Shown in pieces: positions 1-64,000 of a DNA stretch of 64,000 nucleotides. The notes beneath the pieces are model-generated. The model did not search any database. It saw nothing but the letters and a program-made list of their open reading frames with translations, and was not told where the DNA came from. Positions within the stretch are counted from its first letter, which is position 1, and the number at the start of each line of letters is the position of its first letter. The stretch lies in NCBI GenBank assembly GCA_963810935.1, contig CAWEPK010000007.1, positions 192,001 through 256,000 of the forward strand. The letters are read 5' to 3'. The stretch comes from an uncultured delta proteobacterium (GTDB taxonomy: Bacteria > Desulfobacterota > Syntrophorhabdia > Syntrophorhabdales > WCHB1-27). The position numbers and the translations under genes were made by a program.

Positions 1-3000
1 ACCGATCCATCGTCGCAATGGAATGCCGGGTTTGCCTACACGAATGAAGGCACGATCAGCAGCGCCTACGCCACCGAATATTCCGGCAACACCGCAAACG
101 CCGCCAGATACGGGTTCGTAGAGTCGAACACCGGCACGATCACGAATGCCTACTGGTACGCAGCGACAGCCTCCGGGGCAACGCCGGTGACCGACGGAAC
201 AGGTTCGACCGCGACCCAATTGACGGACGCCACCGCAGCGGCCGCCCTTTCCAGCTATACGGGCTTCAACTCCAGCATCTGGGGGCAGGGCCAGGCAGGT
301 TTCCCCGTTCTTCGAAACATCATGGTTTACATCTACACCGATACTTCCACTGACTGGTGGACCGCGGGCATTCCGACCTACGGCACCGTCAGCACGTTAT
401 CCGACCTGAACCTGTTGCCGGGATGGGGCTTACAGGGCGGAGGCGGGATAGGCCAGGTGGATAGCACATTCACCGTAGCCCTTGACAACGGCTATGTCGA
501 TGCAGGCACCCAGGCCGCCTCGGCCGTCCTGTCGTCTTCGGTCTACACGAACATCAACGGCCTGATCACGGTCAACCCCATGCCGCTGACCGCCGCCACT
601 TCGGGTATAAGCGTCGCGGACAAGGTCTACGACGGCACAACGGCAGCCACCTTGAGCAGCGGAGCCACCGCGACCGTGACAACCGGCCTGGTGGGCAACC
701 AGACCCTCAACATCAGCTACACGGGGGCGGCCTTTTCCGATAAGAACGCCGGCACGGACAAAACCGTTATCCTCGAGTATACCACCTCCGGCACCGCCAG
801 GGCGAGCAACTACACGCTTCCCAGCAATGCGACCACGACCACGGCAAGCATCACTCCGTTGACGATCAGCGCCACCGCCATGGGCAACGACAAGGTCTAT
901 GACGCCACGACGACCGCCACGGCCTCCTGCGCTCTGAACGGCGTGCTTGCCGGGGATAACGTTTCCGTAACGTACGGCAGCGCCGCCTTCGCCGACCCGA
1001 ACGCCGGAACAAACAAGGCGGTAACCGTCAACGGCCTCAGCCTAGGTGGAACGGCGGCCGGCAACTACACGCTGCAAAGCACCACTGTCCTGACTATGGC
1101 CGATATCACGCCCCGGCCTTTGAACATCACAGGCTACAAGACGGCGGACGGCGCCACCAGCGTCCCTGCGAGCAGCCTGACCCTGCTTAACGTGGCGGCG
1201 AGTGACTCAGTCACCTTAAGCGGCACGGCCACCCTGGCTTCAGGCGCAAGCGGCGTCCAGCCGATCACCAACCTGGCCTCGCTTACGGTGAGCAACCCCA
1301 ATTACACGGTGGTAGGCGCCGTCGGCTCGGTGGCGGTGGGGACGAATAACCTGGTCCTGGACCATGTGGCAAGCGGCACGACCATTATCAACACGGTAGG
1401 CAACACGACGACGATCAACACGTCCGACAGGGCAGTGATCGACTGGGTACGCTTCAACGTAGGGGTCGGCGAGACGCTGACATTCGTCCAGCCGGCAGTC
1501 ACCTCTATCGTCCTCAACCGGGTGACGGGCAATGAGCCGAGCGTGATCGCCGACATCCTCAGCGCCAACGGCAGGGTCTTTATCATCAATTCCAACGGCA
1601 TACTCTTCGCGCCCGGCTCCAGCGTCAACGTGGGGGCTCTCCTTGCAAGCACCCTCAATATAACGGACACCAACTTCCAGAACAGCAACTACGTCTTCAC
1701 CGTCGCAAGCGGCAACAACTCGGTGATCTCCGAGGGCGACATCGTCATAGTGGATGGCGGCTTCGTCGCCCTGGCGAGCAACAACGGCGTGGCAAGCTCC
1801 GGCACCATCACGGCCCTGGGCGGCAAGGCCCTCCTTGCATCGGCCGACAACCTCACCCTCACCCTGGACAGCTCCGACAGAGGCTTGGGCAGTTATAACA
1901 TAAGCAGTCTCGACGGGACGACTGCGGTGAACGGCGTCGTGGACGTCGCCGCTACCAGCGGCAACGGCGGGCTTCTGGGTAGGGCCGGCGGGAACATCAT
2001 CATGTCGAATAATTTCATGCTCGGCACGGGCAACAACGGAACCTGGTCGTGGACCATACCTCCATCACCATCGGCACTGGCGGGACCATGACCGGGACGT
2101 TCGTCGGCAACAACCTGGCGCTGCGCAACCTCTCCCTCAACTCGCTGACCGGCGACATCACATTCAATGACCCCGTGACCTGGTCGACCGATAACACGCT
2201 GTCTCTTAACGCAGCGAACAATATCAACATCAATAACGCGATCACCGCCACAGGGACGAACGCAGCATTGGTCATGAATTACGTGGGCAACTACAACATC
2301 CTCACCCCGGCCTCCTTTAGCGGCGCGGTCCTCAACTCTGCCGGCATACCGGTGGCCCAGCAGGATACGAGCGGTGGGGTGTACGGCAGCATTAATCTTT
2401 ACGGCTCCAATGCCGGCCTCAAGATCAACGGCGTCACATATACGCTGATCCAGAGTATGAGTCAACTGGACGCATTGGACAATATAAATGCCGTCACCAA
2501 CATGTACTATGACACCGCCACCCACGCATACGACATCCCCGCCACCTACATGGTCATCACCACATATTCGTGGGGCTGGAATATGAACGTCAAATACTAC
2601 AACCCGGCCGACGGCCAATACGACCTGACTTCAATAACCCCCATCACCGGCAACTACGCCCTGGCGCGGAACCTCGACGCCTCGGGCACTACCTACATAA
2701 CTTCGCTCATAAGCAGCTTCTCGGGGACGTTCGCGGGCCTGGGCCATACCATCAGTAACCTGACCATAAATGCGCCGATTCAGAACCCGAGCACCACGCC
2801 TACCACGACAATAACCGACGTCTATGGGCCATTTTCGGCCGATGCAGCGCTGATAGGCACGACCACGGGATCGACAAACGTCGTCCGCGACCTCGGGCTG
2901 ATAAATACCAACGTTACCGCCGACAGCGGCGCGACGTTGGTGGGCTCATTCTCCGGCGGGACCGTCAGCGGCGTATACGCCACGGGAAACGTGAACGTGC

Positions 3001-4652
3001 TTGGCAACGGCGCCGGTCTGATCGCCTCGGTCACCGGCACTACGGTTACAAACGCTTATGCCAATGTCGCCGTTACCGCCTCGCAAACAGGCCAGGTCGG
3101 CGGCTTGATTTCCTACGCCAGCAACAGCACCATCACGAGCTCTCACGCCTCAGGGGCCGTGACGCTCATCGGCGGCGCCTATACCGGGGTTGAGGATCCG
3201 GATGGGAATGCGGGCGGTGCTATCATCGATTACGCAGGCGGATTGGTAGCAGGGATGAGTGGTACAGTAAGCAATTGCTATGCGACGGGCGTCGTGAGCG
3301 ATACCCATGGCCGGTATGTAGGCGGATTGCTCGGGAATTTCGCGGGTTCGGCGACCAACTCCTTTGCGACCGGCCCCGTCACGGCATTAGGTTACGTCGG
3401 CGGCCTGATAGGGCAAAGCACAGGCTCCAGCGGGTCTCCGGCGATTGTCACGAACGACTACGCCACCGGCGCTGTGACGGCAGTCGGCAGCGGCTTTGCT
3501 TCCAGCGGGTATGTCGGCTACGAGGGCGGGCTTATCGGCTACGCCACGTATACCAACGTGGGCAGTCTCCTTTGCCACGGGTGACGTAGTTGCCTCCATC
3601 GCGCGTACCGCCGGTGAGCCAATAGGTACTTTTAATAGTATTACCGACAATCTTTTTGAATATGTCGGCGGCCTGGTCGGATATCTCGAGAGCGGATCCA
3701 TCACAAAATCCCACGCCACGGGCAACGTCAAAGGCGCCGCCGCCTGGGTCGTCGGTGGCCTCGTCGGCGCAGGCACTAACATCAGCAATTGCTACGCGAC
3801 CGGTAATGTCTCCGGCTACCAGGGCGTCGGCGGCCTGGCAGGCTGGGCCGACAACGTCGCCAATTCCTACTCGACCGGCAACGTATCCGGCTACCAGATG
3901 GTGGGCGGCTTGGCTGCCACCGGCACCGGCAATATCAGTAATTCCTACTCGACCGGCAACGTCTCCGGCACGATCACGGTGGGCGGATTCGCGGGGGTTT
4001 TGTCATCCGCAAACGTCACGGACTCGTACTCTACGGGCAACGTGACGGGAGTGGACCAGGTAGGGGGCTTCTCAGGACAACTGGGCCAGAACACGAATAT
4101 TGCCGATTCCTGGTCGGGCGGCACGGTAAACGGCTCCACCAATGTGGGCGGGTTTATCGGCCTCGTACGATACAATAATAACACCCTGAACAACGATTAC
4201 TGGAACTCTAGCAGCCAACCCAACGCCGTCGGCACTTATCAGTCGAACTCGGCCTATACCCCGGCTGCCGCCACCATTACCAACAGCCAGGGCATAAGCA
4301 GCGCAGAATTTAAGAACGGAGATATTGCCAATTATCTCAACGGCACCATCGGCCAGGTGCTATCGCCGCTCGGGCATTCGAGGCGCAGCAGGAAGCCATA
4401 TTCGAAGGCAACGGACAGCAAACCGGCGGGCAGGCTTCCTTTAGCGGGCAGGGGAGCAATTCTACCGGCCAGGGGCTCAATAACCAGATCGGCTCCTTCA
4501 CGCCTTCCAACACCGGGACGGTGAACGGGACGATGGATAACCATATCGTCTACTCCGATTCGGGCAGTTACTCGGCCACCATAAAGTCGATCAATGCAGA
4601 CGGCATGCAGTTCGACCTGGAAGGCGGCAGCCAGGGCGGGCCTAACAGATAG
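1..4652 (+). CDS. Large filamentous-haemagglutinin-like TpsA exoprotein (GLUG repeats, YDG domains, internal TPS domain); 5' end outside window; split by ~3 frameshifts
   Basis: Frame 1 is open from base 1 into ORF 187..2091, then continues in 2049..3584, 3496..~4360 and a last frame ending ...QFDLEGGSQGGPNR* at 4652. Motifs: DKVYDG/DKVYDA (YDG), NRVTG...NGRVFIINSNGILF (TPS) and many VGGLVG...SYSTGNVSG (GLUG). Adjacent to tpsB. Confidence 0.85.
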
Positions 4653-4671
4653 CGGGTAGACACACCACCCT

Positions 4672-4702
4672 TCACCCTACCCTCTCCCCAAGGGGCGAGG
4701 GG
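4672..4702. repeat. CCCT(C)ACCCT..CCCTCTCCC..GGG.GAGGG-type intergenic REP-like hairpin
   Basis: tcaccctaccctctccccaaggggcgagggg; a similar hairpin lies near 49026-49053. Confidence 0.5.
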
Positions 4703-4762
4703 TATAAAAGGGCGAGGAAAGGTGAAAAAATAAGACAGCGATCAAGCAAGGGGGAAACTGAA

Positions 4763-6505
4763 ATGTGTAAGATATGCAAGCTCATCTCCGCAGCAACCGT
4801 GTGGGTGCTCTTCCTCTCCGCACTCATCATCGTAAGCTCCACCGCTTCCGCCCAGATCGCGCCTCCGCCGACCATAGGCGGCGCGGTAAACCAGGCGATC
4901 ACCCCGCAGGCCGAGGCAAGGCCCGCCGCGAAAGAGCCGGCGAAGCCGGTCATTGTCCAGGAAGAGGAGAAGCCCTTCGCCCTGCCGGAAGGCCAAAAAC
5001 TCATGGTGAAGGACTTCAAGATAGAAGGGGCCCTGAAGAAAGATGAGGCCAAGCTGTCGGCCTTGCTTGCGCCTTACAAGGACAAGGAACTGACCATGGC
5101 CGAGATCACTGAGGCCGCCAATAAGATCACGGTCTTCTATCGTGACAAGGGATACCTCGTCGCAAAGGCTTACGTCCCGAAGCAGGACGCAACCGAAGGC
5201 ACGCTGGTGATAAAGGTAATCATCGGCAAATACGGTAAGTTCTCCATAAAAGACAAATCATACATCAGACAATCCTTTCTCCAGGGGGTTTTCGACAGGA
5301 CAAAAAAAACATCGCCCGACGTCACGCGGGATAGCCTCGAACGCTCCATGCTACTCGTCCGGGACATGCCGGGCGCAAAGCTGCCTACAGTCGCCATCGC
5401 TCCGGGCACAGCGCCGGGGACATCCGACTTCGACGTGACCGTGGACCCGACGCAGCGCCTCAACGGCTACACGATGGTGGACAACCAGGGATCACGCTAT
5501 ACGGGTCAGAACAGGGCTTACGCGGGCCTCGACACAAACTCCCCCTTCGGTATCGGAGACAAGCTCTCCTTAAGCGCCATGGCGACCAACAAGTCAGTAG
5601 CGAATGAAAACAATGGGATGTATAACGGCCGGGCGGCCTACTCCTTGCCTCTGGGTTACAGCGGCCTGCGCGCCGAGTTTTCGGCAGCCCACACTAATTA
5701 TGGCTTAGGCGGCATATACGCCCCGCTGAATGCTGTTGGGTATGCCAACATCTACGACAGCACCCTCTTCTACCCCCTGATCAGGACCCGCGAGCAGAGC
5801 GTGGACGTCTCCCTGAACCTCGCTTACAAGCAGTTACGGGACAACCAGTCGGCGGTAGGGTCAACGAACCCGAGGGGCGATGAAGTCGCCACCTTAGGCA
5901 TACAGAAGGGTGCATACGGCAGCCTTCTGGGTAAAGACCTCTTTACCATGATGTCGGGAAGCGTAAGCTACGGGACGCTCACCATACAGGATCCCAGCCA
6001 GAGGCTCCTGAACCAGGCAGGTGCCAATACCGGGGGAACTTTCGCAAAAGCGAACGTCAGCCTCCTCGGGAACCTGACCCTTAACGACAAGTTCTCCTTG
6101 AAGGGCTCGATCAGGGGGCAGAAGGTCCTGACCGGGAACAACCTCGACGTGATCGAGCAGATGTTCATAAACGGCTCGTCAGGGGTAAAGTCCTTCACCG
6201 AGATGATCGGCGGGGACAACGGCTACGTGGCCAACATGGAATTAAGGTACGCCCTTCCGTCGCTTTCTCCGATGAAGCACTACATCGGCGTCTTTGCCGA
6301 TAACGGCTGGGTCTATGCCCAGCAGGGCAGTTGGACGACAGCCCGCACCCAGACCATGCTATCGGATGTGGGTATGGGCTACTACCTGAACCTTAAACAG
6401 CTCTTCGGCAGCTTGCAGATAGCGCAGGCAGTAGGGCAGACGAACAACAAGATCGAGAGTGAACCGGGGATTCGCATCCTGATGCAGCTCGGAGCGTCGT
6501 TCTAG
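4763..6505 (+). CDS. TpsB transporter, ShlB/FhaC/HecB family
   Basis: Signal peptide, POTRA motif (ITVFYRDKGYLVAKAYVPKQD), DNQGSRYTG, amphipathic beta strands, C-terminal Phe. Confidence 0.9.
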   Translation: MCKICKLISAATVWVLFLSALIIVSSTASAQIAPPPTIGGAVNQAITPQAEARPAAKEPAKPVIVQEEEKPFALPEGQKLMVKDFKIEGALKKDEAKLSALLAPYKDKELTMAEITEAANKITVFYRDKGYLVAKAYVPKQDATEGTLVIKVIIGKYGKFSIKDKSYIRQSFLQGVFDRTKKTSPDVTRDSLERSMLLVRDMPGAKLPTVAIAPGTAPGTSDFDVTVDPTQRLNGYTMVDNQGSRYTGQNRAYAGLDTNSPFGIGDKLSLSAMATNKSVANENNGMYNGRAAYSLPLGYSGLRAEFSAAHTNYGLGGIYAPLNAVGYANIYDSTLFYPLIRTREQSVDVSLNLAYKQLRDNQSAVGSTNPRGDEVATLGIQKGAYGSLLGKDLFTMMSGSVSYGTLTIQDPSQRLLNQAGANTGGTFAKANVSLLGNLTLNDKFSLKGSIRGQKVLTGNNLDVIEQMFINGSSGVKSFTEMIGGDNGYVANMELRYALPSLSPMKHYIGVFADNGWVYAQQGSWTTARTQTMLSDVGMGYYLNLKQLFGSLQIAQAVGQTNNKIESEPGIRILMQLGASF

Positions 6506-6553
6506 ATTGCGTGGGCCGAATGCGCACAGCGCAAGCCAGGAGAGGAATGGGAT

Positions 6554-6994
6554 ATGAGTGTAAAATGGCTGTCGGGATTAGTCGACTACGGAATCATCGG
6601 TCTTTTGGCCGCCCTCAGCGTCATCGTGGTGGCGGTCGCCCTTGAACGTTACGCCCTTTACCGTAAGTGCAGGATCGCGGCCTTTGCGGATATAAAGTCC
6701 CTGGAGCTGGTGCTGACGGCGAAATTGTCCGTCATCGCCTCGGTGGGCAGCAATGCCCCTTACCTGGGGCTTTTGGGCACCGTGCTCGGGATCATGCTCA
6801 CCTTTTACAACATGGGGCAGGATGCGGCCATGGACACGGGCAGGATCATGACCGGCCTGGCCCTTGCCCTGAAATCGACGGCCGTCGGGCTTGTGGTAGC
6901 GCTTATCGCGGTCGTGATCTACAACGCGCTTTTGCGGAAGGTCAGGGTGTTGATGCTGAAATGGGAGATTGCCAATGGACGAAAAACCCTTTGA
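6554..6994 (+). CDS. exbB: ExbB (short MotA/TolQ/ExbB family)
   Basis: [16 protein letters not shown] and [11 protein letters not shown] motifs. Confidence 0.92.
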
Positions 6995-7355
6995 GACGAT
7001 GAACGTCATCCCATTTGTGGACATCATGCTGGTGCTTCTCACCATCGTGCTGACCACGTCGAGCTTCATTGCCGCCGGGAGGATACCGGTCAACTTGCCG
7101 CAGGCCTCAAAAAGCGTTACCGATGCGGACAAGGCCGCGATCATCGAGCTGTCCGCTGCGGGAGATATGTATCTCAACAACAGGGCGGTCACTCTGGAAT
7201 CCTTGAAAACCTTGCTTGTGCCGATCGGCAGGGAGACGGGCTTCGTCATCAGGGCGGACAAGGAGATCTCCTTGCAGCGCTTTATCGACGTGGCCGACGT
7301 ACTGAAACAGTTGGGTTTTAAAAAGGTGGCCGTCCAGACGAAGAGCCGCACTTAA
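6975..7355 (+). CDS. exbD: ExbD/TolR family
   Basis: [26 protein letters not shown]. Confidence 0.92.
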
Positions 7356-7380
7356 CGAAGAGACAGCTTGGTAGGGGTTT

Positions 7381-8142
7381 ATGGTTCGTCTGCGAGGCAA
7401 GTTTAGTTTTTATCAATGGTTGGCTGCTTCCCTGCTTATGCACGCCGTCATAGTATTACCTTTTATTTTCGGCACCCTCCGTATGCCCGATAACAACAGG
7501 CGATCCAAGCTCGTGGTCGAGCTTTACGGCATGATCTCGAACAGGCAAGCCGAGGAAAAACATAAAGCGGCGACCGTCGTCCGTCAGCCTAAAAGAGTAG
7601 AGCGGCAAGCCCCGCCACGGCCTAAGCCGGATAAACAGCAGCCCAAGGAGCCCGAAAGGCCCGTGAAGCCGGATACCCCTGTACCGGCCCAAAGGCCTGA
7701 TGACAGGCAATACGCCGCCGGGCAGAATGCTTCGGCGAGCGTCATTTACAAAATGGCGGGCAGCGATGACGAGCAGAAGGGACAATCCATAAGACACGCC
7801 GAGCGGGAAGGGGACAAGTTAGCGGCCAGGATCCAGGAGTACGTGGGAAAGATGGCCAAGCGCATGTATTCCGTGCTCGTGTATCCGCCGGAAGTCCGAA
7901 GAAACGGCATCGAGGGCGTTTCGACGATCGCCTTCATCATCACGGAATCCGGGGCCATAAAGGAGGGCTCATTGAGGGTGCGGAGGAGCAGCGGCTACGC
8001 CGCCCTCGATTCGAGCGCCCTGAAATCGGCCCTCGCGAGCACCCCGTTCGAGAAACCGCCTAAAGAGATGCCGATTGTTATCGCCATATCCTTTAATGTC
8101 GAAGCAGCGCGGTCGGCGGCGAGAAACGCTGCGGTGCGATAA
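7381..8142 (+). CDS. tonB: TonB energy transducer
   Basis: N-terminal TM with S-x3-H, Pro/Lys-rich linker, YPPEVRRNGIEG...SSGYAALD C-terminal domain. Confidence 0.88.
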   Translation: MVRLRGKFSFYQWLAASLLMHAVIVLPFIFGTLRMPDNNRRSKLVVELYGMISNRQAEEKHKAATVVRQPKRVERQAPPRPKPDKQQPKEPERPVKPDTPVPAQRPDDRQYAAGQNASASVIYKMAGSDDEQKGQSIRHAEREGDKLAARIQEYVGKMAKRMYSVLVYPPEVRRNGIEGVSTIAFIITESGAIKEGSLRVRRSSGYAALDSSALKSALASTPFEKPPKEMPIVIAISFNVEAARSAARNAAVR

Positions 8143-8285
8143 GTACCGACCCGCGTCCGTGAATACGGCAGCTCACCCGACCCGATCTGGTAGGGCAAAA
8201 CCCCGGGCTGGCAAATACCGCTCAAGAGTGATAACCTTACACCATTGGGTACATTAACGGCCAATGGCCATACGTGGGGGGGAAC

Positions 8286-8978
8286 ATGAGTGGTCGAAAG
8301 AAAGACAATAAACGTGGTTTTTTGAAAGCCAGGGCTTACGCATCGATTAAAAACGCCATTATTACAGGCCAGCTTGAAACTGATCAACGGCTCATAGAAG
8401 AGGCGCTTGCCTCCGATCTGGGCATCAGCCGGACGCCGATCAGGGAGGCGTTACAGCAACTGGAGAAAGAAGGTCTCATTTTGAGACGTTCCGCAAGCGG
8501 GTTCGCGGTAAAAGGAGTAAGCGAAGAAGACGTCGAGGAGATTCTGGAAGTTCAGCGTGCCTTGGAGAGCTATGCCTGCCACCTTGCGGCATCGAGGATC
8601 ACGGATGCCGAGATAACTTCCCTGGTCGATCTCATCAGAGTTCAGGAAGACTGCCTTAGGGAGTTAAGCGTCGAGAAGTTCATATGGCTGGACAGCGAGT
8701 TCCACGATGCAATCCATAAGGCCGCGAAGAACGATCTTCTTTACAACAATGTGCGCGGGCTCAGGGACCACATGGAACGATATCGCGTCATAATATTTCG
8801 ATCCCGCGCCAGGCTTAGCCTGTCGGTTAAAGAACACAAGGAGATGGTGGCTTTGCTCCAGGCAAAGAAGACCAAGCAGATAGGAAAGCTGATTGGCAGG
8901 CATATAATACGCGGAAAGGACGTCATAAAAAAGCACATAGCAAAGGTACAAGAGGGGACCTGGGGCACTTCACGATGA
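8286..8978 (+). CDS. GntR family regulator (FCD domain)
   Basis: LASDLGISRTPIREALQQLEKEGL wHTH; DSEFH...EH FCD motif. Confidence 0.92.
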   Translation: MSGRKKDNKRGFLKARAYASIKNAIITGQLETDQRLIEEALASDLGISRTPIREALQQLEKEGLILRRSASGFAVKGVSEEDVEEILEVQRALESYACHLAASRITDAEITSLVDLIRVQEDCLRELSVEKFIWLDSEFHDAIHKAAKNDLLYNNVRGLRDHMERYRVIIFRSRARLSLSVKEHKEMVALLQAKKTKQIGKLIGRHIIRGKDVIKKHIAKVQEGTWGTSR

Positions 8979-9054
8979 AATTCTAATGTCGAGGCGCGGT
9001 ATAATGAATTAGCTCCCGATCCCTTGTTTCTTTGGCCCTCGCTGTGAAGTAAGC

Positions 9055-9160
9055 GGCCCTGCTGCAATCAGCGCGGGCTCCCCCGGCAGGGTGTCGGCGG
9101 GAACGGCCCCGCAGAGCGTCGCCGTTGACCCTTCGGGCAAGTTCGCCTATGTGGCAAAAA
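9055..9160 (+). pseudogene. Isolated fragment of a lactonase-type beta-propeller repeat
   Basis: Reads AAISAGSPGRVSAGTAPQSVAVDPSGKFAYVA in frame; upstream stop at 9010 and no start codon. Confidence 0.5.
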
Positions 9161-9239
9161 AACGAATGGCCCCTCCAGGCCGTCGGACAGGGACTATCAA
9201 ATAATTCAGGGTTGAGATTGGGCCGAGCATATGGCCGGC

Positions 9240-9713
9240 TTATTTGTGATTGGCGCATTGCGAGGTTAACGCCTCGCAATTCCGGCCGTTATCCTTTGTG
9301 CATTTCTTCATAGCTGCACTTTTTGCCTCACCTTCCGTTGTGCCGAGTCCCCAATAATAAAGCTGATTATCACTTCGAGTTACCACTGCTCCACATTGAT
9401 TTCTAAACCATACTGCTATTTCGCAGTCATTTTCATGTTGGCTGCATTTCTGCAGAGCCACGCCTTCGGCCTTGGTTCTGGAAGCCCATTTATAAGAGGT
9501 GCCGTAAGATTTCCTGGCTTTGCCATATGCGATAGCACCAAAGTCGGGGGTAGCATAGAGCTCGTCCGTCTCTATACAATGCCGGGTATACTCGACGCAC
9601 TGGCCCCGTATATAATTACTGCAACTGGTGTAGCAATTTTGCTGCAACCCCCAAACCGGTTTGATTATTAATATTGCCGCTATAATAATCAACCCCGCCG
9701 CCCATTTGTCCAT
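9240..9713 (-). CDS. Secreted Cys-rich DUF4189-like protein
   Basis: Signal peptide; FGAIAY...AEGVALQKC...WFRNQCGAV...A..AAMKKC pattern. Confidence 0.75.
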   Translation of the reverse strand: MDKWAAGLIIIAAILIIKPVWGLQQNCYTSCSNYIRGQCVEYTRHCIETDELYATPDFGAIAYGKARKSYGTSYKWASRTKAEGVALQKCSQHENDCEIAVWFRNQCGAVVTRSDNQLYYWGLGTTEGEAKSAAMKKCTKDNGRNCEALTSQCANHK

Positions 9714-9919
9714 CCGGCCCCCTTTCCTTGCGTGACGACGATTCATTTTTCCATTCTTTCACGATACGAATCGCATGACAAGAAGAAAATGCCGGTTTGT
9801 ATGCCGGCGAGATTGCTGAAGAGAACCGGAAGAAGCCGGAAAATTTCGATTTCTACACGCCTTCTTCTGGAAACTTTGCTTTATCTCTTGCTCCTCTTCG
9901 TGCGATAGTAAGGGCAGAA

Positions 9920-10180
9920 ATGTCGAATGAATCAATCAAAGAGCGAATAAGCAAATCGATCGATGATTTTAAAGCGAACAAAATCGATTTAAAAGAACTG
10001 AGGGGATCGATAGAACTTAATGGCCGAGCATTGGAAATGATGCCGTTTTCAATGATCAAAGAGCTTGAGGAAATTGAATATAAATTGATGATAGCGCAGT
10101 TCGCACAAGAAGAAGACTGCGGAGTCAATACGGAAGAAGTCGTAAAACTTCTTGAATCGTGGCTAAAAACGTGCCCGTAA
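9920..10180 (+). CDS. Small hypothetical protein (low GC)
   Basis: 86-aa helical-looking ORF starting MSNESIKERI. Confidence 0.55.
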   Translation: MSNESIKERISKSIDDFKANKIDLKELRGSIELNGRALEMMPFSMIKELEEIEYKLMIAQFAQEEDCGVNTEEVVKLLESWLKTCP

Positions 10181-10456
10181 GTGGCCCGAGACTACTTCCG
10201 GGCCTTGTTGGTTACAGAACTTTCTCTGACCAGCGCCCTTTTCCGCGTGTGATCTTCTTCCTGCAAGAGAGCGGTTGAATGTTTTCCTTGCAAGACAGCA
10301 TTACAGGCGGCTATGATTAACACATATAACGGGAGCGGATATGGTGAGTACAGGGCGGAAGCAGAAAACGTCCTTTACGCTGGGGTATGAGCCCCGCTCG
10401 CTGCCCCTTGTATCTTTGCAAACAAGAGCACGTTCGGGCTTGAAAGGAGATAATAT

Positions 10457-11266
10457 ATGAAATTCAAGGTATCTCTCATTGGCGCAATTGTCATCCTGGC
10501 TGTTTATACGCCCGGATACGTATTCCCTGCTGATGGGTCGCCTGCCGGGAGTGGGAACAAGCCTGCGCTCATAGACCCCGTTTTGTGCCCTACGCAGAAT
10601 GAAGCAGCGAGGCAATCCTATAACAATGGGTACAAGCTGGAAAATGAAGGCAAGGCGGATGAGGCAATGAGGGCATACCAAAAAGCAATAGTCCTCGATG
10701 CGAACTACTGTGACGCCATGGACAACCTTGGGCGATTGCTTAGACAACAGAACAAATTGGATGATGCGATCTATTGGTATAAACGGTCGATCGGAGTCTT
10801 ACCGGGGAACCGTGCTGCGCATACCAACCTGGCTGTCGCCTATCGCTATCAGGGCAAGAACGACGCTGCCATCTCCGAATACCAGGTTTTGCTGAAAATG
10901 AACCCCCGAGACCCCGAAGGCTATTACGGTCTGGGGACCGTATATTTAGGCTCTAACAACTTTAGCGCTGCATCCGAGCAGTTCAAGAAAGCAGAGCAAC
11001 TCTACCTCGAAGCAAATTCGCCATTGGCTGCGGACGCCCAGTATCTGCTGGGTATTACCTACTACCGGATGAAGGATTATGGAACATCCATCAATTATCT
11101 CGAAAGGAGCTATGGCAAGAAGCAAAACGATTTGCGAGTCAATTACTTTCTCGGGCTGTCTCATCTTGAGACTGGAAACATCGACCGAGCCGGAAAGTAC
11201 CTGAGAAGGGCGCAGGAGCTTGGCGCCAAGATACCGCCGGAGGTGTTGCGGAAGGCCGGAATATAG
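10457..11266 (+). CDS. Exported TPR-repeat protein
   Basis: RBS aaagga, signal peptide, successive TPR consensus repeats. Confidence 0.88.
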   Translation: MKFKVSLIGAIVILAVYTPGYVFPADGSPAGSGNKPALIDPVLCPTQNEAARQSYNNGYKLENEGKADEAMRAYQKAIVLDANYCDAMDNLGRLLRQQNKLDDAIYWYKRSIGVLPGNRAAHTNLAVAYRYQGKNDAAISEYQVLLKMNPRDPEGYYGLGTVYLGSNNFSAASEQFKKAEQLYLEANSPLAADAQYLLGITYYRMKDYGTSINYLERSYGKKQNDLRVNYFLGLSHLETGNIDRAGKYLRRAQELGAKIPPEVLRKAGI

Positions 11267-11357
11267 TTTCTGCCCCCATACAAGGGCGTCGAATCGGTCC
11301 AAAGGATACAGACATCAGGTCAATGTTAACCTCTGTTCCTATTCCCCCGGCCTTCGG

Positions 11358-13337
11358 TTATCGCCTGCGTTTCGGAAAGCGGCTCGGCGACGGCCTTGCT
11401 GCGGCTGCGATGTTGCCTTGCTCCTCGATGGTCCCTTTCACGTTCTTCGGCACGATGAACCTGCAAAGGCCCCCGGACCTTTTCTCCCCGGCGGCCCTGT
11501 CGTAGAAGCTCAACGACAGCTCCTCTTTGGCCCGCGTCACCGCCACGTAAAAAAGCCGCTGCTCTTCCTCGATCTCGAAGGCGTCGTTGTCGATGAGCGA
11601 CCGGCCGGACGGGAAGACCCCGTCGACCAGGCCGATCAGAAAAACCCTGCCCCACTCCAGCCCCTTTGCCGAATGGACCGTCGAGAGGGTCAAATACTCG
11701 GACTCGTCCGGCCCTTCCTTGTCGGGGTCTACCGATACATCGCCCAGGAACTCCTTCAGGCTGTCGTATCGCCGGGCCATGTTCCGCAGCATGATCAGCT
11801 CTTTCGCCCTGGAGGCGTCTTTCTTGTACTTCCCTTTCATGATCGGGTCGTAATGCGCGATCACCCTGTCGAGCTGTTCGGCCGGGGTCAGGGAAGGATT
11901 GTCTATCGACTGCACGAGCGCCCTGAACGATGCCAGGACGTCCGAGTGCTTCTGGCCGGTGCAGAAAGGGGTGATGGCCTTGTCGATGATACGGGCGAGG
12001 CTGTCCTGCGCGGAGATCAGGTCGAGAAGCCTTTCGACGGTCCTCGTCCCTATGCCGGGGAGCAAAAGGAGCACCCTGTGCCATGAAAGCTCGTCCGCCG
12101 GGTTGGCGACGATCCTCAAATAAGAGATGACATCGCGGACGTGGGCGGTCTCGTAGAACTTGCGGCCGCCGAAGAGCCTGAACCGTATACCTTTCTTGAT
12201 AAGCTCGGACTGGAGCGGCATCGAGGCGAAGGCGGTGCGGAAGAGCACGGCCATCTCCCTCGTGGGGACGCCCTGGGCCCTTAAGGACTGCACCCTGTCC
12301 GCTACCCAGGCTGCCTCCTCGTACATGTCCGCGAAGCGGCGCAAGCCCGGCTTCTCTCCCGTGAGGCCGGGCCCTGATACAAGCCTTTTTTCGAACTTGT
12401 GCTTCATGTTCGAAAGGACCGCGTTGCCCACGTCGAGTATGGGCTGGGTGGAGCGGTAGTTCTGCTCGAGCATTATCACCTTGCAGCCGGGGAACGTTTT
12501 CGGAAATTGCAGGATGTTCAAGTGGTTCGCGCCCCTGAACCCGTAGATGCTCTGCGCGTCGTCCCCCACTGCCATGATGTTGCCGTTTTTCCGGGCAAGG
12601 AGCCGCGCAATGTCGGCCTGGACTCCGTTCGTGTCCTGGAACTCATCGACCATGATGTAGCGGTACCTGGAGGATATCCGGTCCCTTACCTCATCGCTGT
12701 CGAGGGCGAGCTTCAGGTAGATGAGCAGGTCGTCGTAGTCGAGGCAGTTGTTCTTTCGCTTGTAGTCCCTGTACTCCTTCTGGATGGTCTTTATGTCGGC
12801 GGTGAACTCATCGTAATCGCCGTACATTTTCTGAACTGCGGCGTCGATGGTCATGCCTTTGTTGGCAACTGCGCTGAAAACGGTCTTCAACTCGTTCTTT
12901 TTCGGGAACTCCTTGTCCTGGTCGTATCCCATCTTGTTGCAGCAGCGCCTGATGGCCTCTTCCGAATCGCCCTCGTCGTATATGGTGAAGGAGCCGGAAA
13001 AGCCGAGGCTCGAGCTGAAGCGCCTTAAGGCCTTGCTCGCGAAGGAGTGAAAAGTGCCTCCGTCGATCTTCGCACACCTCGGGTCGTTACGGGATGCCCG
13101 CTCGATCATTTCCTGGGCGCTCCTGCGCGTGAAGGTGAGGAGGAGGATCGATTCCGGGTCGACGTTCTGCCGGACGAGATAGAGCGAACGGTACTCGATC
13201 ACCCTGGTCTTGCCGCTGCCAGCCCCGGCTATCACGAGGACGGGCCCTTCCGTGGTCGTTACAGCCTCGTACTGGGCCTGATTGAGCTGAGACTTGAGAT
13301 CTTGCGTGGTGCGGTTTTTTTGCACTATTAGCTCCAT
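11358..13337 (-). CDS. UvrD/Rep/PcrA-family SF1 helicase
   Basis: LNQAQ, AGAGSGKT, VDEFQD, VGDDAQSIYGFRGA, QNYRS, STVHSAKGLEW, EEQRLFYVAVTRA. Confidence 0.95.
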   Translation of the reverse strand: MELIVQKNRTTQDLKSQLNQAQYEAVTTTEGPVLVIAGAGSGKTRVIEYRSLYLVRQNVDPESILLLTFTRRSAQEMIERASRNDPRCAKIDGGTFHSFASKALRRFSSSLGFSGSFTIYDEGDSEEAIRRCCNKMGYDQDKEFPKKNELKTVFSAVANKGMTIDAAVQKMYGDYDEFTADIKTIQKEYRDYKRKNNCLDYDDLLIYLKLALDSDEVRDRISSRYRYIMVDEFQDTNGVQADIARLLARKNGNIMAVGDDAQSIYGFRGANHLNILQFPKTFPGCKVIMLEQNYRSTQPILDVGNAVLSNMKHKFEKRLVSGPGLTGEKPGLRRFADMYEEAAWVADRVQSLRAQGVPTREMAVLFRTAFASMPLQSELIKKGIRFRLFGGRKFYETAHVRDVISYLRIVANPADELSWHRVLLLLPGIGTRTVERLLDLISAQDSLARIIDKAITPFCTGQKHSDVLASFRALVQSIDNPSLTPAEQLDRVIAHYDPIMKGKYKKDASRAKELIMLRNMARRYDSLKEFLGDVSVDPDKEGPDESEYLTLSTVHSAKGLEWGRVFLIGLVDGVFPSGRSLIDNDAFEIEEEQRLFYVAVTRAKEELSLSFYDRAAGEKRSGGLCRFIVPKNVKGTIEEQGNIAAAARPSPSRFPKRRR

Positions 13338-13448
13338 GATGAAATCTTTGCGCTAAACGCACGTCATCGCCCCTTTCGGATAAAACAGATATTCAAATAC
13401 GGAAGCGATGTCCTTGTCCAGAGGGAAGCAGCAAAGACCGGCATGAAA

Positions 13449-13475
13449 CGGCCCGCCGTCTTCAAGGGCGGGCCG
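13449..13475 (-). terminator. Hairpin downstream of dinB
   Basis: cggcccgcc-N-ggcgggccg with a short U tract on the minus strand. Confidence 0.5.
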
Positions 13476-13488
13476 CCGAACTGCCTGT

Positions 13489-14709
13489 CTATACGTCGCT
13501 TTTTCTCACGCCTGACGGACGCCAGGCCGGAGAAATAACCTTCTGTCCTTTTTCCTGCTTAAGGGTAGAGGCGTGGGTGAGGGCGTTCTCGCCGAATTTG
13601 TCGTTGACTGCATCGACGGCCTTCGCCAGGGCGGCTTTTTTGTCTTCGCCCGCCTGGCCGAAGAGCGGGAGCTGTTCTTCACCCTTCGATAAGGACGAGA
13701 GGGAGACGCCTAAGAGCCTGACGCTTTTCTTGAGGTCAATCGTATCGAGGATGGAGACGGCTGCACGGTAAACTTCGCCCGTGTCGTTCGTCGGCGCGGT
13801 CAGAGTGGTCTGCTTCGTGAAGGTCTTGAAATCGGGGTACCTCACGGTAAGGGTGATCCTCTTACCTTTATAGCCGTAGCGCCTTGCCCTGCGGCCGACC
13901 CTCTCGCTGAGGCGCAGGATGCAGCTTGTAAGCTCTTCCCGCTTCCAGATGTCTTTCGGCAGCGTAGTGCTGTGGCCTATCGACTTCGGGTCTGCGGAGG
14001 CAACCTCCAGCGGCCGCTCCAGCACTCCCTTGCCCATGTCCGCGAGCTGGTTGCCGAATACGCCGAACCGCCTGACGAGGAGGGGCAGGGACGCCCTGCC
14101 GAGCTGCCCGCAGGTCGTGATGCCCATCTTTTTAAGCTTCTCTTCGGTATGCGGGCCTATGCCCCAGAGCTTCTTTACGGGAAGGGACTCGAATACGGAC
14201 GGGATTTCCCCTTCTTTGATCCACCGGAGGCCGTCAGGCTTTGCTATGTCGCTCGCGAGCTTTGCGACAAGGACATTGGGGCCGATGCCGACCGTGCAGG
14301 TCAGGTCAAGGCCCGTCTTTACTGCGGTCTTGAGGGAGCGCGCAAGCTCCTCCGGGCCGCCTAACAGGTGGTGCGAGCGGGTGATATCGAGGAAGACCTC
14401 GTCGATGGAGTAAATCTCTATGTCAGGGGTGAACCGCAGGCAGACCGCTTCGAGCTGCCGGCAGGCCTCTGCGTATTTCGCGTTGTTCCCTACGACGAGT
14501 ATTATGTGCGGGCAGAGCCTCTTCGCCTCGCCGACGGTCATGGCTGTCCGCACGCCAAAGGCGCGGGCCTCGTATGAAGAGGTGGTGACGATCGTCCTTT
14601 CGCCCGCGCCCGTGACCGCTATGGCCTTACCCTTCAGGTCCGGGTTGTCCCGCTGCTCGACGGAAGCGAAGAAGGCGTCCATGTCGACGCATACGATGAT
14701 CTTTTGCAT
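13489..14709 (-). CDS. dinB: DNA polymerase IV
   Basis: VDMDAFFASVEQ, SYEARAFGV, SIDE, KLASDIAKPDG. Confidence 0.95.
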   Translation of the reverse strand: MQKIIVCVDMDAFFASVEQRDNPDLKGKAIAVTGAGERTIVTTSSYEARAFGVRTAMTVGEAKRLCPHIILVVGNNAKYAEACRQLEAVCLRFTPDIEIYSIDEVFLDITRSHHLLGGPEELARSLKTAVKTGLDLTCTVGIGPNVLVAKLASDIAKPDGLRWIKEGEIPSVFESLPVKKLWGIGPHTEEKLKKMGITTCGQLGRASLPLLVRRFGVFGNQLADMGKGVLERPLEVASADPKSIGHSTTLPKDIWKREELTSCILRLSERVGRRARRYGYKGKRITLTVRYPDFKTFTKQTTLTAPTNDTGEVYRAAVSILDTIDLKKSVRLLGVSLSSLSKGEEQLPLFGQAGEDKKAALAKAVDAVNDKFGENALTHASTLKQEKGQKVISPAWRPSGVRKSDV

Positions 14710-14852
14710 GGCCCATATTCTACAAAGAGGCTTCCACAAGAGCAAGAAAGAGATGCAGCGCCGGCGGGAATAGGGTGTGAAACCTTGCAGGTATTGCCCC
14801 TTGGACAAAGGCTAAAGCGGATTTGGGCGGCCCTGCCGCCCTTACGTCACCT

Positions 14853-15035
14853 TCAGCCTGAGCCTGATTTCCTTGGCGGTTCGGCGCCGGGCCCGGTCTT
14901 CCTGCCTATGGTGGCAAGCTCCAGCTTTTCTATCTCGTCGCTCTGGCATTCCGGACACTCGGGCGGCTCCTCTTCTCCAGGGATCGCCTTGAACTCAAAA
15001 CCGCACTTCCGGCATATGTACGCCTCTTTATCCAT
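14853..15035 (-). CDS. Small zinc-ribbon protein (FmdB-like)
   Basis: YICRKCGFEF...CPECQS; RBS aggagg. Confidence 0.7.
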   Translation of the reverse strand: MDKEAYICRKCGFEFKAIPGEEEPPECPECQSDEIEKLELATIGRKTGPGAEPPRKSGSG

Positions 15036-15094
15036 GCGACAGGCCCTCCTTTTCACATCTATTTCCATAGTATAATCACTCGTCGCAAGAGACG

Positions 15095-15700
15095 TTATGC
15101 GCGCAGGCTTTTCGGGCCGCTGACGAACGGGCTGCCTGACTCGTAAAAGCGGAGCACCCGGTTTGCCTCCTTTGCCAGTCCTATGCGCGTGCTTTCCGCT
15201 ATCGGGGCCGTCTGCCGCACTGCCGGGCCCAGCCATAGCGACCTGTCGGTGCACAGGTCTACGCCGTCATGTTCTATCCGGACCCCCATTGCGACAGTCA
15301 GGCGGCCCGGCCCTCTTGCAAGGTCGGTCGGGCGCGTAGTGCCCCGGCGGGCCTGCATGAGCCCGATGCCCTCCAGCGGTTCTAAAGCCCGGAGCAGCAC
15401 CCCGGCGCCCACCCCCAGCCGCTCGCTCGCGACATTGAGCAGGTAGGACGAGCCATAAATGAAATAAACGTATGCGTGGCCGTGTTCGAGATAAAGCGAG
15501 CGGTTGCTCTGCGTCTGCCCGTGAAAGGCATGGCCGCTTGCATCGCCCGGCACATAGCCTTCCGTCTCGACGATGCGCCCGCTCGTCCTGCCTTCCGCCG
15601 TATCGTGGACCAGCGTCTTGCCGATCAGGTAACGGGCCAGGCCGACCGTGTCGACAGGCAGCTCCGGGCGGCGAAGATGGCGTATACGCAGGTTCCGCAA
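15095..15700 (-). CDS. mpg: DNA-3-methyladenine glycosylase (AAG/Mpg family)
   Basis: GRIVETEGY, YVYFIYG, VLLRALEP, GPGRL, RIG. Confidence 0.92.
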   Translation of the reverse strand: MRNLRIRHLRRPELPVDTVGLARYLIGKTLVHDTAEGRTSGRIVETEGYVPGDASGHAFHGQTQSNRSLYLEHGHAYVYFIYGSSYLLNVASERLGVGAGVLLRALEPLEGIGLMQARRGTTRPTDLARGPGRLTVAMGVRIEHDGVDLCTDRSLWLGPAVRQTAPIAESTRIGLAKEANRVLRFYESGSPFVSGPKSLRA

Positions 15701-15709
15701 TGTGGCTTC

Positions 15710-16096
15710 TCAGTCCATCCGTCCGACCCACTGGGAACGCCACGCGGGGGCCGGGAAAGGGTCGGCGAAATACTGTGTATCATGGAACACCTTGCCGGAC
15801 CTGAACTCCATGATGCTTACCGTATTGGCCGGCCCGCGGCCCTCGTATGCGATCACGAACTCGGAGACCCAGAGATCGCCTGCTCCAATTATCCGTCGAA
15901 CGGCGAAACCCGACGGCTTCGACGGATGGTGCCCCCGAAGCGCCTCAAGGTTCGCCCGGCCGTAGATGCGCTCCCCTGATTGGGGATAGTCGCATATGCA
16001 GTCATCGTGATAAATCTCATGTTCCGCATTAAGGTCGCCCCCGGCCGATGCAGCCCAGTGGCGTTCCAACGCCGCTTGAATCTCGCTATCTCCCAT
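15710..16096 (-). CDS. SnoaL/NTF2-like protein
   Basis: YHDD..CDYPQSGERIYGR...YFADPFPAPAWR. Confidence 0.85.
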   Translation of the reverse strand: MGDSEIQAALERHWAASAGGDLNAEHEIYHDDCICDYPQSGERIYGRANLEALRGHHPSKPSGFAVRRIIGAGDLWVSEFVIAYEGRGPANTVSIMEFRSGKVFHDTQYFADPFPAPAWRSQWVGRMD

Positions 16097-16448
16097 GACG
16101 GGTCACCTCCTGTTCGATAAACCGCCTTTAATATCATAAGGATGTCTTGACGGCCGTGCGAGTGTAATACATTTTCGCTCCCTTTGACTTAATGTTTCCC
16201 TCAATGGGCCGAAAACATATATTGTGCCGGAATGGGAATTACCCGGGGCAGGGAAGCTAAAGGGTCCCCAAATGGCGTGTAATTAAAAAGGAGATGGAGT
16301 ACTGGCACGATTTGTAAAACTTTTCCTTGACATGAAGTCTGACAAGGTATACTATTAACGTATGACAAGCTATGACACACATAAAACACTCTCAGGCTCG
16401 GACATAAACCGGGACCTGTCCCAGGAAAACGAAAGGCAGGAGGTAATC

Positions 16449-16628
16449 ATGGAAAGGCTACGCGCAGCAGTAACGATCATAAAGGTCATCCCGATTGTAA
16501 GCTTCATGCTGCTTCTTTTGCCCTTCACGTGGATGATGCCAAAGGCGGAAGAGCAGGAAGCAGAGACAGTCGGTTTCAAAGGTGCAGCCGTGCCCGCCGT
16601 CTCCCAGCAACACAGGCTTGCCGCATAG
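16449..16628 (+). CDS. Small membrane protein
   Basis: RBS aggagg; one hydrophobic segment. Confidence 0.45.
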   Translation: MERLRAAVTIIKVIPIVSFMLLLLPFTWMMPKAEEQEAETVGFKGAAVPAVSQQHRLAA

Positions 16629-16847
16629 ACGCCGAACTCTTCGCGACTGGGCCCGCCGGTAGCTTTTACGGGCCTGGCCCGCGTCGCACGCGCATATAAC
16701 GCAGCGTAATCAGTACACGGCCCGTTTTTCCAACGGGCCTTTTCCATTTGCACCCCATCCATCGTTTCGAAACCGCCCGCCGGCCCCTTCGGTTTTCCTT
16801 GCGGCCCGTCCCAGGCCCGTGGTATTAGTAAATAAAAGGAGGGCGAG

Positions 16848-17063
16848 ATGATGAAAAAACTGTTAATGTTGCTCATGGGTATGGCTTTCCTGGCTGTAGT
16901 GGCGACACCCGCATGGGCGCCGCTCAAAACAGAGGTGGAAAAGCCGAAGCCGCAGCCCAAGGGCAGCGGAAGCGCCAATGTCGTGGACCTGAGCGATAAG
17001 AAGTCACAGGTGCCTCAGATCCCGCCTATGCCGCCGCCGAAAAAGGAAGCGCCCAAGAAGTAG
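16848..17063 (+). CDS. Small exported Pro/Lys-rich protein
   Basis: RBS aaggagg; signal peptide ending AWA. Confidence 0.6.
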   Translation: MMKKLLMLLMGMAFLAVVATPAWAPLKTEVEKPKPQPKGSGSANVVDLSDKKSQVPQIPPMPPPKKEAPKK

Positions 17064-17303
17064 GCGCTACCAAGTGTGGGATAAGAAAGATGGGCTGAAG
17101 GGAGCACCAGTTTCGGGGATGGGGGGAGCTTAAATACTGATGCCCCCTTACAGCCCTTTCTTCTCGAACCGGAAAAATAGCAATATGCCTCCCAGTGCGA
17201 AGGCTGCTATGACGATCCAGTGGTTGACGCCAATGATGCCGGGGAGCGTTATCTCGCCGTAATCTCTCCATTTCATGACGGAAGCGCTCGGTGCAGGATA
17301 GCT

Positions 17304-17756
17304 TTATTTCTCCACCGGGTTGCCGGCCTTTACCCAGTCGGCGAAGACCATGTCCGCCAGCACCGCGTTCTTGTAACCAAGGTCATTGAGCGTCTTTGTC
17401 GCCAGCGCTGCCCTGCCTCCGGTCTTGCAGTACACGTAGATCTTCGTGTCCTGGTCGGGGACCTTGCCGGAAATGGCGAATTCGAGTGTCCCCCGCGAGA
17501 CGCCCACTGCGCCGGGCAGATGGCCGTCCGCGTATTCCTGGGGATCGCGGACGTCAAGGAATACGGCCTTTTCCTTCGAGTCGATAGCCGCCCTGACCGC
17601 CTGCGCGTTGACCTTTGCTACAGACGCCTTTGCCTTTGCGACCATCTCCTGCGCCTTCTGCTGGACGGCGGGTGCGGTGTTCTGCGCTATAGCGGCCGAT
17701 GCCGCCAAAAGCCCGAAAGCAAGCATTACAGCCATAACGATTAACCTCTTCAACAT
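17304..17756 (-). CDS. Exported rhodanese-domain sulfurtransferase
   Basis: Signal peptide; LDVRDPQEYADGHLPGA; YCKTGGRA. Confidence 0.9.
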   Translation of the reverse strand: MLKRLIVMAVMLAFGLLAASAAIAQNTAPAVQQKAQEMVAKAKASVAKVNAQAVRAAIDSKEKAVFLDVRDPQEYADGHLPGAVGVSRGTLEFAISGKVPDQDTKIYVYCKTGGRAALATKTLNDLGYKNAVLADMVFADWVKAGNPVEK

Positions 17757-17805
17757 GGCGTTCTCCTCCCTCTTACAGTGAATAATGCGTATCCATATGG
17801 TGCTA

Positions 17806-17821
17806 TGCAACGCACGTGCCT
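17806..17821 (-). promoter_or_regulatory. Candidate sigma54 promoter for the rhodanese gene
   Basis: Minus strand AGGCAC-GTGCG-TTGCA, ~50 bp upstream of the start. Confidence 0.5.
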
Positions 17822-18138
17822 GTTTCAAGCGCATCCCCCGAAAGCAACGATTTGCCCCGGTATCGGCTAAAAATGCGGTGCTCCGCGCCTGCCCGTCGCA
17901 TCCCGATGTTAACTTTGTAAACTATAGTTCCTTAACGTAAGTTAACGCCGCCCGCACGTGAATGCAGGCGGAAGAGGGCGTATTGACACCCGGTAGCAGC
18001 GAACCCAAATTAGAATCGGGGCTGAAGGCGAGCCTTGACGTCCGGTCGCCGTAGTCCAGATTGGGCTTGTGACAGATCGATTCTGAATTTCCGATCGCCT
18101 TTGTCTTCAGCTACTAACATCTTTTAAGTGGAGGCCTT

Positions 18139-18684
18139 ATGAGTGGGAAGTATTGTTTAGTGGTATTAGTCGCGTTGATGGCCATCTGCCTGGCGGGCTG
18201 CGGCTGCTTTCAACAAAAGCCTGCCGTAGCGCAGAACCCTCCGCCGCCGGTCGCACAAGTCGAGCCTGTCCCTGAACCTGTACCAGTTCAGCCGCCGCCG
18301 CCCGCGCCGGTAGCGCAGGCGCCTGCGCCCGCAATACCAGTGCCCGAATCCGTTTTCTTCTCTTTCGACAAAGCGGACATTACGCCTCGGGCAGCGGTGG
18401 CGCTCAAAAACCAGGCGGAATGGCTCAAACAGAACCCGGACGCGAAGGTGTCGGTCTCAGGGTACGCAGACGAGCGCGGCACTGAAGAATACAACAAGAA
18501 GCTGGGCCAGGAAAGAGCCGACGCAGTTAAAGGGTATCTGGCGCAGCAGGGGGTCAGCTCCGACCGTATCACGACCAGCAGCTACGGCAAGGACAAGCCG
18601 GTTTGCGCGGAGCAGGCGGAGAATTGCTATTCAGCCAACAGGAGGGCGGACCTGGACGTGACCGGCAACACCACAACAGGGTAG
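18139..18684 (+). CDS. OmpA/Pal-family peptidoglycan-associated lipoprotein
   Basis: Lipobox LAGC; FFSFDKA, GYADERGTEEYN..LGQERA, NRRA. Confidence 0.9.
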   Translation: MSGKYCLVVLVALMAICLAGCGCFQQKPAVAQNPPPPVAQVEPVPEPVPVQPPPPAPVAQAPAPAIPVPESVFFSFDKADITPRAAVALKNQAEWLKQNPDAKVSVSGYADERGTEEYNKKLGQERADAVKGYLAQQGVSSDRITTSSYGKDKPVCAEQAENCYSANRRADLDVTGNTTTG

Positions 18685-18715
18685 GAAAAGCCACCCGCAT
18701 CACATTTACGAGATA

Positions 18716-18765
18716 GGTCCCGCCGGGACGGCCCATTGCGTCCATAAGGGCGGTCCCGCCGGGAC
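18716..18765. repeat. Two direct copies of the palindromic ggtcccgccgggac
   Basis: Identical 14-mers at 18716-18729 and 18752-18765. Confidence 0.6.
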
Positions 18766-18889
18766 CCGCACCGCCCGTCAACCTCTAATCTTTTAAAAAG
18801 AATGGCAGGCCGCGTCACCGCCCTGACTGGATTTGACAAACATCGTCAGGGTACGTTATTACTCTATCAAACGAGAGGCGTTTTCGATA

Positions 18890-19135
18890 ATGAAGGGCGC
18901 GCGGTGTATAAGGAGGGAAAGCGGGTTGACCACCCGTTTCGAAGCGGCGGTCGTTATCGCGTTGTTTTTCTGTGCCTTCCCGAAAAGCGCGCACGCCTAC
19001 CTGGACCCCGGCGCGGGAAGCATGTTCCTTCAGGGCTTGTTTGCCGCGTTCTTTGCGGTAGTGGCGTACCTCGGGATATTCCGGCGGCGGATCAAGTCAT
19101 GGTGGCGCCGTTTTGTCTCGAAGGAGAAGCAGTGA
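18890..19135 (+). CDS. Small membrane protein with AYLDPGAGS motif
   Basis: Signal-like segment ending AHA, then YLDPGAGS, a TM helix and a basic tail; start uncertain. Confidence 0.65.
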   Translation: MKGARCIRRESGLTTRFEAAVVIALFFCAFPKSAHAYLDPGAGSMFLQGLFAAFFAVVAYLGIFRRRIKSWWRRFVSKEKQ

Positions 19136-19148
19136 CGCGACGGGCCCG

Positions 19149-20528
19149 ATGATGCAAGACCCGGGTTCCTTCAGGGACCCTGCGAACCTCGTTTTCACCC
19201 TTGATGGAGACGTCTACAGGGCAATATTCGCTCCGGGCGCCGCGGACTACGTCTCGGCAAAGACCGGCGGGGTTTACACGAAGCTCTCCGAGGCAGGCAT
19301 CCTGCTTGCCCATGAGGAGGTAAGTCCGCCGCCTTCGGCCCCCGAAGGCACCCTCCATTGCCTGCGATACAAGGCCCTTCCGATGATCAGCTATCCCTGG
19401 GAATGGTCTTTTTCGATGCTGAAGGATGCCGCTCTTCTCCACCTCGATGCGATGGAGATGCTCCTTCCGCAAGGTTTCTGGCTGCGGGACGGGAGCGCCG
19501 TCAACGTGCAATACGATGGTTCGAGGCTCCGCCTCATCGACACCCTCTCCATCGGCTCCATGAAGAAAGGGTCTCCCTGGATCGCGTACAGGCAGTTCTG
19601 CTCGCATTTCCTCGCCCCCCTCGCCCTTGCCGCCTATGGAGACATCCGGACGCTGGCGCTCTGGCGCACTTACGTAGACGGCTACCCCCTCGACCTTGCG
19701 GCGGCCATGATCCCCCCTCGCAGGCGCTACCTGTCACGCCTCCTCGTCCATCTCACGCTCCATGCCCGCTTTCAGCAAAAGGGGCAGGGCGGCGACGGGG
19801 AAGGCGCGTATGAGACGCCGAAGTTTTCCTATGCATCGCTCCTTGGCCTCGTCCGTTCTCTGCGCCGGACCGTTGCGGGGCTGAAGTGGAATGCGCCTTC
19901 GTCCCTGTGGCGCGGCTATCATTCGGAGCAGAATTACGGCGGCGACGGCCTGCTTCTGAAAAAAGAGCTTATCGATAAGCTCGTCCATGCCATGAAGCCG
20001 AAGCTTGTCTGGGACTTAGGCGGCAACACGGGGGAATTCTCCGCAATCGCGGCCTCCCACGGCTCTTTCGTCGTGAGCATCGATGGAGACCCGGCGTGCA
20101 CGGAGCACCTTTACAACAGGCTGAAGGGCGACCTTCAGGGCAAGAGCATCCTCCCCCTCACAATCGACCTGGCCAACCCAACGCCTGCCCTCGGCTGGAA
20201 CGAAAAGGAGCGGAGCGGCCTGCGGGCGCGGGGTCGCGCCGACCTCGTAATGGCGCTGGCCCTCGTTCACCATCTCGTTTTCTCGCACAACATACCTCTG
20301 CCCCTTATCGCCGAATGGCTCGACGGCATAGGGGACTGCGCGGCAGTCGAATTCGTGTCGGCGGACGATCCGATGGTCAAGCGCCTCCTCAGGGCAAGGG
20401 GCGACGAACACCTTCCGTACTCGCAAGGCCTGTTTGAATCGAGCTTTGCCCGTTATTTCAGGGTCATAGAAAAGAGGGCATTGACCGCTTCCCGTTCGCT
20501 CTGGGTATTCGCAAGGAAAGGCGTGTAG
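19149..20528 (+). CDS. NoeA-like SAM-dependent methyltransferase
   Basis: DPGSFRDP, ISYPWEWSFSMLKDAA, YRQFCSHFLAPL, WDLGGNTGEFS, ALALVHHL. Confidence 0.8.
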   Translation: MMQDPGSFRDPANLVFTLDGDVYRAIFAPGAADYVSAKTGGVYTKLSEAGILLAHEEVSPPPSAPEGTLHCLRYKALPMISYPWEWSFSMLKDAALLHLDAMEMLLPQGFWLRDGSAVNVQYDGSRLRLIDTLSIGSMKKGSPWIAYRQFCSHFLAPLALAAYGDIRTLALWRTYVDGYPLDLAAAMIPPRRRYLSRLLVHLTLHARFQQKGQGGDGEGAYETPKFSYASLLGLVRSLRRTVAGLKWNAPSSLWRGYHSEQNYGGDGLLLKKELIDKLVHAMKPKLVWDLGGNTGEFSAIAASHGSFVVSIDGDPACTEHLYNRLKGDLQGKSILPLTIDLANPTPALGWNEKERSGLRARGRADLVMALALVHHLVFSHNIPLPLIAEWLDGIGDCAAVEFVSADDPMVKRLLRARGDEHLPYSQGLFESSFARYFRVIEKRALTASRSLWVFARKGV

Positions 20529-20530
20529 CC

Positions 20531-22861
20531 TTGCAGCGCGTAGACCGGATGATAGCCCGGATAGACGGTTCGGCCATGCGTCACTACCTTCTGATCGCTT
20601 CCCCCGTCATCGCGGTCTTCTTCATCATCCCCATGCAGCTCTTCCTTAACGGGAGAGGATACGTTGACTGGAGCCGCCTCATACCCGCCGGGTTCGTCCT
20701 CGCCGGGTTATGCGCCTATCTCATCCTGGCCGCGGCCGTATGGGTCCTGCTTAAAGGACGTCCGCGGTGGGCCTATCTATTCTCGACGGCCATGTTCTGG
20801 CTCGGCCTTTACGTGCTTCTCTCGTTCGTCTTTGTGCCGCCGAAAATCACGCTGCTCGACGGGCGCCCCCTTCTCAGCAGCCAGCCGCTGAACCGTACGA
20901 TCGAGCAGGCGGTCTTGTTCCTCCTGGCGGCAGTAGCGGCGTTTCGCGTGAGATCGCACCGGACGTCCGCGTTCGGCCTCTTCACCGTCGCCTTTCTTCT
21001 TGTCGTTTCCCTTTCGTACGGCGCGCTTGTCGCCGCTTCCGGCCATCCGGCAGCCCACGCGGCCGATGCACGCCGGAATACGGCGGTATCAGGCGATATC
21101 AGCCACGGCGTTACCGGCCGCCCCGATACGACGATACGCGGCAACGTCTACCACATAGTCCTCGACGAGATGCAGGGCAACGTGGCGCTCGCCCGCCTCC
21201 GCGACAAAAGAAACGCGGACGCCTTTCCAGGCTTCACGTTTTTCAAAAACACGATATCGAACTATCTCTATACGTACCAGTCCTTCCACAGCTACTTCAC
21301 GGGGACGGTGTACGACGCCGTCGACTACGCGAAATGGGTAGACGGGTATAAGACGGGGGGCCTCCTGAACGATCTCCAAAAAAGGGGATACCGGATCACC
21401 GAATATACCCCCGCCTTCCTGGATTTCGCCAGGTCCCCCTCGGTGCATTTGACGAGCGAGGAGGTCTTCAGGGAGAAGTACGGCTCGCCTCTATACTCGA
21501 TAAAAGACTTTACGCAGATCTGGCTTGCCAGGGTGATGCCCAACTTCGGGACCAACGCCGCCCTCGCCGCAGGCCGCAGTCTGGGCGCTCGGATAGAGGC
21601 TTCCTTGGAAGGGCCGTCGTATGCGGCCCATGTACCCACATCCGACGATGAAGGCATACATCCGTTCTCTGCCGTTTTGACGGTCGAGAGGGCCATGAAG
21701 GACGAGCCGAAGAGGGCCGCCGCCGGCGAGTATGTATACCTGCACGCCCTTGTCCCGCACGAGCCGTACGTCCTGGACGACGAGTGCAGGTACCGGCCTG
21801 CGTGGAAGGCGCCGCTTACCCGGAGATACGACGCCCAGACGGGCTGCGCCATCAACCTGGTCTCGCGGTATCTCGCGATGCTCAGGGCGCTCGGCCGGTA
21901 CGACGATGCGACAATAATAATCCAGTCCGACCACGGCTCGAACCTCGGGCCGCGTGGGGAGTACGGACCGAGCGCCCTTTCGGCAGCACCGGCGGAGGAG
22001 AACGGCGGACTCCCGTTTGCGGACAACCAGACGGGGTGGTCGAAGAGCGCGGTCAGGGGACGGATCATGGCGACCCTGATGATAAAACCCGCCCGAAGCG
22101 TCCATCCATTTGCCGTTTCCGAAGAGCCGGCCCAGTTGCTTGATGTCTATCCCAGCTTAGCTGCCCTTCTCGGTATGAAAGCAGGCCAAAAAGAGATGGC
22201 CGGCAGAGACCTTTTCGACGACGCGCATGCGCCAGGGCGCCGGCTCTCTTTTTATGTAACTCCGAACGAGGTGGACAAGCCTCCGGGCATAGTGGTCGTC
22301 GATGTCGCAAACCCTCGCGATCTTTTGCGGTCCCCCCTTACGGTGCGAGAGGTCGTCCGTCAGCGAAGGGTCGCCTACCTCCCCGAAAAGGGGCTCTCCG
22401 TCGATATCGGCGCCCCCGGAGAAGAAGGGGTATGGCTCCAGGGCTTTTTTTCAAAGGAAGAGGAGCCCCATGCAGGCGGGACCATTTACTCGCGATGGGC
22501 GGGGGGAAAAGAAAGCACGGTAAAGTTCCTGGGCGTCCAGGTGCGCCGCCGGACACGGCTCTTGCTCGATTTCGATATCGAGCCTTTTCTTGTCATGAGA
22601 AACAGGAAAATACTCGTCAAATCTCCCCTTACTACGGCCGAGGTCATCGTGAAACCCGGTTGGAACAGCTACAGGGTGGCCCTTGAGTTTCCGGCGGGAG
22701 AAGAGATTACCGTCACCATCGGGCATGAAAAATCCGCAAGTCTTCGGGCGCTCGGCCTCAACAATAACGACGAGCGCGAGCTTGCGGTCCACTGGAGAAA
22801 GATCGGCGTGAGCTATGCGCCACCCGGCATGCCGCGGGCGAACGGAAAAAACGTGAGCTGA
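20531..22861 (+). CDS. Membrane-anchored sulfatase/alkaline-phosphatase-superfamily transferase
   Basis: ~5 N-terminal TMs; NVYHIVLDE, HALVPHEPY, IIIQSDHG. Confidence 0.75.
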   Translation: MQRVDRMIARIDGSAMRHYLLIASPVIAVFFIIPMQLFLNGRGYVDWSRLIPAGFVLAGLCAYLILAAAVWVLLKGRPRWAYLFSTAMFWLGLYVLLSFVFVPPKITLLDGRPLLSSQPLNRTIEQAVLFLLAAVAAFRVRSHRTSAFGLFTVAFLLVVSLSYGALVAASGHPAAHAADARRNTAVSGDISHGVTGRPDTTIRGNVYHIVLDEMQGNVALARLRDKRNADAFPGFTFFKNTISNYLYTYQSFHSYFTGTVYDAVDYAKWVDGYKTGGLLNDLQKRGYRITEYTPAFLDFARSPSVHLTSEEVFREKYGSPLYSIKDFTQIWLARVMPNFGTNAALAAGRSLGARIEASLEGPSYAAHVPTSDDEGIHPFSAVLTVERAMKDEPKRAAAGEYVYLHALVPHEPYVLDDECRYRPAWKAPLTRRYDAQTGCAINLVSRYLAMLRALGRYDDATIIIQSDHGSNLGPRGEYGPSALSAAPAEENGGLPFADNQTGWSKSAVRGRIMATLMIKPARSVHPFAVSEEPAQLLDVYPSLAALLGMKAGQKEMAGRDLFDDAHAPGRRLSFYVTPNEVDKPPGIVVVDVANPRDLLRSPLTVREVVRQRRVAYLPEKGLSVDIGAPGEEGVWLQGFFSKEEEPHAGGTIYSRWAGGKESTVKFLGVQVRRRTRLLLDFDIEPFLVMRNRKILVKSPLTTAEVIVKPGWNSYRVALEFPAGEEITVTIGHEKSASLRALGLNNNDERELAVHWRKIGVSYAPPGMPRANGKNVS

Positions 22862-22865
22862 TGGT

Positions 22866-24188
22866 ATGAGGCCGCCTTTCCTCAACAAGATAATCGAGCC
22901 GAAAGACGTCCCCCTGCAGGTGTTGAAAATAATATTTGTCGCGACGGCGGCCAATGCTATTTTCCTGTCTATAGCATTTGCCCTGGGGAGAGGACCGGGC
23001 ACTTTTATCTTTGTCGGCGACGTGTTCGCGGATTACCTGAAAGTTGTCCTTTCGTATCCCGGCGCTTTCGAAGTACCGCAGAACAGCCGTTTAGGCCTGA
23101 CTGCACTCGTGTCCGATTACGTCTTAAATAATCCCCATTTAGGCGTAGAGGGGCTTGAGATAGGGGCCCTTACTCATTTTCACCTGCCGCCCCTCTCGAC
23201 TGCTTATGCACTGTTCAGCCTCCGCCTGATGAAGCTTCTCGGCCCGCAGCTTGTTCTTTATCTGATGATTTTTTTAGCCGTTCTCGCACTATACGGGGTT
23301 GCAAGGGAAATCAGCTCGGACAGGAGAACATCGGCGGCCTGGCTCGGCTGCTTCTTGCTCTCTTACCCCTCTCTGTTTATATTGCAGAGAGCGAACCTGT
23401 TCTCTGCGGCGACTTCTATCCTCATCATCTACTACATGGTGTTCCTGCAAAAAGGCAAGAACACCGGCATTGCTATTTTCCTGCTTGCCCTTGCCGTAAA
23501 TATAAAACCGAATGCCGTCATCTTCGCTCTCGGCCTGTTTCTGGTCAGAGATGGAAAAGTTCTGTCCAGGCTCATTCTATTCTCAGCGTTATCGTGCGCG
23601 GTTTTCGCTGCGTCGCTGGCTGTCTCGACGGCGTTGTATCCCGCATATTCGATCCCTAATTTTCTTTCAGCGTTGAGGATATGGCGCACGATGTACGTCG
23701 TCGGAGACCTGGGCATCGCCTATAACTCTTCCGTTTTCACGCTGCTGAAATATATATTCGGTTACCACGAATACCTTGAATCGTCTTGCCTGCTCGGCTC
23801 ATTGGCCCTGATGCTGATCGGTTTTCGGCTCTACCTCAAAAGATCGCTTAACGCCACGTCGTTCGTATTTGTAATGTGCGCCGCATACATGATCGGCACG
23901 ACCCACTCGTGCGATTATCATTTGTTAATTTTCTTTATCCCGCTTATATTTTTGAGCATGGAGCCGCGCGGGGCCGCTTTGTCATCGATCCTCTGCGGAC
24001 GCAACGGTCGTTCATACGCGGTTATCTTTGTCGTTTCCTGTTTTCTCCTGTCGCCTAAAAATTATATTGTCTATTACGGCGTATCCCTGCTTGTACTGCT
24101 CAACCCCGTCGTCATCGCGGCGGGTGTCGTCCTTATATATTTTTATTCCGTTGTATCTCCCGATAGCCGTAATGAGGCGGCAGGCTGA
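22866..24188 (+). CDS. Polytopic GT-C glycosyltransferase (GT87/DUF2029-like)
   Basis: Many TMs; FADY, YPSLFILQRAN, LAVNIKP. Confidence 0.65.
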   Translation: MRPPFLNKIIEPKDVPLQVLKIIFVATAANAIFLSIAFALGRGPGTFIFVGDVFADYLKVVLSYPGAFEVPQNSRLGLTALVSDYVLNNPHLGVEGLEIGALTHFHLPPLSTAYALFSLRLMKLLGPQLVLYLMIFLAVLALYGVAREISSDRRTSAAWLGCFLLSYPSLFILQRANLFSAATSILIIYYMVFLQKGKNTGIAIFLLALAVNIKPNAVIFALGLFLVRDGKVLSRLILFSALSCAVFAASLAVSTALYPAYSIPNFLSALRIWRTMYVVGDLGIAYNSSVFTLLKYIFGYHEYLESSCLLGSLALMLIGFRLYLKRSLNATSFVFVMCAAYMIGTTHSCDYHLLIFFIPLIFLSMEPRGAALSSILCGRNGRSYAVIFVVSCFLLSPKNYIVYYGVSLLVLLNPVVIAAGVVLIYFYSVVSPDSRNEAAG

Positions 24189-24189
24189 A

Positions 24190-25107
24190 TCAGCGCAGCG
24201 CCCCGGCGGCCCCACTGCGGTTTTCGTCGATCAGGAAACCCGCCTCGCGCATATGGTGCGCCCGCCGGAATGGCGTCGTCTTTGCGTGATTAACCCTTAT
24301 TTTGATGAGGTCGCAAAGCATGTTGAGGGGATCGCGGATTATCCTTACATGACTGTGGACCGGATTCTGGAGAGTCACCGGGATCTCTTTTATCCTGAAT
24401 TTGTGCTTCCCCGCCAGGAATATTATTTCCGAATCGAAGGCAAAGCGCTTTACCGTCATCAGCGGGAAGATCGCCATGGCGGCTTCCCGCGTGAAGACCT
24501 TGAATCCGCATTGGGCATCTTTTATCCGGTAGTCGTTCATGATCGTTGCCCTTATGCGCCGGAAAGCCCTTTCCATGACCTTCCGGTACCATAACGCCTT
24601 CCACGTACTCTTTCCTCCAGGTATGAACCTGGAAGCGATTGCGAGGTGGCACCCCTTTTTGATCTCCGCTACGAATTTCCCCAATTCCTCGATCGGGATC
24701 CCCAGGTCTGCGTCCAGGAACATTATGATATCGTTCTTGCTCCTGAGGACGCCGTCTTTGACCACCTTGCCTTTTCCCTGGTTTACGGGATTGTCGATGA
24801 TCGCCAAGGGGACCCTGCGTTGAATTCTCAGCAGCTCGTCCATGGTTTTATCCGTGCTCCCGTCGTTGACGGCAATGATCTCGAAAGTTTCAAAATGGCG
24901 GCTGAGATAGTAGTGCACTTTCCGGATATTCCCGTAAATATTCCTCTCTTCATTGAAGCAGGGGATGACTACGGACAGCTTCTCCGTGTGAGCCGTTTTC
25001 CCCGAGGTGATGCAGGAGATATCCGTGATTTTGTCCCGGAGGAAGGCAGGCATGGCGGCTGCCGGCAAGCTTCCGGACGATTCTCCCCTGATATGCCCGT
25101 TCTGCAC
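24190..25107 (-). CDS. GT2 dolichyl/polyprenol-phosphate glycosyltransferase
   Basis: SVVIPCFNEE, VNDGSTDKT, NQGKG, FLDAD, DAQCGFK, FAFDSE; start uncertain. Confidence 0.9.
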   Translation of the reverse strand: MQNGHIRGESSGSLPAAAMPAFLRDKITDISCITSGKTAHTEKLSVVIPCFNEERNIYGNIRKVHYYLSRHFETFEIIAVNDGSTDKTMDELLRIQRRVPLAIIDNPVNQGKGKVVKDGVLRSKNDIIMFLDADLGIPIEELGKFVAEIKKGCHLAIASRFIPGGKSTWKALWYRKVMERAFRRIRATIMNDYRIKDAQCGFKVFTREAAMAIFPLMTVKRFAFDSEIIFLAGKHKFRIKEIPVTLQNPVHSHVRIIRDPLNMLCDLIKIRVNHAKTTPFRRAHHMREAGFLIDENRSGAAGALR

Positions 25108-25339
25108 GTGTTAAGCCCCTTTCCGAAACCCCAAGGACCCGATTAGGAATTACGTCTCGACTCAATCCGGCTTGCAAATATTTACGTAATGGCTGTCATG
25201 GAATGCCGCATTATACCGTAGAGAGAATGTGAGGGGAAGAGTTTTTTACGACGCCCGATAAGGGGGTGCCCCTTCCATTTACGAAGCGGCGGTACTATAT
25301 AAAAAAACATCAGGAATATAGGACCCTAAGGAGGCAGTC

Positions 25340-26014
25340 ATGAAGTCAAGGTTGGTTTTGGTTATCGTTTGCTTACTGTCTGCGGCTGTTTTGGCCGGCT
25401 GTTCCAGCAAGCCGCCGGCGGCATCGGAAGTACCGATGTCCTCTCAGATGCAGAAGACCGAGTGGAACCCTGACGTGATGGTCTACAAGAACCCGGACAT
25501 TAATATGGCCACATACAGGCGCGTCGTGCTTCTCCCCGTAGAGATATATACGGGTCCTGACGCGGAATTCCACGGAGCGAGCGCCGAAGAGCAGCAGGAG
25601 ATGGCGCAGTATCTCCGTGCGCAGGTAGAGAAGAACCTGCGGGAGAAGGGCCTGCTCGCGCGCGAGCCGGGGCCCGGCGTCGCCAACCTCAAGCTGATCC
25701 TTGCGGGGCTTGATAAGACGCGGCCCGTCGCTTCAACGATCACCCATGCCCTGCCTGTCGGCCTCGCCCTGAACCTGGGGAAGGGGGCGATGGGGAAGAA
25801 CGGTTCTTTCATGGGGAACGCTACTGTGGGCGGCGAGTTCACCGACTCGACCACCGGCGCCCTGGTTGCGTCGTTCCTTGCGAAAGAGGCGCCGAACGCG
25901 ATGGATGTCACGGCCGTGCCTACCGAGTGGGGCGCGTCGAAAAGGGCGCTCGAGAAGGTGGCCGAGCAGATAGGCGACCGCCTGCAGAAGATACAGGTCG
26001 GCCAGGCCGGATAG
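25340..26014 (+). CDS. DUF3313-like lipoprotein
   Basis: RBS aaggagg; lipobox LAGC; GEFTDSTTGALVA. Confidence 0.7.
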   Translation: MKSRLVLVIVCLLSAAVLAGCSSKPPAASEVPMSSQMQKTEWNPDVMVYKNPDINMATYRRVVLLPVEIYTGPDAEFHGASAEEQQEMAQYLRAQVEKNLREKGLLAREPGPGVANLKLILAGLDKTRPVASTITHALPVGLALNLGKGAMGKNGSFMGNATVGGEFTDSTTGALVASFLAKEAPNAMDVTAVPTEWGASKRALEKVAEQIGDRLQKIQVGQAG

Positions 26015-26033
26015 AGGTAACGACTGCGGGACA

Positions 26034-26085
26034 GGGACGGACCCGCTTGCGAAGCGAAAGCAGCAAAAGAGGACGGGTCTGTCCC
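26034..26085. repeat. GGGACRGACCC / GGGTCTGTCCC inverted REP-like pair
   Basis: gggacggacccg (26034-26045) and cgggtctgtccc (26074-26085). Confidence 0.5.
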
Positions 26086-26206
26086 GATCCGGCCCCGGAA
26101 GCAGCGTGAGCGCCATCGGCGTCTTCACAATGGCGAAATAGGGCCTCGCGACCATAAAGCAAGCGAATGCGCCGCGCCGAGCAACTGTGTTCGATGTCAA
26201 GGCTTT

Positions 26207-27312
<1,106 letters not shown>

Positions 27313-27463
27313 GCATATAAGATACAAGGGGGGAGGCCGGGGCACCCGCCCGACGTAAGGAGGGAAGGCTCGGGCTTTGCCCGTGGAGGGGGTGCTGAGC
27401 CCCAATAATTGTCAAGCAGGAGATAAGGATCGGGTATCGAAATACCTGCTGCTTGCAGCAGGT

Positions 27464-27539
27464 ATAAAGCAAGCGAAGCGCCGCGCCGAGCGGGGAGGCT
27501 CGCCGGGCTTCGCCCGGCGAGGGGGCGCTGAGCCCCAAT
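27464..27539. repeat. REP-like element, intact copy of the IS110 target repeat
   Basis: ataaagcaagcgaagcgccgcgccgagcggggagg...gagggggcgctgagccccaat; paralogous to 26154-26181 joined to 27329-27406. Confidence 0.75.
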
Positions 27540-27576
27540 GATTGCGTCTTTCGCGAAAACTGCGGCATCTGCTATA

Positions 27577-28152
27577 ATGGATTACCCAGGAGGCGCATTG
27601 GGCGCGAGACATCCGTTGCTGCGAACGCTGTTCCACGTTTTGGGCGCAGTCATCCCGCTTACGTACATTGCGTGGGGCAGGGGCGCGGCCCTTGGCCTGG
27701 CTACGGCGGTTTTTGTGCTGATGGCGGCGTGCGAGGCCTTGCGGCTCACTGGGATTTTAGCGCCGCCTGTCCTGAAAGGCCAGTTGAAAGAGAAAGAGGC
27801 GCGAAGGCCGACAGGCGCGTTGTTTTATGCAGGCTCGTGCCTGCTCGCCATACTGATCTTCGAGAAGTGGATAGCTGTAGCCTCGATCTTCGTCCTCATC
27901 GTGTCCGATCCGCTGTCGTCGCTGATCGGGTCGAGGTGGGGCAGGCGGAAGCTGCTCGGGAAGACGCTCGAGGGGACGGCGGTCTTCTTCGCGTCTGCGG
28001 CGGTCGTGATAGCCTGCTTTCACTTCGGGGCTGCGGCAGCGATAGCGGGCGCGTGCGCGGGGACGGCGGCGGAGCTGTTTTCGGGGCGGGCGGTGGACGA
28101 TAATTTCACCATCCCCCTGGCGTGTGGGTTTACGCTGTGGGCGTTGCATTAA
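27577..28152 (+). CDS. Phytol/dolichol kinase family membrane protein
   Basis: RTLFH, DPLSSLIGSRWG, GKTLEG, DDNFTIP; alternative TTG start at 27598. Confidence 0.85.
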   Translation: MDYPGGALGARHPLLRTLFHVLGAVIPLTYIAWGRGAALGLATAVFVLMAACEALRLTGILAPPVLKGQLKEKEARRPTGALFYAGSCLLAILIFEKWIAVASIFVLIVSDPLSSLIGSRWGRRKLLGKTLEGTAVFFASAAVVIACFHFGAAAAIAGACAGTAAELFSGRAVDDNFTIPLACGFTLWALH

Positions 28153-28265
28153 CATCTGTTAACCAACCGGTGTTCAAAAGCGTTAACATAAGGAGCATGT
28201 GGACCATGACTCCATTGCCTGTATTTCGGCCTATATAAAGACAATCCGCTCTGCCTGCAATCACA

Positions 28266-28363
28266 TTGTATACAAGGCATGTGCTTTGCATACAATCGTG
28301 GCAGGTATTGTAAACAATATATGGCATATGCGGCTTGACAGTGTCGGGCGCATGATGTAGAAC
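28266..28363 (+). promoter_or_regulatory. Three TTGTATACAA-type operators upstream of a sigma70 promoter for dsbL-dsbI-assT
   Basis: ttgtatacaa 28266, ttgcatacaa 28286, ttgtaaacaa 28308; TTGACA(28335)-17bp-TAGAAC. Confidence 0.65.
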
Positions 28364-28487
28364 AGTCAGAACCGATTGGCGTCGCCGTCGGTTGCGCGGC
28401 CGGACAACGACCGTACTTGTTAAGAAGGCAGGTTGCCCAGTAAGCATGCGTGAGTCTCACCAAACCAGATCGAGAAGGAAAAATCCT

Positions 28488-29159
28488 ATGAGCAATGCGT
28501 TCGCAAGACACGGCTCCGTGGGACTGCTGTCGGTCCTCGTGCTCGTCATTCTCGCTGCGACGGCCTTTGCCGCCGCCCAGGAGGGCGTCGATTACCTGGT
28601 CCTGGAGAAACCGGTCCCCAACATGGCCAACACCGTATTGAAGGTCTTCAGCTACGACTGCCCGTTCTGCTACAGGTACGACAAGGCCGTCACCGCCAAC
28701 GTCGCGGCCATCCTGGCGAAGGACGGCGTAAAGTTTACCGTGTGGCACCTCAAGAACAAAGGGCAGTACGGCGTCCAGGCGAGCGAGGTTTTTGCCGCGC
28801 TGATCACCAAAGACCAGAAGGCGGGCCTCGGCCTTTTCGACGACAAGGCATCGTTCAAGAAAGCAAAGTTCGCCTATTACACGGCCTATCACGATAAGAG
28901 GGAAAGATGGGACAAAGGCGCGGACGCATTCATCGGGACGGGCCTTGAGGCAGCGGGCGTCTCCAGGCCTGAGTTCCAGGCGCTCCTGAAGGACCCCGCC
29001 ACCCAGGCGAGACTCAAGGATTGGGAGGGCGCGGTCAACATAGCAAAGATACAGGGCATCCCCGCCTTCGTCGTCAAGGGAAAGTACCTGCTTTATACGA
29101 AAAGCATAAAATCGATCGACGGGATGGCGGAAACGATTAAAGAGCTGATGGCGAAGTAG
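28488..29159 (+). CDS. dsbL: DsbA/DsbL-type thiol:disulfide oxidoreductase
   Basis: Signal peptide; KVFSYDCPFCY; IQGIPAFVV.GKYL; next to dsbI and assT. Confidence 0.88.
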   Translation: MSNAFARHGSVGLLSVLVLVILAATAFAAAQEGVDYLVLEKPVPNMANTVLKVFSYDCPFCYRYDKAVTANVAAILAKDGVKFTVWHLKNKGQYGVQASEVFAALITKDQKAGLGLFDDKASFKKAKFAYYTAYHDKRERWDKGADAFIGTGLEAAGVSRPEFQALLKDPATQARLKDWEGAVNIAKIQGIPAFVVKGKYLLYTKSIKSIDGMAETIKELMAK

Positions 29160-29194
29160 GCGGCCTGTCAGGGGGGCAGGTTGCTCCGCAGGGA

Positions 29195-29857
29195 GTGAGT
29201 GTGAATTTCATCGGGAAGATAGCCGGCCTTCCGGACCGCCGGCTGCCGTGGGTTTTAATGGTCGTTATAGCCCTCGGCCTCGAGCAGACGGCTTACCACG
29301 TATTCCAGAAGTGGCTCTTCATGAGGCCGTGCGAGCAGTGCGTATACATCAGGTTCGCCATGCTCTGCCTGGTCGTCGCGGGGCTCGTCGGAGCAGTAAA
29401 CCCCAGGAGCACAATCCTCAAGATTGCAGGTTGCGCCATAGCCGTCTTCGGGGCGGTGAAAGGCATCGGCTACTCCCTCACGTTATATAAGGTCCACACG
29501 GCCATCATGAGCGACAACCCCTTCGGCGTGCAGGGGTGCAGCTACACGCCTACGTTCCCGTTCCATCTGCCTTTGCACCGTTGGTTCCCCGGCACGTTCC
29601 TTCCTACCGGCGACTGCGGCATCGACTATCCCATAGTGCCGTCGGGCGCCGCGCTGGGCGGGTTGCAGAAATACTTTATCGATTTGTACAGGGACGGCTG
29701 GTATCTGATACCGTCCCGCCGCTTTATGACCATGGAGCAGGCCATGCTGCTTTGCTTCGGCGTGTTCCTGGCCGCAATCGTTCTTTGTCTGGTCGCATGG
29801 GTTATCAGGGAAGTAAGAAACAGGCGTCGTGGGCTCGAATTACCAGGAAGGAGGTAA
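29195..29857 (+). CDS. dsbI: DsbB/DsbI-type disulfide bond formation protein
   Basis: MRPCEQCVYIR; PFGVQGCS; PTGDCG. Confidence 0.88.
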   Translation: MSVNFIGKIAGLPDRRLPWVLMVVIALGLEQTAYHVFQKWLFMRPCEQCVYIRFAMLCLVVAGLVGAVNPRSTILKIAGCAIAVFGAVKGIGYSLTLYKVHTAIMSDNPFGVQGCSYTPTFPFHLPLHRWFPGTFLPTGDCGIDYPIVPSGAALGGLQKYFIDLYRDGWYLIPSRRFMTMEQAMLLCFGVFLAAIVLCLVAWVIREVRNRRRGLELPGRR

Positions 29858-29861
29858 TCTT

Positions 29862-31691
29862 ATGCAAGGGCGTAAGACAGTTTTATCGTTGTTGGCGGTG
29901 TTGTTTGTACTGGCGCTTACCGCCTCGATGGCGCTGGCCATCGGCGGCCCTTCGGGTCCGAAGCTCGATTACACCGTAACGGGGAAGCTCGGCGAGGTAG
30001 TCATGAACCCGTACGGCATCGCCCCGCTGACAGCGGTCATCAAGAACGGCGGCTACTATGTGACCAATGCCAGAGTCACCATCGTCCCCAGGGAGGGCGG
30101 CCAGACCATCAGCTACATGGTGAGCGATAAGCATTGCAGGACGCACGGCGGCATCCCCGTATTCGGTCTTTATCCCGATTACGTGAACACGGTCCAGGTC
30201 GAGTACGACAGGACTTACGTCAAGAAGACCGAGCACTTCAAAGAGACCTACAAAATGTATGCCCCGGCGGTCTACGTAGACCCTTCCGGCGTGCCGGTCC
30301 AAAAGGGGCCTTTCTTCGGCTCGATCAAAGTGACGAAGGTCGATCCCGAGTTCAAGGACAGGCTCTATTTCGTGAACAACATCGCCCTCAAGAGCGGCAA
30401 GGGCACCAAGGTCGTCTGGAACAACCCGATGGGCGGCGCGCTCGAATGGAACTACAACCCGGAGTGCTTTATCCTCGATACGACCGGCGCGATCAGGTGG
30501 TACATGCTGCCCGAGCCTATCTACCACATGAAATCGGCTTTCCACGCGGGCGTCATGATGGGCTTCAGACAGAACGCGGACGGAGCCGTGTCCTGGGGTT
30601 ACGGGCAGAGGTACGTCAAATACGACATCATGGGCAGGGAGGTCTTCAACAGGGAGCTGCCCGCCTCATACAACGACTTTTCCCATTCCATGTACAACGA
30701 CCCGAACGGCCATTATTTCCTGAGGGTCGCAAGCTCCGACTACAGGCGTCTTGACGGCAAGAACGTAAGGACCGTCCGCGACGTCATCGTGGAGGTTGAC
30801 GAGAACGGCAACGCCGTCGACGACTGGAAGCTTTTCGACATCCTCGACTCGTACAGGGACATCGTTATAAAAGTCCTCGATCAGGGCGCCGTATGCCTCA
30901 ATATCGACGCGACCCAGGCGGGCCATACGGTAACCGCGGAAGATCTTGCCAAGCTGGATAAATCAGACAGGTTCGGCGACGTCGTGGGCGTCAGCCCCGG
31001 CAGGAACTGGGCGCACGTCAACAGCGTCTACCATGACGCGGCCGATGACTCCATCATTATCTCTTCGCGCCACCAGAGTGCAGTCGTAAAGATCGGCAGG
31101 GACAAGCAGATCAAATGGATCCTCGGCAGCCCGGAAGGCTGGAAGCCGGAGTTCCAGGCCAAGTTCCTGACCCCCGTCGATGCAAGCGGCAAGAAGCTCG
31201 ACTGTAAAAACAGCAAGTGCGCCGGGACGACCTTTGACTTTCCCTGGACCCAGCACACCGCTTTCAAGATCGAGAGCATGAGCAAGGGCGACGTCTTGTG
31301 GCTCTCCATTTTTGACAACGGCGACGCCAGGGGCATGGAGCAGCCGGCCCTGCCTACCATGAAATATTCACGCTCGGTGATCTACAAGATAGACCAGAAG
31401 AAGAAGACCGTGGAGCAAGTCTGGGAATACGGCAAAGAGCGCGGCTTCGACTGGTACAGCTCGGTTACGTCGATCACCGAATACCAGCCGGACAAGAACT
31501 CGATATTCGTCTATTCCGCGACCGCGGGCATGCAGTTCGACATCGCCACGGGGATGCCGGTGGGCGTGCCGAGCCCGGAGATCGACGAATTCAAATGGAT
31601 GGCCAAGGAGCCTTCCGTCCAGATAAGGATGACTCCCGCTTTAGGCTACCAGGCATTCCCTTTCAGCCTCGGCAGCGCGTTCTCCAAATAG
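29862..31691 (+). CDS. assT: Periplasmic aryl-sulfate sulfotransferase
   Basis: AIGGPSGP, NPYGIAPLTA, DFSH, GRNWAHVNS, SSRHQSA, WTQH, FDNGDAR. Confidence 0.92.
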   Translation: MQGRKTVLSLLAVLFVLALTASMALAIGGPSGPKLDYTVTGKLGEVVMNPYGIAPLTAVIKNGGYYVTNARVTIVPREGGQTISYMVSDKHCRTHGGIPVFGLYPDYVNTVQVEYDRTYVKKTEHFKETYKMYAPAVYVDPSGVPVQKGPFFGSIKVTKVDPEFKDRLYFVNNIALKSGKGTKVVWNNPMGGALEWNYNPECFILDTTGAIRWYMLPEPIYHMKSAFHAGVMMGFRQNADGAVSWGYGQRYVKYDIMGREVFNRELPASYNDFSHSMYNDPNGHYFLRVASSDYRRLDGKNVRTVRDVIVEVDENGNAVDDWKLFDILDSYRDIVIKVLDQGAVCLNIDATQAGHTVTAEDLAKLDKSDRFGDVVGVSPGRNWAHVNSVYHDAADDSIIISSRHQSAVVKIGRDKQIKWILGSPEGWKPEFQAKFLTPVDASGKKLDCKNSKCAGTTFDFPWTQHTAFKIESMSKGDVLWLSIFDNGDARGMEQPALPTMKYSRSVIYKIDQKKKTVEQVWEYGKERGFDWYSSVTSITEYQPDKNSIFVYSATAGMQFDIATGMPVGVPSPEIDEFKWMAKEPSVQIRMTPALGYQAFPFSLGSAFSK

Positions 31692-31704
31692 CGATCTTAT
31701 AAGA

Positions 31705-31792
31705 CCGGGGCGGCCGCAAGATGCGCGGCCGCCCCGGCTTTCACACCCTGCATACACCAACCCGGCCGCGGGATGCGCGGCCGGGTTTTCTT
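31705..31792 (+). terminator. Two tandem related GC hairpins after assT
   Basis: ccggggcggccgc..gcggccgccccgg+cttt and aacccggccgcg..cgcggccgggtttt. Confidence 0.7.
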
Positions 31793-31902
31793 ATCTGCCC
31801 CACAAGTTCTTCTGTCGTGAAAAAGGGCGCTGCTTATGTTTTTATATTATGATACCTTTCGTAAGTGCCGTGGTGCCCATACCGCCCGGTGAGGAGGCCG
31901 TT

Positions 31903-33042
31903 GTGGAGAAAGATCTTTATGAAAAGCTCGCGCGCCACCTGGACGGCCTGCCGGGGGGTTATCCTAAGACCGAAAGCGGGGTGGAGCTGCGGATCCTCCG
32001 GCGGCTGTTCACCCCGGAAGACACGGCGCTCGCGTTGCACCTGACGCTTATCCCCGAGGAGCCCCGCGTGATTGCGCGGCGGGCCGGGATCGCGGTCGGG
32101 GAGGCTGCCGGGCGGCTTGCGGACATGGACAAGAGGGGACTTGTCCTTGCCGTCCGGCGCGAGGGCGGGACCGTCCTTTACATGGCCCAGCAATTCGTCG
32201 TGGGCATCTGGGAGGCGCAGATAAACAGGCTGAGCAAGGAGCTTGTCGAGGACTACGAAGAATACGCGCCGTCCCTGCTCGACATCGACACGTGGAAGAA
32301 GGCCCCGCAGCTTCGCACGATCCCGGTGAACAAGAGCATCGACGCAAAGAGCGAGATCATGCCCTACGAGCAGGCCGAAGAGCTGGTGGCCGCCAAGGAA
32401 ACCTTCGCCGTCTCCAATTGCATCTGCAGGCAGGAGCGGCAGGTTATGGGCAAGGGGTGCGGGAAGCCCCTGGAAAGCTGCCTCCAGATGGGCATGGCGG
32501 CGGAAAGCGTGGTGCGCACCGGCCGGGGCAGGGCCATCAGCCGCGAGGAAGCCCTCGAAATCCTCCACCGGGCGGAAAAGGCAGGTCTGGTCCTTCAGCC
32601 GTCGAATGCCAAAGACGTGCTGTTCATCTGCACGTGCTGCGGCTGCTGCTGCGGTGTGCTCAAGAGCCTCAGGCACCACCCGAAGCCCGCAAGCGTCGTT
32701 TCGAGCCCGTTCTTTGCGAAGCTCGATGCAAAGACGTGCAAGGGCTGCGGCGCATGTGTCAAACGCTGCCAGATGAGGGCCTTTTCCGTCAAAGACGATA
32801 AGGCGGCGCTCGATGCGGACCGCTGCATAGGATGCGGGCTCTGCGTTACCACGTGTCCCACCGGCTCCCTCTCGCTCGTGCGGAAGACGGAGCAGCCGTA
32901 CCTGCCGGGAAATATAATCGGAACTTACATAAGGCTGGGCAGGGCGAGGGGCAAATTGAGCATCAGGAGGCTGATCGGCATGCAGATAAAATCGAAGTTA
33001 GACCGTCTGCTTGCACACAAACGGATCAATCGTGCGGGGTGA
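31903..33042 (+). CDS. Multi-[4Fe-4S] protein (HTH-like N-terminus plus ferredoxin domain)
   Basis: CICR, ICTCCGCCC, CKGCGACVKRC, CIGCGLCVTTCP. Confidence 0.85.
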   Translation: MEKDLYEKLARHLDGLPGGYPKTESGVELRILRRLFTPEDTALALHLTLIPEEPRVIARRAGIAVGEAAGRLADMDKRGLVLAVRREGGTVLYMAQQFVVGIWEAQINRLSKELVEDYEEYAPSLLDIDTWKKAPQLRTIPVNKSIDAKSEIMPYEQAEELVAAKETFAVSNCICRQERQVMGKGCGKPLESCLQMGMAAESVVRTGRGRAISREEALEILHRAEKAGLVLQPSNAKDVLFICTCCGCCCGVLKSLRHHPKPASVVSSPFFAKLDAKTCKGCGACVKRCQMRAFSVKDDKAALDADRCIGCGLCVTTCPTGSLSLVRKTEQPYLPGNIIGTYIRLGRARGKLSIRRLIGMQIKSKLDRLLAHKRINRAG

Positions 33043-34054
33043 TGATGACTTTGAGGCAGTCCTTCCCTGCGCCCGCTGTCCTGAACCCCTTCGCGATGTC
33101 GGCAAGGCCGAACCTGTGCGTGATCATGTCCCGCACCTCGACGCTCCCCGCCGTGATTAAGTCGAGCGCCTGCCTGTTATCGAGCGGCGCGGCCCCGTAG
33201 CACGTCTTCATCCGCACGTCGTTGCGCCAGAACGGCGTCAGGTCCACGCTCAACATCTCGCCGGGGTTCGGCACCGCAAAGAAGAGCACAGTCCCGCCAC
33301 GGTCAACCGCCAGAAGCGCCTGCTGCGCAGCCGACAGCACGCCTGCGCAGACGATCACCTTGTCCGCGAGCCGCCCGCCCGTGACCTCGCGGATTGCGGC
33401 GGGCAGGTCCGCGTCCGCCCGTATCGCAACCTGCGCGCCGAAGCGTTTTGCCGCCTCCAGCCTGTATGCGTCTACGTCGGTCGCTATGATGCTGCCTGCG
33501 CCCAGGGCGCGCGCTACCTTTATCATGAGCAGGCCCGCAAGCCCGCAGCCGAGCACGGCGAGCGTATCGCCCGGCGAAATCTCTATCGCCCTCATGCCCC
33601 TGACTACCGTGCCCAGGGGCTCGATGAACGATCCCTGTTCGTAGGAGACGCTGTCCGGCAGCACGAGCGTGCCCGTCTCGATGCTCTTTCCCGTCACGCG
33701 CAGGTATTCCGCAAAGCCGCCGGGGTCGAAATTGTTCTTCGTCTGGAATACCGGGCAGGCCGTCTGGTGGCCGCGCACGCACCAATGGCAGGCGTCGCAC
33801 GGGACATGGTGCGTCGCGAAGACCCTGTCGCCCGGCTTGAATTCCGTGATCGCCTCGCCGACCTCGACCACCTCGCCGGCAAGCTCATGGCCTAGTACGA
33901 GGGGCGCCTTCTTTATGCGGTACCATTCGAGCACGTCGCTGCCGCAGATGCCGCTCGCCATGACTTTTATAAGGATGTCCCTCGCGCCGACCTTCGGCAC
34001 CGGCAGCTCTTCGAGCTCGACTTTGCTGTTGTTGTAGTACATCCCGACGCGCAT
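33026..34054 (-). CDS. Zn-dependent alcohol/polyol dehydrogenase
   Basis: GICGSD, GHE, CDACHWC, G-x-G-x-x-G. Confidence 0.92.
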   Translation of the reverse strand: MRVGMYYNNSKVELEELPVPKVGARDILIKVMASGICGSDVLEWYRIKKAPLVLGHELAGEVVEVGEAITEFKPGDRVFATHHVPCDACHWCVRGHQTACPVFQTKNNFDPGGFAEYLRVTGKSIETGTLVLPDSVSYEQGSFIEPLGTVVRGMRAIEISPGDTLAVLGCGLAGLLMIKVARALGAGSIIATDVDAYRLEAAKRFGAQVAIRADADLPAAIREVTGGRLADKVIVCAGVLSAAQQALLAVDRGGTVLFFAVPNPGEMLSVDLTPFWRNDVRMKTCYGAAPLDNRQALDLITAGSVEVRDMITHRFGLADIAKGFRTAGAGKDCLKVIITPHD

Positions 34055-34077
34055 GTGACGCCCTCTATCTTTCGGTG

Positions 34078-34980
34078 CTACCGTTTTTTCCGGCCCTTCG
34101 ATTGCGCGGCCTTCTCCGACAGGTAAAAGTCATACGCAGCCTTCGGTTTTTCATTCTCGTGGACGACCTTCCTCACCGCCTTTATCATCGCGACGGGCGC
34201 GTCCGACTGAAAAATATTGCGCCCCATGTCAACGCCCGATGCGCCCTGCTGGAGCGCGTTGTAGGCCATCGTCAGCGCGTCCAGCTCGGGCAGTTTCTTC
34301 CCGCCCGCGATGACTATCGGCACGGGGCACGAGGCAGCGACCGTGTCGAACCCTTCTTCCGTGTAGTACGTCTTGACGTAGGTGACGCCAAGCTCCGCGA
34401 TGATGCGGCAGGCGAGGCGCATATATTTCGCGTCGCGGGCCATGTTCGTGCCGACGGCGGTGACGCCCAGCGTGGGGATGCCGTAGCGGTTGCCCATGTC
34501 GACGAGGCGCGTCATGTTGTGTACCGACTGCGTCTCCATCTTGCCGCCGATAAAGACCTGCACGGCCATGGCCGCGACGTTCAGGCGGATCGCCTCGTCG
34601 ATGTCGATGGCGATCTGCTCGTTCGACAGGTCGCTTAAAATGCTCGGGCCGCCGCTCGCCCGCAGCACGATCCCCTTGCCGAACGTGGGCGGTATGACCG
34701 CGCGCAGGATGCCGCGCGTAAGCATCAGCGTGTCTGCGTAGGGCAGCAGCGGCAGGATGGTGACGTCGACGCGCTCAAGGCCCGTTGTCGGCCCCTGGAA
34801 ATATCCGTGGTCGATAGCGAGCATGACGGTCCTACCGGAGACAGGGTCGAATATCCGCGACAGGCGGTTCTTCATCCCCCAGTCGGTGGAGTTGCAGCCT
34901 TTCAGAAAGAACGCCTCGCACGTGGCCGGGACGTCCGTATAAAACTCTTTTTCCTTTTGCGATTCATCGGCTTCGGGCAT
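34078..34980 (-). CDS. lsrF: LsrF-type thiolase / class I aldolase
   Basis: [51 protein letters not shown]. Confidence 0.92.
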
Positions 34981-35071
34981 GGTCTGCTCCTGGAGTAAAT
35001 TTGACTCTCGCTTCAGGTATTATGCCACAGTCGGGGTGCGAAATAAATGAACCGCTGCCTGCGGGCCGTCT

Positions 35072-35378
35072 TTACACCTCTTTCAGCACCATGATCGACG
35101 TGGACTCTCTGAGGTCTTTTACAGCCTTCGAGAAGGCCAACATGTGCGGCGTCGCCCCGTGGGCCTTCAGCGCGTCTATGTCCTCCCACTTCTCCAGTAT
35201 GACAACCCTGCTCGCGTCGCGCGCCTGGCCCGGCAGACCCGCGTCCATATCGACGGCGACGAAATACTCGACGCAGCCCTTCTCCTTCCTCACGCTCAAG
35301 CGCCGTCTCATTGAACAGTCGCAGAAAATCGTTCAGCTTCCCTTCCTTCGCCTTGATAGAAACGAGAAGATGGATCAT
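35072..35378 (-). CDS. ABM-family (LsrG/quinol monooxygenase-like) protein, frameshifted near 35300
   Basis: MIHLLVSIKAKEGK... joins VRKEKGCVEY...ILEKWEDIDALKAH in another frame. Confidence 0.75.
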
Positions 35379-35506
35379 TTTGGCCTCCCTGGTCATTGGT
35401 CTTGTGGTTTTTTTACATAGCGATAAATAGAAATTTAACAGAGCCGCCGAAGGCGGTCAAGGAAAGCCCGCTGGGTTTTGAGGGGTCGATTGTCTAAGGC
35501 TATACC

Positions 35507-35983
35507 TTACTCTCGACCCATGTTCCATAGGAAACGTGGATATCTGATGTAAGGAACGCCTAAGAGGGAACAGATGTCAGGTATTTTCTTTTTGATAGGC
35601 GCAGTAACTCCTGGCCTTGGTACCTCATTTGTTACGACCGTTGCGTCTAGTTGGATAGCGTGTGCTATCAAATACGGGTCCGCTTTTCTATCTAGTATTT
35701 CTATATCAACGTCGTCCATCTCACCATAAGCCGTGAGGACGCTGCTGATATGCGGTAAAGCTGATGTGATATTTTCTCTTCGAATTCCTGACAGACCAGT
35801 GAGAAGGCGGAATAGGCCATCGTCACCCCTCTCTATTTCCTCCATTACCTTGTCGCATATCAATATCTGGTGTTCGTTATCAGGGTCTCGAATCCAATCC
35901 CAAAAATCACCGTGATTGCCATCCGGTGGAAAATCATAACGGAAAGCGTGAATCAGAGCATCGGAGTCCATCAGGAATATCAC
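35507..35983 (-). CDS. DUF4411-like PIN-fold protein
   Basis: FLMDSDALI, FWDWI, ADPYLIA, VVTNE, KIPDIC; overlaps the upstream gene's stop. Confidence 0.8.
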   Translation of the reverse strand: MIFLMDSDALIHAFRYDFPPDGNHGDFWDWIRDPDNEHQILICDKVMEEIERGDDGLFRLLTGLSGIRRENITSALPHISSVLTAYGEMDDVDIEILDRKADPYLIAHAIQLDATVVTNEVPRPGVTAPIKKKIPDICSLLGVPYIRYPRFLWNMGRE

Positions 35984-37194
35984 GCCTTAGCACCAGTATA
36001 CAGCTTACTAAAATGATCGATTTTAACGTTCATGAGCTGCGAGGCATTGAGGAAAGATAATTTTCCTGCTTGAGCGGCTTCAATGATGGTCTTTATCAAC
36101 CTCTTGCCCAGTCTGTTCTGAACTCTCATTGCGTATCCTGGACCTCCCTCTGCTTCTTGCAAGCGTTCTTTATCTGCTTGCCACTGGACCTTGATCTGTT
36201 TATAGAAGGTCCAGTAAAACTTCTCATCTATCATACCCAAGTTCAGAAGCCTTCGAGCGACGACTATTCGGCTAACTCTAAACATGTGAGATATGTTTGC
36301 AATAGAGTCGTATAGATTGGGCTGTCGAAATTGCCATTCATTGCGCAACTCATCCTCTGGAACAAGAAATTCCGCCGCCACTTTATTGCAGAACGCCTCA
36401 TTGATCCGTTGGTTAGTCCTGCTGACAGCCAGAGCGTCCTCGTTAGATACCCCTGTTTCTCCGAGCCATAGATGAGATAATTCATGAATTAACGAGAAAA
36501 TCCTGGCCACCTTGGGGTCATTAGGATTAATGACAACCATTGGGGCAACGGGATCACTAATCGCTAAGCCACGGAATTGATCTGTCGATATTGCGCTATG
36601 GTGACTACCCAAATTACCTTCAAGAAGGACCAATATTCCGACTTCCTCGGCCCTATTGCGGATGAGCGAAAACAGGTTTTCCGAGGTCTTGGTCTTCCGT
36701 TGGTCCTGAATAGAGAATCTAATCACTTGCCTTATGCTCGCGACCACCTCTTTTATAGGCGTATCGAAGCGAACGGAGCCGATGAAAGAAAGAACCCCTT
36801 TTCTTTCCTCCTTGAGCAAGTCTTTCACTTGTCTCTGAAAACTCTCTGCATGGCGGATAAAGGCTGCAAATTCGGGAGAGTCAGTCCTGCCAACCAGAGC
36901 GTCCCCAATAGTGCGGAAATCAGCTATTTTGGTTTCAGAAAACGGAGGGTTTGCCAAAAAAAACGTCAGGACCGGCCGCCTATAAGCCTTTGCCATTTTC
37001 TCTAATTGTGCGAAGGTAGGCGATTCCGAGCCGCCCTCCCATCTCTCAAGCCGTTCGGGCGCATTCATGCCTTTGAACGCTCCCCTTGGCTTGAGATTTT
37101 GAAGTCCCGCCCTGCTGGCCGCCTCTTCAAGAGAAAGCCGCGCTTCTTCTCTCGCCCATTTTAAAATTCTGCTATTTATGGGTGCTCTTTCCAT
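35980..37194 (-). CDS. XRE-HTH plus ImmA/IrrE zinc metallopeptidase
   Basis: LKWARE HTH; DFRT; FRGLA; FSLIHELSH (HExxH); EAFCNKVAAEFLVP. Confidence 0.9.
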   Translation of the reverse strand: MERAPINSRILKWAREEARLSLEEAASRAGLQNLKPRGAFKGMNAPERLERWEGGSESPTFAQLEKMAKAYRRPVLTFFLANPPFSETKIADFRTIGDALVGRTDSPEFAAFIRHAESFQRQVKDLLKEERKGVLSFIGSVRFDTPIKEVVASIRQVIRFSIQDQRKTKTSENLFSLIRNRAEEVGILVLLEGNLGSHHSAISTDQFRGLAISDPVAPMVVINPNDPKVARIFSLIHELSHLWLGETGVSNEDALAVSRTNQRINEAFCNKVAAEFLVPEDELRNEWQFRQPNLYDSIANISHMFRVSRIVVARRLLNLGMIDEKFYWTFYKQIKVQWQADKERLQEAEGGPGYAMRVQNRLGKRLIKTIIEAAQAGKLSFLNASQLMNVKIDHFSKLYTGAKA

Positions 37195-37328
37195 AAGGCC
37201 CGCCCTTTGCGCATTTTATCGTGCCCGAATGCGTGTGTCAATAACTCATAGTGTAACTACTTTGATTGAAGGGAACAAGCAGTGCTATTTTGCTGATTAT
37301 TCTTATAAGACCGGGCCGGCCGCCCTCC

Positions 37329-37514
37329 TTATGTATGGATAGTCACTCCGCACCCGGGGACGAAGGCGGAATCGCCGGCATTTGCACTGGCGTCCTCGCC
37401 GTCTGCCTCGCGCAACGGCGCGGTCCTCTCAGCCATGACGTTTATCACGCCGTCCTTGCACTCAAGCGAGCCGTTAATGATGAGAAGCGGTTCCAGGCGG
37501 ACTACCTGCCTGTA
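37329..37514 (-). pseudogene. Orphan duplicate of the dnaE2 3' end
   Basis: 37412-37514 matches 41284-41386 (12 mismatches in 103 bp by hand count); reads YRQVVRLEPLLIINGSLECKDGVINVMAER...*. Confidence 0.85.
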
Positions 37515-37523
37515 ACTTGCCCG

Positions 37524-37805
37524 CTAACCGAACCTCAAGCTTACGCCGCAGCCGCCTGTGGGGAAGCGCCATTCTATGTTGAGGTGCGGGCATGCCACCC
37601 TGCACGAGCCGCATTCCACGCAGCCTTCCCAGGCAACGCCGATGCGGCCGTTTTCGAGGCGGTAGACGTTTGCGGGACAGAAATAGAGGCACGGCTGTCC
37701 TGCGCAGCGCGTTTCACAGACCGCGCCGTCGATGATCCTGATATGGGCCTCGTCTGCTATGCGGAAGCGGTCGAGGAACAGCTCGTCTTCGATCTTTACG
37801 CTCAC
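37524..37805 (-). CDS. fixX: FixX ferredoxin-like protein
   Basis: CPANVY, EGCVECGSCRVAC, WRFPTGGCGV. Confidence 0.9.
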   Translation of the reverse strand: MSVKIEDELFLDRFRIADEAHIRIIDGAVCETRCAGQPCLYFCPANVYRLENGRIGVAWEGCVECGSCRVACPHLNIEWRFPTGGCGVSLRFG

Positions 37806-39104
37806 TTTACGCTCCTCCAGCCGTCCCACAGGATACGGAGCAGCCTGAGGGCGGGGGCCTGTTTGAAGATCCCCCGCCTGATGGCCTTCTGCTTCACTTT
37901 TTTGGGCGTCCCATCAACAGTCAGCATCTCCCTGGCCGCAAACGCGGCGGCCTGCGGCAGCCCGGAGAACAGCTCGTGACGGCGGAGGCGGAACGCGTTG
38001 AACCCCCGGTATTTTTTCATATCGGCGATCACGTAGGAGTCCCGCAGGCGGGACACGTAGCCTCCGAGGCCGCGCCTGCTGAAATCACCTTTTCCGAAAG
38101 CCTCGGCGATAGATTCCGCGGCCAGCCTGCCGGAGGCCATGGCCATGTTCGACCCTTCCCTGTGAAGGGCGTTGAAGAGCATCCCCGAATCGCCCGCGAT
38201 GAGATAACCGTCCCCTGCCAAATCGGGCATGGAGTCGTAGCCGCCCTCCGCTATCCAGTGGGCCATGTACTCCCTCGGCTTGCCGCCCGCGATGAGGGGC
38301 GCGACGCGCGGGTGCGCCTTGAATTCATCGAGCATCTCGTACGGTCTCACCCGGTGCGCCTGAAGGTCGGAAAGGTTGGCGCCGACGGCGACGGAGAGGG
38401 AGGTCCGGTTCGTGTAAATTATGGCTATCCCGTCCATGCCCTTCGTAATCGTGCCCAGCACCTCCGCGGTTACGCCCGAGCCCGTGCCGACGTGGAACCG
38501 CTCGTTGATCGTCTCTTCGGACAGCTCTATGACCTCCTTGACGGCCAGCGCCACCTGGTCGGGTTTCACTTCCGGCCTGAAACCCGTCTTTGCGGCAAGC
38601 GGCGAGTTGACGCCGTCCGCCAGGAGCACGACCTTCGCGCGGACGTCGCCGTCGGGACGGTCGGTCCGCACGCCCGCCACACGGCCGCCCGTCCCTAAGC
38701 AGGTCGGTGACCACGGTGGCCGGCACGACGAGCGCGCCCCTGGATGCCGCCTGCTCCGCGAGCCATCGGTCGAATTTGGCCCTGCCTACGGTGAAGCTGT
38801 TCAGCCTGCGGTCCTCCTCGAAGGCCCGGTCGAGGAAAGAGACGGTGTAGCCGCCGCTGTCGGAGAGGTACCACATCTGGGTTTCGACGATGTTCCGCTC
38901 GACGGGGCAATTCTTGGCCGCGAAATCGGGGACGACTGCGGCCAGGTCATGCCCGTACATGACGCCGCCCGACATATTCTTGGCGCCGGGGTATTCTCCC
39001 CGCTCGAAGACTATGGTCTTTACGCCTTTTTCCGCAAGGATGCACGCGGCCGAGCTGCCGGCCGGACCCGCTCCGACTATGGCGACGTCGAATTCTTCTC
39101 CCAT
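37802..39104 (-). CDS. fixC: FixC FAD oxidoreductase, frameshifted near 38690
   Basis: IVGAGPAG, ERGEYPGAKNMSGG; second frame ADGVNS, EGSNMAMASG. Confidence 0.88.
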
Positions 39105-39111
39105 GTCCGCC

Positions 39112-40369
39112 TTAAGCCTCTCTCGTCTTCCCTTTTATCCTGCGCTCTAATTCGTCTGTGAAAAGGGGCAGTACTTTTCCTGTAATCGCCTACGATGCTT
39201 ACATCCGCCACGCCGAATATGGGCGCGTGAGGGTCCGAGTTGATGGCCACGATCCGCTCCGAGCCCTGCATGCCGACGAGGTGCTGGACGGCCCCGGAGA
39301 CGCCCACGGCCACGTACAGCCTGGGCGCGACCGTCTTTCCGGTCTGGCCGACCTGCCGCTCGTAGGGCAGAAGGCCCGACTCGACGACCGGCCTGGAACA
39401 GGCGACTGCGCCGCCGAGGACGTCCGCGAGCCGCTCCAGCATAGGCATCGCTTCCGCGTCGCATGCCCCTTTTCCGGCTACGATAAGGGCTGGGAATCGG
39501 GTAATATCGACCTTGCCGTCCGCCGCGTCTTTGATGAACTCGACCATGGACGGCAGATCGCCCGGCGGCGGATCGAACGGGTGATGGTGTATGTCCCCTT
39601 TTCTTTCCGGGTCTTCTTTCGGCAGGCCGAAGACCTTGGGCCTGACGGTGCTCATCTGCGGCCTGTGCCGCTCGCAGAATATAGTCGCCATGATGTTGCC
39701 GCCGAAGGTAGGCCGCGTCATCAGCAGGATGCGCTTTTCCTCATCGATGTCGAGGCCGGTGCAGTCCGCCGTCAGCCCGGTCTCCAGGATGGTGGCCACT
39801 ACGCCGGACAGGTCGCGGCCGGCAAGGGTCGCGCCGATCAGCAGTATCTCGGGCTTGACCGCAGCGCAAAGGTCGCTTAGCGCCTTGCCGTAAGGGCGGG
39901 ACAGGTAGGAGGCAAGCATCGGGTCGTCGATAACGTGCACGTCGTCGCAGCCGTAAGCTACGGCCTGCCTTGCCACGTCCTCCACCCCGCTGCCCAGAAC
40001 GAAGCCGATCACGGTCGTGCCGAGCTTTGCCGCCAGCTCCCTTGCCTTGCCCGCAAGCTCCCATGATACGGTCGCGCCCCGGCCGTCTGCTATCTCGACG
40101 AAGATGCCTACCCCGGCGTAACCGGGGACGCCCGCCTGCGCCTTCTTCGGCCCTGCGCCCTTGCGCCTTTTGCCTTCGAACTTGATCGAATCGACCGGGC
40201 AGACGTCGAAGCACTTCCCGCAGCCGATGCAGACCTCGGGGTCGATGCGTGCCGTGCCGTCCGCCATCTCGATGGCGCCTACCGGGCAGACGCCCGTGCA
40301 AACCTGGCAGCCGATGCATTTGTCGGTTATTATCTCGGCAAGCTCGAACCCCTTTTTATTTTTCGCCAT
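39112..40369 (-). CDS. fixB: ETF alpha subunit with N-terminal 2x[4Fe-4S] domain; probable frameshift near 39176
   Basis: [56 protein letters not shown]. Confidence 0.9.
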
Positions 40370-40379
40370 CTCTCTTTTT

Positions 40380-41216
40380 TCAGCTCTCCCAGCGCTTCAA
40401 AAGCCCCTCTGCATACGCCTCGTTTCCCATGAGGGCGTCCACGCAGGCCTCGACCGCAGCCATGGGGTCCTCCCGCCCGTCAAAGCTGGACCCGCCTTTC
40501 TTCGCAGGGGGCGAGAATATCTTTCTCACCCACGTAGGCGAGCCTTTCAGGCCCAACCGCCCGGCATCCGCCTGCAAGGACGCGGCGTCCCACACGTCCA
40601 CCTGCGCGCGCAGCGATGCGATCAGGCGGGGGAGGGAAGCCCTTTTTATTGCGACCATATCCAGCTCGACAGTGAGTACAGCGGGCAGGCTGCCGGCTAT
40701 CACTTCCGCGCCGCCCTCCGCTTTTCGTCTCACCGTCACGCCGCCCGCGGCTGTATCGACGTGGACGATCTCCGTTACGTAGGTGAGCTGCGTGAAGCCG
40801 AGGCGGGTAGCGACGCCCGGTCCCACCTGCGCCGTATCGCCGTCGATGGCCTGTTTCCCGCATATCACCAGGTCTACGGGGGCATCCTGCCGCAGCCTGT
40901 CGATTGCGCGCGCGAGGGTGTAGCTCGTCGCGAGGGTGTCGGCGCCGGCGAACGCCCGGTCGGAGAGCAGGACTGCCCTGTCCCCGCCGATAGAGAGCGT
41001 TTCCCGCAGGGCCTGTTCCGCCTGGGCCGGCCCCATAGTTATGACCGTGACCGTTCCGCCGCAGCTTTCCTTCAGGTTAACCGCCGCCTGCACGGCTACG
41101 AGGTCGTACGGGTTGGTGATCGACTCGATCCCTGCCCGGATGAGCGTGTTCGTCTCCGGATCGATCTTTACGTCCGCAGTGTCGGGCACCTGTTTGATGC
41201 AGCAAACGATGTTCAT
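40380..41216 (-). CDS. fixA: ETF beta subunit
   Basis: CIKQVPD, NPYD, DRAFAGADTLAT, GKQAIDGDTAQVGP, GLKGSPT. Confidence 0.93.
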   Translation of the reverse strand: MNIVCCIKQVPDTADVKIDPETNTLIRAGIESITNPYDLVAVQAAVNLKESCGGTVTVITMGPAQAEQALRETLSIGGDRAVLLSDRAFAGADTLATSYTLARAIDRLRQDAPVDLVICGKQAIDGDTAQVGPGVATRLGFTQLTYVTEIVHVDTAAGGVTVRRKAEGGAEVIAGSLPAVLTVELDMVAIKRASLPRLIASLRAQVDVWDAASLQADAGRLGLKGSPTWVRKIFSPPAKKGGSSFDGREDPMAAVEACVDALMGNEAYAEGLLKRWES

Positions 41217-41251
41217 ATTCTCCTTGGGCCGGGGCCAGATCGTGGTGTAGT

Positions 41252-44200
41252 TTATAGCAATATATGTCCCGGAAGCCCGGTTTGCAGGGGCGCGATTTTT
41301 TCGGCCATGACGTTTATCACGCCGTCCTTGCGCTCAAGCGAGCCGTCAACGACGAGAAGCGGTTCCAGGCGGACGACCTGCCTGTATTTGTTGTAGACGT
41401 CGGGCCTTAGCACTACGTTGATCAGGCCGTCCGGGTCTTCGAGCGTTATGAAGGCGAAGCCCCTGGCCGTAGGCGGCATCTGAAGGCAGACGTTGTAGCC
41501 GCTCACCCTGACGGGCCTGCCTGCGCGCAGGCGTGCAAGGTCGCTGCTTTTTGCAACGCCCGCGCGGGATAGCCCCTCTTCGTATATGTCCAGGAGGTGG
41601 CCCGTCGCGGAAAAGCCCTGCACGCCGTAAGCGGCAAGCAGCTCATCTGTGCCGCTCATCTCGTCGAGTGGCGCAATTTCCGCGGCCCCGAAGTCGATCG
41701 CGTCCGCCGCGTGCGCGCCCTGGCCCATCGCGCCGAGTGCCCAGAGCAACTGCCTGCGCGAGCGTTCCAGGGCGTCGAAGGCGCCGACGACGATCAGACT
41801 CCGCAGAGCGCCTTTATCGAGGCGCGTGCGGACTGTGAAATCTTTGAAAGAGAGGAAAGGGCCGTCCTTGTCCCGTGCAGCCTCTACGGCGCGCGCTGCC
41901 TCCTCGCCCAGGTCCTTCACATAGCGGAAACCGAGTCGCACCTTTTTCTCCTTCGACTGCGCAGAGCGGCCCGCTCGCGTTCACGTCAACGGGGAGAATC
42001 GCGACATCGTGCCGCCTCGCGTTGCCCACGATCACCTCCGGCAGGTAGAACCCCATCGGCTGGTTGTTCAGAAGTGCGCAGTAGAATTCCGCCGGGTAGT
42101 AGAGCTTCAGGTAGGCGGAGCGGTAGCAGAGCAGCGCGAAGCTCATGGCGTGGCTCTTACAGAAGCCGAACTCGGCAAAGCCGCCGATCAGCTCGAATAT
42201 GGCGCAGCGCGGTCTGCCCGTCTATCCCTTTCTCCTTTCGCGCCTGCGACGAAGCGCTCCTGCCATCTTGCGAACTCGGCCCGCGCGTACTTCCGCCCCA
42301 TCGCCTTGCGCAGCCCGTTCGCCTCGGCTGCGGTGAAGCCCGCCGCGGCCATCGCCACTTGCAATATCTGCTCCTGAAAGAGTATGACGCCGAGGGTCTC
42401 CCGCAGCACGGGCTCCAGGAGCGGATGGATGTAGGATGGCGGCTCGCGGCCTGCGCGCCTGCGCATGTAAGGGTTGACCATGTGCCCCTGCAATGGGCCG
42501 GGGCGTATGATGGCGACTTCTATCCCTAAGTCTTCGAGGCTCTTAGGCTTCACCCTCGGCAGGCTCTGCATCTGGGCGCGGCTCTCGACCTGGAAGACGC
42601 CCACCGTATCGGCCCTGCCTATCATGTCGTAGACGCGCGGGTCGTCCTCGGGCAGGCGGTCGAAATCGGGCGCGGCAGCCGCACCGCGCGTATGCCTTAT
42701 CAGGCGGAGCGCCTCGTCGATGAGGGAGAGCATGCGCAGGCCGAGGAGGTCCATCTTGATCAACCCCGAGTCATCGACGCCGTCCTTGTCCCACTGGCAG
42801 ACTACGCGACCTTCCGCCCGCGCCCGCTCAAGGGGGACCATACGGGAGATCGGCTCACACGAGACGATCATCCCGCCGACGTGGATGGACAGGTGCCTCG
42901 GGAAATCGGCTATCTGCCCGGCGACGGCGGTGAAGCGGCCCCACGCTTCCGAGCCGAGGTACCGGGCGAACTCCGGTACGTTCCGCAGGTCGTCAATGGC
43001 GGAGGCGGGGCTGTAAGCGGAGACTGATTTCGCCATCCTGTCGAGCACGTGGGGCGGCAGGCCGAAGGCCTTGCCCACCTCGCGTATCGCGTTGCGCGCC
43101 CGGAACGTCACGTAGGTGCAGACCATCGCCGCGTGCTCTTCGCCGTACTTCCGGTAGACGTACTGGATCACTTCCTCGCGCCGCTGCGTGTCGATATCTA
43201 TGTCGATGTCCGGGACAGCGGACGACTCGTTCAGGAAGCGGCCGACGAAAAGGGCGTGCCTGATGGGATCGACGGGGGTGATGCCCAGCAGATAGGCGAC
43301 GAGCGAGCCTGCGGCCGAGCCGCGCCCCTGCGCGAGGATGGCGTGCGAACGGGCGAACTCTATGATGTCCCATACAATGAGGAAATAGCCGCACATGCCC
43401 TTGCGCTCGATGATGGCAAGCTCCTGGTCGAGCCTCGGCAGCGCATCGGGGGGAGGGGCTTCGCCGTAGCGCACCGGGATGCGCTCTATGCAGAGCCGCC
43501 GCAGGAGGGCAGATTCGGTCTCTCCCGGCGGACACGCGAACACAGGCAGCGAGTAGGACGAGAAATCGAGGTCGAACGCGCAGGCGTCCGCGACCGCGAG
43601 TGTCCGCCGTATCGCGTCCTCCGGCATGCCCGAAAGGCGGCGCATTTCGTCATATCCTTTCAGGTAGTATTCCGAGTTGGGGCGGCGGAAAGGAGCGGAG
43701 TCATCGAGGCTCACCCTGTTTTTGATGCAGGCGAGCACGTCTGCGAGCCTGTGGCCTGGCCGGGCGGCGTAGTGGACGTTGTTCGTGGCAACAGCGGGGA
43801 TGCCTGTTGCGCGGGCGAGGTCACAAAGCTTGCGGCAGAAGCGCGCGTCGCCGGGGTTGAGGTGGTGCTGAAGCTCGATGAAAAAATTGCCGGGGCCGAA
43901 AAGGGAAAGCAGGCGGCGGGCGGCTGCCTGCGCGTCGTCGTACCTGTGCGCGGCAACAAGGGAGGGGACTTCACCTTTCGCGCAGCCGGAAAGGCAGATA
44001 AGTCCGTCCGTCCGGCCCGCGAGAAGGGCAGGGTCGAGGCGCGGCAAGCCTTTGACACCGGAGAGCTGGGATTTTGTAATCAGGCCGCTCAAATTCGCAT
44101 AGCCGACAGCATTGCGGACAAGCAGGGTAAGGTGGGCGCCGCCGCAAAGAGTCAACTCCGCGCCGACAATAGGCTTGACGCCGGCGGCGCCGGCGGCGCG

Positions 44201-44350
44201 GCAAAAGCGCGGGACGGCGTAGAGGCCGTCGTGGTCGGTGAGGGCGAGGGCGGAAAGGCGCATCTGAGATGCGGCCTCAACGAGGGCTTCCGGGAAGGAT
44301 GCTCCGTCGAGGAGGGAAAAGTTGGAATGGGCATGAAGCTCGGCGTACAT
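41252..44350 (-). CDS. dnaE2: Error-prone DNA polymerase DnaE2/ImuC; frameshifts near 42200-42240 and 41945
   Basis: YAELHAHSNFSLLDGAS, GRGSAA, PDIDID, PRHLSIHVGG, FQVESRAQ, ALLNNQPMGFY, FITLED. Confidence 0.9.
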
Positions 44351-44363
44351 TTTCTATCGGAGC

Positions 44364-44550
44364 TTGACCTGTACAGACATTAGATGTACATAAGAAAGGC
44401 AGCCAGAGATTACAAACAAGAGCAGGAGCAGAAGGAGTAAACCATGAAGTGCGACAAAGAAGAGAAATCTATTCTCGACGCATACAGCAAGGGTAAGCTG
44501 ACTCTATCCATCCCTTCAAAGAAGAAGCTTGATACAATCAAGGCCGCTGT
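44364..44550 (+). pseudogene. Decayed BrnT/BrnA-like toxin-antitoxin remnant
   Basis: Promoter TTGACC-17-TACATA with tgtaca..tgtaca operator; toxin-like tail RKAARDYKQEQEQKE*; antitoxin-like start MKCDKEEKSILDAY cut off by the repeat at 44551. Confidence 0.5.
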
Positions 44551-44604
44551 GGCAAGTGGCGAGAACCAAATGAAGGGCAAGTCAAGTTGGTCAATTACAT
44601 CCCC
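44551..44604. repeat. Partial (right-half) copy of the 80-bp hairpin repeat
   Basis: ggcaagtggcgagaaccaaatgaagggcaagtcaagttggtcaattacatcccc. Confidence 0.85.
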
Positions 44605-44614
44605 TATCGTCCGG

Positions 44615-45013
44615 TCATGCCCAGTTCTCGATCGTGAGCCCCGGGATTCTTTTGAATTCCTTCAGATTGTTGGTCACGAGAATCGCGTCAAGGCTCCGGG
44701 CGTGAGAGGCGATCATCAGATCCATCGCCCCTATGGGCAGTCCCGCCTTCTCCAGATGAGTTCTTATCTCTCCGTAGTGGACCGCCGCAATGTCGTCAAA
44801 AGGAGCTATCTCGAAAGGAGCAAGAAAGCCCATTAGTGCTTCTTCGTTGCGCTCCGGACTGCCGCTCTTGACGACGCCATACCTCAATTCGGCGAGAGTT
44901 ACCGACGATATGCCGACATCGAAGGGCTTCAACGCCCTGAGCCGTTTGGCTACGGCAGGGGGGTTCTTCTTGATGACGTATATGCAGATGTTCGTATCGA
45001 GCATGAAGCGCAT
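44615..45013 (-). CDS. vapC: VapC PIN toxin
   Basis: MLDTNICIY, AELRYG, IGAMDLMIASHA, LVTNNLKEF. Confidence 0.95.
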   Translation of the reverse strand: MRFMLDTNICIYVIKKNPPAVAKRLRALKPFDVGISSVTLAELRYGVVKSGSPERNEEALMGFLAPFEIAPFDDIAAVHYGEIRTHLEKAGLPIGAMDLMIASHARSLDAILVTNNLKEFKRIPGLTIENWA

Positions 45014-45237
45014 CAGAAGTCCCTTTGTTCCACGGCCGGCTGCTTTCTTTCGGTCATGAAATCGTCGGAGAAGCGGCCGAGACTTTCGAAGAACGGCTTC
45101 CACGGGTCTTCCTTCGGAAAGAGGATTACGGTGCCTCCAACCTTGTTCACGTAAACCTCATCCCCCTCGAAACGATACTCCTTCGGCAGTCTTATTGCCT
45201 GGCTCTTGCCGTTCTTGAATATCTTCGCAGTATGCAT
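45013..45237 (-). CDS. vapB: VapB antitoxin (AbrB type)
   Basis: AKIFKNGKSQAIRLPKEYRF; translationally coupled to vapC; operator-like gtctatac-N6-gtatatac at 45256-45277. Confidence 0.95.
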   Translation of the reverse strand: MHTAKIFKNGKSQAIRLPKEYRFEGDEVYVNKVGGTVILFPKEDPWKPFFESLGRFSDDFMTERKQPAVEQRDF

Positions 45238-45320
45238 GTCCGAGCCTCCTTCTTAGTCTATACTTATGAGTATATACCTTGTGGTGAAGAAGTGCAACTA
45301 TATGTGGGGGGACTATGTGG

Positions 45321-45400
45321 GGGGACGTAGTTGACTAAGTTGACAAGGCAAATGGCGAGAACCAAATGAGGGGCAAGTCAAGTTAGTCAACTGCGTCACC
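45321..45400. repeat. 80-bp hairpin repeat, copy 2
   Basis: ggggacgtagttgactaagttgac-32nt-gtcaagttagtcaactgcgtcacc. Confidence 0.92.
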
Positions 45401-46396
45401 TAATCGGTTCAGGCTTTTTCGGCGACCGAGGTTATTTACTTATTTACGGTCGTCCCCTTGGGCTTCCTACGCCGTGTGCGCGGTTGTGGACTATGGATAG
45501 CTGCGTCCTTTAGCTGGCCCGGCGGTCGAGTATTTCTTCCTGAAGGGCTATATTTCGCTCGACTGGGCCGAGGGCAAGTGTTACAATCCGTAATGATTGC
45601 TCTAACCAGGAGATATGAGCTTTCCGAGAAAGGGCAAGGGCCGGCTTCATTCATTGAGTCAACAAACGAAACAACCTTGCCACCGACTCCCTAAGCGGCC
45701 CCAACAAAAAAAGAGACTATGTCGATATGACCATGCTTATCACTGAAATCCATTGTATAAATAGCCTATTATCTAATGGCTTTATCGTATTCGCCGCAGA
45801 CCGGCGTATTTCGCGAAGCGGTAATTACGAGGGTAGTCGAAAAAAAATATTCCCTATTCCATATCTTAGGGCCGGGATTGGTTTCTTCGGCCTGGCTGAG
45901 GTGTTTATTACACCCACAACGTCCTTGCCTATGAGCGATTGGCTGTCGAGCTTTATACGAAATAATTCAAGTCTTGGGACTCTGTCACTTTTTGCGAATA
46001 AATTGGCGGAGCAGTTAAACACAGCTATTCCCGCGCAGTCACGACAGAAATATATATCGGGGTTTCACATTGCCGGTTATACTGCTGGTGGAATGCCAGA
46101 ATTCTGGTTCGTCCGCAATGTGGAGGATGATCGCAAAAGTATCACAGGAGTGTACGCGGCAAGGGAGGATTTTCTTAGCAGAGATGCACGGGTCATGGGC
46201 TATGATGGAGTGAATGCGAGTTCGATTAGAACGTCATTTAGACAGACATACCGAAATGGTGATATTCGAGCGCATGTCACGGTGTGGGAGAAGATTGATG
46301 AGGGGTTTTCAGCTCTCGCTAGAGCAGCCGGAATTCAAGAAACTCAGGACGATTTCTGACTATGAGGAGTACGTCAAATTCAAAATGGAAATAATT

Positions 46397-47045
46397 TCAT
46401 TCTGGTAAACCCCCGGCTCTGCCGGGGGAATCCCGGAGTTTGACAATTCCGGGAATATATAGGAAAGCCTCCTGTATCCGTGAACCGTTTAGGCGGTCGG
46501 CAGAGTTAAGGAGGCTTTCGGTGGAAGATATTCAGAGCTTATGTCATACGGTATGGGATTGCAAGTATCATGTGGTGTGGATTCCGAAGTACCGGAAAAA
46601 GGTACTATACGGGAATCTCAGGAAGGAGCTAGGGCCCATCATCAAGGAGCTGGCGCGGCAGAAGGAGAGCGAGGTGTTGGAGGGGAAACTGGTAGTGGAC
46701 CACGTCCACGTGTTGCTCTCGGTTCCCCCAAAGTATGCCGTTGCCCAGGTGGTAGGCTTTATCAAAGGGAAGAGCGCGATCTACATAGCCCGGATGAGCG
46801 GCAGGAGACGCAACTTCGTAGGTCAGAGCTTTTGGGCCAGAGGTTATTGCGTATCGACCATAGGGTTGGACGAGCAAGCCATACGAGCGTACATCCAAGC
46901 CCAGGAAGAGACAGATCGAAGGCTCGACCAGATGAAACTGTTTGAGAAGGACAAATAGCTGCCTTTAGGCAGCTAACGCACAACTAACCGCTTTGAGCGG
47001 TTCACGGTTTTAACAAACCCCCGGCTTTGCCGGGGGTAGATGATT
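46397..47045 (+). mobile_element. IS200/IS605-family element (tnpA only)
   Basis: Subterminal hairpins aaacccccggctctgccggggg and aaacccccggctttgccggggg; excision restores the host reading frame (3-bp ATT ambiguity). Confidence 0.88.
46521..46958 (+). CDS. tnpA: IS200-type Y1 HUH transposase
   Basis: CKYHVVWIPKYRKK, DHVH, FWARGY, IRAYIQAQ; RBS aaggagg. Confidence 0.95.
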   Translation: MEDIQSLCHTVWDCKYHVVWIPKYRKKVLYGNLRKELGPIIKELARQKESEVLEGKLVVDHVHVLLSVPPKYAVAQVVGFIKGKSAIYIARMSGRRRNFVGQSFWARGYCVSTIGLDEQAIRAYIQAQEETDRRLDQMKLFEKDK

Positions 47046-47165
47046 GCGTACTTCTATAAGAGGTATTGTCGAACATCAATTATTGCGAGGCCGATTGACG
47101 CGTTTTCAATCAGTGGGAACACGGGGTAGTGCGATGCCACTTAATAAGTGAGTACCTGTGACGTG

Positions 47166-47245
47166 GGGGACGTGGTTGACTAAGTTGACAAGGCAAATGG
47201 CGAGAACAAAATGAGGGGCAAGTCAAGTTAGTCAACTACGTCTCC
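47166..47245. repeat. 80-bp hairpin repeat, copy 3
   Basis: ggggacgtggttgactaagttgac...gtcaagttagtcaactacgtctcc. Confidence 0.92.
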
Positions 47246-47271
47246 TATCGGTGTAGAAGGAGGTCGCAGAG

Positions 47272-47484
47272 ATGATGAGATGTAATATGACCGACCGGTG
47301 CAATGGCAAGTTTGATTTCACTCAGGGACGAGGAAGGAAAAGAGACTACCGTGATTGTCCTCATCACGGCAACCATACGCCAACAACGGGGGCCTACAAT
47401 GGTAGGGTCGGAAACTGCATGGGAGCCAATCAATGTCCAAATAGAACGCAGGACGCATGGTGCGAGTATGTAAAAGAGGATTAA
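47272..47484 (+). CDS. Small Cys/His-rich hypothetical protein between two repeats
   Basis: Strong RBS aaggaggt; 70 aa with 6 Cys; fills the inter-repeat interval. Confidence 0.6.
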   Translation: MMRCNMTDRCNGKFDFTQGRGRKRDYRDCPHHGNHTPTTGAYNGRVGNCMGANQCPNRTQDAWCEYVKED

Positions 47485-47506
47485 TATCGCGGCCAAGACG
47501 GACATG

Positions 47507-47586
47507 GGGGACGTAGTTGACTAAATTGACAAGGCAAATGGCGAGAACCAAATGAGGGGCAAGTCAACTCAGTCAACTACGTCCCC
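47507..47586. repeat. 80-bp hairpin repeat, copy 4
   Basis: ggggacgtagttgactaaattgac...gtcaactcagtcaactacgtcccc. Confidence 0.92.
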
Positions 47587-47694
47587 TATCGGTGTATCGG
47601 TGTCCTGGCCGACGCAGAGTGGGCTATGTGAGTCACACAACAAACGGATGGAGCCGACTACTTATCGTCCGGTTCAGCCACGCGTGAAAGCTAT

Positions 47695-48567
47695 ATGAAG
47701 AAAAAGAACTATAAGATAGGGCTTGTTGTCGGCCTCTTTCCCGAACAGTATAGGATTGCTGATCCGCGACTGAACAAGCCCGTTTGCCACCAGCAAATAG
47801 AAGAAGGGAAAGTTACAGGCTCAATGCTGCTGCAGGACCTTGAGATAGCAACAATCGACGGAGGCAAAGAGGTTACCTATTTTTGCCCCAACAATGTAGC
47901 CGTATTGTTGTCTGTGAGTTCCAAGGCCCTTGGCAAGGCAAAAGAGTTGTACAAGAAGTTCTTTCGCGCGCCGGATATGGAGTTTCGGATAGAAAAGATT
48001 GAAGGGGACAAGAAGGCTTTTCTAAATCAGGTATCCAGCGAGGTATGCGATTATATCGAGTACGTACAGACGTCCGTTGTGTTTGCTTACACGGCCTTGG
48101 AGACATTTACAAATCTCAGCATTCCTGAAGGATACCTGTATCAGACTGAAAACAAATCGAAAGGCGTAAAAGAAACTTATGACAAAAATGCCATAGAGCG
48201 CTGGCTAAGTCTGAAGGTCAAGGTCCAGCATATCCTAACGGAAATCTATGCAACTGAGAAGGCGGAACATAGGGAATGGTGGGGACACCTTTCTAATTTG
48301 GAACGGTACCGCAATGACATTATCCATCAAAAGACGATTACCAGCACCAGCTTCTATAAAGAGTATTTCAAGGCCACTGTTTTCCCAGCCTGTGAATGCC
48401 CACTGGCAATAATGAAATTCTTCTATGAAGCACACGCACACAACAACAGAACAAACCCGATATGGCCTTGGCTTGTTAACGAGAAGAACTATTTTCCTGT
48501 AAACACTCAATATGATTCGCAGGGTTTTGAAGTAATAGGGAATGCGTATGAAGGAATAAAGGAATGA
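47695..48567 (+). CDS. Hypothetical protein with HEPN-like motif
   Basis: FAYTALETFTN helix and RNDIIH (R-x4-H); low GC. Confidence 0.65.
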   Translation: MKKKNYKIGLVVGLFPEQYRIADPRLNKPVCHQQIEEGKVTGSMLLQDLEIATIDGGKEVTYFCPNNVAVLLSVSSKALGKAKELYKKFFRAPDMEFRIEKIEGDKKAFLNQVSSEVCDYIEYVQTSVVFAYTALETFTNLSIPEGYLYQTENKSKGVKETYDKNAIERWLSLKVKVQHILTEIYATEKAEHREWWGHLSNLERYRNDIIHQKTITSTSFYKEYFKATVFPACECPLAIMKFFYEAHAHNNRTNPIWPWLVNEKNYFPVNTQYDSQGFEVIGNAYEGIKE

Positions 48568-48678
48568 TCTCTAACCGTGCTATGCAGAGAACCGCGCACC
48601 GCTCCCGATGATGGGCCTGATGGCCCAGTGGTTGATATAGGCGACAAGCCATGTAGCCAGCGCATATATGCTACTATA

Positions 48679-48930
48679 TTACATGCTATCCTGCCGGAAC
48701 CACCCGTCGCTGATTAGGTCGCGGAATAGGGTGATGCGCTTCCGGTTTTCCAGCTCGACCAGGAAATAGAGCCGCGAGACTTCGTCTCGCCACCATTCTT
48801 CGTCGATGCGCCATGCATCTACGATACTTGCCACCCGCAGCCGCCTCTTTTTATAGGCTACCGCCAGTGGCCTCCCTTCGCCGTCTATCACGTCAATACC
48901 TTCCGGCTCGTATGGGCCCGGCCTGGACAT
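48679..48930 (-). CDS. Small protein resembling the ImuB C-terminal/DUF6504-like domain
   Basis: DGEGRP...WRIDEEWW...RLYFLVE...LFRD..W. Confidence 0.75.
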   Translation of the reverse strand: MSRPGPYEPEGIDVIDGEGRPLAVAYKKRRLRVASIVDAWRIDEEWWRDEVSRLYFLVELENRKRITLFRDLISDGWFRQDSM

Positions 48931-49388
48931 TACTAACCTGTTCTTACCGCGTTACTTATGGGACGTTTCAATATCCCGGCTTGCCTGCATTACGGCTTTG
49001 CTCTCGCTGCGTCCGCCTCACGACACCCCTCCTCCCCCCCCAAAGGGAGAGGGAAAAGGGTAGCCTGCATCGCTTTTGCAGTATCCCAACTATCAACCTA
49101 GGACAACCCGCTCTTACCGCCGCCCAATGGATGCGCAGCATCGCTGCTTCCGTTAGCGGCGGTTGCGGTTGGAGGAACGCCTCAAGGGGTCGTGATATGT
49201 GGATGCAATGTGAGACGTGGCGGCCGGAGATCGTACATAGGTACATCGGAGGCCCCAAGTCGAGCAGGGCGCCGCATAGCGCGGCCCCGCAGCAGGCGCG
49301 AGTCCAGCCGCCCGCAGTGCTCCGCCGTTGCTTTTTTGCCTCTTGTTTTTGTCACATCTATCCGCGTTGGTTTTGCCACCACCACCCG

Positions 49389-50573
49389 CTACGCATCCAC
49401 AAACCTCAACTGTCTCTCCGGCAGGCGCGAGTATGTGTCCCCTTCCTCCACCTTCAAAAGCGGCATATGCCCGTACCGTGCATTGAAATAGGACCGCACG
49501 CCGTCCAGGCGCTCAAGGAACGCCGAGCGCTTGCGGAACAGGCTCTCCTGCTCGCCGTCCGCGAAGACCGGCTCCGGTATCGCTAGCCGCAGCGCTACTA
49601 CCGGCCCGTCCAGGGTTAGGCTCTCTACGAAGTCCGACAGCCGCGCAAGCACCTCGTGGGCCTGTCCCGCCGGCTTCTTCATCACGATGGCCTTCTTGAG
49701 CGCACCCCCGCCCTGGAGGCGGAAAGACGCCTCGATCTTCCTGCACGCCATGCGCATGCGGCCAAGCTCTTCGGCAAGCTCCGACAACAGGCCCTCCATA
49801 ACTGCGCGCACCTGCCCCGACGTCTCTAAGGGCGCGTCGCACGTAAACTCCCTTTCAAGGCAGATAGGGTTGCGGCGCCGTACGATGGGTCTTCTCTCGT
49901 CCATGCCGTGCGCGGTCTCGAAAATGGCGGACCCCTTCGGGCCGAATTGCGCAGTGAGCGCCTTGCGCGACAGGGCGGCGACTTTTTTCAGCGTTGACAG
50001 GCCCAGCATCTGCAAATGCTCTTTTTCCGCCTCGTCGAGGGGGAGGGCATCGGCGGGCAGGAGCGAAAGAAACTCGATCTCTCCGCCCGGCTCGATGACG
50101 AGGCTGTCCCAGGCGCAGGATGCGGCCTGCCGCGCGATAAAGCGCGAGTTGCCGACGCCCGTCCTCGCACGCAAACGCGCGAGAGCGAGCATGTCGCGGC
50201 AGACGGCGGCGGCAGCGGCCTTCTCTCCGCCGTGGACGTGCGACGCCCTGGTGATGTCCAGGTAGGCCGTCCCGCATCCTTCCGGCTCGATCCTCAAAGA
50301 GAAGGCGCCGAGGGCGAATAAAACGTCCGCCCATACGGATTGGCACTTGCCGCTGTCGGGGAGGAAGAGGGCGTCGGGGCAGCGCAGGGAGGCGTCCCGC
50401 ATCGACATGCCGGCAAGCACGCCGGCCTGCGCTGCCTCTTCCGAGCAGTCGAGGGCGCGCCCGCCGCCATCCGCCGCATCGTATATGACGACAGGGCGGT
50501 CAGGGGGAAGGGGGCGGGACAAGCCCTCGACCTGGACATAGAAATGAGGAAAATGAACGCAGATAATTCGCAT
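49389..50573 (-). CDS. imuB: ImuB-like inactive Y-family polymerase
   Basis: Y-family fold motifs (AYLD, GVGNSRFIARQA) without the catalytic DMD/DE residues; linked to dnaE2 and lexA. Confidence 0.85.
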   Translation of the reverse strand: MRIICVHFPHFYVQVEGLSRPLPPDRPVVIYDAADGGGRALDCSEEAAQAGVLAGMSMRDASLRCPDALFLPDSGKCQSVWADVLFALGAFSLRIEPEGCGTAYLDITRASHVHGGEKAAAAAVCRDMLALARLRARTGVGNSRFIARQAASCAWDSLVIEPGGEIEFLSLLPADALPLDEAEKEHLQMLGLSTLKKVAALSRKALTAQFGPKGSAIFETAHGMDERRPIVRRRNPICLEREFTCDAPLETSGQVRAVMEGLLSELAEELGRMRMACRKIEASFRLQGGGALKKAIVMKKPAGQAHEVLARLSDFVESLTLDGPVVALRLAIPEPVFADGEQESLFRKRSAFLERLDGVRSYFNARYGHMPLLKVEEGDTYSRLPERQLRFVDA

Positions 50574-50575
50574 GG

Positions 50576-50613
50576 CTTGATTAATATAGTACATGCGTAC
50601 TATATTAATCAAG
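50576..50613. promoter_or_regulatory. Perfect 17-bp-arm palindrome containing AGTAC-N4-GTACT (candidate SOS box)
   Basis: cttgattaatatagtac-atgc-gtactatattaatcaag directly upstream of the imuB start. Confidence 0.7.
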
Positions 50614-50906
50614 TGTTATTTGGGACGCGGCCGGCGGACCGGGATCTTTCCGCGCCTTTCGCGTCGTTTTCTCGGGCGCGAGTCCTCACTTGCCACCCGC
50701 GCCTGGCAAGCCCTGAGCGCGGGTACCCGGCTACCATTTTATACGCTCCGGCTCGCTTCGTCGAAAAACAACGCGAAATCCATCGGAAATCTCCCGATCC
50801 GCCAGCCGCGTCTTGTGATTTTTCCGGCTTATCGCTTGCCCATCCCTGTGTTCTTTTGTTGATTTGTATTGATATCCCTTACGCGTCATGATACATTTGT
50901 ATTACT

Positions 50907-51533
50907 ATGGCACCCAGGACAACCCCTACCAGGGACAAAATGCTTGCTTTCCTGCAGGAACATCGCCTCCAGCACGGCTACGCGCCCACTATGCGCGAGA
51001 TTGCGCGGGCGTGCGGGGTGAAGAGCCTTTCTGCCGTCCAGTTCCACCTAGACAGGCTGGAGCGGGACGGGATCATAAAGAGGGACAGGGAAAAGTCGCG
51101 TTGCATCGCCCTTTCTGAACAGGTTGGGGAACACGAGGCAATACCCGTGCTGGGCGCAATCGCGGCAGGCAGTCCCGTGGCTGTGCCTGACGCCGATACG
51201 CGGCGTACTGCCGGGGAGTGGCTGGACGTGCCGCTGGCAGTCACGCAGGGGAAGAAAGACGTCTACGCGCTGCGCGTGCGCGGCAACTCGATGGTCGACG
51301 CCCTCATCGGCGACGGCGACATAGTGATCATGCAGGCGGGCGAAGAAGTGCGCAGCGGCGACGTGGCCGCCTGCTGGCTCAAAAACCAGCAGGAAGTAAC
51401 GCTAAAGAAGATCTACTTCGAAGGCGAGCGCGTCCGGCTCCAGCCCTGCAACCCTTACATGATGCCGATTTACGAAGCTGCGGACAACGTCGAGGTGCAG
51501 GGGAAGCTCGTCGGCGTGATGCGCAAGGTGTAA
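50907..51533 (+). CDS. lexA: LexA repressor
   Basis: GYAPTMREIA wHTH; IAAG cleavage site; GNSM (Ser); TLK (Lys). Confidence 0.95.
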   Translation: MAPRTTPTRDKMLAFLQEHRLQHGYAPTMREIARACGVKSLSAVQFHLDRLERDGIIKRDREKSRCIALSEQVGEHEAIPVLGAIAAGSPVAVPDADTRRTAGEWLDVPLAVTQGKKDVYALRVRGNSMVDALIGDGDIVIMQAGEEVRSGDVAACWLKNQQEVTLKKIYFEGERVRLQPCNPYMMPIYEAADNVEVQGKLVGVMRKV

Positions 51534-51556
51534 GCCGTAGAACATCCTTGATAGCC

Positions 51557-51598
51557 AAAAAGCCCGTCGGGGCCACGGTTTGCGCGGCCCCGACGGGT
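51557..51598. terminator. Hairpin between convergent lexA and the repeat-protein operon
   Basis: aaaaagcccgtcggggcc...ggccccgacggg. Confidence 0.7.
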
Positions 51599-51636
51599 GT
51601 GCGTTTTCCCCTTCCCCTTTTTCCATACAGCTTTCG

Positions 51637-52035
51637 TTAATGCTTGATAGCCGACAGGAAGTTTTGCAGGTTGATCCCTCCCGTGACCGACGAGTTGATC
51701 AGTATCGTGATGTTGATGGGCATCTGAACGGTGGAATTGACTGCGTTCACAACGCCCAGCCCGCTCTGGCTGCTGCCGGAGAGCATGATGGAGTTTTTGA
51801 ACGTCATGTCGCTGGCGTTGAACGTGTACGTGTTCGATCCGCCTGAAGTCGAGCCCGTGCCCCAGAAGTTCCCCGACATAAGCGAGTTGGCGTCGAAAAA
51901 GAAATCGAGGCCCCGCGCGTGGACGCCGTCCAGCTCTGTGTCGCTCACCGCCTGCAGGCCCTTCGCGAACGATGGGCTTGCGGCGACGAGGAAGACGAAC
52001 GCCATAATGAATGCGAGATATTTTACCTTACCCAT
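51637..52035 (-). CDS. Small exported N/S/G-rich protein with a SDxELDxVxARG motif
   Basis: Signal peptide; LQAVSDTELDGVHARG; one degenerate repeat (LSGSSQSGLGVVNAVNS). Confidence 0.8.
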   Translation of the reverse strand: MGKVKYLAFIMAFVFLVAASPSFAKGLQAVSDTELDGVHARGLDFFFDANSLMSGNFWGTGSTSGGSNTYTFNASDMTFKNSIMLSGSSQSGLGVVNAVNSTVQMPINITILINSSVTGGINLQNFLSAIKH

Positions 52036-52146
52036 TGTCTCCTCCTTGTAAAGACTTTATTCACCCCGGCGCCGGCCATCCGCCCGTGCCCGAGGCATGA
52101 GGATTGAGGGGCTTAACTACGCCCCTCAATCCATCCCCCTATACCC

Positions 52147-55100
52147 CTACCAAGCCTTCTGGAAGTTCGTCTGGTAGATCGCTCCGCCCCTCGCGTTGTA
52201 TATGGTTGCGATGTTCTGCCCGACGTTGACCGCCGACCCTACAGCGTTCAGGATGATCATGCCGGACGTATTCGACTGCGAGCCGTCCAGGACGATCGAA
52301 GAGCTGTTGTTCTGCCCGCCTGACGATCCCATATAGCTGTTAGACTGGTCCGCTTTGCTCTTTGCATAAGCGTACTGAACGTTGACCTGGTGGATATCGA
52401 CGTCCGCCCCGCAGGCTTCGATGATGTTCTGACCCACGTTGACGGCCGACATGGCTGCGTTCACTACGGACAGTGCCGATAACCCGTTCTGCGAGTTGAT
52501 AAGGTCTATGGAGCCGTTGTTGGCAGTCTGGGACATCGTTTTTCCGGACTTCACCTGCTGGTCCGCATAGACGTCGGCTGCTGCGACCTGCAGGTTCGCC
52601 TGTAGCACGTTTATATGGCTTCCCGCCTGGACCGTGGCTATGTTCTGGCCGATGTTGCCCGCCGACCCCGCCAGGTTCGCGATGGATTCCGCAGACGCGT
52701 AATCCTGCGAGCCGACCATCTGTATGGAGGCGTTGTTCGCCGTCGCCTTGTCCGTGTCGCCGTTCATGATCGACTGTGTGTAAGTGCCCAGGACGCCTGA
52801 TGCCTGCGCGTTCGCCTGGATGAAGCCCGCGTTCATGGTCGCGGTTACGTCTGCTACGTTCTGGCCGACGTTGGCCGCGGAGCCTGCCGCGTTAAGGATG
52901 GAGAGTGCGCTCGTGACGCTCTGGGAGTCGATAAGCTGGATCGAGGCGTTGTTGCTCGCCTGCTTCATTACGCCTTTGCTGCCGACTTCCTGCGTTACGG
53001 CGGTGTCGAGTCCGGCGCCCTGGAGGTTCGCCTGGACAAAGTAAACGTTTTTCCCGTCCGCCGTGGCGATGTTCTGCCCTATGTTGCCGGCGGTGGCGGC
53101 CATGTTAGCAAAAGAGATCCCCTTCCCGTCGTTCTGTGAATCGACGGCCTGCACGGAGCCGTTGTTATTGGCCTGCTGCATCACGCCGTAGCTCATCACC
53201 GTCTGGAGGACCGGCGCCGCTTCGAGCGCGACCTGCACGTTGGCCTGCGCGAACGCTACAAGCGCGGACTGCATTTTGTCCACTCCCTCGACGTTCGCTA
53301 TGTTCTGGCCGATGTTAGCCGCAGAACCCGCGATGTTGGCCAGGGAATCGGCATCAACGTAGTTCTGCGAGCCGCCGCCCAGGAGCTGCACCGATCCGTT
53401 GTTGTTAGCCTGCTTCGTGGCCATGCCGCTCGCCACTGTCTGGGCCGACCCGTTGTAGGAGGCCGCGAGCTGGAGGTTGAGCTGGAGGAAAGCTGCCGCT
53501 TCGGCCACTTCCACGCTCGCCATGTTCTGCCCTACGTTCGCCGCCGAAGAGGCTACGTTTGCCACTGAAAGTGCCTGGACGTGGTTCTGGGAGTCATCGA
53601 GCCGGACGGAAGCGTTGTTATTCACCTGTTCTGTTGCACTGCCGCTCACGACTGTCTGTGAGAAGCCTTCCGTGCTGAGCGCGACCTGGCCGTTCAACTG
53701 GGTAAAGATGGCCCCTAAGGCCTCGACGTTCGCTATGTTCTGGCCGATGTTGCCCGCCGAGCCCGCGATGTTGGCCAGGGAATCGGCATCAACGTAGTTC
53801 TGCGAGCCGCCGCCCAGGATCTGGAGGGACCCGTTGTTATTGGCCTGTCCCGTCACGCCGTACCCGGTCACGAACTGTACGCCCGTCGCCTCCGTAGAGG
53901 CAGTCTGGAGGTTGGCCTGCGCGAACCCGGCCAGGCCGGCCACCACGCTCGCGACGTTCTGACCGAGGTTGACGGAAGAGAGGGCCGCGTCGAGTATCGA
54001 GACGCCGCTTGCGATGTTCTGGCTGTCGATCATGTAGACCGAGCCGTTGTTGTTCGTCTGGCTGGTCGCGTTCATATTATCCACGTACTGGACTGCGGTG
54101 CTGTCCACTCCGGTCTTCTGGAGGTTGGTCTGGAGGAAACTCGTGCTCAGCGCGGCGACGTCGATGATGTTCTGCCCGATGTTGGCCGCGGCGCCCGCCA
54201 GGTTGGCAATGCTCATCGCGCTCGCGTTGCCTTGCGAACCGGAGAGCCATACGGAGTCGTAATTGTTGTTGGAGTAAGAAGAGTCGCCCGGTCTTCTTTC
54301 GCCCGGCACCAGGCCGTCGACTGCGACTACCTTGTCGCTCTGCAAGTTCTTCTGCGTGGCATAGGCCACCTTTGTGGTGGTGATGCTCGCGATGTTCTGG
54401 CCGATATTGGCCTGCGTCTCAGCCGCATTCAGGATCGACAGGCCGGTCGCGGCGTTCTGGGCGCCTGCGAGCTGCACCGACTCGGCGTTGTTGTTCTGGT
54501 GGTCGGTCATGCCCTTGTTTTCGACCGTCTGCCCGTAAGTAATCTCCGTTGCGTCGATCTGCGCGGATTGCTTGTTCGTCTGCTTGACGTTCGTATCGCC
54601 CATGCTTGTCACGTCGGCCACGTTCTGCCCCACGTTGACCGCCGACGCTGCGGCGTTGACGAGGGAGTCGGCGGAGACGGCGTTCTGGGCGTCCCATATC
54701 TGGACGGAGCCGTCGTTGTTGAACTGGTTGCTCGTCTTCCCGTAGTTGGTCACGTACTGGGAGGCATCCGCTTCAGAAAAGGCGGTCTGCCTGTTCAACT
54801 GCGTCACGTCGAAAGGCCCGTTCTTGACGGAGGCGATGTTCTGCCCGACGTTGACGGCAGACTGCGCGGCGTTCGTCATGGCGATGGCGTTCACGCTGTT
54901 CTGAGCGCCGTCATACACCTGGACGGACCCGGCGTTGTTGATCTGGCCGGCTACGCCCTTCTTGTTCTCGACCGTCTGGTACACGTCGCCGGAGTTGTTT
55001 GCGGTCTGCACGTTTTTCTGATTGACGCTTATGTACGCCTTGTCCCCGCCGCCCGTTATCGAGGCGACGTTCTGCCCGACGTTGACGGCAGACAGCGCGG

Positions 55101-56478
55101 CGTCGACCAGCGCTATAGACGAGGCGCCTTCCTGTGCGTTATCCGCAGCCATGACGGAGGCGTTGGAGTTGGCCTGGTTCGTGACCATGCCGTAATTGGT
55201 GACTTTCTGCGTGTTGCCCGTGATTATCGGGTCGTCGAAAACGCCGTTGTTCGCCGTCTGATAATTCTTCTGGTTGAAGGAGAACTTGCCGCGTTCCATC
55301 ATGCCGGACATATCTGCGGAGGCGATGTTCTGCCCCACGTTGACAGCCGAGTTGGCGGTGTTCGTCAGGGCGTCCGTCTTCGAGTAAGACTGCGCCGAAT
55401 CGCCGATGGCGACAGCGGTGCTGAAGTTGCTCTGACCCGTGACGGCGTACTTGTTCTTCACCGTCTGCTCAGTCGCGGCGAAATTGGTTGCATCCTGGCT
55501 ATTGTTCTGGCTCGCCTTGAGGTCGTACGCCGTAGAGGAGATGAAGTTCTGGCCGATATTAACCGCTGAAAGGGCCGCGTTGGCGATAGCAAGGCCGCTG
55601 GCCTCATTCTGCGCGGTATCGCCGGCAACTACCGAGCCGTTGTTACTTGCCTGGCCGGCGACTGTCCCGTAGTTCTTGACGTACTGTACGGCCGACGCGT
55701 CGCTTGTCGCTTCCTGGGAATTGACCTGCTGGACGTAGATGCCGTCAGCCTTGCCCAGGGAGGCCAGCGTCTGCCCGATATTAAGCGCCGAGGCTGCCAC
55801 GTTCCCGAGCGCCAATGCCGAGATATTCGACTGGGCCGAGCCGCCCAGGTCGACCGACCCGTTGTTGTTGGCCTGGCTCATGACCCACATCTTGTTTGTA
55901 ACTTTCTGCTCGGCCGCGCCTGTGAACGTGCCGACCTGGGAGTTGTTCTGGCGGAGGTCGACGTCGGATGACATATCTCCCACGCTCGCGATCTGCTGGG
56001 AGATATCGGCTGCTGCGTACCCGGAGTTGAGCATCTGGAATGCTGAGGCCCCCGACTGCGCGCTCCCGCCCAATACCACCGAGCCCACGTTATTGTACTG
56101 GTTGCCCACGGAGGTGTGGTTTGTCTGGGAGACGAAGAGCGGCATCGCACTATTCGTCGCGCTCTCGGTCGTGTCTGAATAGGAGCTGAAGTGCGTCACG
56201 CTTTCGAGATCGACGATGTTCTGGTGGATGTTCATGTTATCCATGACCACGTTGTAGACAGTCATGGCGGAGGAGCCTGATTGGGCCGTCCCTCCGAGTT
56301 GCACGGCATTGAAATTGTTGTATTCCGCTGAAATCCCCGGTGTAACCGTTTCGAAGCCCTTTGCGCTGACTGTCCCGAGGTCTTCGTCGGTCATCACGCT
56401 GACGCCCGCTGACGCGGTGAAGAATGGCGCGACGACGAGAAGAGACGATAACACGAACCGAAAAACGGACCGTTTCAT
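52147..56478 (-). CDS. 1443-aa exported N/Q/A/S/G-rich repeat protein (~19 repeats of ~72 aa)
   Basis: Signal peptide; repeats of QxNNNGSVQL..SQN..SAL..ANAA.SAVNVGQNIA...Q.N.Q; RBS aaggagg. Confidence 0.88.
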   Translation of the reverse strand: MKRSVFRFVLSSLLVVAPFFTASAGVSVMTDEDLGTVSAKGFETVTPGISAEYNNFNAVQLGGTAQSGSSAMTVYNVVMDNMNIHQNIVDLESVTHFSSYSDTTESATNSAMPLFVSQTNHTSVGNQYNNVGSVVLGGSAQSGASAFQMLNSGYAAADISQQIASVGDMSSDVDLRQNNSQVGTFTGAAEQKVTNKMWVMSQANNNGSVDLGGSAQSNISALALGNVAASALNIGQTLASLGKADGIYVQQVNSQEATSDASAVQYVKNYGTVAGQASNNGSVVAGDTAQNEASGLAIANAALSAVNIGQNFISSTAYDLKASQNNSQDATNFAATEQTVKNKYAVTGQSNFSTAVAIGDSAQSYSKTDALTNTANSAVNVGQNIASADMSGMMERGKFSFNQKNYQTANNGVFDDPIITGNTQKVTNYGMVTNQANSNASVMAADNAQEGASSIALVDAALSAVNVGQNVASITGGGDKAYISVNQKNVQTANNSGDVYQTVENKKGVAGQINNAGSVQVYDGAQNSVNAIAMTNAAQSAVNVGQNIASVKNGPFDVTQLNRQTAFSEADASQYVTNYGKTSNQFNNDGSVQIWDAQNAVSADSLVNAAASAVNVGQNVADVTSMGDTNVKQTNKQSAQIDATEITYGQTVENKGMTDHQNNNAESVQLAGAQNAATGLSILNAAETQANIGQNIASITTTKVAYATQKNLQSDKVVAVDGLVPGERRPGDSSYSNNNYDSVWLSGSQGNASAMSIANLAGAAANIGQNIIDVAALSTSFLQTNLQKTGVDSTAVQYVDNMNATSQTNNNGSVYMIDSQNIASGVSILDAALSSVNLGQNVASVVAGLAGFAQANLQTASTEATGVQFVTGYGVTGQANNNGSLQILGGGSQNYVDADSLANIAGSAGNIGQNIANVEALGAIFTQLNGQVALSTEGFSQTVVSGSATEQVNNNASVRLDDSQNHVQALSVANVASSAANVGQNMASVEVAEAAAFLQLNLQLAASYNGSAQTVASGMATKQANNNGSVQLLGGGSQNYVDADSLANIAGSAANIGQNIANVEGVDKMQSALVAFAQANVQVALEAAPVLQTVMSYGVMQQANNNGSVQAVDSQNDGKGISFANMAATAGNIGQNIATADGKNVYFVQANLQGAGLDTAVTQEVGSKGVMKQASNNASIQLIDSQSVTSALSILNAAGSAANVGQNVADVTATMNAGFIQANAQASGVLGTYTQSIMNGDTDKATANNASIQMVGSQDYASAESIANLAGSAGNIGQNIATVQAGSHINVLQANLQVAAADVYADQQVKSGKTMSQTANNGSIDLINSQNGLSALSVVNAAMSAVNVGQNIIEACGADVDIHQVNVQYAYAKSKADQSNSYMGSSGGQNNSSSIVLDGSQSNTSGMIILNAVGSAVNVGQNIATIYNARGGAIYQTNFQKAW

Positions 56479-56559
56479 AATTCCTCCTTTCTCTGATTTT
56501 TTGTTCGATCCTCAGCATTTTAGGCTGTTACTCCTCCCCTGCAATGCGTTTTCTTAATA

Positions 56560-56889
56560 TCACCTCCCTTGTCTTTCTTCGTTTTTGATGCTGATCGAAA
56601 TCGACATGTGCCTGGCTGCGCCCATCGGCCCCTCGTCCCAGAGGATTATCCTGCCGGGGTTCGCCCTGCGGGCAACAATGAGGTCTGCGGGGCTTGCCGC
56701 AATCCCTTTCGCGAATACTGCGTCCATCTCTTTCTGGCTGAGGAGCCGGAAAGAACCGTGTTTCGGCGCAGGTTTTTCCTCGCCTGGCGATGCTTGCGCC
56801 TGTGCAAAGAGCAGGGCAGGGGCCAGGAGAAAAAGGCAGATGAAGAGCAAATAAAACAGGCGGCTGTGACGTGCGTTACCCCCCATAAG
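56560..56889 (-). CDS. Small exported protein with LLSQKEMDAVFAKG motif
   Basis: Signal peptide; same motif as the two downstream genes; start uncertain. Confidence 0.65.
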   Translation of the reverse strand, partial: LMGGNARHSRLFYLLFICLFLLAPALLFAQAQASPGEEKPAPKHGSFRLLSQKEMDAVFAKGIAASPADLIVARRANPGRIILWDEGPMGAARHMSISISIKNEERQGR

Positions 56890-56924
56890 GCACCCCTTTC
56901 TTGTTAGAGGTCTCCACAATTACC

Positions 56925-57010
56925 GGGGCTAGCGTCGCCCCCTCCACGAACAAAGTCCGTCGGGGTACCCGCTTTAGCGGGTCGTCCCCCTCAATGACTC
57001 GCTTCGCTCG
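56925..57010. repeat. Diverged relative of the IS110-target REP-like repeat (opposite orientation)
   Basis: ggggctagc..ccccctccacgaacaaagtccg...tccccctc...cgcttcgct resembles the reverse complement of 27329-27406 and 27464-27539. Confidence 0.5.
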
Positions 57011-57060
57011 TTGTCCTGAATACCCTGCCGGCTGCAGCAGGGTCACTTACTAAGGCTGTG

Positions 57061-57076
57061 AGCAAGGGCTGTGCCA
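57061..57076 (-). promoter_or_regulatory. sigma54 promoter of the repeat-protein operon
   Basis: Minus strand TGGCAC-AGCCC-TTGCT; upstream TGTAAA hexamers and inverted ggggtgtaaaaac..gtttttacacccc (57221-57273). Confidence 0.8.
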
Positions 57077-57309
57077 AATCTAACTATCTGAAATGACGGG
57101 ATATTGTGTTACAGTGTAAGGCCATGAGATGTAAAATAAACAGGACAGATGTAAAGTCGGAATCAACGTTAGAGGCGAGACTGGTTAAACCTATTTTACT
57201 CTTTCAGACAGACAAAGACGGGGGTGTAAAAACCGGTGCGCCGTTATATAAGGCGCGTCAGTTTTTACACCCCCGTGGTAAGGAGGAGATGGCCGGTAAA
57301 GGCCGTGGG

Positions 57310-57663
57310 TTACTTGCCCGATTTCTTTATTACGTCGCCGCACACCTGGTAGAGGATCTTTTCTTTACCGAGGACCTGCCAGGCCACCTTTACGTTCACG
57401 AGCCCGTCATTCTGCTTCGCGAACTGCTTGCGGGCCTTCCCGATGCTGTCCGTCAGCACGTTGTTCATGAGCTGGGAGACGTCCTTCTCTTGTTTCGGGT
57501 AGCCGAGGGTATAGACGAAGCACGTGTTGTCAACGACCTTATAGGTCGCTATCCCGCCCGTCCCGAAAGAGACGACGAAATCGTTATCCGCCGCCGGGGC
57601 CGCGCAGGGCGCTGCCGCAAAGATCAGTAACAGGGCTGCCAGCATTGCAAGTCTGCTCGTCAT
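57310..57663 (-). CDS. Small exported hypothetical protein
   Basis: RBS aggag; signal peptide; 2 Cys in the mature part. Confidence 0.7.
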   Translation of the reverse strand: MTSRLAMLAALLLIFAAAPCAAPAADNDFVVSFGTGGIATYKVVDNTCFVYTLGYPKQEKDVSQLMNNVLTDSIGKARKQFAKQNDGLVNVKVAWQVLGKEKILYQVCGDVIKKSGK

Positions 57664-57739
57664 GTCTCATCTCCTGTGTTTTTATTGAAGGGGCCGGGCT
57701 GGGACGGCGTTTGCCGACGGCCGCTTGAAGGATCAGGAA

Positions 57740-57773
57740 AGCAATAGGCGTGCCATTGTGTAACTAATTGATA
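57740..57773 (-). promoter_or_regulatory. Second sigma54 promoter with adjacent IHF site
   Basis: Minus strand TGGCAC-GCCTA-TTGCT (57740-57755); taactaattgata (57761-57773) fits the IHF consensus. Confidence 0.75.
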
Positions 57774-58060
57774 TTACTGGGGACGTATGGAGACAGGGCC
57801 AAGTGTAATGTAAATGAAACGGACAGTGTATAGGAGGGTGGAGCACGGAAACCAGCGCCGGCAGCGGGAATGCGGGCGCAATGGGGCGTGCATGAGCGGC
57901 GGATGGACATGTAAAGGAAGCGGTCAGGTGTGAAATAGGCGCAAAGCAGCGGGGGTTTTGGAGGGATGGGGTGGGTGAGAGTGTAAAGAAAGCGGGCACG
58001 TGCAATGATCGATCGACGTGCTGATTTGCCATCCACTTACACGGTACAGCGGTACAGCTC

Positions 58061-58089
58061 TTGACATACTTATCACCGGGTGATAACGT
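58061..58089 (+). promoter_or_regulatory. sigma70 promoter with overlapping palindromic operator
   Basis: TTGACA-17-TAACGT; ttatcac-cgg-gtgataa. Confidence 0.65.
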
Positions 58090-58094
58090 TAAGT

Positions 58095-58448
58095 GTGACG
58101 ACTGATTTGCCTGACAGTGATTACGAGCTTCGCTTCTTACTGGATCTGGATGGGATAACTTATCATATGTCAGGAGGATATTGGGTCAAATTTGATGTTT
58201 GGATGGTCGAACCAACCAGAGAAGTCCCGCACGGGGTAAGGTATTCGCTGACTCTGCATGACAGGAACAATTTGAGAGTTGTCGGATACGATAATGCCCA
58301 CGGGGGACTACCAGGAAAAGGCAGATACCAGGCGCGTAAATCGACATGGGATCATGTTCATAAACAAGACCGAATTTATCCCTATGAATTTGATTCCGCA
58401 GCGCAATTGCTGGAAGATTTCTGGAATACGGTTGAAGAATATGTCTAG
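58095..58448 (+). CDS. DUF6516/TumE-like putative toxin
   Basis: PHGVRYSLTLHD...GYDNAH...DHVH...LLEDFW. Confidence 0.75.
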   Translation: MTTDLPDSDYELRFLLDLDGITYHMSGGYWVKFDVWMVEPTREVPHGVRYSLTLHDRNNLRVVGYDNAHGGLPGKGRYQARKSTWDHVHKQDRIYPYEFDSAAQLLEDFWNTVEEYV

Positions 58449-58467
58449 CCGGGAAAGGAGGTTCTCA

Positions 58468-58825
58468 ATGGTCCGCAAAATGGAAATAGGCATTATGTCG
58501 CGCGATAAGTTTAAGCAATACACGCTGGACATTGCCGGGGGCAAACGAAAACCCCAAAAAGGAGAACCGAAGATATGGTTCGACTCACTGGAGTCGCTGG
58601 CTCAGGTGTTGAGCACTAAGAACAGAGAGCTTCTGAAAATAATCAAAGAACGGACGCCCGGCTCGCTCAAAGAACTCGCAGAGGTTACGGGGCGGACCCC
58701 GGGTAATCTGTCCCGGACATTAAAGAACATGGAACAGTATGGAATTGTCGAGCCTGCGCAAGGAAAAGAAGACCGTTAAACCACTTGTCTGCTTCGATTC
58801 TTTTGAGGCCGAGTTCGGCTATTAA
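58468..58825 (+). CDS. wHTH regulator/putative antitoxin; frameshift near 58755
   Basis: WFDSLESLAQVLSTKNRELL...SLKELAEVTGR..GNLSRTLK; corrected end ...KPLVCFDSFEAEFGY*. Confidence 0.75.
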
Positions 58826-58895
58826 AGATTCCTATCCCGCCGTTCCGGTGCAGGCAGGCATGAAAGATTCCTGATGCCATACGTCGAAAAAGAGG

Positions 58896-58932
58896 AGGGG
58901 CGCCCGCGGGTGTCCGGCGCGGGCGCCCTTTT
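58896..58932. terminator. GC-rich hairpin between convergent genes
   Basis: gggcgcccgcg...cgcgggcgcccttt. Confidence 0.6.
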
Positions 58933-59039
58933 GAGAGGCATGCAGCTTGGGGAGAGCGTGCAGCCTGTTCGGGGGGTACGTATCTTACATTCCGATCGTA
59001 ATAATCATCTGTCGCTCCATTCCGTAGCGCCGATGGCCA

Positions 59040-60755
59040 TCACGCAGCCATCGAGTCGCCGTCCGGATACGCCGTCATGCCGAACTCCGGGACATCGAGA
59101 CCTTCCTGCTCAACTTCCTTCGATACGCGCATAGGCTTGATCGCGTTCACGATCTTGAAGACGATGAACGTAAAGAGGAACGAATACAGGCAGATCATCG
59201 TGGCGCCGCCGAGCTGCAGGAAGAACTGGGTCGAGTCGCCGTGCAGCAGGCCCGTCACGCCCTGACCGGCCTTTCCGAGGTAGCTCGTCGCGCCGACGCC
59301 GTTCCAACCCGCGCCATACGTGCCGTCGGCGAAAATACCAACGCTGACCGCCCCCAGCCAACCGCAGTAGCCGTGCACGGAGATGGCGCCGCACGGGTCA
59401 TCTACCTTAATAACCCGCTCGTTGAAGAGGACGCCGACGCAGACGAGTATACCTGCAAGGATGCCGATTACTACGGCGCCGTTCGGGCTGACGAAGGCGC
59501 AGGGCGCCGTGATGGCGACAAGGCCCGCGAGCATGCCGTTACACGCCATACTGATATCCGGCTTGCCGAATTTGATGTACCAGAAAATGAGCGCTGTGGC
59601 CGACGCTGCGACGGCCGCGAGGTTGGTATTGACGGCGACGACCGAGATGCGCAGGTCGGACGAGCCGAGGGTGGAGCCGGGGTTGAAGCCCATCCACCCG
59701 AAAAGGAGGATGAAAGTGCCCGTCACGACAAAGGCGATGTTGTGCGCAGGGAAGGCGCGCGGCTTGCCGTCCGGCCCGTACTTGCCGAGGCGCGGGCCGA
59801 GGATGACCGCGAGCGCCATGGCGCAGAAGCCGCCTACCGCGTGTACGACGGTCGAGCCCGCGAAATCGACGTAGCCGTGGGCCAGTCCCATGGTGTTGCC
59901 GAGCTGGGAGAGCCAGCCGCCGCCCCATACCCAGCAGCCGGACATCGGGTAGAGGATGCCGCCGATGAACAGCTCGGCGATGACGAACGCCCAGAAGGTG
60001 ATGCGCTCGCAGATGGCGCCGACGATGATGTAGCCCGCCGTCTCCATGAAGACGACCTGGAAGAGGGTGAGGCACATGCTGCCCGCGTCATAACCCGGTC
60101 CGCTTAAGAAGAAGCCTTTGCCGCCCAAAAACCCCCACAGCCCGCTGCCGAGCAGGAACTTGTCGAGCGTCGGGGTGCCTCCGAGGTTCGCCGGCGCGGC
60201 GTTCACAGCGGCAGCGCCGAACTGGAAGGCGTAGCCGCATACGTAGTAGGCAAGGAATGCGAATACATAAGCCGCAAAGTTAAGCATCATAAGGTGCGCC
60301 GCGTTCTTCCTTCGCACGAGGCCGCAGGTGAGCAATGCAAAGCCTGCCTGCATGAAGAGGACCAGATACCCGGTCAGGAGGGTCCAGCTAAAGTTGCCGC
60401 CGATCCGCACGTGCCCCACGGAATCCGCAAGCTTCATGGCCAGCGGCTCTTTCACGGCCTGTTCCTTGAACTGATCGTACTCTTTCTTCTTATCCGCGTA
60501 GTCCGCGGCCTTCTTGTCGGTCGGCTCCGCGACGACGAACGGGTTGCCGGCCGCGTCGAGTACGTTCGATTTGTCTCCCGTCGCAATGCCTGCCGGGTCG
60601 GGCTTGGGGCCGGGCGGAACACCCGGCGCCGCTGCCGTCTGCTGCGCGGCGCCCTGGCCGGGCGGCTCGTCCGCAGCCGCCGGCAGCGCCAGCAGCGTAA
60701 GGCCGATGACCAATAAAACCGTCAGAACCGGGTATACTCTTTCTCGTAGTCTCAT
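59040..60755 (-). CDS. amtB: Ammonium transporter with extended periplasmic N-terminus
   Basis: FMQAGF, DFAGSTVVH, GWMGFNPGS, NGMLAGLVAIT, DDPCGAISVHG, EQEGLD. Confidence 0.95.
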   Translation of the reverse strand: MRLRERVYPVLTVLLVIGLTLLALPAAADEPPGQGAAQQTAAAPGVPPGPKPDPAGIATGDKSNVLDAAGNPFVVAEPTDKKAADYADKKKEYDQFKEQAVKEPLAMKLADSVGHVRIGGNFSWTLLTGYLVLFMQAGFALLTCGLVRRKNAAHLMMLNFAAYVFAFLAYYVCGYAFQFGAAAVNAAPANLGGTPTLDKFLLGSGLWGFLGGKGFFLSGPGYDAGSMCLTLFQVVFMETAGYIIVGAICERITFWAFVIAELFIGGILYPMSGCWVWGGGWLSQLGNTMGLAHGYVDFAGSTVVHAVGGFCAMALAVILGPRLGKYGPDGKPRAFPAHNIAFVVTGTFILLFGWMGFNPGSTLGSSDLRISVVAVNTNLAAVAASATALIFWYIKFGKPDISMACNGMLAGLVAITAPCAFVSPNGAVVIGILAGILVCVGVLFNERVIKVDDPCGAISVHGYCGWLGAVSVGIFADGTYGAGWNGVGATSYLGKAGQGVTGLLHGDSTQFFLQLGGATMICLYSFLFTFIVFKIVNAIKPMRVSKEVEQEGLDVPEFGMTAYPDGDSMAA

Positions 60756-60785
60756 TTCAGTATCTCCTCTCATTATGGTTCAACA

Positions 60786-61184
<399 letters not shown>

Positions 61185-61430
61185 TTATAGTCTCCCCCTA
61201 GAGGGGTAAAGATGCCGTTCTTGAGCCGGTCAGGGCGCACCTAGCCTGACAGATGCGGACCGTGCCGTTTTTTTTGCGATGCTCGATTATTGCCGCTTCT
61301 AGGCCCTGATGTACCGGAAAGCGGATGCGCCAGCGCATATTTTAGGGGGGGCCGAACCGCGTCGTCCGGCCCCTGGGAGGAGAGGGCGCCTCACGCAAGA
61401 GTGTGAGTCGCCCCCGCTGATAACTGTAAT

Positions 61431-61446
61431 ATCAATTACCGTGCCA
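61431..61446 (-). promoter_or_regulatory. Candidate sigma54 promoter for glnK-amtB
   Basis: Minus strand TGGCAC-GGTAA-TTGAT (one deviation at -12). Confidence 0.55.
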
Positions 61447-61680
61447 CGGGTCTCGCGAAAAGGATGGCGCGCTTGAAATACGCGCCGTTACAGGAAATTA
61501 GCGATGTCTTCGGTTATTGCGGGCCCATGCCGGGCCAAAAGAGGCGGGATGGGAAAGATACATAAACGTAAGGATCGGGAGCATGGATCATACGTAAATG
61601 TAGACGCTTTGCAGAATGACGCAAGATAGGCAAATGAGAATGCCTCTTACTTGCCGGTCGAAAGAGCACGCGCGAAATGG

Positions 61681-62091
61681 CTACGCTATCTCTTTACCGG
61701 CTTTTTTGGCTTCGCCTTGCGGCGAACCCTCCTTAAGCCATCGGACGGCGTCCTCCCGCGAAGTGAATACCCCGATTTCATAAGGGAGTTTTCCGGCCGC
61801 TTCATTCCGGAACATCTCGGCAATCGCCTCCTGCAATCCGTTGTAAACGAGAATGGCCGACCTGTTCCCGACGAAATCTTTTCCACAAAGGCCGGCTACC
61901 TCCCGTACCATGCCTGGATACTCGGCTAAGCTAATGAAAAGGCTGGTATTAAAAAACCAGAGATCGCACCGTTCCTTCCGGGGGTCTCTGCGCGCAAGCT
62001 CCGTTATTGCGTGGAGGATCTCCAGCGCCGAGGTAGGGTCCCACACACGGACCTCGAATATCGAATCAACTTCATCTATTTGGTAGGGCAT
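61681..62091 (-). CDS. Hypothetical protein (STAS/SEC14-like)
   Basis: RSAILV...FTSREDAVRWL tail; RBS gagg. Confidence 0.6.
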   Translation of the reverse strand: MPYQIDEVDSIFEVRVWDPTSALEILHAITELARRDPRKERCDLWFFNTSLFISLAEYPGMVREVAGLCGKDFVGNRSAILVYNGLQEAIAEMFRNEAAGKLPYEIGVFTSREDAVRWLKEGSPQGEAKKAGKEIA

Positions 62092-62224
62092 CTAACCTCT
62101 CAGGATAGATTGAGAAAAATGCGAGCGAGAAAGCGCCGCTCTTATTCGCGCGTTAATCATATACTAAAAAGACGAACCGATAGTGGTAGTTTAATGAGGC
62201 GATAATGTGGTGATATTTACTATA

Positions 62225-63863
62225 TTATTTGAGCGACTGCAAGTATGACTGAAGATTGACCTTCTTATTATTCAGACCCAGTTTCTGTCTGATGCTGTTT
62301 CTATATGAATTGACCGCATCGGCAGCGACTCCTACGATCTGCGCTATCTCCTTTGTGGTCTTTCCTTCTTTTACCAGGTTTGCGACCTGTATTTCTCTGG
62401 GGCTGAGGTTGATCTGCTGTAAGTTGTGAAGGAGCGGGGACATGATTTCATTGAGATTGGCTTCCATTATATCGAGGTAGGAGCTTTGTTGCTTATCGAG
62501 CCGGCTTTTGTTTATCTTTTTTAGATAAGGCAGAACGAGCTTGTTAACATTAGCCACGAATCTCTGCTCGAGAGTGTCTTTGTCTTCCTGGACCTGACGC
62601 AGGAGGACCCTCAGCGCCACGTTGAGCTCCTCGACGGCTTCCGATTTCATCCGCAGCTCCTGAGTCTGCTCCCATACCAATGTCTCAAGGTTCTTGCGGT
62701 GTTCTTTCAACTCTTCTTCCGCGGCCTGCTGCTCGGTTACGTCCCGTATCGCCATGAGAAAAACGGAGCGTCCTTTAAGGGTGAGATAACTCAAAGAAAT
62801 ATCAACAGGGAAAATTGTATTATCTTTTTTCCTGTGATGATGAAGCTGCACCCTTGTCTGGTGTTTTTCCCATGCCCTCCGTGACAGTTTGGGCTCCGCG
62901 GACAAATCGGCTGCTTTCATTTGTTTCAATTCTTGTTGTCTGTATTGATACAGGACGCAGGCAGCTTCGTTGAGGTCGAGTATCTCCTCTGTCTCTTCAT
63001 CAATCAGGAATACCGCATCGCTTTCTACTGCAAAAACGTTCCGGTATTTCTCCTCGCTGTCCCGGAGCTGTTCCTCCATCAACTTGCGCACCGTGATATC
63101 TTTAAGTATTCCGCAAATTCCATCGGGTTGCCCATTATCATCAAAGAGCAATTGGCAGCTCAATGATGCATAAATAGGCGTTCCATCCTTCTTCTTCAGC
63201 GCCACATCATAGTCCCTGACATGCTTTTCTTCTGCAAGAATAGACAGAAGCAATTTCCTGTCGCCTGGTTCGACGTAGACATCGGCGACAGACCGTCCGA
63301 TAAGCTCCGTCGGGCTCCCAGCCTGCGATACGCTTCAACGAAGGGGAGAGGATCCTTATCCTTCCTTTGTTGTCCGTCTGATAGTATACGTCGTCAAGCG
63401 ACTCGAAAATCCGCCGGTACTTGATTTCGCTCGAAGCCAGCTTTTGTTCGATGTGCTTGCGCTCCGTGATGTCTCTCGCCATTACCGCAACCAGCTTCTG
63501 TCCGTTCCGCTCTTGAAATACGGAGCACGACGTCTCGACCGGAAATTCAGTCCCATCCTTGCGGCGGAACAGCAGCTCCCCCTTGAACCGGCCGGTCCGT
63601 CTTCGCTCCTCGGAGGCGGCCTCAAGCTTGCCATCCTGGACGACTATCCCCTGTCTGCCCGCCAGTCTTATCTCGTCCTCAGTCATCCCGAGCATTTGAC
63701 AGACCTCGTGGTTCGCATAGATGATAGCGCCATCAAGCGATACGAGCATGGCGCCGTCGAGACTGTGATCGAAAAGTGAGCGAAACTGTCCCTCAGGCGT
63801 CTCTTTCATTGATTTCTCATGGACTTTCGTAGTAGAGCATTTTGCCTTCCTGGCATCTTTCAT
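62225..63863 (-). CDS. Multi-PAS sensor with C-terminal LuxR HTH; frameshift near 63300
   Basis: Three PAS/PAC units (RRKDGTEFPVE, KKKDGTPI, RKKDNTIFPVD); LSPREIQVANLVKEGKTTKEIA. Confidence 0.88.
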
Positions 63864-64000
63864 CCGGGCTCACCTCAGTCCTTTTGGGATACGAACGTAT
63901 CGACAACGAATACAGTACAAAAGATCGCTCTCATCCACCCGCGCACGAGACTAGTCCCTGCGTTCGAGCAGCGGCCTGAACGGGCGGTATAGGGGGTCGC

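Follow-up and report, generated by a model that had tools for sequence, protein, structure and literature searches.

A gene island beside dnaE2 delimited by putative gene-less TIRtrons: possible integrase-free accretion of toxin-antitoxin and other cargo

Integron cassette arrays and CALINs are arrays of repeats with single-gene or toxin-antitoxin (TA) cargo. TIRtrons and their transposases, the TIRYTs, were described by Di Nocera, De Gregorio and Rocco in 2013 (PMC3733652); they correspond to TnpA-Y1 subclass 2.1 (Quentin et al. 2018, PMC6006769) and to RAYT group 1, the most IS-like group of RAYTs (Bertels et al. 2017, PMC5581495). Quentin et al. report that about 15% of their sampled strains carry subclass 2.1 Y1 transposases. 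The literature found gives neither a cut site nor an activity for these enzymes. The terms “duplication” and “target site” are absent from the main text of PMC3733652, as are “tandem”, “capture” and “cargo” from that of PMC6006769, and no description of TIRYT end duplications or capture was met in the open-access main texts and search results covered.

The island analyzed here lies in a 64,000-nucleotide window from an uncultured delta proteobacterium (contig CAWEPK010000007.1, positions 192,001 to 256,000), whose genome (G000) is 93% complete. The features of the island and its flanks are as follows (coordinates in the window, strand):

42188..44350, minus: dnaE2 (error-prone DNA polymerase III alpha), left flank; Pfam DNA_pol3_alpha/PHP
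44351..44550, plus: TA cassette remnant, which we take to be BrnT/BrnA-like; intact homologs elsewhere
44551-44604, plus: hairpin copy 0, a half copy (loop and right arm); sequence comparison
44613..45298, minus: vapBC module (vapC 44615-45013, vapB 45013-45237, promoter up to the -35 box)
45299-45320, plus: outer end of copy 1 with a 13-nt tandem duplication, putatively a short abortive end copy; GGGGAC at 45308
45321-45400, plus: hairpin copy 1, a putative TIR dimer and non-autonomous TIRtron; arm 2/24 off the TIR of the element on contig C8
45401..45458, plus: second TIRtron family, last codons and right TIR, cut off by copy 1
45466..45681, plus: segment shared with genome G002 (45466-45544), promoter-like module (45536-45640) and right TIR of a third family (~45658-45681)
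45727..47131, plus: Ntn-hydrolase-like gene, frameshift near 46317, 3′ end resuming at 47043-47131; tblastn, three pieces
46392..47045, plus: IS200 element (tnpA 46440-46958), unrelated to the hairpins; NF033573 over cut-off
47166-47245, plus: hairpin copy 2; repeat alignment, folding
47272..47484, plus: 70-aa Cys/His-rich ORF with a ribosome-binding site, in a 261-bp interval
47507-47602, plus: hairpin copy 3 (47507-47586) and an 8-nt tandem duplication of its outer right end
47637..47690, plus: degenerate attC-like palindrome upstream of the HEPN-like gene, judged by eye against attC-flanked cassettes (L149-L151)
47695..48567, plus: HEPN-like gene, 290 aa, RNDIIH motif; 234 homologs
48679..48930, minus: small conserved ORF of the lexA-imuB-dnaE2 operon, right flank, presumably DUF6504-like; conservation, no Pfam match

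A sequence-only reading of the window had described three full copies and one half copy of an 80-bp repeat, all in the same orientation, and its coordinates proved correct, as did the edge duplications at 45301-45326 and 47587-47602. The full copies are identical at 74-76 of 80 positions and the half copy at 47 of 54. The loop measures 32 nt, and since only 21-22 of the 24 arm positions pair in each copy, the arms quoted earlier represent a consensus. Matches with at most 12 mismatches numbered three in the real window versus none in five shuffled windows, and the fold z-scores of the hairpins range from -5.6 to -6.5. Copy 0 abuts the antitoxin remnant at a GGCAA microhomology, where two of three homologs read GCTACGGCAAA / GCGACGGCAAA; this microhomology suggests that a deletion probably took away the left arm. 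No age gradient was found across copies 1-3, and an Rfam search returned nothing relevant. Searches of genome, metagenome and viral contigs revealed no exact second copy of the 80-mer; closed dimers with exact arms were absent from the wider genome contigs, the loop-specific 23-mer from the metagenome contigs, and arm and TIRYT from the viral contigs. The arm alone does recur, in 19 and 2 stretches in the wider contig searches and as 11 further arms (at most 4 mismatches) scattered over G000 outside the window. Solo arms adjoin ordinary genes as well; cargo does differ between relatives.

By sequence, the 24-bp hairpin arm corresponds to the TIR of an element on contig C8 of the same genome, which is intact and 1,028 bp long. 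This element encodes a 317-aa Y1/HUH-HTH transposase, and its gene is flanked by terminal inverted repeats (27/27 inverted match) and not by REP hairpins. An HUH/RAYT-type enzyme acting in trans, as had been proposed, thus has an intact candidate with matching TIRs; the arms of the 80-mers differ from its TIR at 2 of 24 positions, and a sister element since lost may therefore have been the true helper. The motifs of the protein (NHFH at 61, FQ at 100, YIHLNP at 121) match those of subclass 2.1 in Table 1 of PMC6006769 (NH[YF]H, FQ, Y[IV]HLNP). It scores 34.4 bits against Pfam Y1_Tnp (cut-off 23), and its C-terminal helix-turn-helix scores 23.4 bits against HTH_24 (cut-off 21.9), with weak matches to Bac_DnaA_C and HTH_23 below cut-off. 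By motifs, length and domain order the element is assigned to the TIRtrons/TIRYTs, subclass 2.1. Its TIR reads GGGGACGT, without the GGGGWSAS motif, which according to the main text of PMC3733652 describes a subset or majority of TIRs, the others being unrelated. The 80-mers are best described, from their sequence, as internally deleted, gene-less dimers of a C8-type TIRtron, the loop consisting of the inner left end and the last codons of a TIRYT. TIR pairs are carried by 24 distinct intact relatives of the C8 element, and further TIR dimers occur at L021, L022 and L026. Of 96 class genomes, 46 contain TIRYT genes, with 1-6 matches each; this patchy, multi-copy distribution and the near-identical copies within single genomes are what a mobile element would show. 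A PDB sequence search with the TIRYT gave no match, and the single-sequence fold (pLDDT 40.6) was too low for use.

Other element types were set aside. A classical DDE-mobilised MITE was rejected because target-site duplications are absent in the 24 intact elements, whose direct repeats are no longer than those of mismatched-pair controls. REP/REPIN elements served by a RAYT of subclasses 2.2/2.5 were rejected on the number of matches (16 with at most one mismatch in 18, in 4 Mb), on the GTAG located inside the arm and not at the hairpin foot, and on the RAYT profile NF047646 (61.3 bits, cut-off 80). IS91/ISCR was rejected on the symmetry of the TIRs and on the occurrence of duplications at left and right ends alike. 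An empty site of the C8 element was not found among five relatives.

The true ends of these elements lie about 9-10 nt outside the TIR; this position, the duplications at the ends and the stop of homology there go beyond the literature found. Tandem duplications were detected at 36 of 243 distinct ends versus 9 of 1,813 random sites and 2 of 1,063 control GGGACG sites in G000, counts that are not independent since ends come from related genomes and several of the duplications belong to a single array. Their outer border is fixed, with a peak at -8 to -10, while the inner border varies, giving lengths from 7 to over 600 bp; at L098 the duplicated unit extends 424 and 624 bp into the element. 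Duplications are also present at solo ends and at the ends of full-length elements 1 kb apart. In 59 pairs of near-identical ends, identity drops to background beyond -9/-10, and for DNA outside the ends 16 of 60 homology matches (14 distinct junctions) break off at -8 to -14, versus 2 of 79 control matches (p about 2e-4). In G002, the nearest relative, a 240-bp copy of an RHS gene (95% identity, source 2 kb off) lies exactly between the inner end of a TIR and the next end, placed at -11. Where no transposase intervenes, neighbouring ends (n=42) share their orientation in 25 cases, face outward in 15 and inward in two. Among the 60 homology matches no clean empty site was found, and the junctions in the window yielded no clean pair of states before and after joining.

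The island adjoins the start codon of dnaE2, a gene that in most relatives comes immediately after the small operon ORF; the gap at this site is at most 58 bp in 7 of 11 relatives. G002 has a different 4.1-kb cargo there, without the arm of the C8-type family and with sister-family remnants only. The BrnTA-like remnant claimed from the letters is real, with its antitoxin cut near codon 36: it retains the promoter, the last ~14 toxin codons and the first ~36 antitoxin codons, while the toxin body is gone. Intact homologs, flanked by attC-like palindromes (judged by eye), occur in 3 of 96 other class genomes; the antitoxin stub had no match in plasmids. The vapBC assignment is borne out by scores over the NCBIfam cut-offs (NF047863/NF047862). 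The module is 95% identical in G014, a member of another genus, exactly across 44613-45298; the homology ends 8 nt and 9 nt outside the flanking TIRs, at limits that also coincide with natural functional ones (stop codon, -35 box), and the flanks in G014 are not TIRs.

The Ntn-like gene belongs to a real family of ~248 aa (175 homologs) that matches Pfam Proteasome at E 0.028 only. It is split by the IS200 element, of which the genome holds seven copies, 99-100% identical. The Cys-rich ORF, for which no homolog was found (ORFan), is possibly no real gene. The HEPN-like gene encodes an R-x4-H motif (residue 206) and matches Pfam HEPN at E 0.035 only; its relatives carry PF27216 YopA_C. Its best homologs are 70-87% identical and the named ones occur in unrelated taxa; it was matched in two plasmid records and in none of 400 other phylum genomes. 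The putative attC remnants around cargo are degenerate halves at this gene, judged by eye: folding of the upstream palindrome is not significant, a CTAAC...ATGCAG half site follows the gene, and a heuristic attC scan of G000 gave 53 weak matches, none convincing. Each interval was said to hold one module; the second also contains the IS200 element and the ends of two further TIRtron families. The TIR of the second family matches at 28 of 29 positions the TIR beside another TIRYT (L043), and its motif is also found at ends in other genomes. The right TIR of the third family is degenerate, and the promoter-like module upstream of it is repeated. A sigma70-like site lies at 45559-45587; a promoter scan of the whole island gave 5 sites versus 4.8 expected from shuffles.

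Similar arrays with TA cargo are present in G004 and G017, and such arrays recur in the family. ORFs just outside the ends have a lower GC content (0.52 vs 0.57), and many ends adjoin ordinary metabolic genes. Enrichment of TA/defence genes beside ends, tested with crude ORF picking and families tallied by the author, was not significant (13/123 vs 6/123, p 0.15), and PADLOC recognized none of 10 proteins. Circular cassette junctions, another expectation, were not seen in the contigs of four of six candidate low-depth sequencing runs, which contained no joint skipping or circularising a module; coverage holes in these contigs are uninformative, the best-matching runs may be the source sample, and a joint 45345>49286 matches a solo-arm locus on contig C3.

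Gene-less TIRtron copies and unrelated genes are joined at the element tips, so the enzyme likely stitches foreign DNA without an integron integrase. We consider it about evenly probable that a C8-type TIRYT built the array by nicking, copying out and re-joining, with accretion of cargo as a by-product. The enzyme would nick about 9-10 nt outside a TIR and join that end to other DNA. By HUH chemistry it would stay on the 5′ end at -10, and the free 3′-OH would prime copying into the element. Early re-ligation could then yield tandem duplications that are fixed at the outer border and variable at the inner one. If copying switched template to incoming or nearby DNA ahead of re-ligation, a unit of end plus cargo might be placed beside the old end. 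Were this to recur at a single permissive site between dnaE2 and the small ORF, copies in the same orientation would pile up with cargo outside them. Capture would be the by-product of a selfish element, and selection for self-maintaining TA modules would filter afterwards. The sequence footprints may reflect a site-specific nick with 5′-phosphotyrosine and joining to a foreign 3′-OH. More tentatively, TIRYTs, among the largest of the unstudied Y1 subclasses, may form a general integrase-free capture route, the bacterial counterpart of Helitron capture: nicking ~10 nt outside a TIR, copying out and ligating neighbouring or foreign DNA between repeated ends, some of them promoter-bearing, they could build TA/defence arrays in anaerobic bacteria.

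Cargo borders coincide with element ends, as expected if the hairpins were capture sites; end-anchored deletion following ordinary insertion gives identical breakpoints, and copy 0 resembles a microhomology deletion. It is possible, if doubtful, that TA pairs and decayed integron cassettes had already gathered as cargo in a hot-spot and that a mini-TIRtron then hopped locally on one strand, its ends causing deletions that trimmed neighbours without any capture. The attC-flanked BrnTA homologs, the attC-like halves around the HEPN-like gene, the truncation of the antitoxin and of the sister-family end, an IS200 element and three TIR families within 4.3 kb, the armless island of G002, the 11 scattered arms and the non-significant defence enrichment all agree with such hopping. 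It leaves unexplained the copies of nearby DNA at -11 to -13 (L018, L186, L062), the L018 copy sandwiched exactly between two ends, duplications reaching hundreds of bases into the element and the want of a clean empty site among the 60 matches. Against the favoured reading, the BrnTA-like remnant and probably the HEPN-like gene seem to be attC-type in origin, so another system would first have made them cassettes.

A domesticated platform, in which the host keeps one TIRYT to add or shuffle defence/TA cassettes and end promoters act as an integron Pc, is unlikely. The TA arrays of G004 and G017, the promoter-like module that precedes AT-rich defence-like ORFs at five sites in G000, the low GC of ORFs outside ends and the position inside an SOS operon would suit it; the patchy, multi-copy distribution of TIRYTs, the absent age gradient, the p value of 0.15 and the gene fragments among the cargo would not. 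Enzyme-independent replication slippage with hairpin-induced repair at G-runs and palindromes could draw on the G-runs that begin the ends, the strong folding of dimers and the microhomology of copy 0, but it is very improbable given the rarity of duplications at other GGGACG sites, their presence at solo ends and distant full-length ends, and their fixed outer border. A role of the hairpins as attC-like sites for an integron or another tyrosine recombinase is suggested by the array layout, eight tyrosine recombinase matches in G000 and the attC-like remnants nearby, and is largely refuted: as the sequence-only reading had noted, there is no integron integrase (best TIGR02249 score in G000 66.5, cut-off 265; IntI over cut-off in 0 of 5 genomes), and the hairpin ends are GGGGAC/GTCCCC, equal to the transposase TIR, and not RYYYAAC/GTTRRRY.

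The footprints predict that the strand entering the element is nicked 8-11 nt outside GGGGAC, and the genome offers an intact enzyme together with 80-bp minimal substrates of natural origin. Should the ends capture DNA, accessory-gene arrays would have a route invisible to integron finders, which would account for many “cassette arrays without integrase”; if hopping and deletion are all they do, the locus still documents clearly how TIRtrons remodel hot-spots.

The proposal of an undescribed gene-capture system needs revision, as nothing shows a dedicated system and the main text of PMC3733652 already describes the class, a Y1/HUH gene with a C-terminal HTH between inverted repeats starting with GGGG, and TIRs as singles, dimers and groups or clusters. 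Unlike the reading given here, the main texts on TIRtrons and subclass 2.1 contain no cut site, mechanism or cargo. Prochlorosin (procA) clusters also harbor subclass 2.1 TnpA-REP, as full and truncated copies among arrays of small genes, and mobilisation by the enzyme was proposed (Laurenceau et al., bioRxiv 10.1101/2020.03.09.984088), although the authors later withdrew support for causality; they differ in involving a single gene family, not unrelated cargo, and no inverted repeats were found there. One-ended rolling-circle transposition of IS91/ISCR (PMC13181058) and, as reported, Helitron capture (PMC4778049) likewise employ an HUH enzyme without target duplication and acquire flanking DNA once copying and termination uncouple. 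IS91 lacks TIRs, its ori and ter ends being distinct, and DNA past its terminator is carried along (PMC13181058), whereas here the TIRs are symmetric and cargo lies between repeated ends that remain in place. In the integron mobilization unit and NFM2-MITE (PMC3184786), non-autonomous TIR elements flank accessory genes and the transposase acts in trans, but these are composite units whose movement leaves 5-bp target duplications; the elements studied here leave none, and their ends seldom face inward around cargo (2/42). Integron arrays and CALINs likewise combine serial repeats with cargo of single genes or TA pairs, and some cargo here has attC-flanked relatives; the present locus differs in having no IntI, in repeats that are not attC, and in junctions that lie 8-10 nt outside the hairpin, whereas integron junctions fall inside the GTT core.

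The 80-bp repeats of the island (44351-48678) were confirmed at the positions, and with the arms and 32-nt loop, described in the sequence-only reading. The three complete copies (45321, 47166 and 47507; copies 1-3) share 74-76 of 80 positions with one another, and the half copy (44551; copy 0) is identical at 47/54. Their arms pair at 21-22 of 24 positions on either side of the loop, and both the folding z-scores (-5.6 to -6.5) and the shuffle control (three matches to the 80-mer in the window vs none in five shuffled windows) agree with the description. No age gradient was found among copies 1-3. The loop does not occur elsewhere in the source genome (G000), and exact-pattern scans of genome and metagenome contigs revealed no further copy of the dimer or the loop. 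The GC content of the island is 49%, and that of its 4-kb flanks 64% and 60%. One module had been assigned to each interval; this needs amendment for the second interval, where an IS200 and the ends of elements from two sister families had been overlooked:

45401-45458, end of a sister element family
45536-45681, end of another sister element family
46392-47045, IS200, splitting the Ntn-hydrolase-like gene; 7 copies in the genome

The IS200 copies (window 46392-47045 and six more sites in the source genome) are 99-100% identical, and three of the seven adjoin a GCTGA(G/A)CCCC repeat. At the frameshift of the Ntn-like gene, a contig from one sequencing run differs by a single base.

The hairpin arm corresponds to the terminal inverted repeat (TIR) of a 1,028-bp element on contig C8 of the source genome (G000:C8:711985-713012), from which the window arm differs at 2/24 positions. 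The TIRs of this element match at 27/27 positions and flank the gene for an intact 317-aa Y1/HUH transposase (TIRYT) with the motifs NHFH, FQ and YIHLNP and a C-terminal HTH; the genome thus contains an enzyme of the HUH/RAYT type that had been proposed to act in trans. The start of the loop resembles the inner left end of the element (AAGGCAAA vs AAGACAAA), while its end resembles the 3′ end of the TIRYT gene (...M-R-G-K-S-S-stop; M-E-D-E-S-R-stop on C8), and direct sequence reading places a TAG stop inside the right TIR in both. Arm and loop thus identify the 80-mer as a non-autonomous copy, with an internal deletion, of a TIRtron (an element with TIRs), and its element class, judged by sequence, is TIRtron/TIRYT. 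The source genome contains 11 further, scattered arms (≤4 mismatches); the arm is present in 11/21 family relatives and TIRYT homologs (E≤1e-60) in 46/96 class genomes. The neighbours of the intact element at C8:711985-713012 are RHS fragments and low-GC immunity-like ORFs, and the arms of the related genome G002 (L018) also lie at an RHS locus. A solo arm at L014:3941 (G000 C14:11940) equals the right arm of copy 3 exactly and carries a 16-nt end duplication; 23 nt past it lies a 286-aa low-GC SEC-C/DUF5677-like gene.

TIR ends were collected from the source genome and all retrieved loci by comparison with a library of TIRs already observed (243 distinct ends, ≤4 mismatches). A tandem duplication touches the end in 36/243 cases, not all independent since several lie within the same array, vs 9/1,813 positions chosen at random in these sequences. 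For an earlier set of 127 ends, the controls gave 2/1,063 (non-arm GGGACG sites in the source genome) and 0/125 (inner control). Counted from the first G of the TIR (negative values outside), the outer border of the duplications peaks at -8 to -10, and the inner border lies anywhere from -1 to past +30 (+424 and +624 in L098). Both short tandem duplications at the hairpin edges in the window, noted in the sequence-only reading, match this pattern. When near-identical ends were compared (59 pairs), identity outside them was 0.54-0.88 over -9 to -1 and near background further out. No target-site duplication was found at 24 intact elements. Another IS (start GATTCCTGAGAAGTAACTCTC), which may target TIRtron TIRs, interrupts them at two places, the right TIRs of L068 and L111; at L169:7674 the gene for a related transposase comes after a truncated TIR.

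The 300 bp outside each end were screened for the point where homology to another copy of the same DNA stops. Among loci from few genomes, selected (as for end orientation below) for holding ends, this point fell at -8 to -14 in 16/60 hits (14 distinct junctions) vs 2/79 for shifted anchors (p about 2e-4). The vapBC module (44613-45298) is 95% identical in G014, which belongs to another genus and in which its flanks are not TIRs; in the window, homology stops 8 nt outside the TIR of copy 0 and, at copy 1, 9 nt outside the short duplicated end. These limits are also those of the stop codon and a -35 box, and selection alone could have caused them; a clear TIR lies near vapBC homologs at only 2/12 loci. 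In G002, a 240-bp copy (95%) of an RHS gene 2 kb off is sandwiched between +25 of one TIR and -11 of the next, and copies of nearby DNA adjoin ends at -12/-13 in L186 and L062. L114 has a putative TA-like gene pair between a short left-end copy and the full element; the tested ORF has no Pfam hit. G004 and G017 also have arrays in which ends of one orientation are accompanied by TA or other cargo (L165, L169, L185, L186, L188). Where two neighbouring ends are separated by 250-6,000 bp that contain no transposase, 25 pairs are parallel, 15 outward and only 2 inward, which indicates that cargo lies outside the ends and not within composite transposons.

At L169 (G017:C11) and L167 (G004:C8), repeated backbones of 1-3.5 kb have a right TIR at their end, and the TA pair or methylase that comes next differs from one backbone to another. 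A module of ~140 bp with a promoter-like core (CTCGAC-N17-TACAAT), often ending in a right TIR, lies upstream of AT-rich, often defence-like ORFs:

window 45536-45681
source genome C7:315282, C12:185786, C1:121729 and C1:172334
loci L119-L147

It occurs in 10/96 class genomes, all of one family, and may be a portable promoter that points outward and stems from TIRtrons.

The gap between dnaE2 and the small ORF of the lexA-imuB-dnaE2 operon, in which the island lies, measures ≤58 bp in 7 of 11 relatives and 125-502 bp in 3. The closest relative, G002 (flanks 84-92% identical), carries here a 4.1-kb AT-rich insert unlike that of the window; sequence common to both islands is limited to 80 bp (45466-45544) plus ~30 bp next to the right border. 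No arm of the hairpin's family was found in the G002 insert, which retains the remnant of a sister-family end and a single degenerate TIR (5/24 mismatches; none in 4 shuffles at ≤6). The different inserts mean that cargo at this site has turned over since the lineages diverged, as the sequence-only reading's test for variable cargo required, and the site shows itself to be a hot-spot independent of this particular hairpin. In another relative (L053:2776-3279), a small extra gene lies between inverted repeats at the same intergenic site, which therefore tolerates insertions. The adjacent dnaE2 (41252-44350) is split into several frames, as in both same-genus relatives with a full-length match (L047, L048), which reflects either genuine decay or an error of assembly. 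A perfect inverted repeat with 13-bp arms 4 nt apart (50580-50609; ATTAATATAGTAC-ATGC-GTACTATATTAAT), located between the starts of the divergent genes imuB and lexA, is a candidate LexA operator. Read depth and loose ends suggest a high genomic copy number for two more intergenic repeats (49270-49340 and 50639-50790). A 1,443-aa secreted-looking protein (52147-56478) with Asn/Gln-rich repeats of ~72 aa resembles bacterial amyloid subunits.

In the HUH chemistry established for IS200/IS605 elements and RAYTs, the enzyme stays on the 5′ side of the nick and the 3′-OH is free. The same holds for IS91 (PMC13181058). At TIRtron ends, the strand that enters the TIR would be nicked near -10, and the free 3′-OH would act as primer for copying that proceeds into the element. 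If re-ligation followed after x bases, the segment -10 to x would be duplicated; a template switch ahead of re-ligation would place an end with its cargo beside the old one, both ends facing the same way and the cargo outside. Such a process would explain why ends are duplicated and elements partly copied, how the RHS fragment came to be sandwiched, why end orientations are biased and why target duplication is lacking. That TIRYT nicking, copying and re-joining with a template switch built the array of the window has, in our judgement, about an even chance. Local hopping with end-anchored deletion predicts the same breakpoints at this locus but leaves the sandwiched copies at other loci unexplained; we regard it as a possible, less probable history. 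Copy 1 truncates the 3′ end of a sister element, and the joint between copy 0 and the antitoxin reads as a deletion because of its GGCAA microhomology. Slippage is a very improbable source of the array.

The view of the hairpins as capture sites that stack cargo holds in part: homology breaks at ends and recurrent arrays speak for it, but the copy 0 joint, the sister element cut off by copy 1, the origins of some cargo, the scarcity of TIRs near vapBC homologs, the vapBC limits that selection alone could set, the lack of an age gradient and the non-significant defence excess speak against it. TA/defence-type Pfam families, in a tally made for this analysis, were not significantly enriched beside ends (longest outside ORF 13/123 vs 6/123 for ORFs further away in these loci; p 0.15), many end neighbours being ordinary enzymes; a domesticated defence platform seems unlikely. 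Intact BrnTA homologs have attC-like palindromes (judged by eye) on their flanks in 3/3 genomes found, and the HEPN-like gene, with highly similar homologs in unrelated taxa, has degenerate attC-like halves, which suggests that some cargo was first packaged by integrons. An attC/integrase origin of the array itself is the least probable reading, marginally below slippage; as the sequence-only reading held for the window, no integron integrase exceeded the cut-off, in the source genome or four relatives.

The TIRtron element class and TIR clusters are already published. Di Nocera et al. 2013 (PMC3733652), from whom the TIRtron/TIRYT class derives, report TIRs as singles, dimers and groups, and Quentin et al. 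2018 (PMC6006769) equate the class with subclass 2.1 and RAYT group 1. A literature search of freely accessible main texts found no report of the end position, the duplication footprint or a connection of ends with cargo junctions. Cargo association has its nearest precedent in a prochlorosin preprint (bioRxiv 10.1101/2020.03.09.984088), whose authors later found no strong causal evidence. To these known systems the present locus adds a helper that is fully identified, a minimal substrate with two ends, a relative that holds other cargo at the same site, and a test of breakpoint positions.
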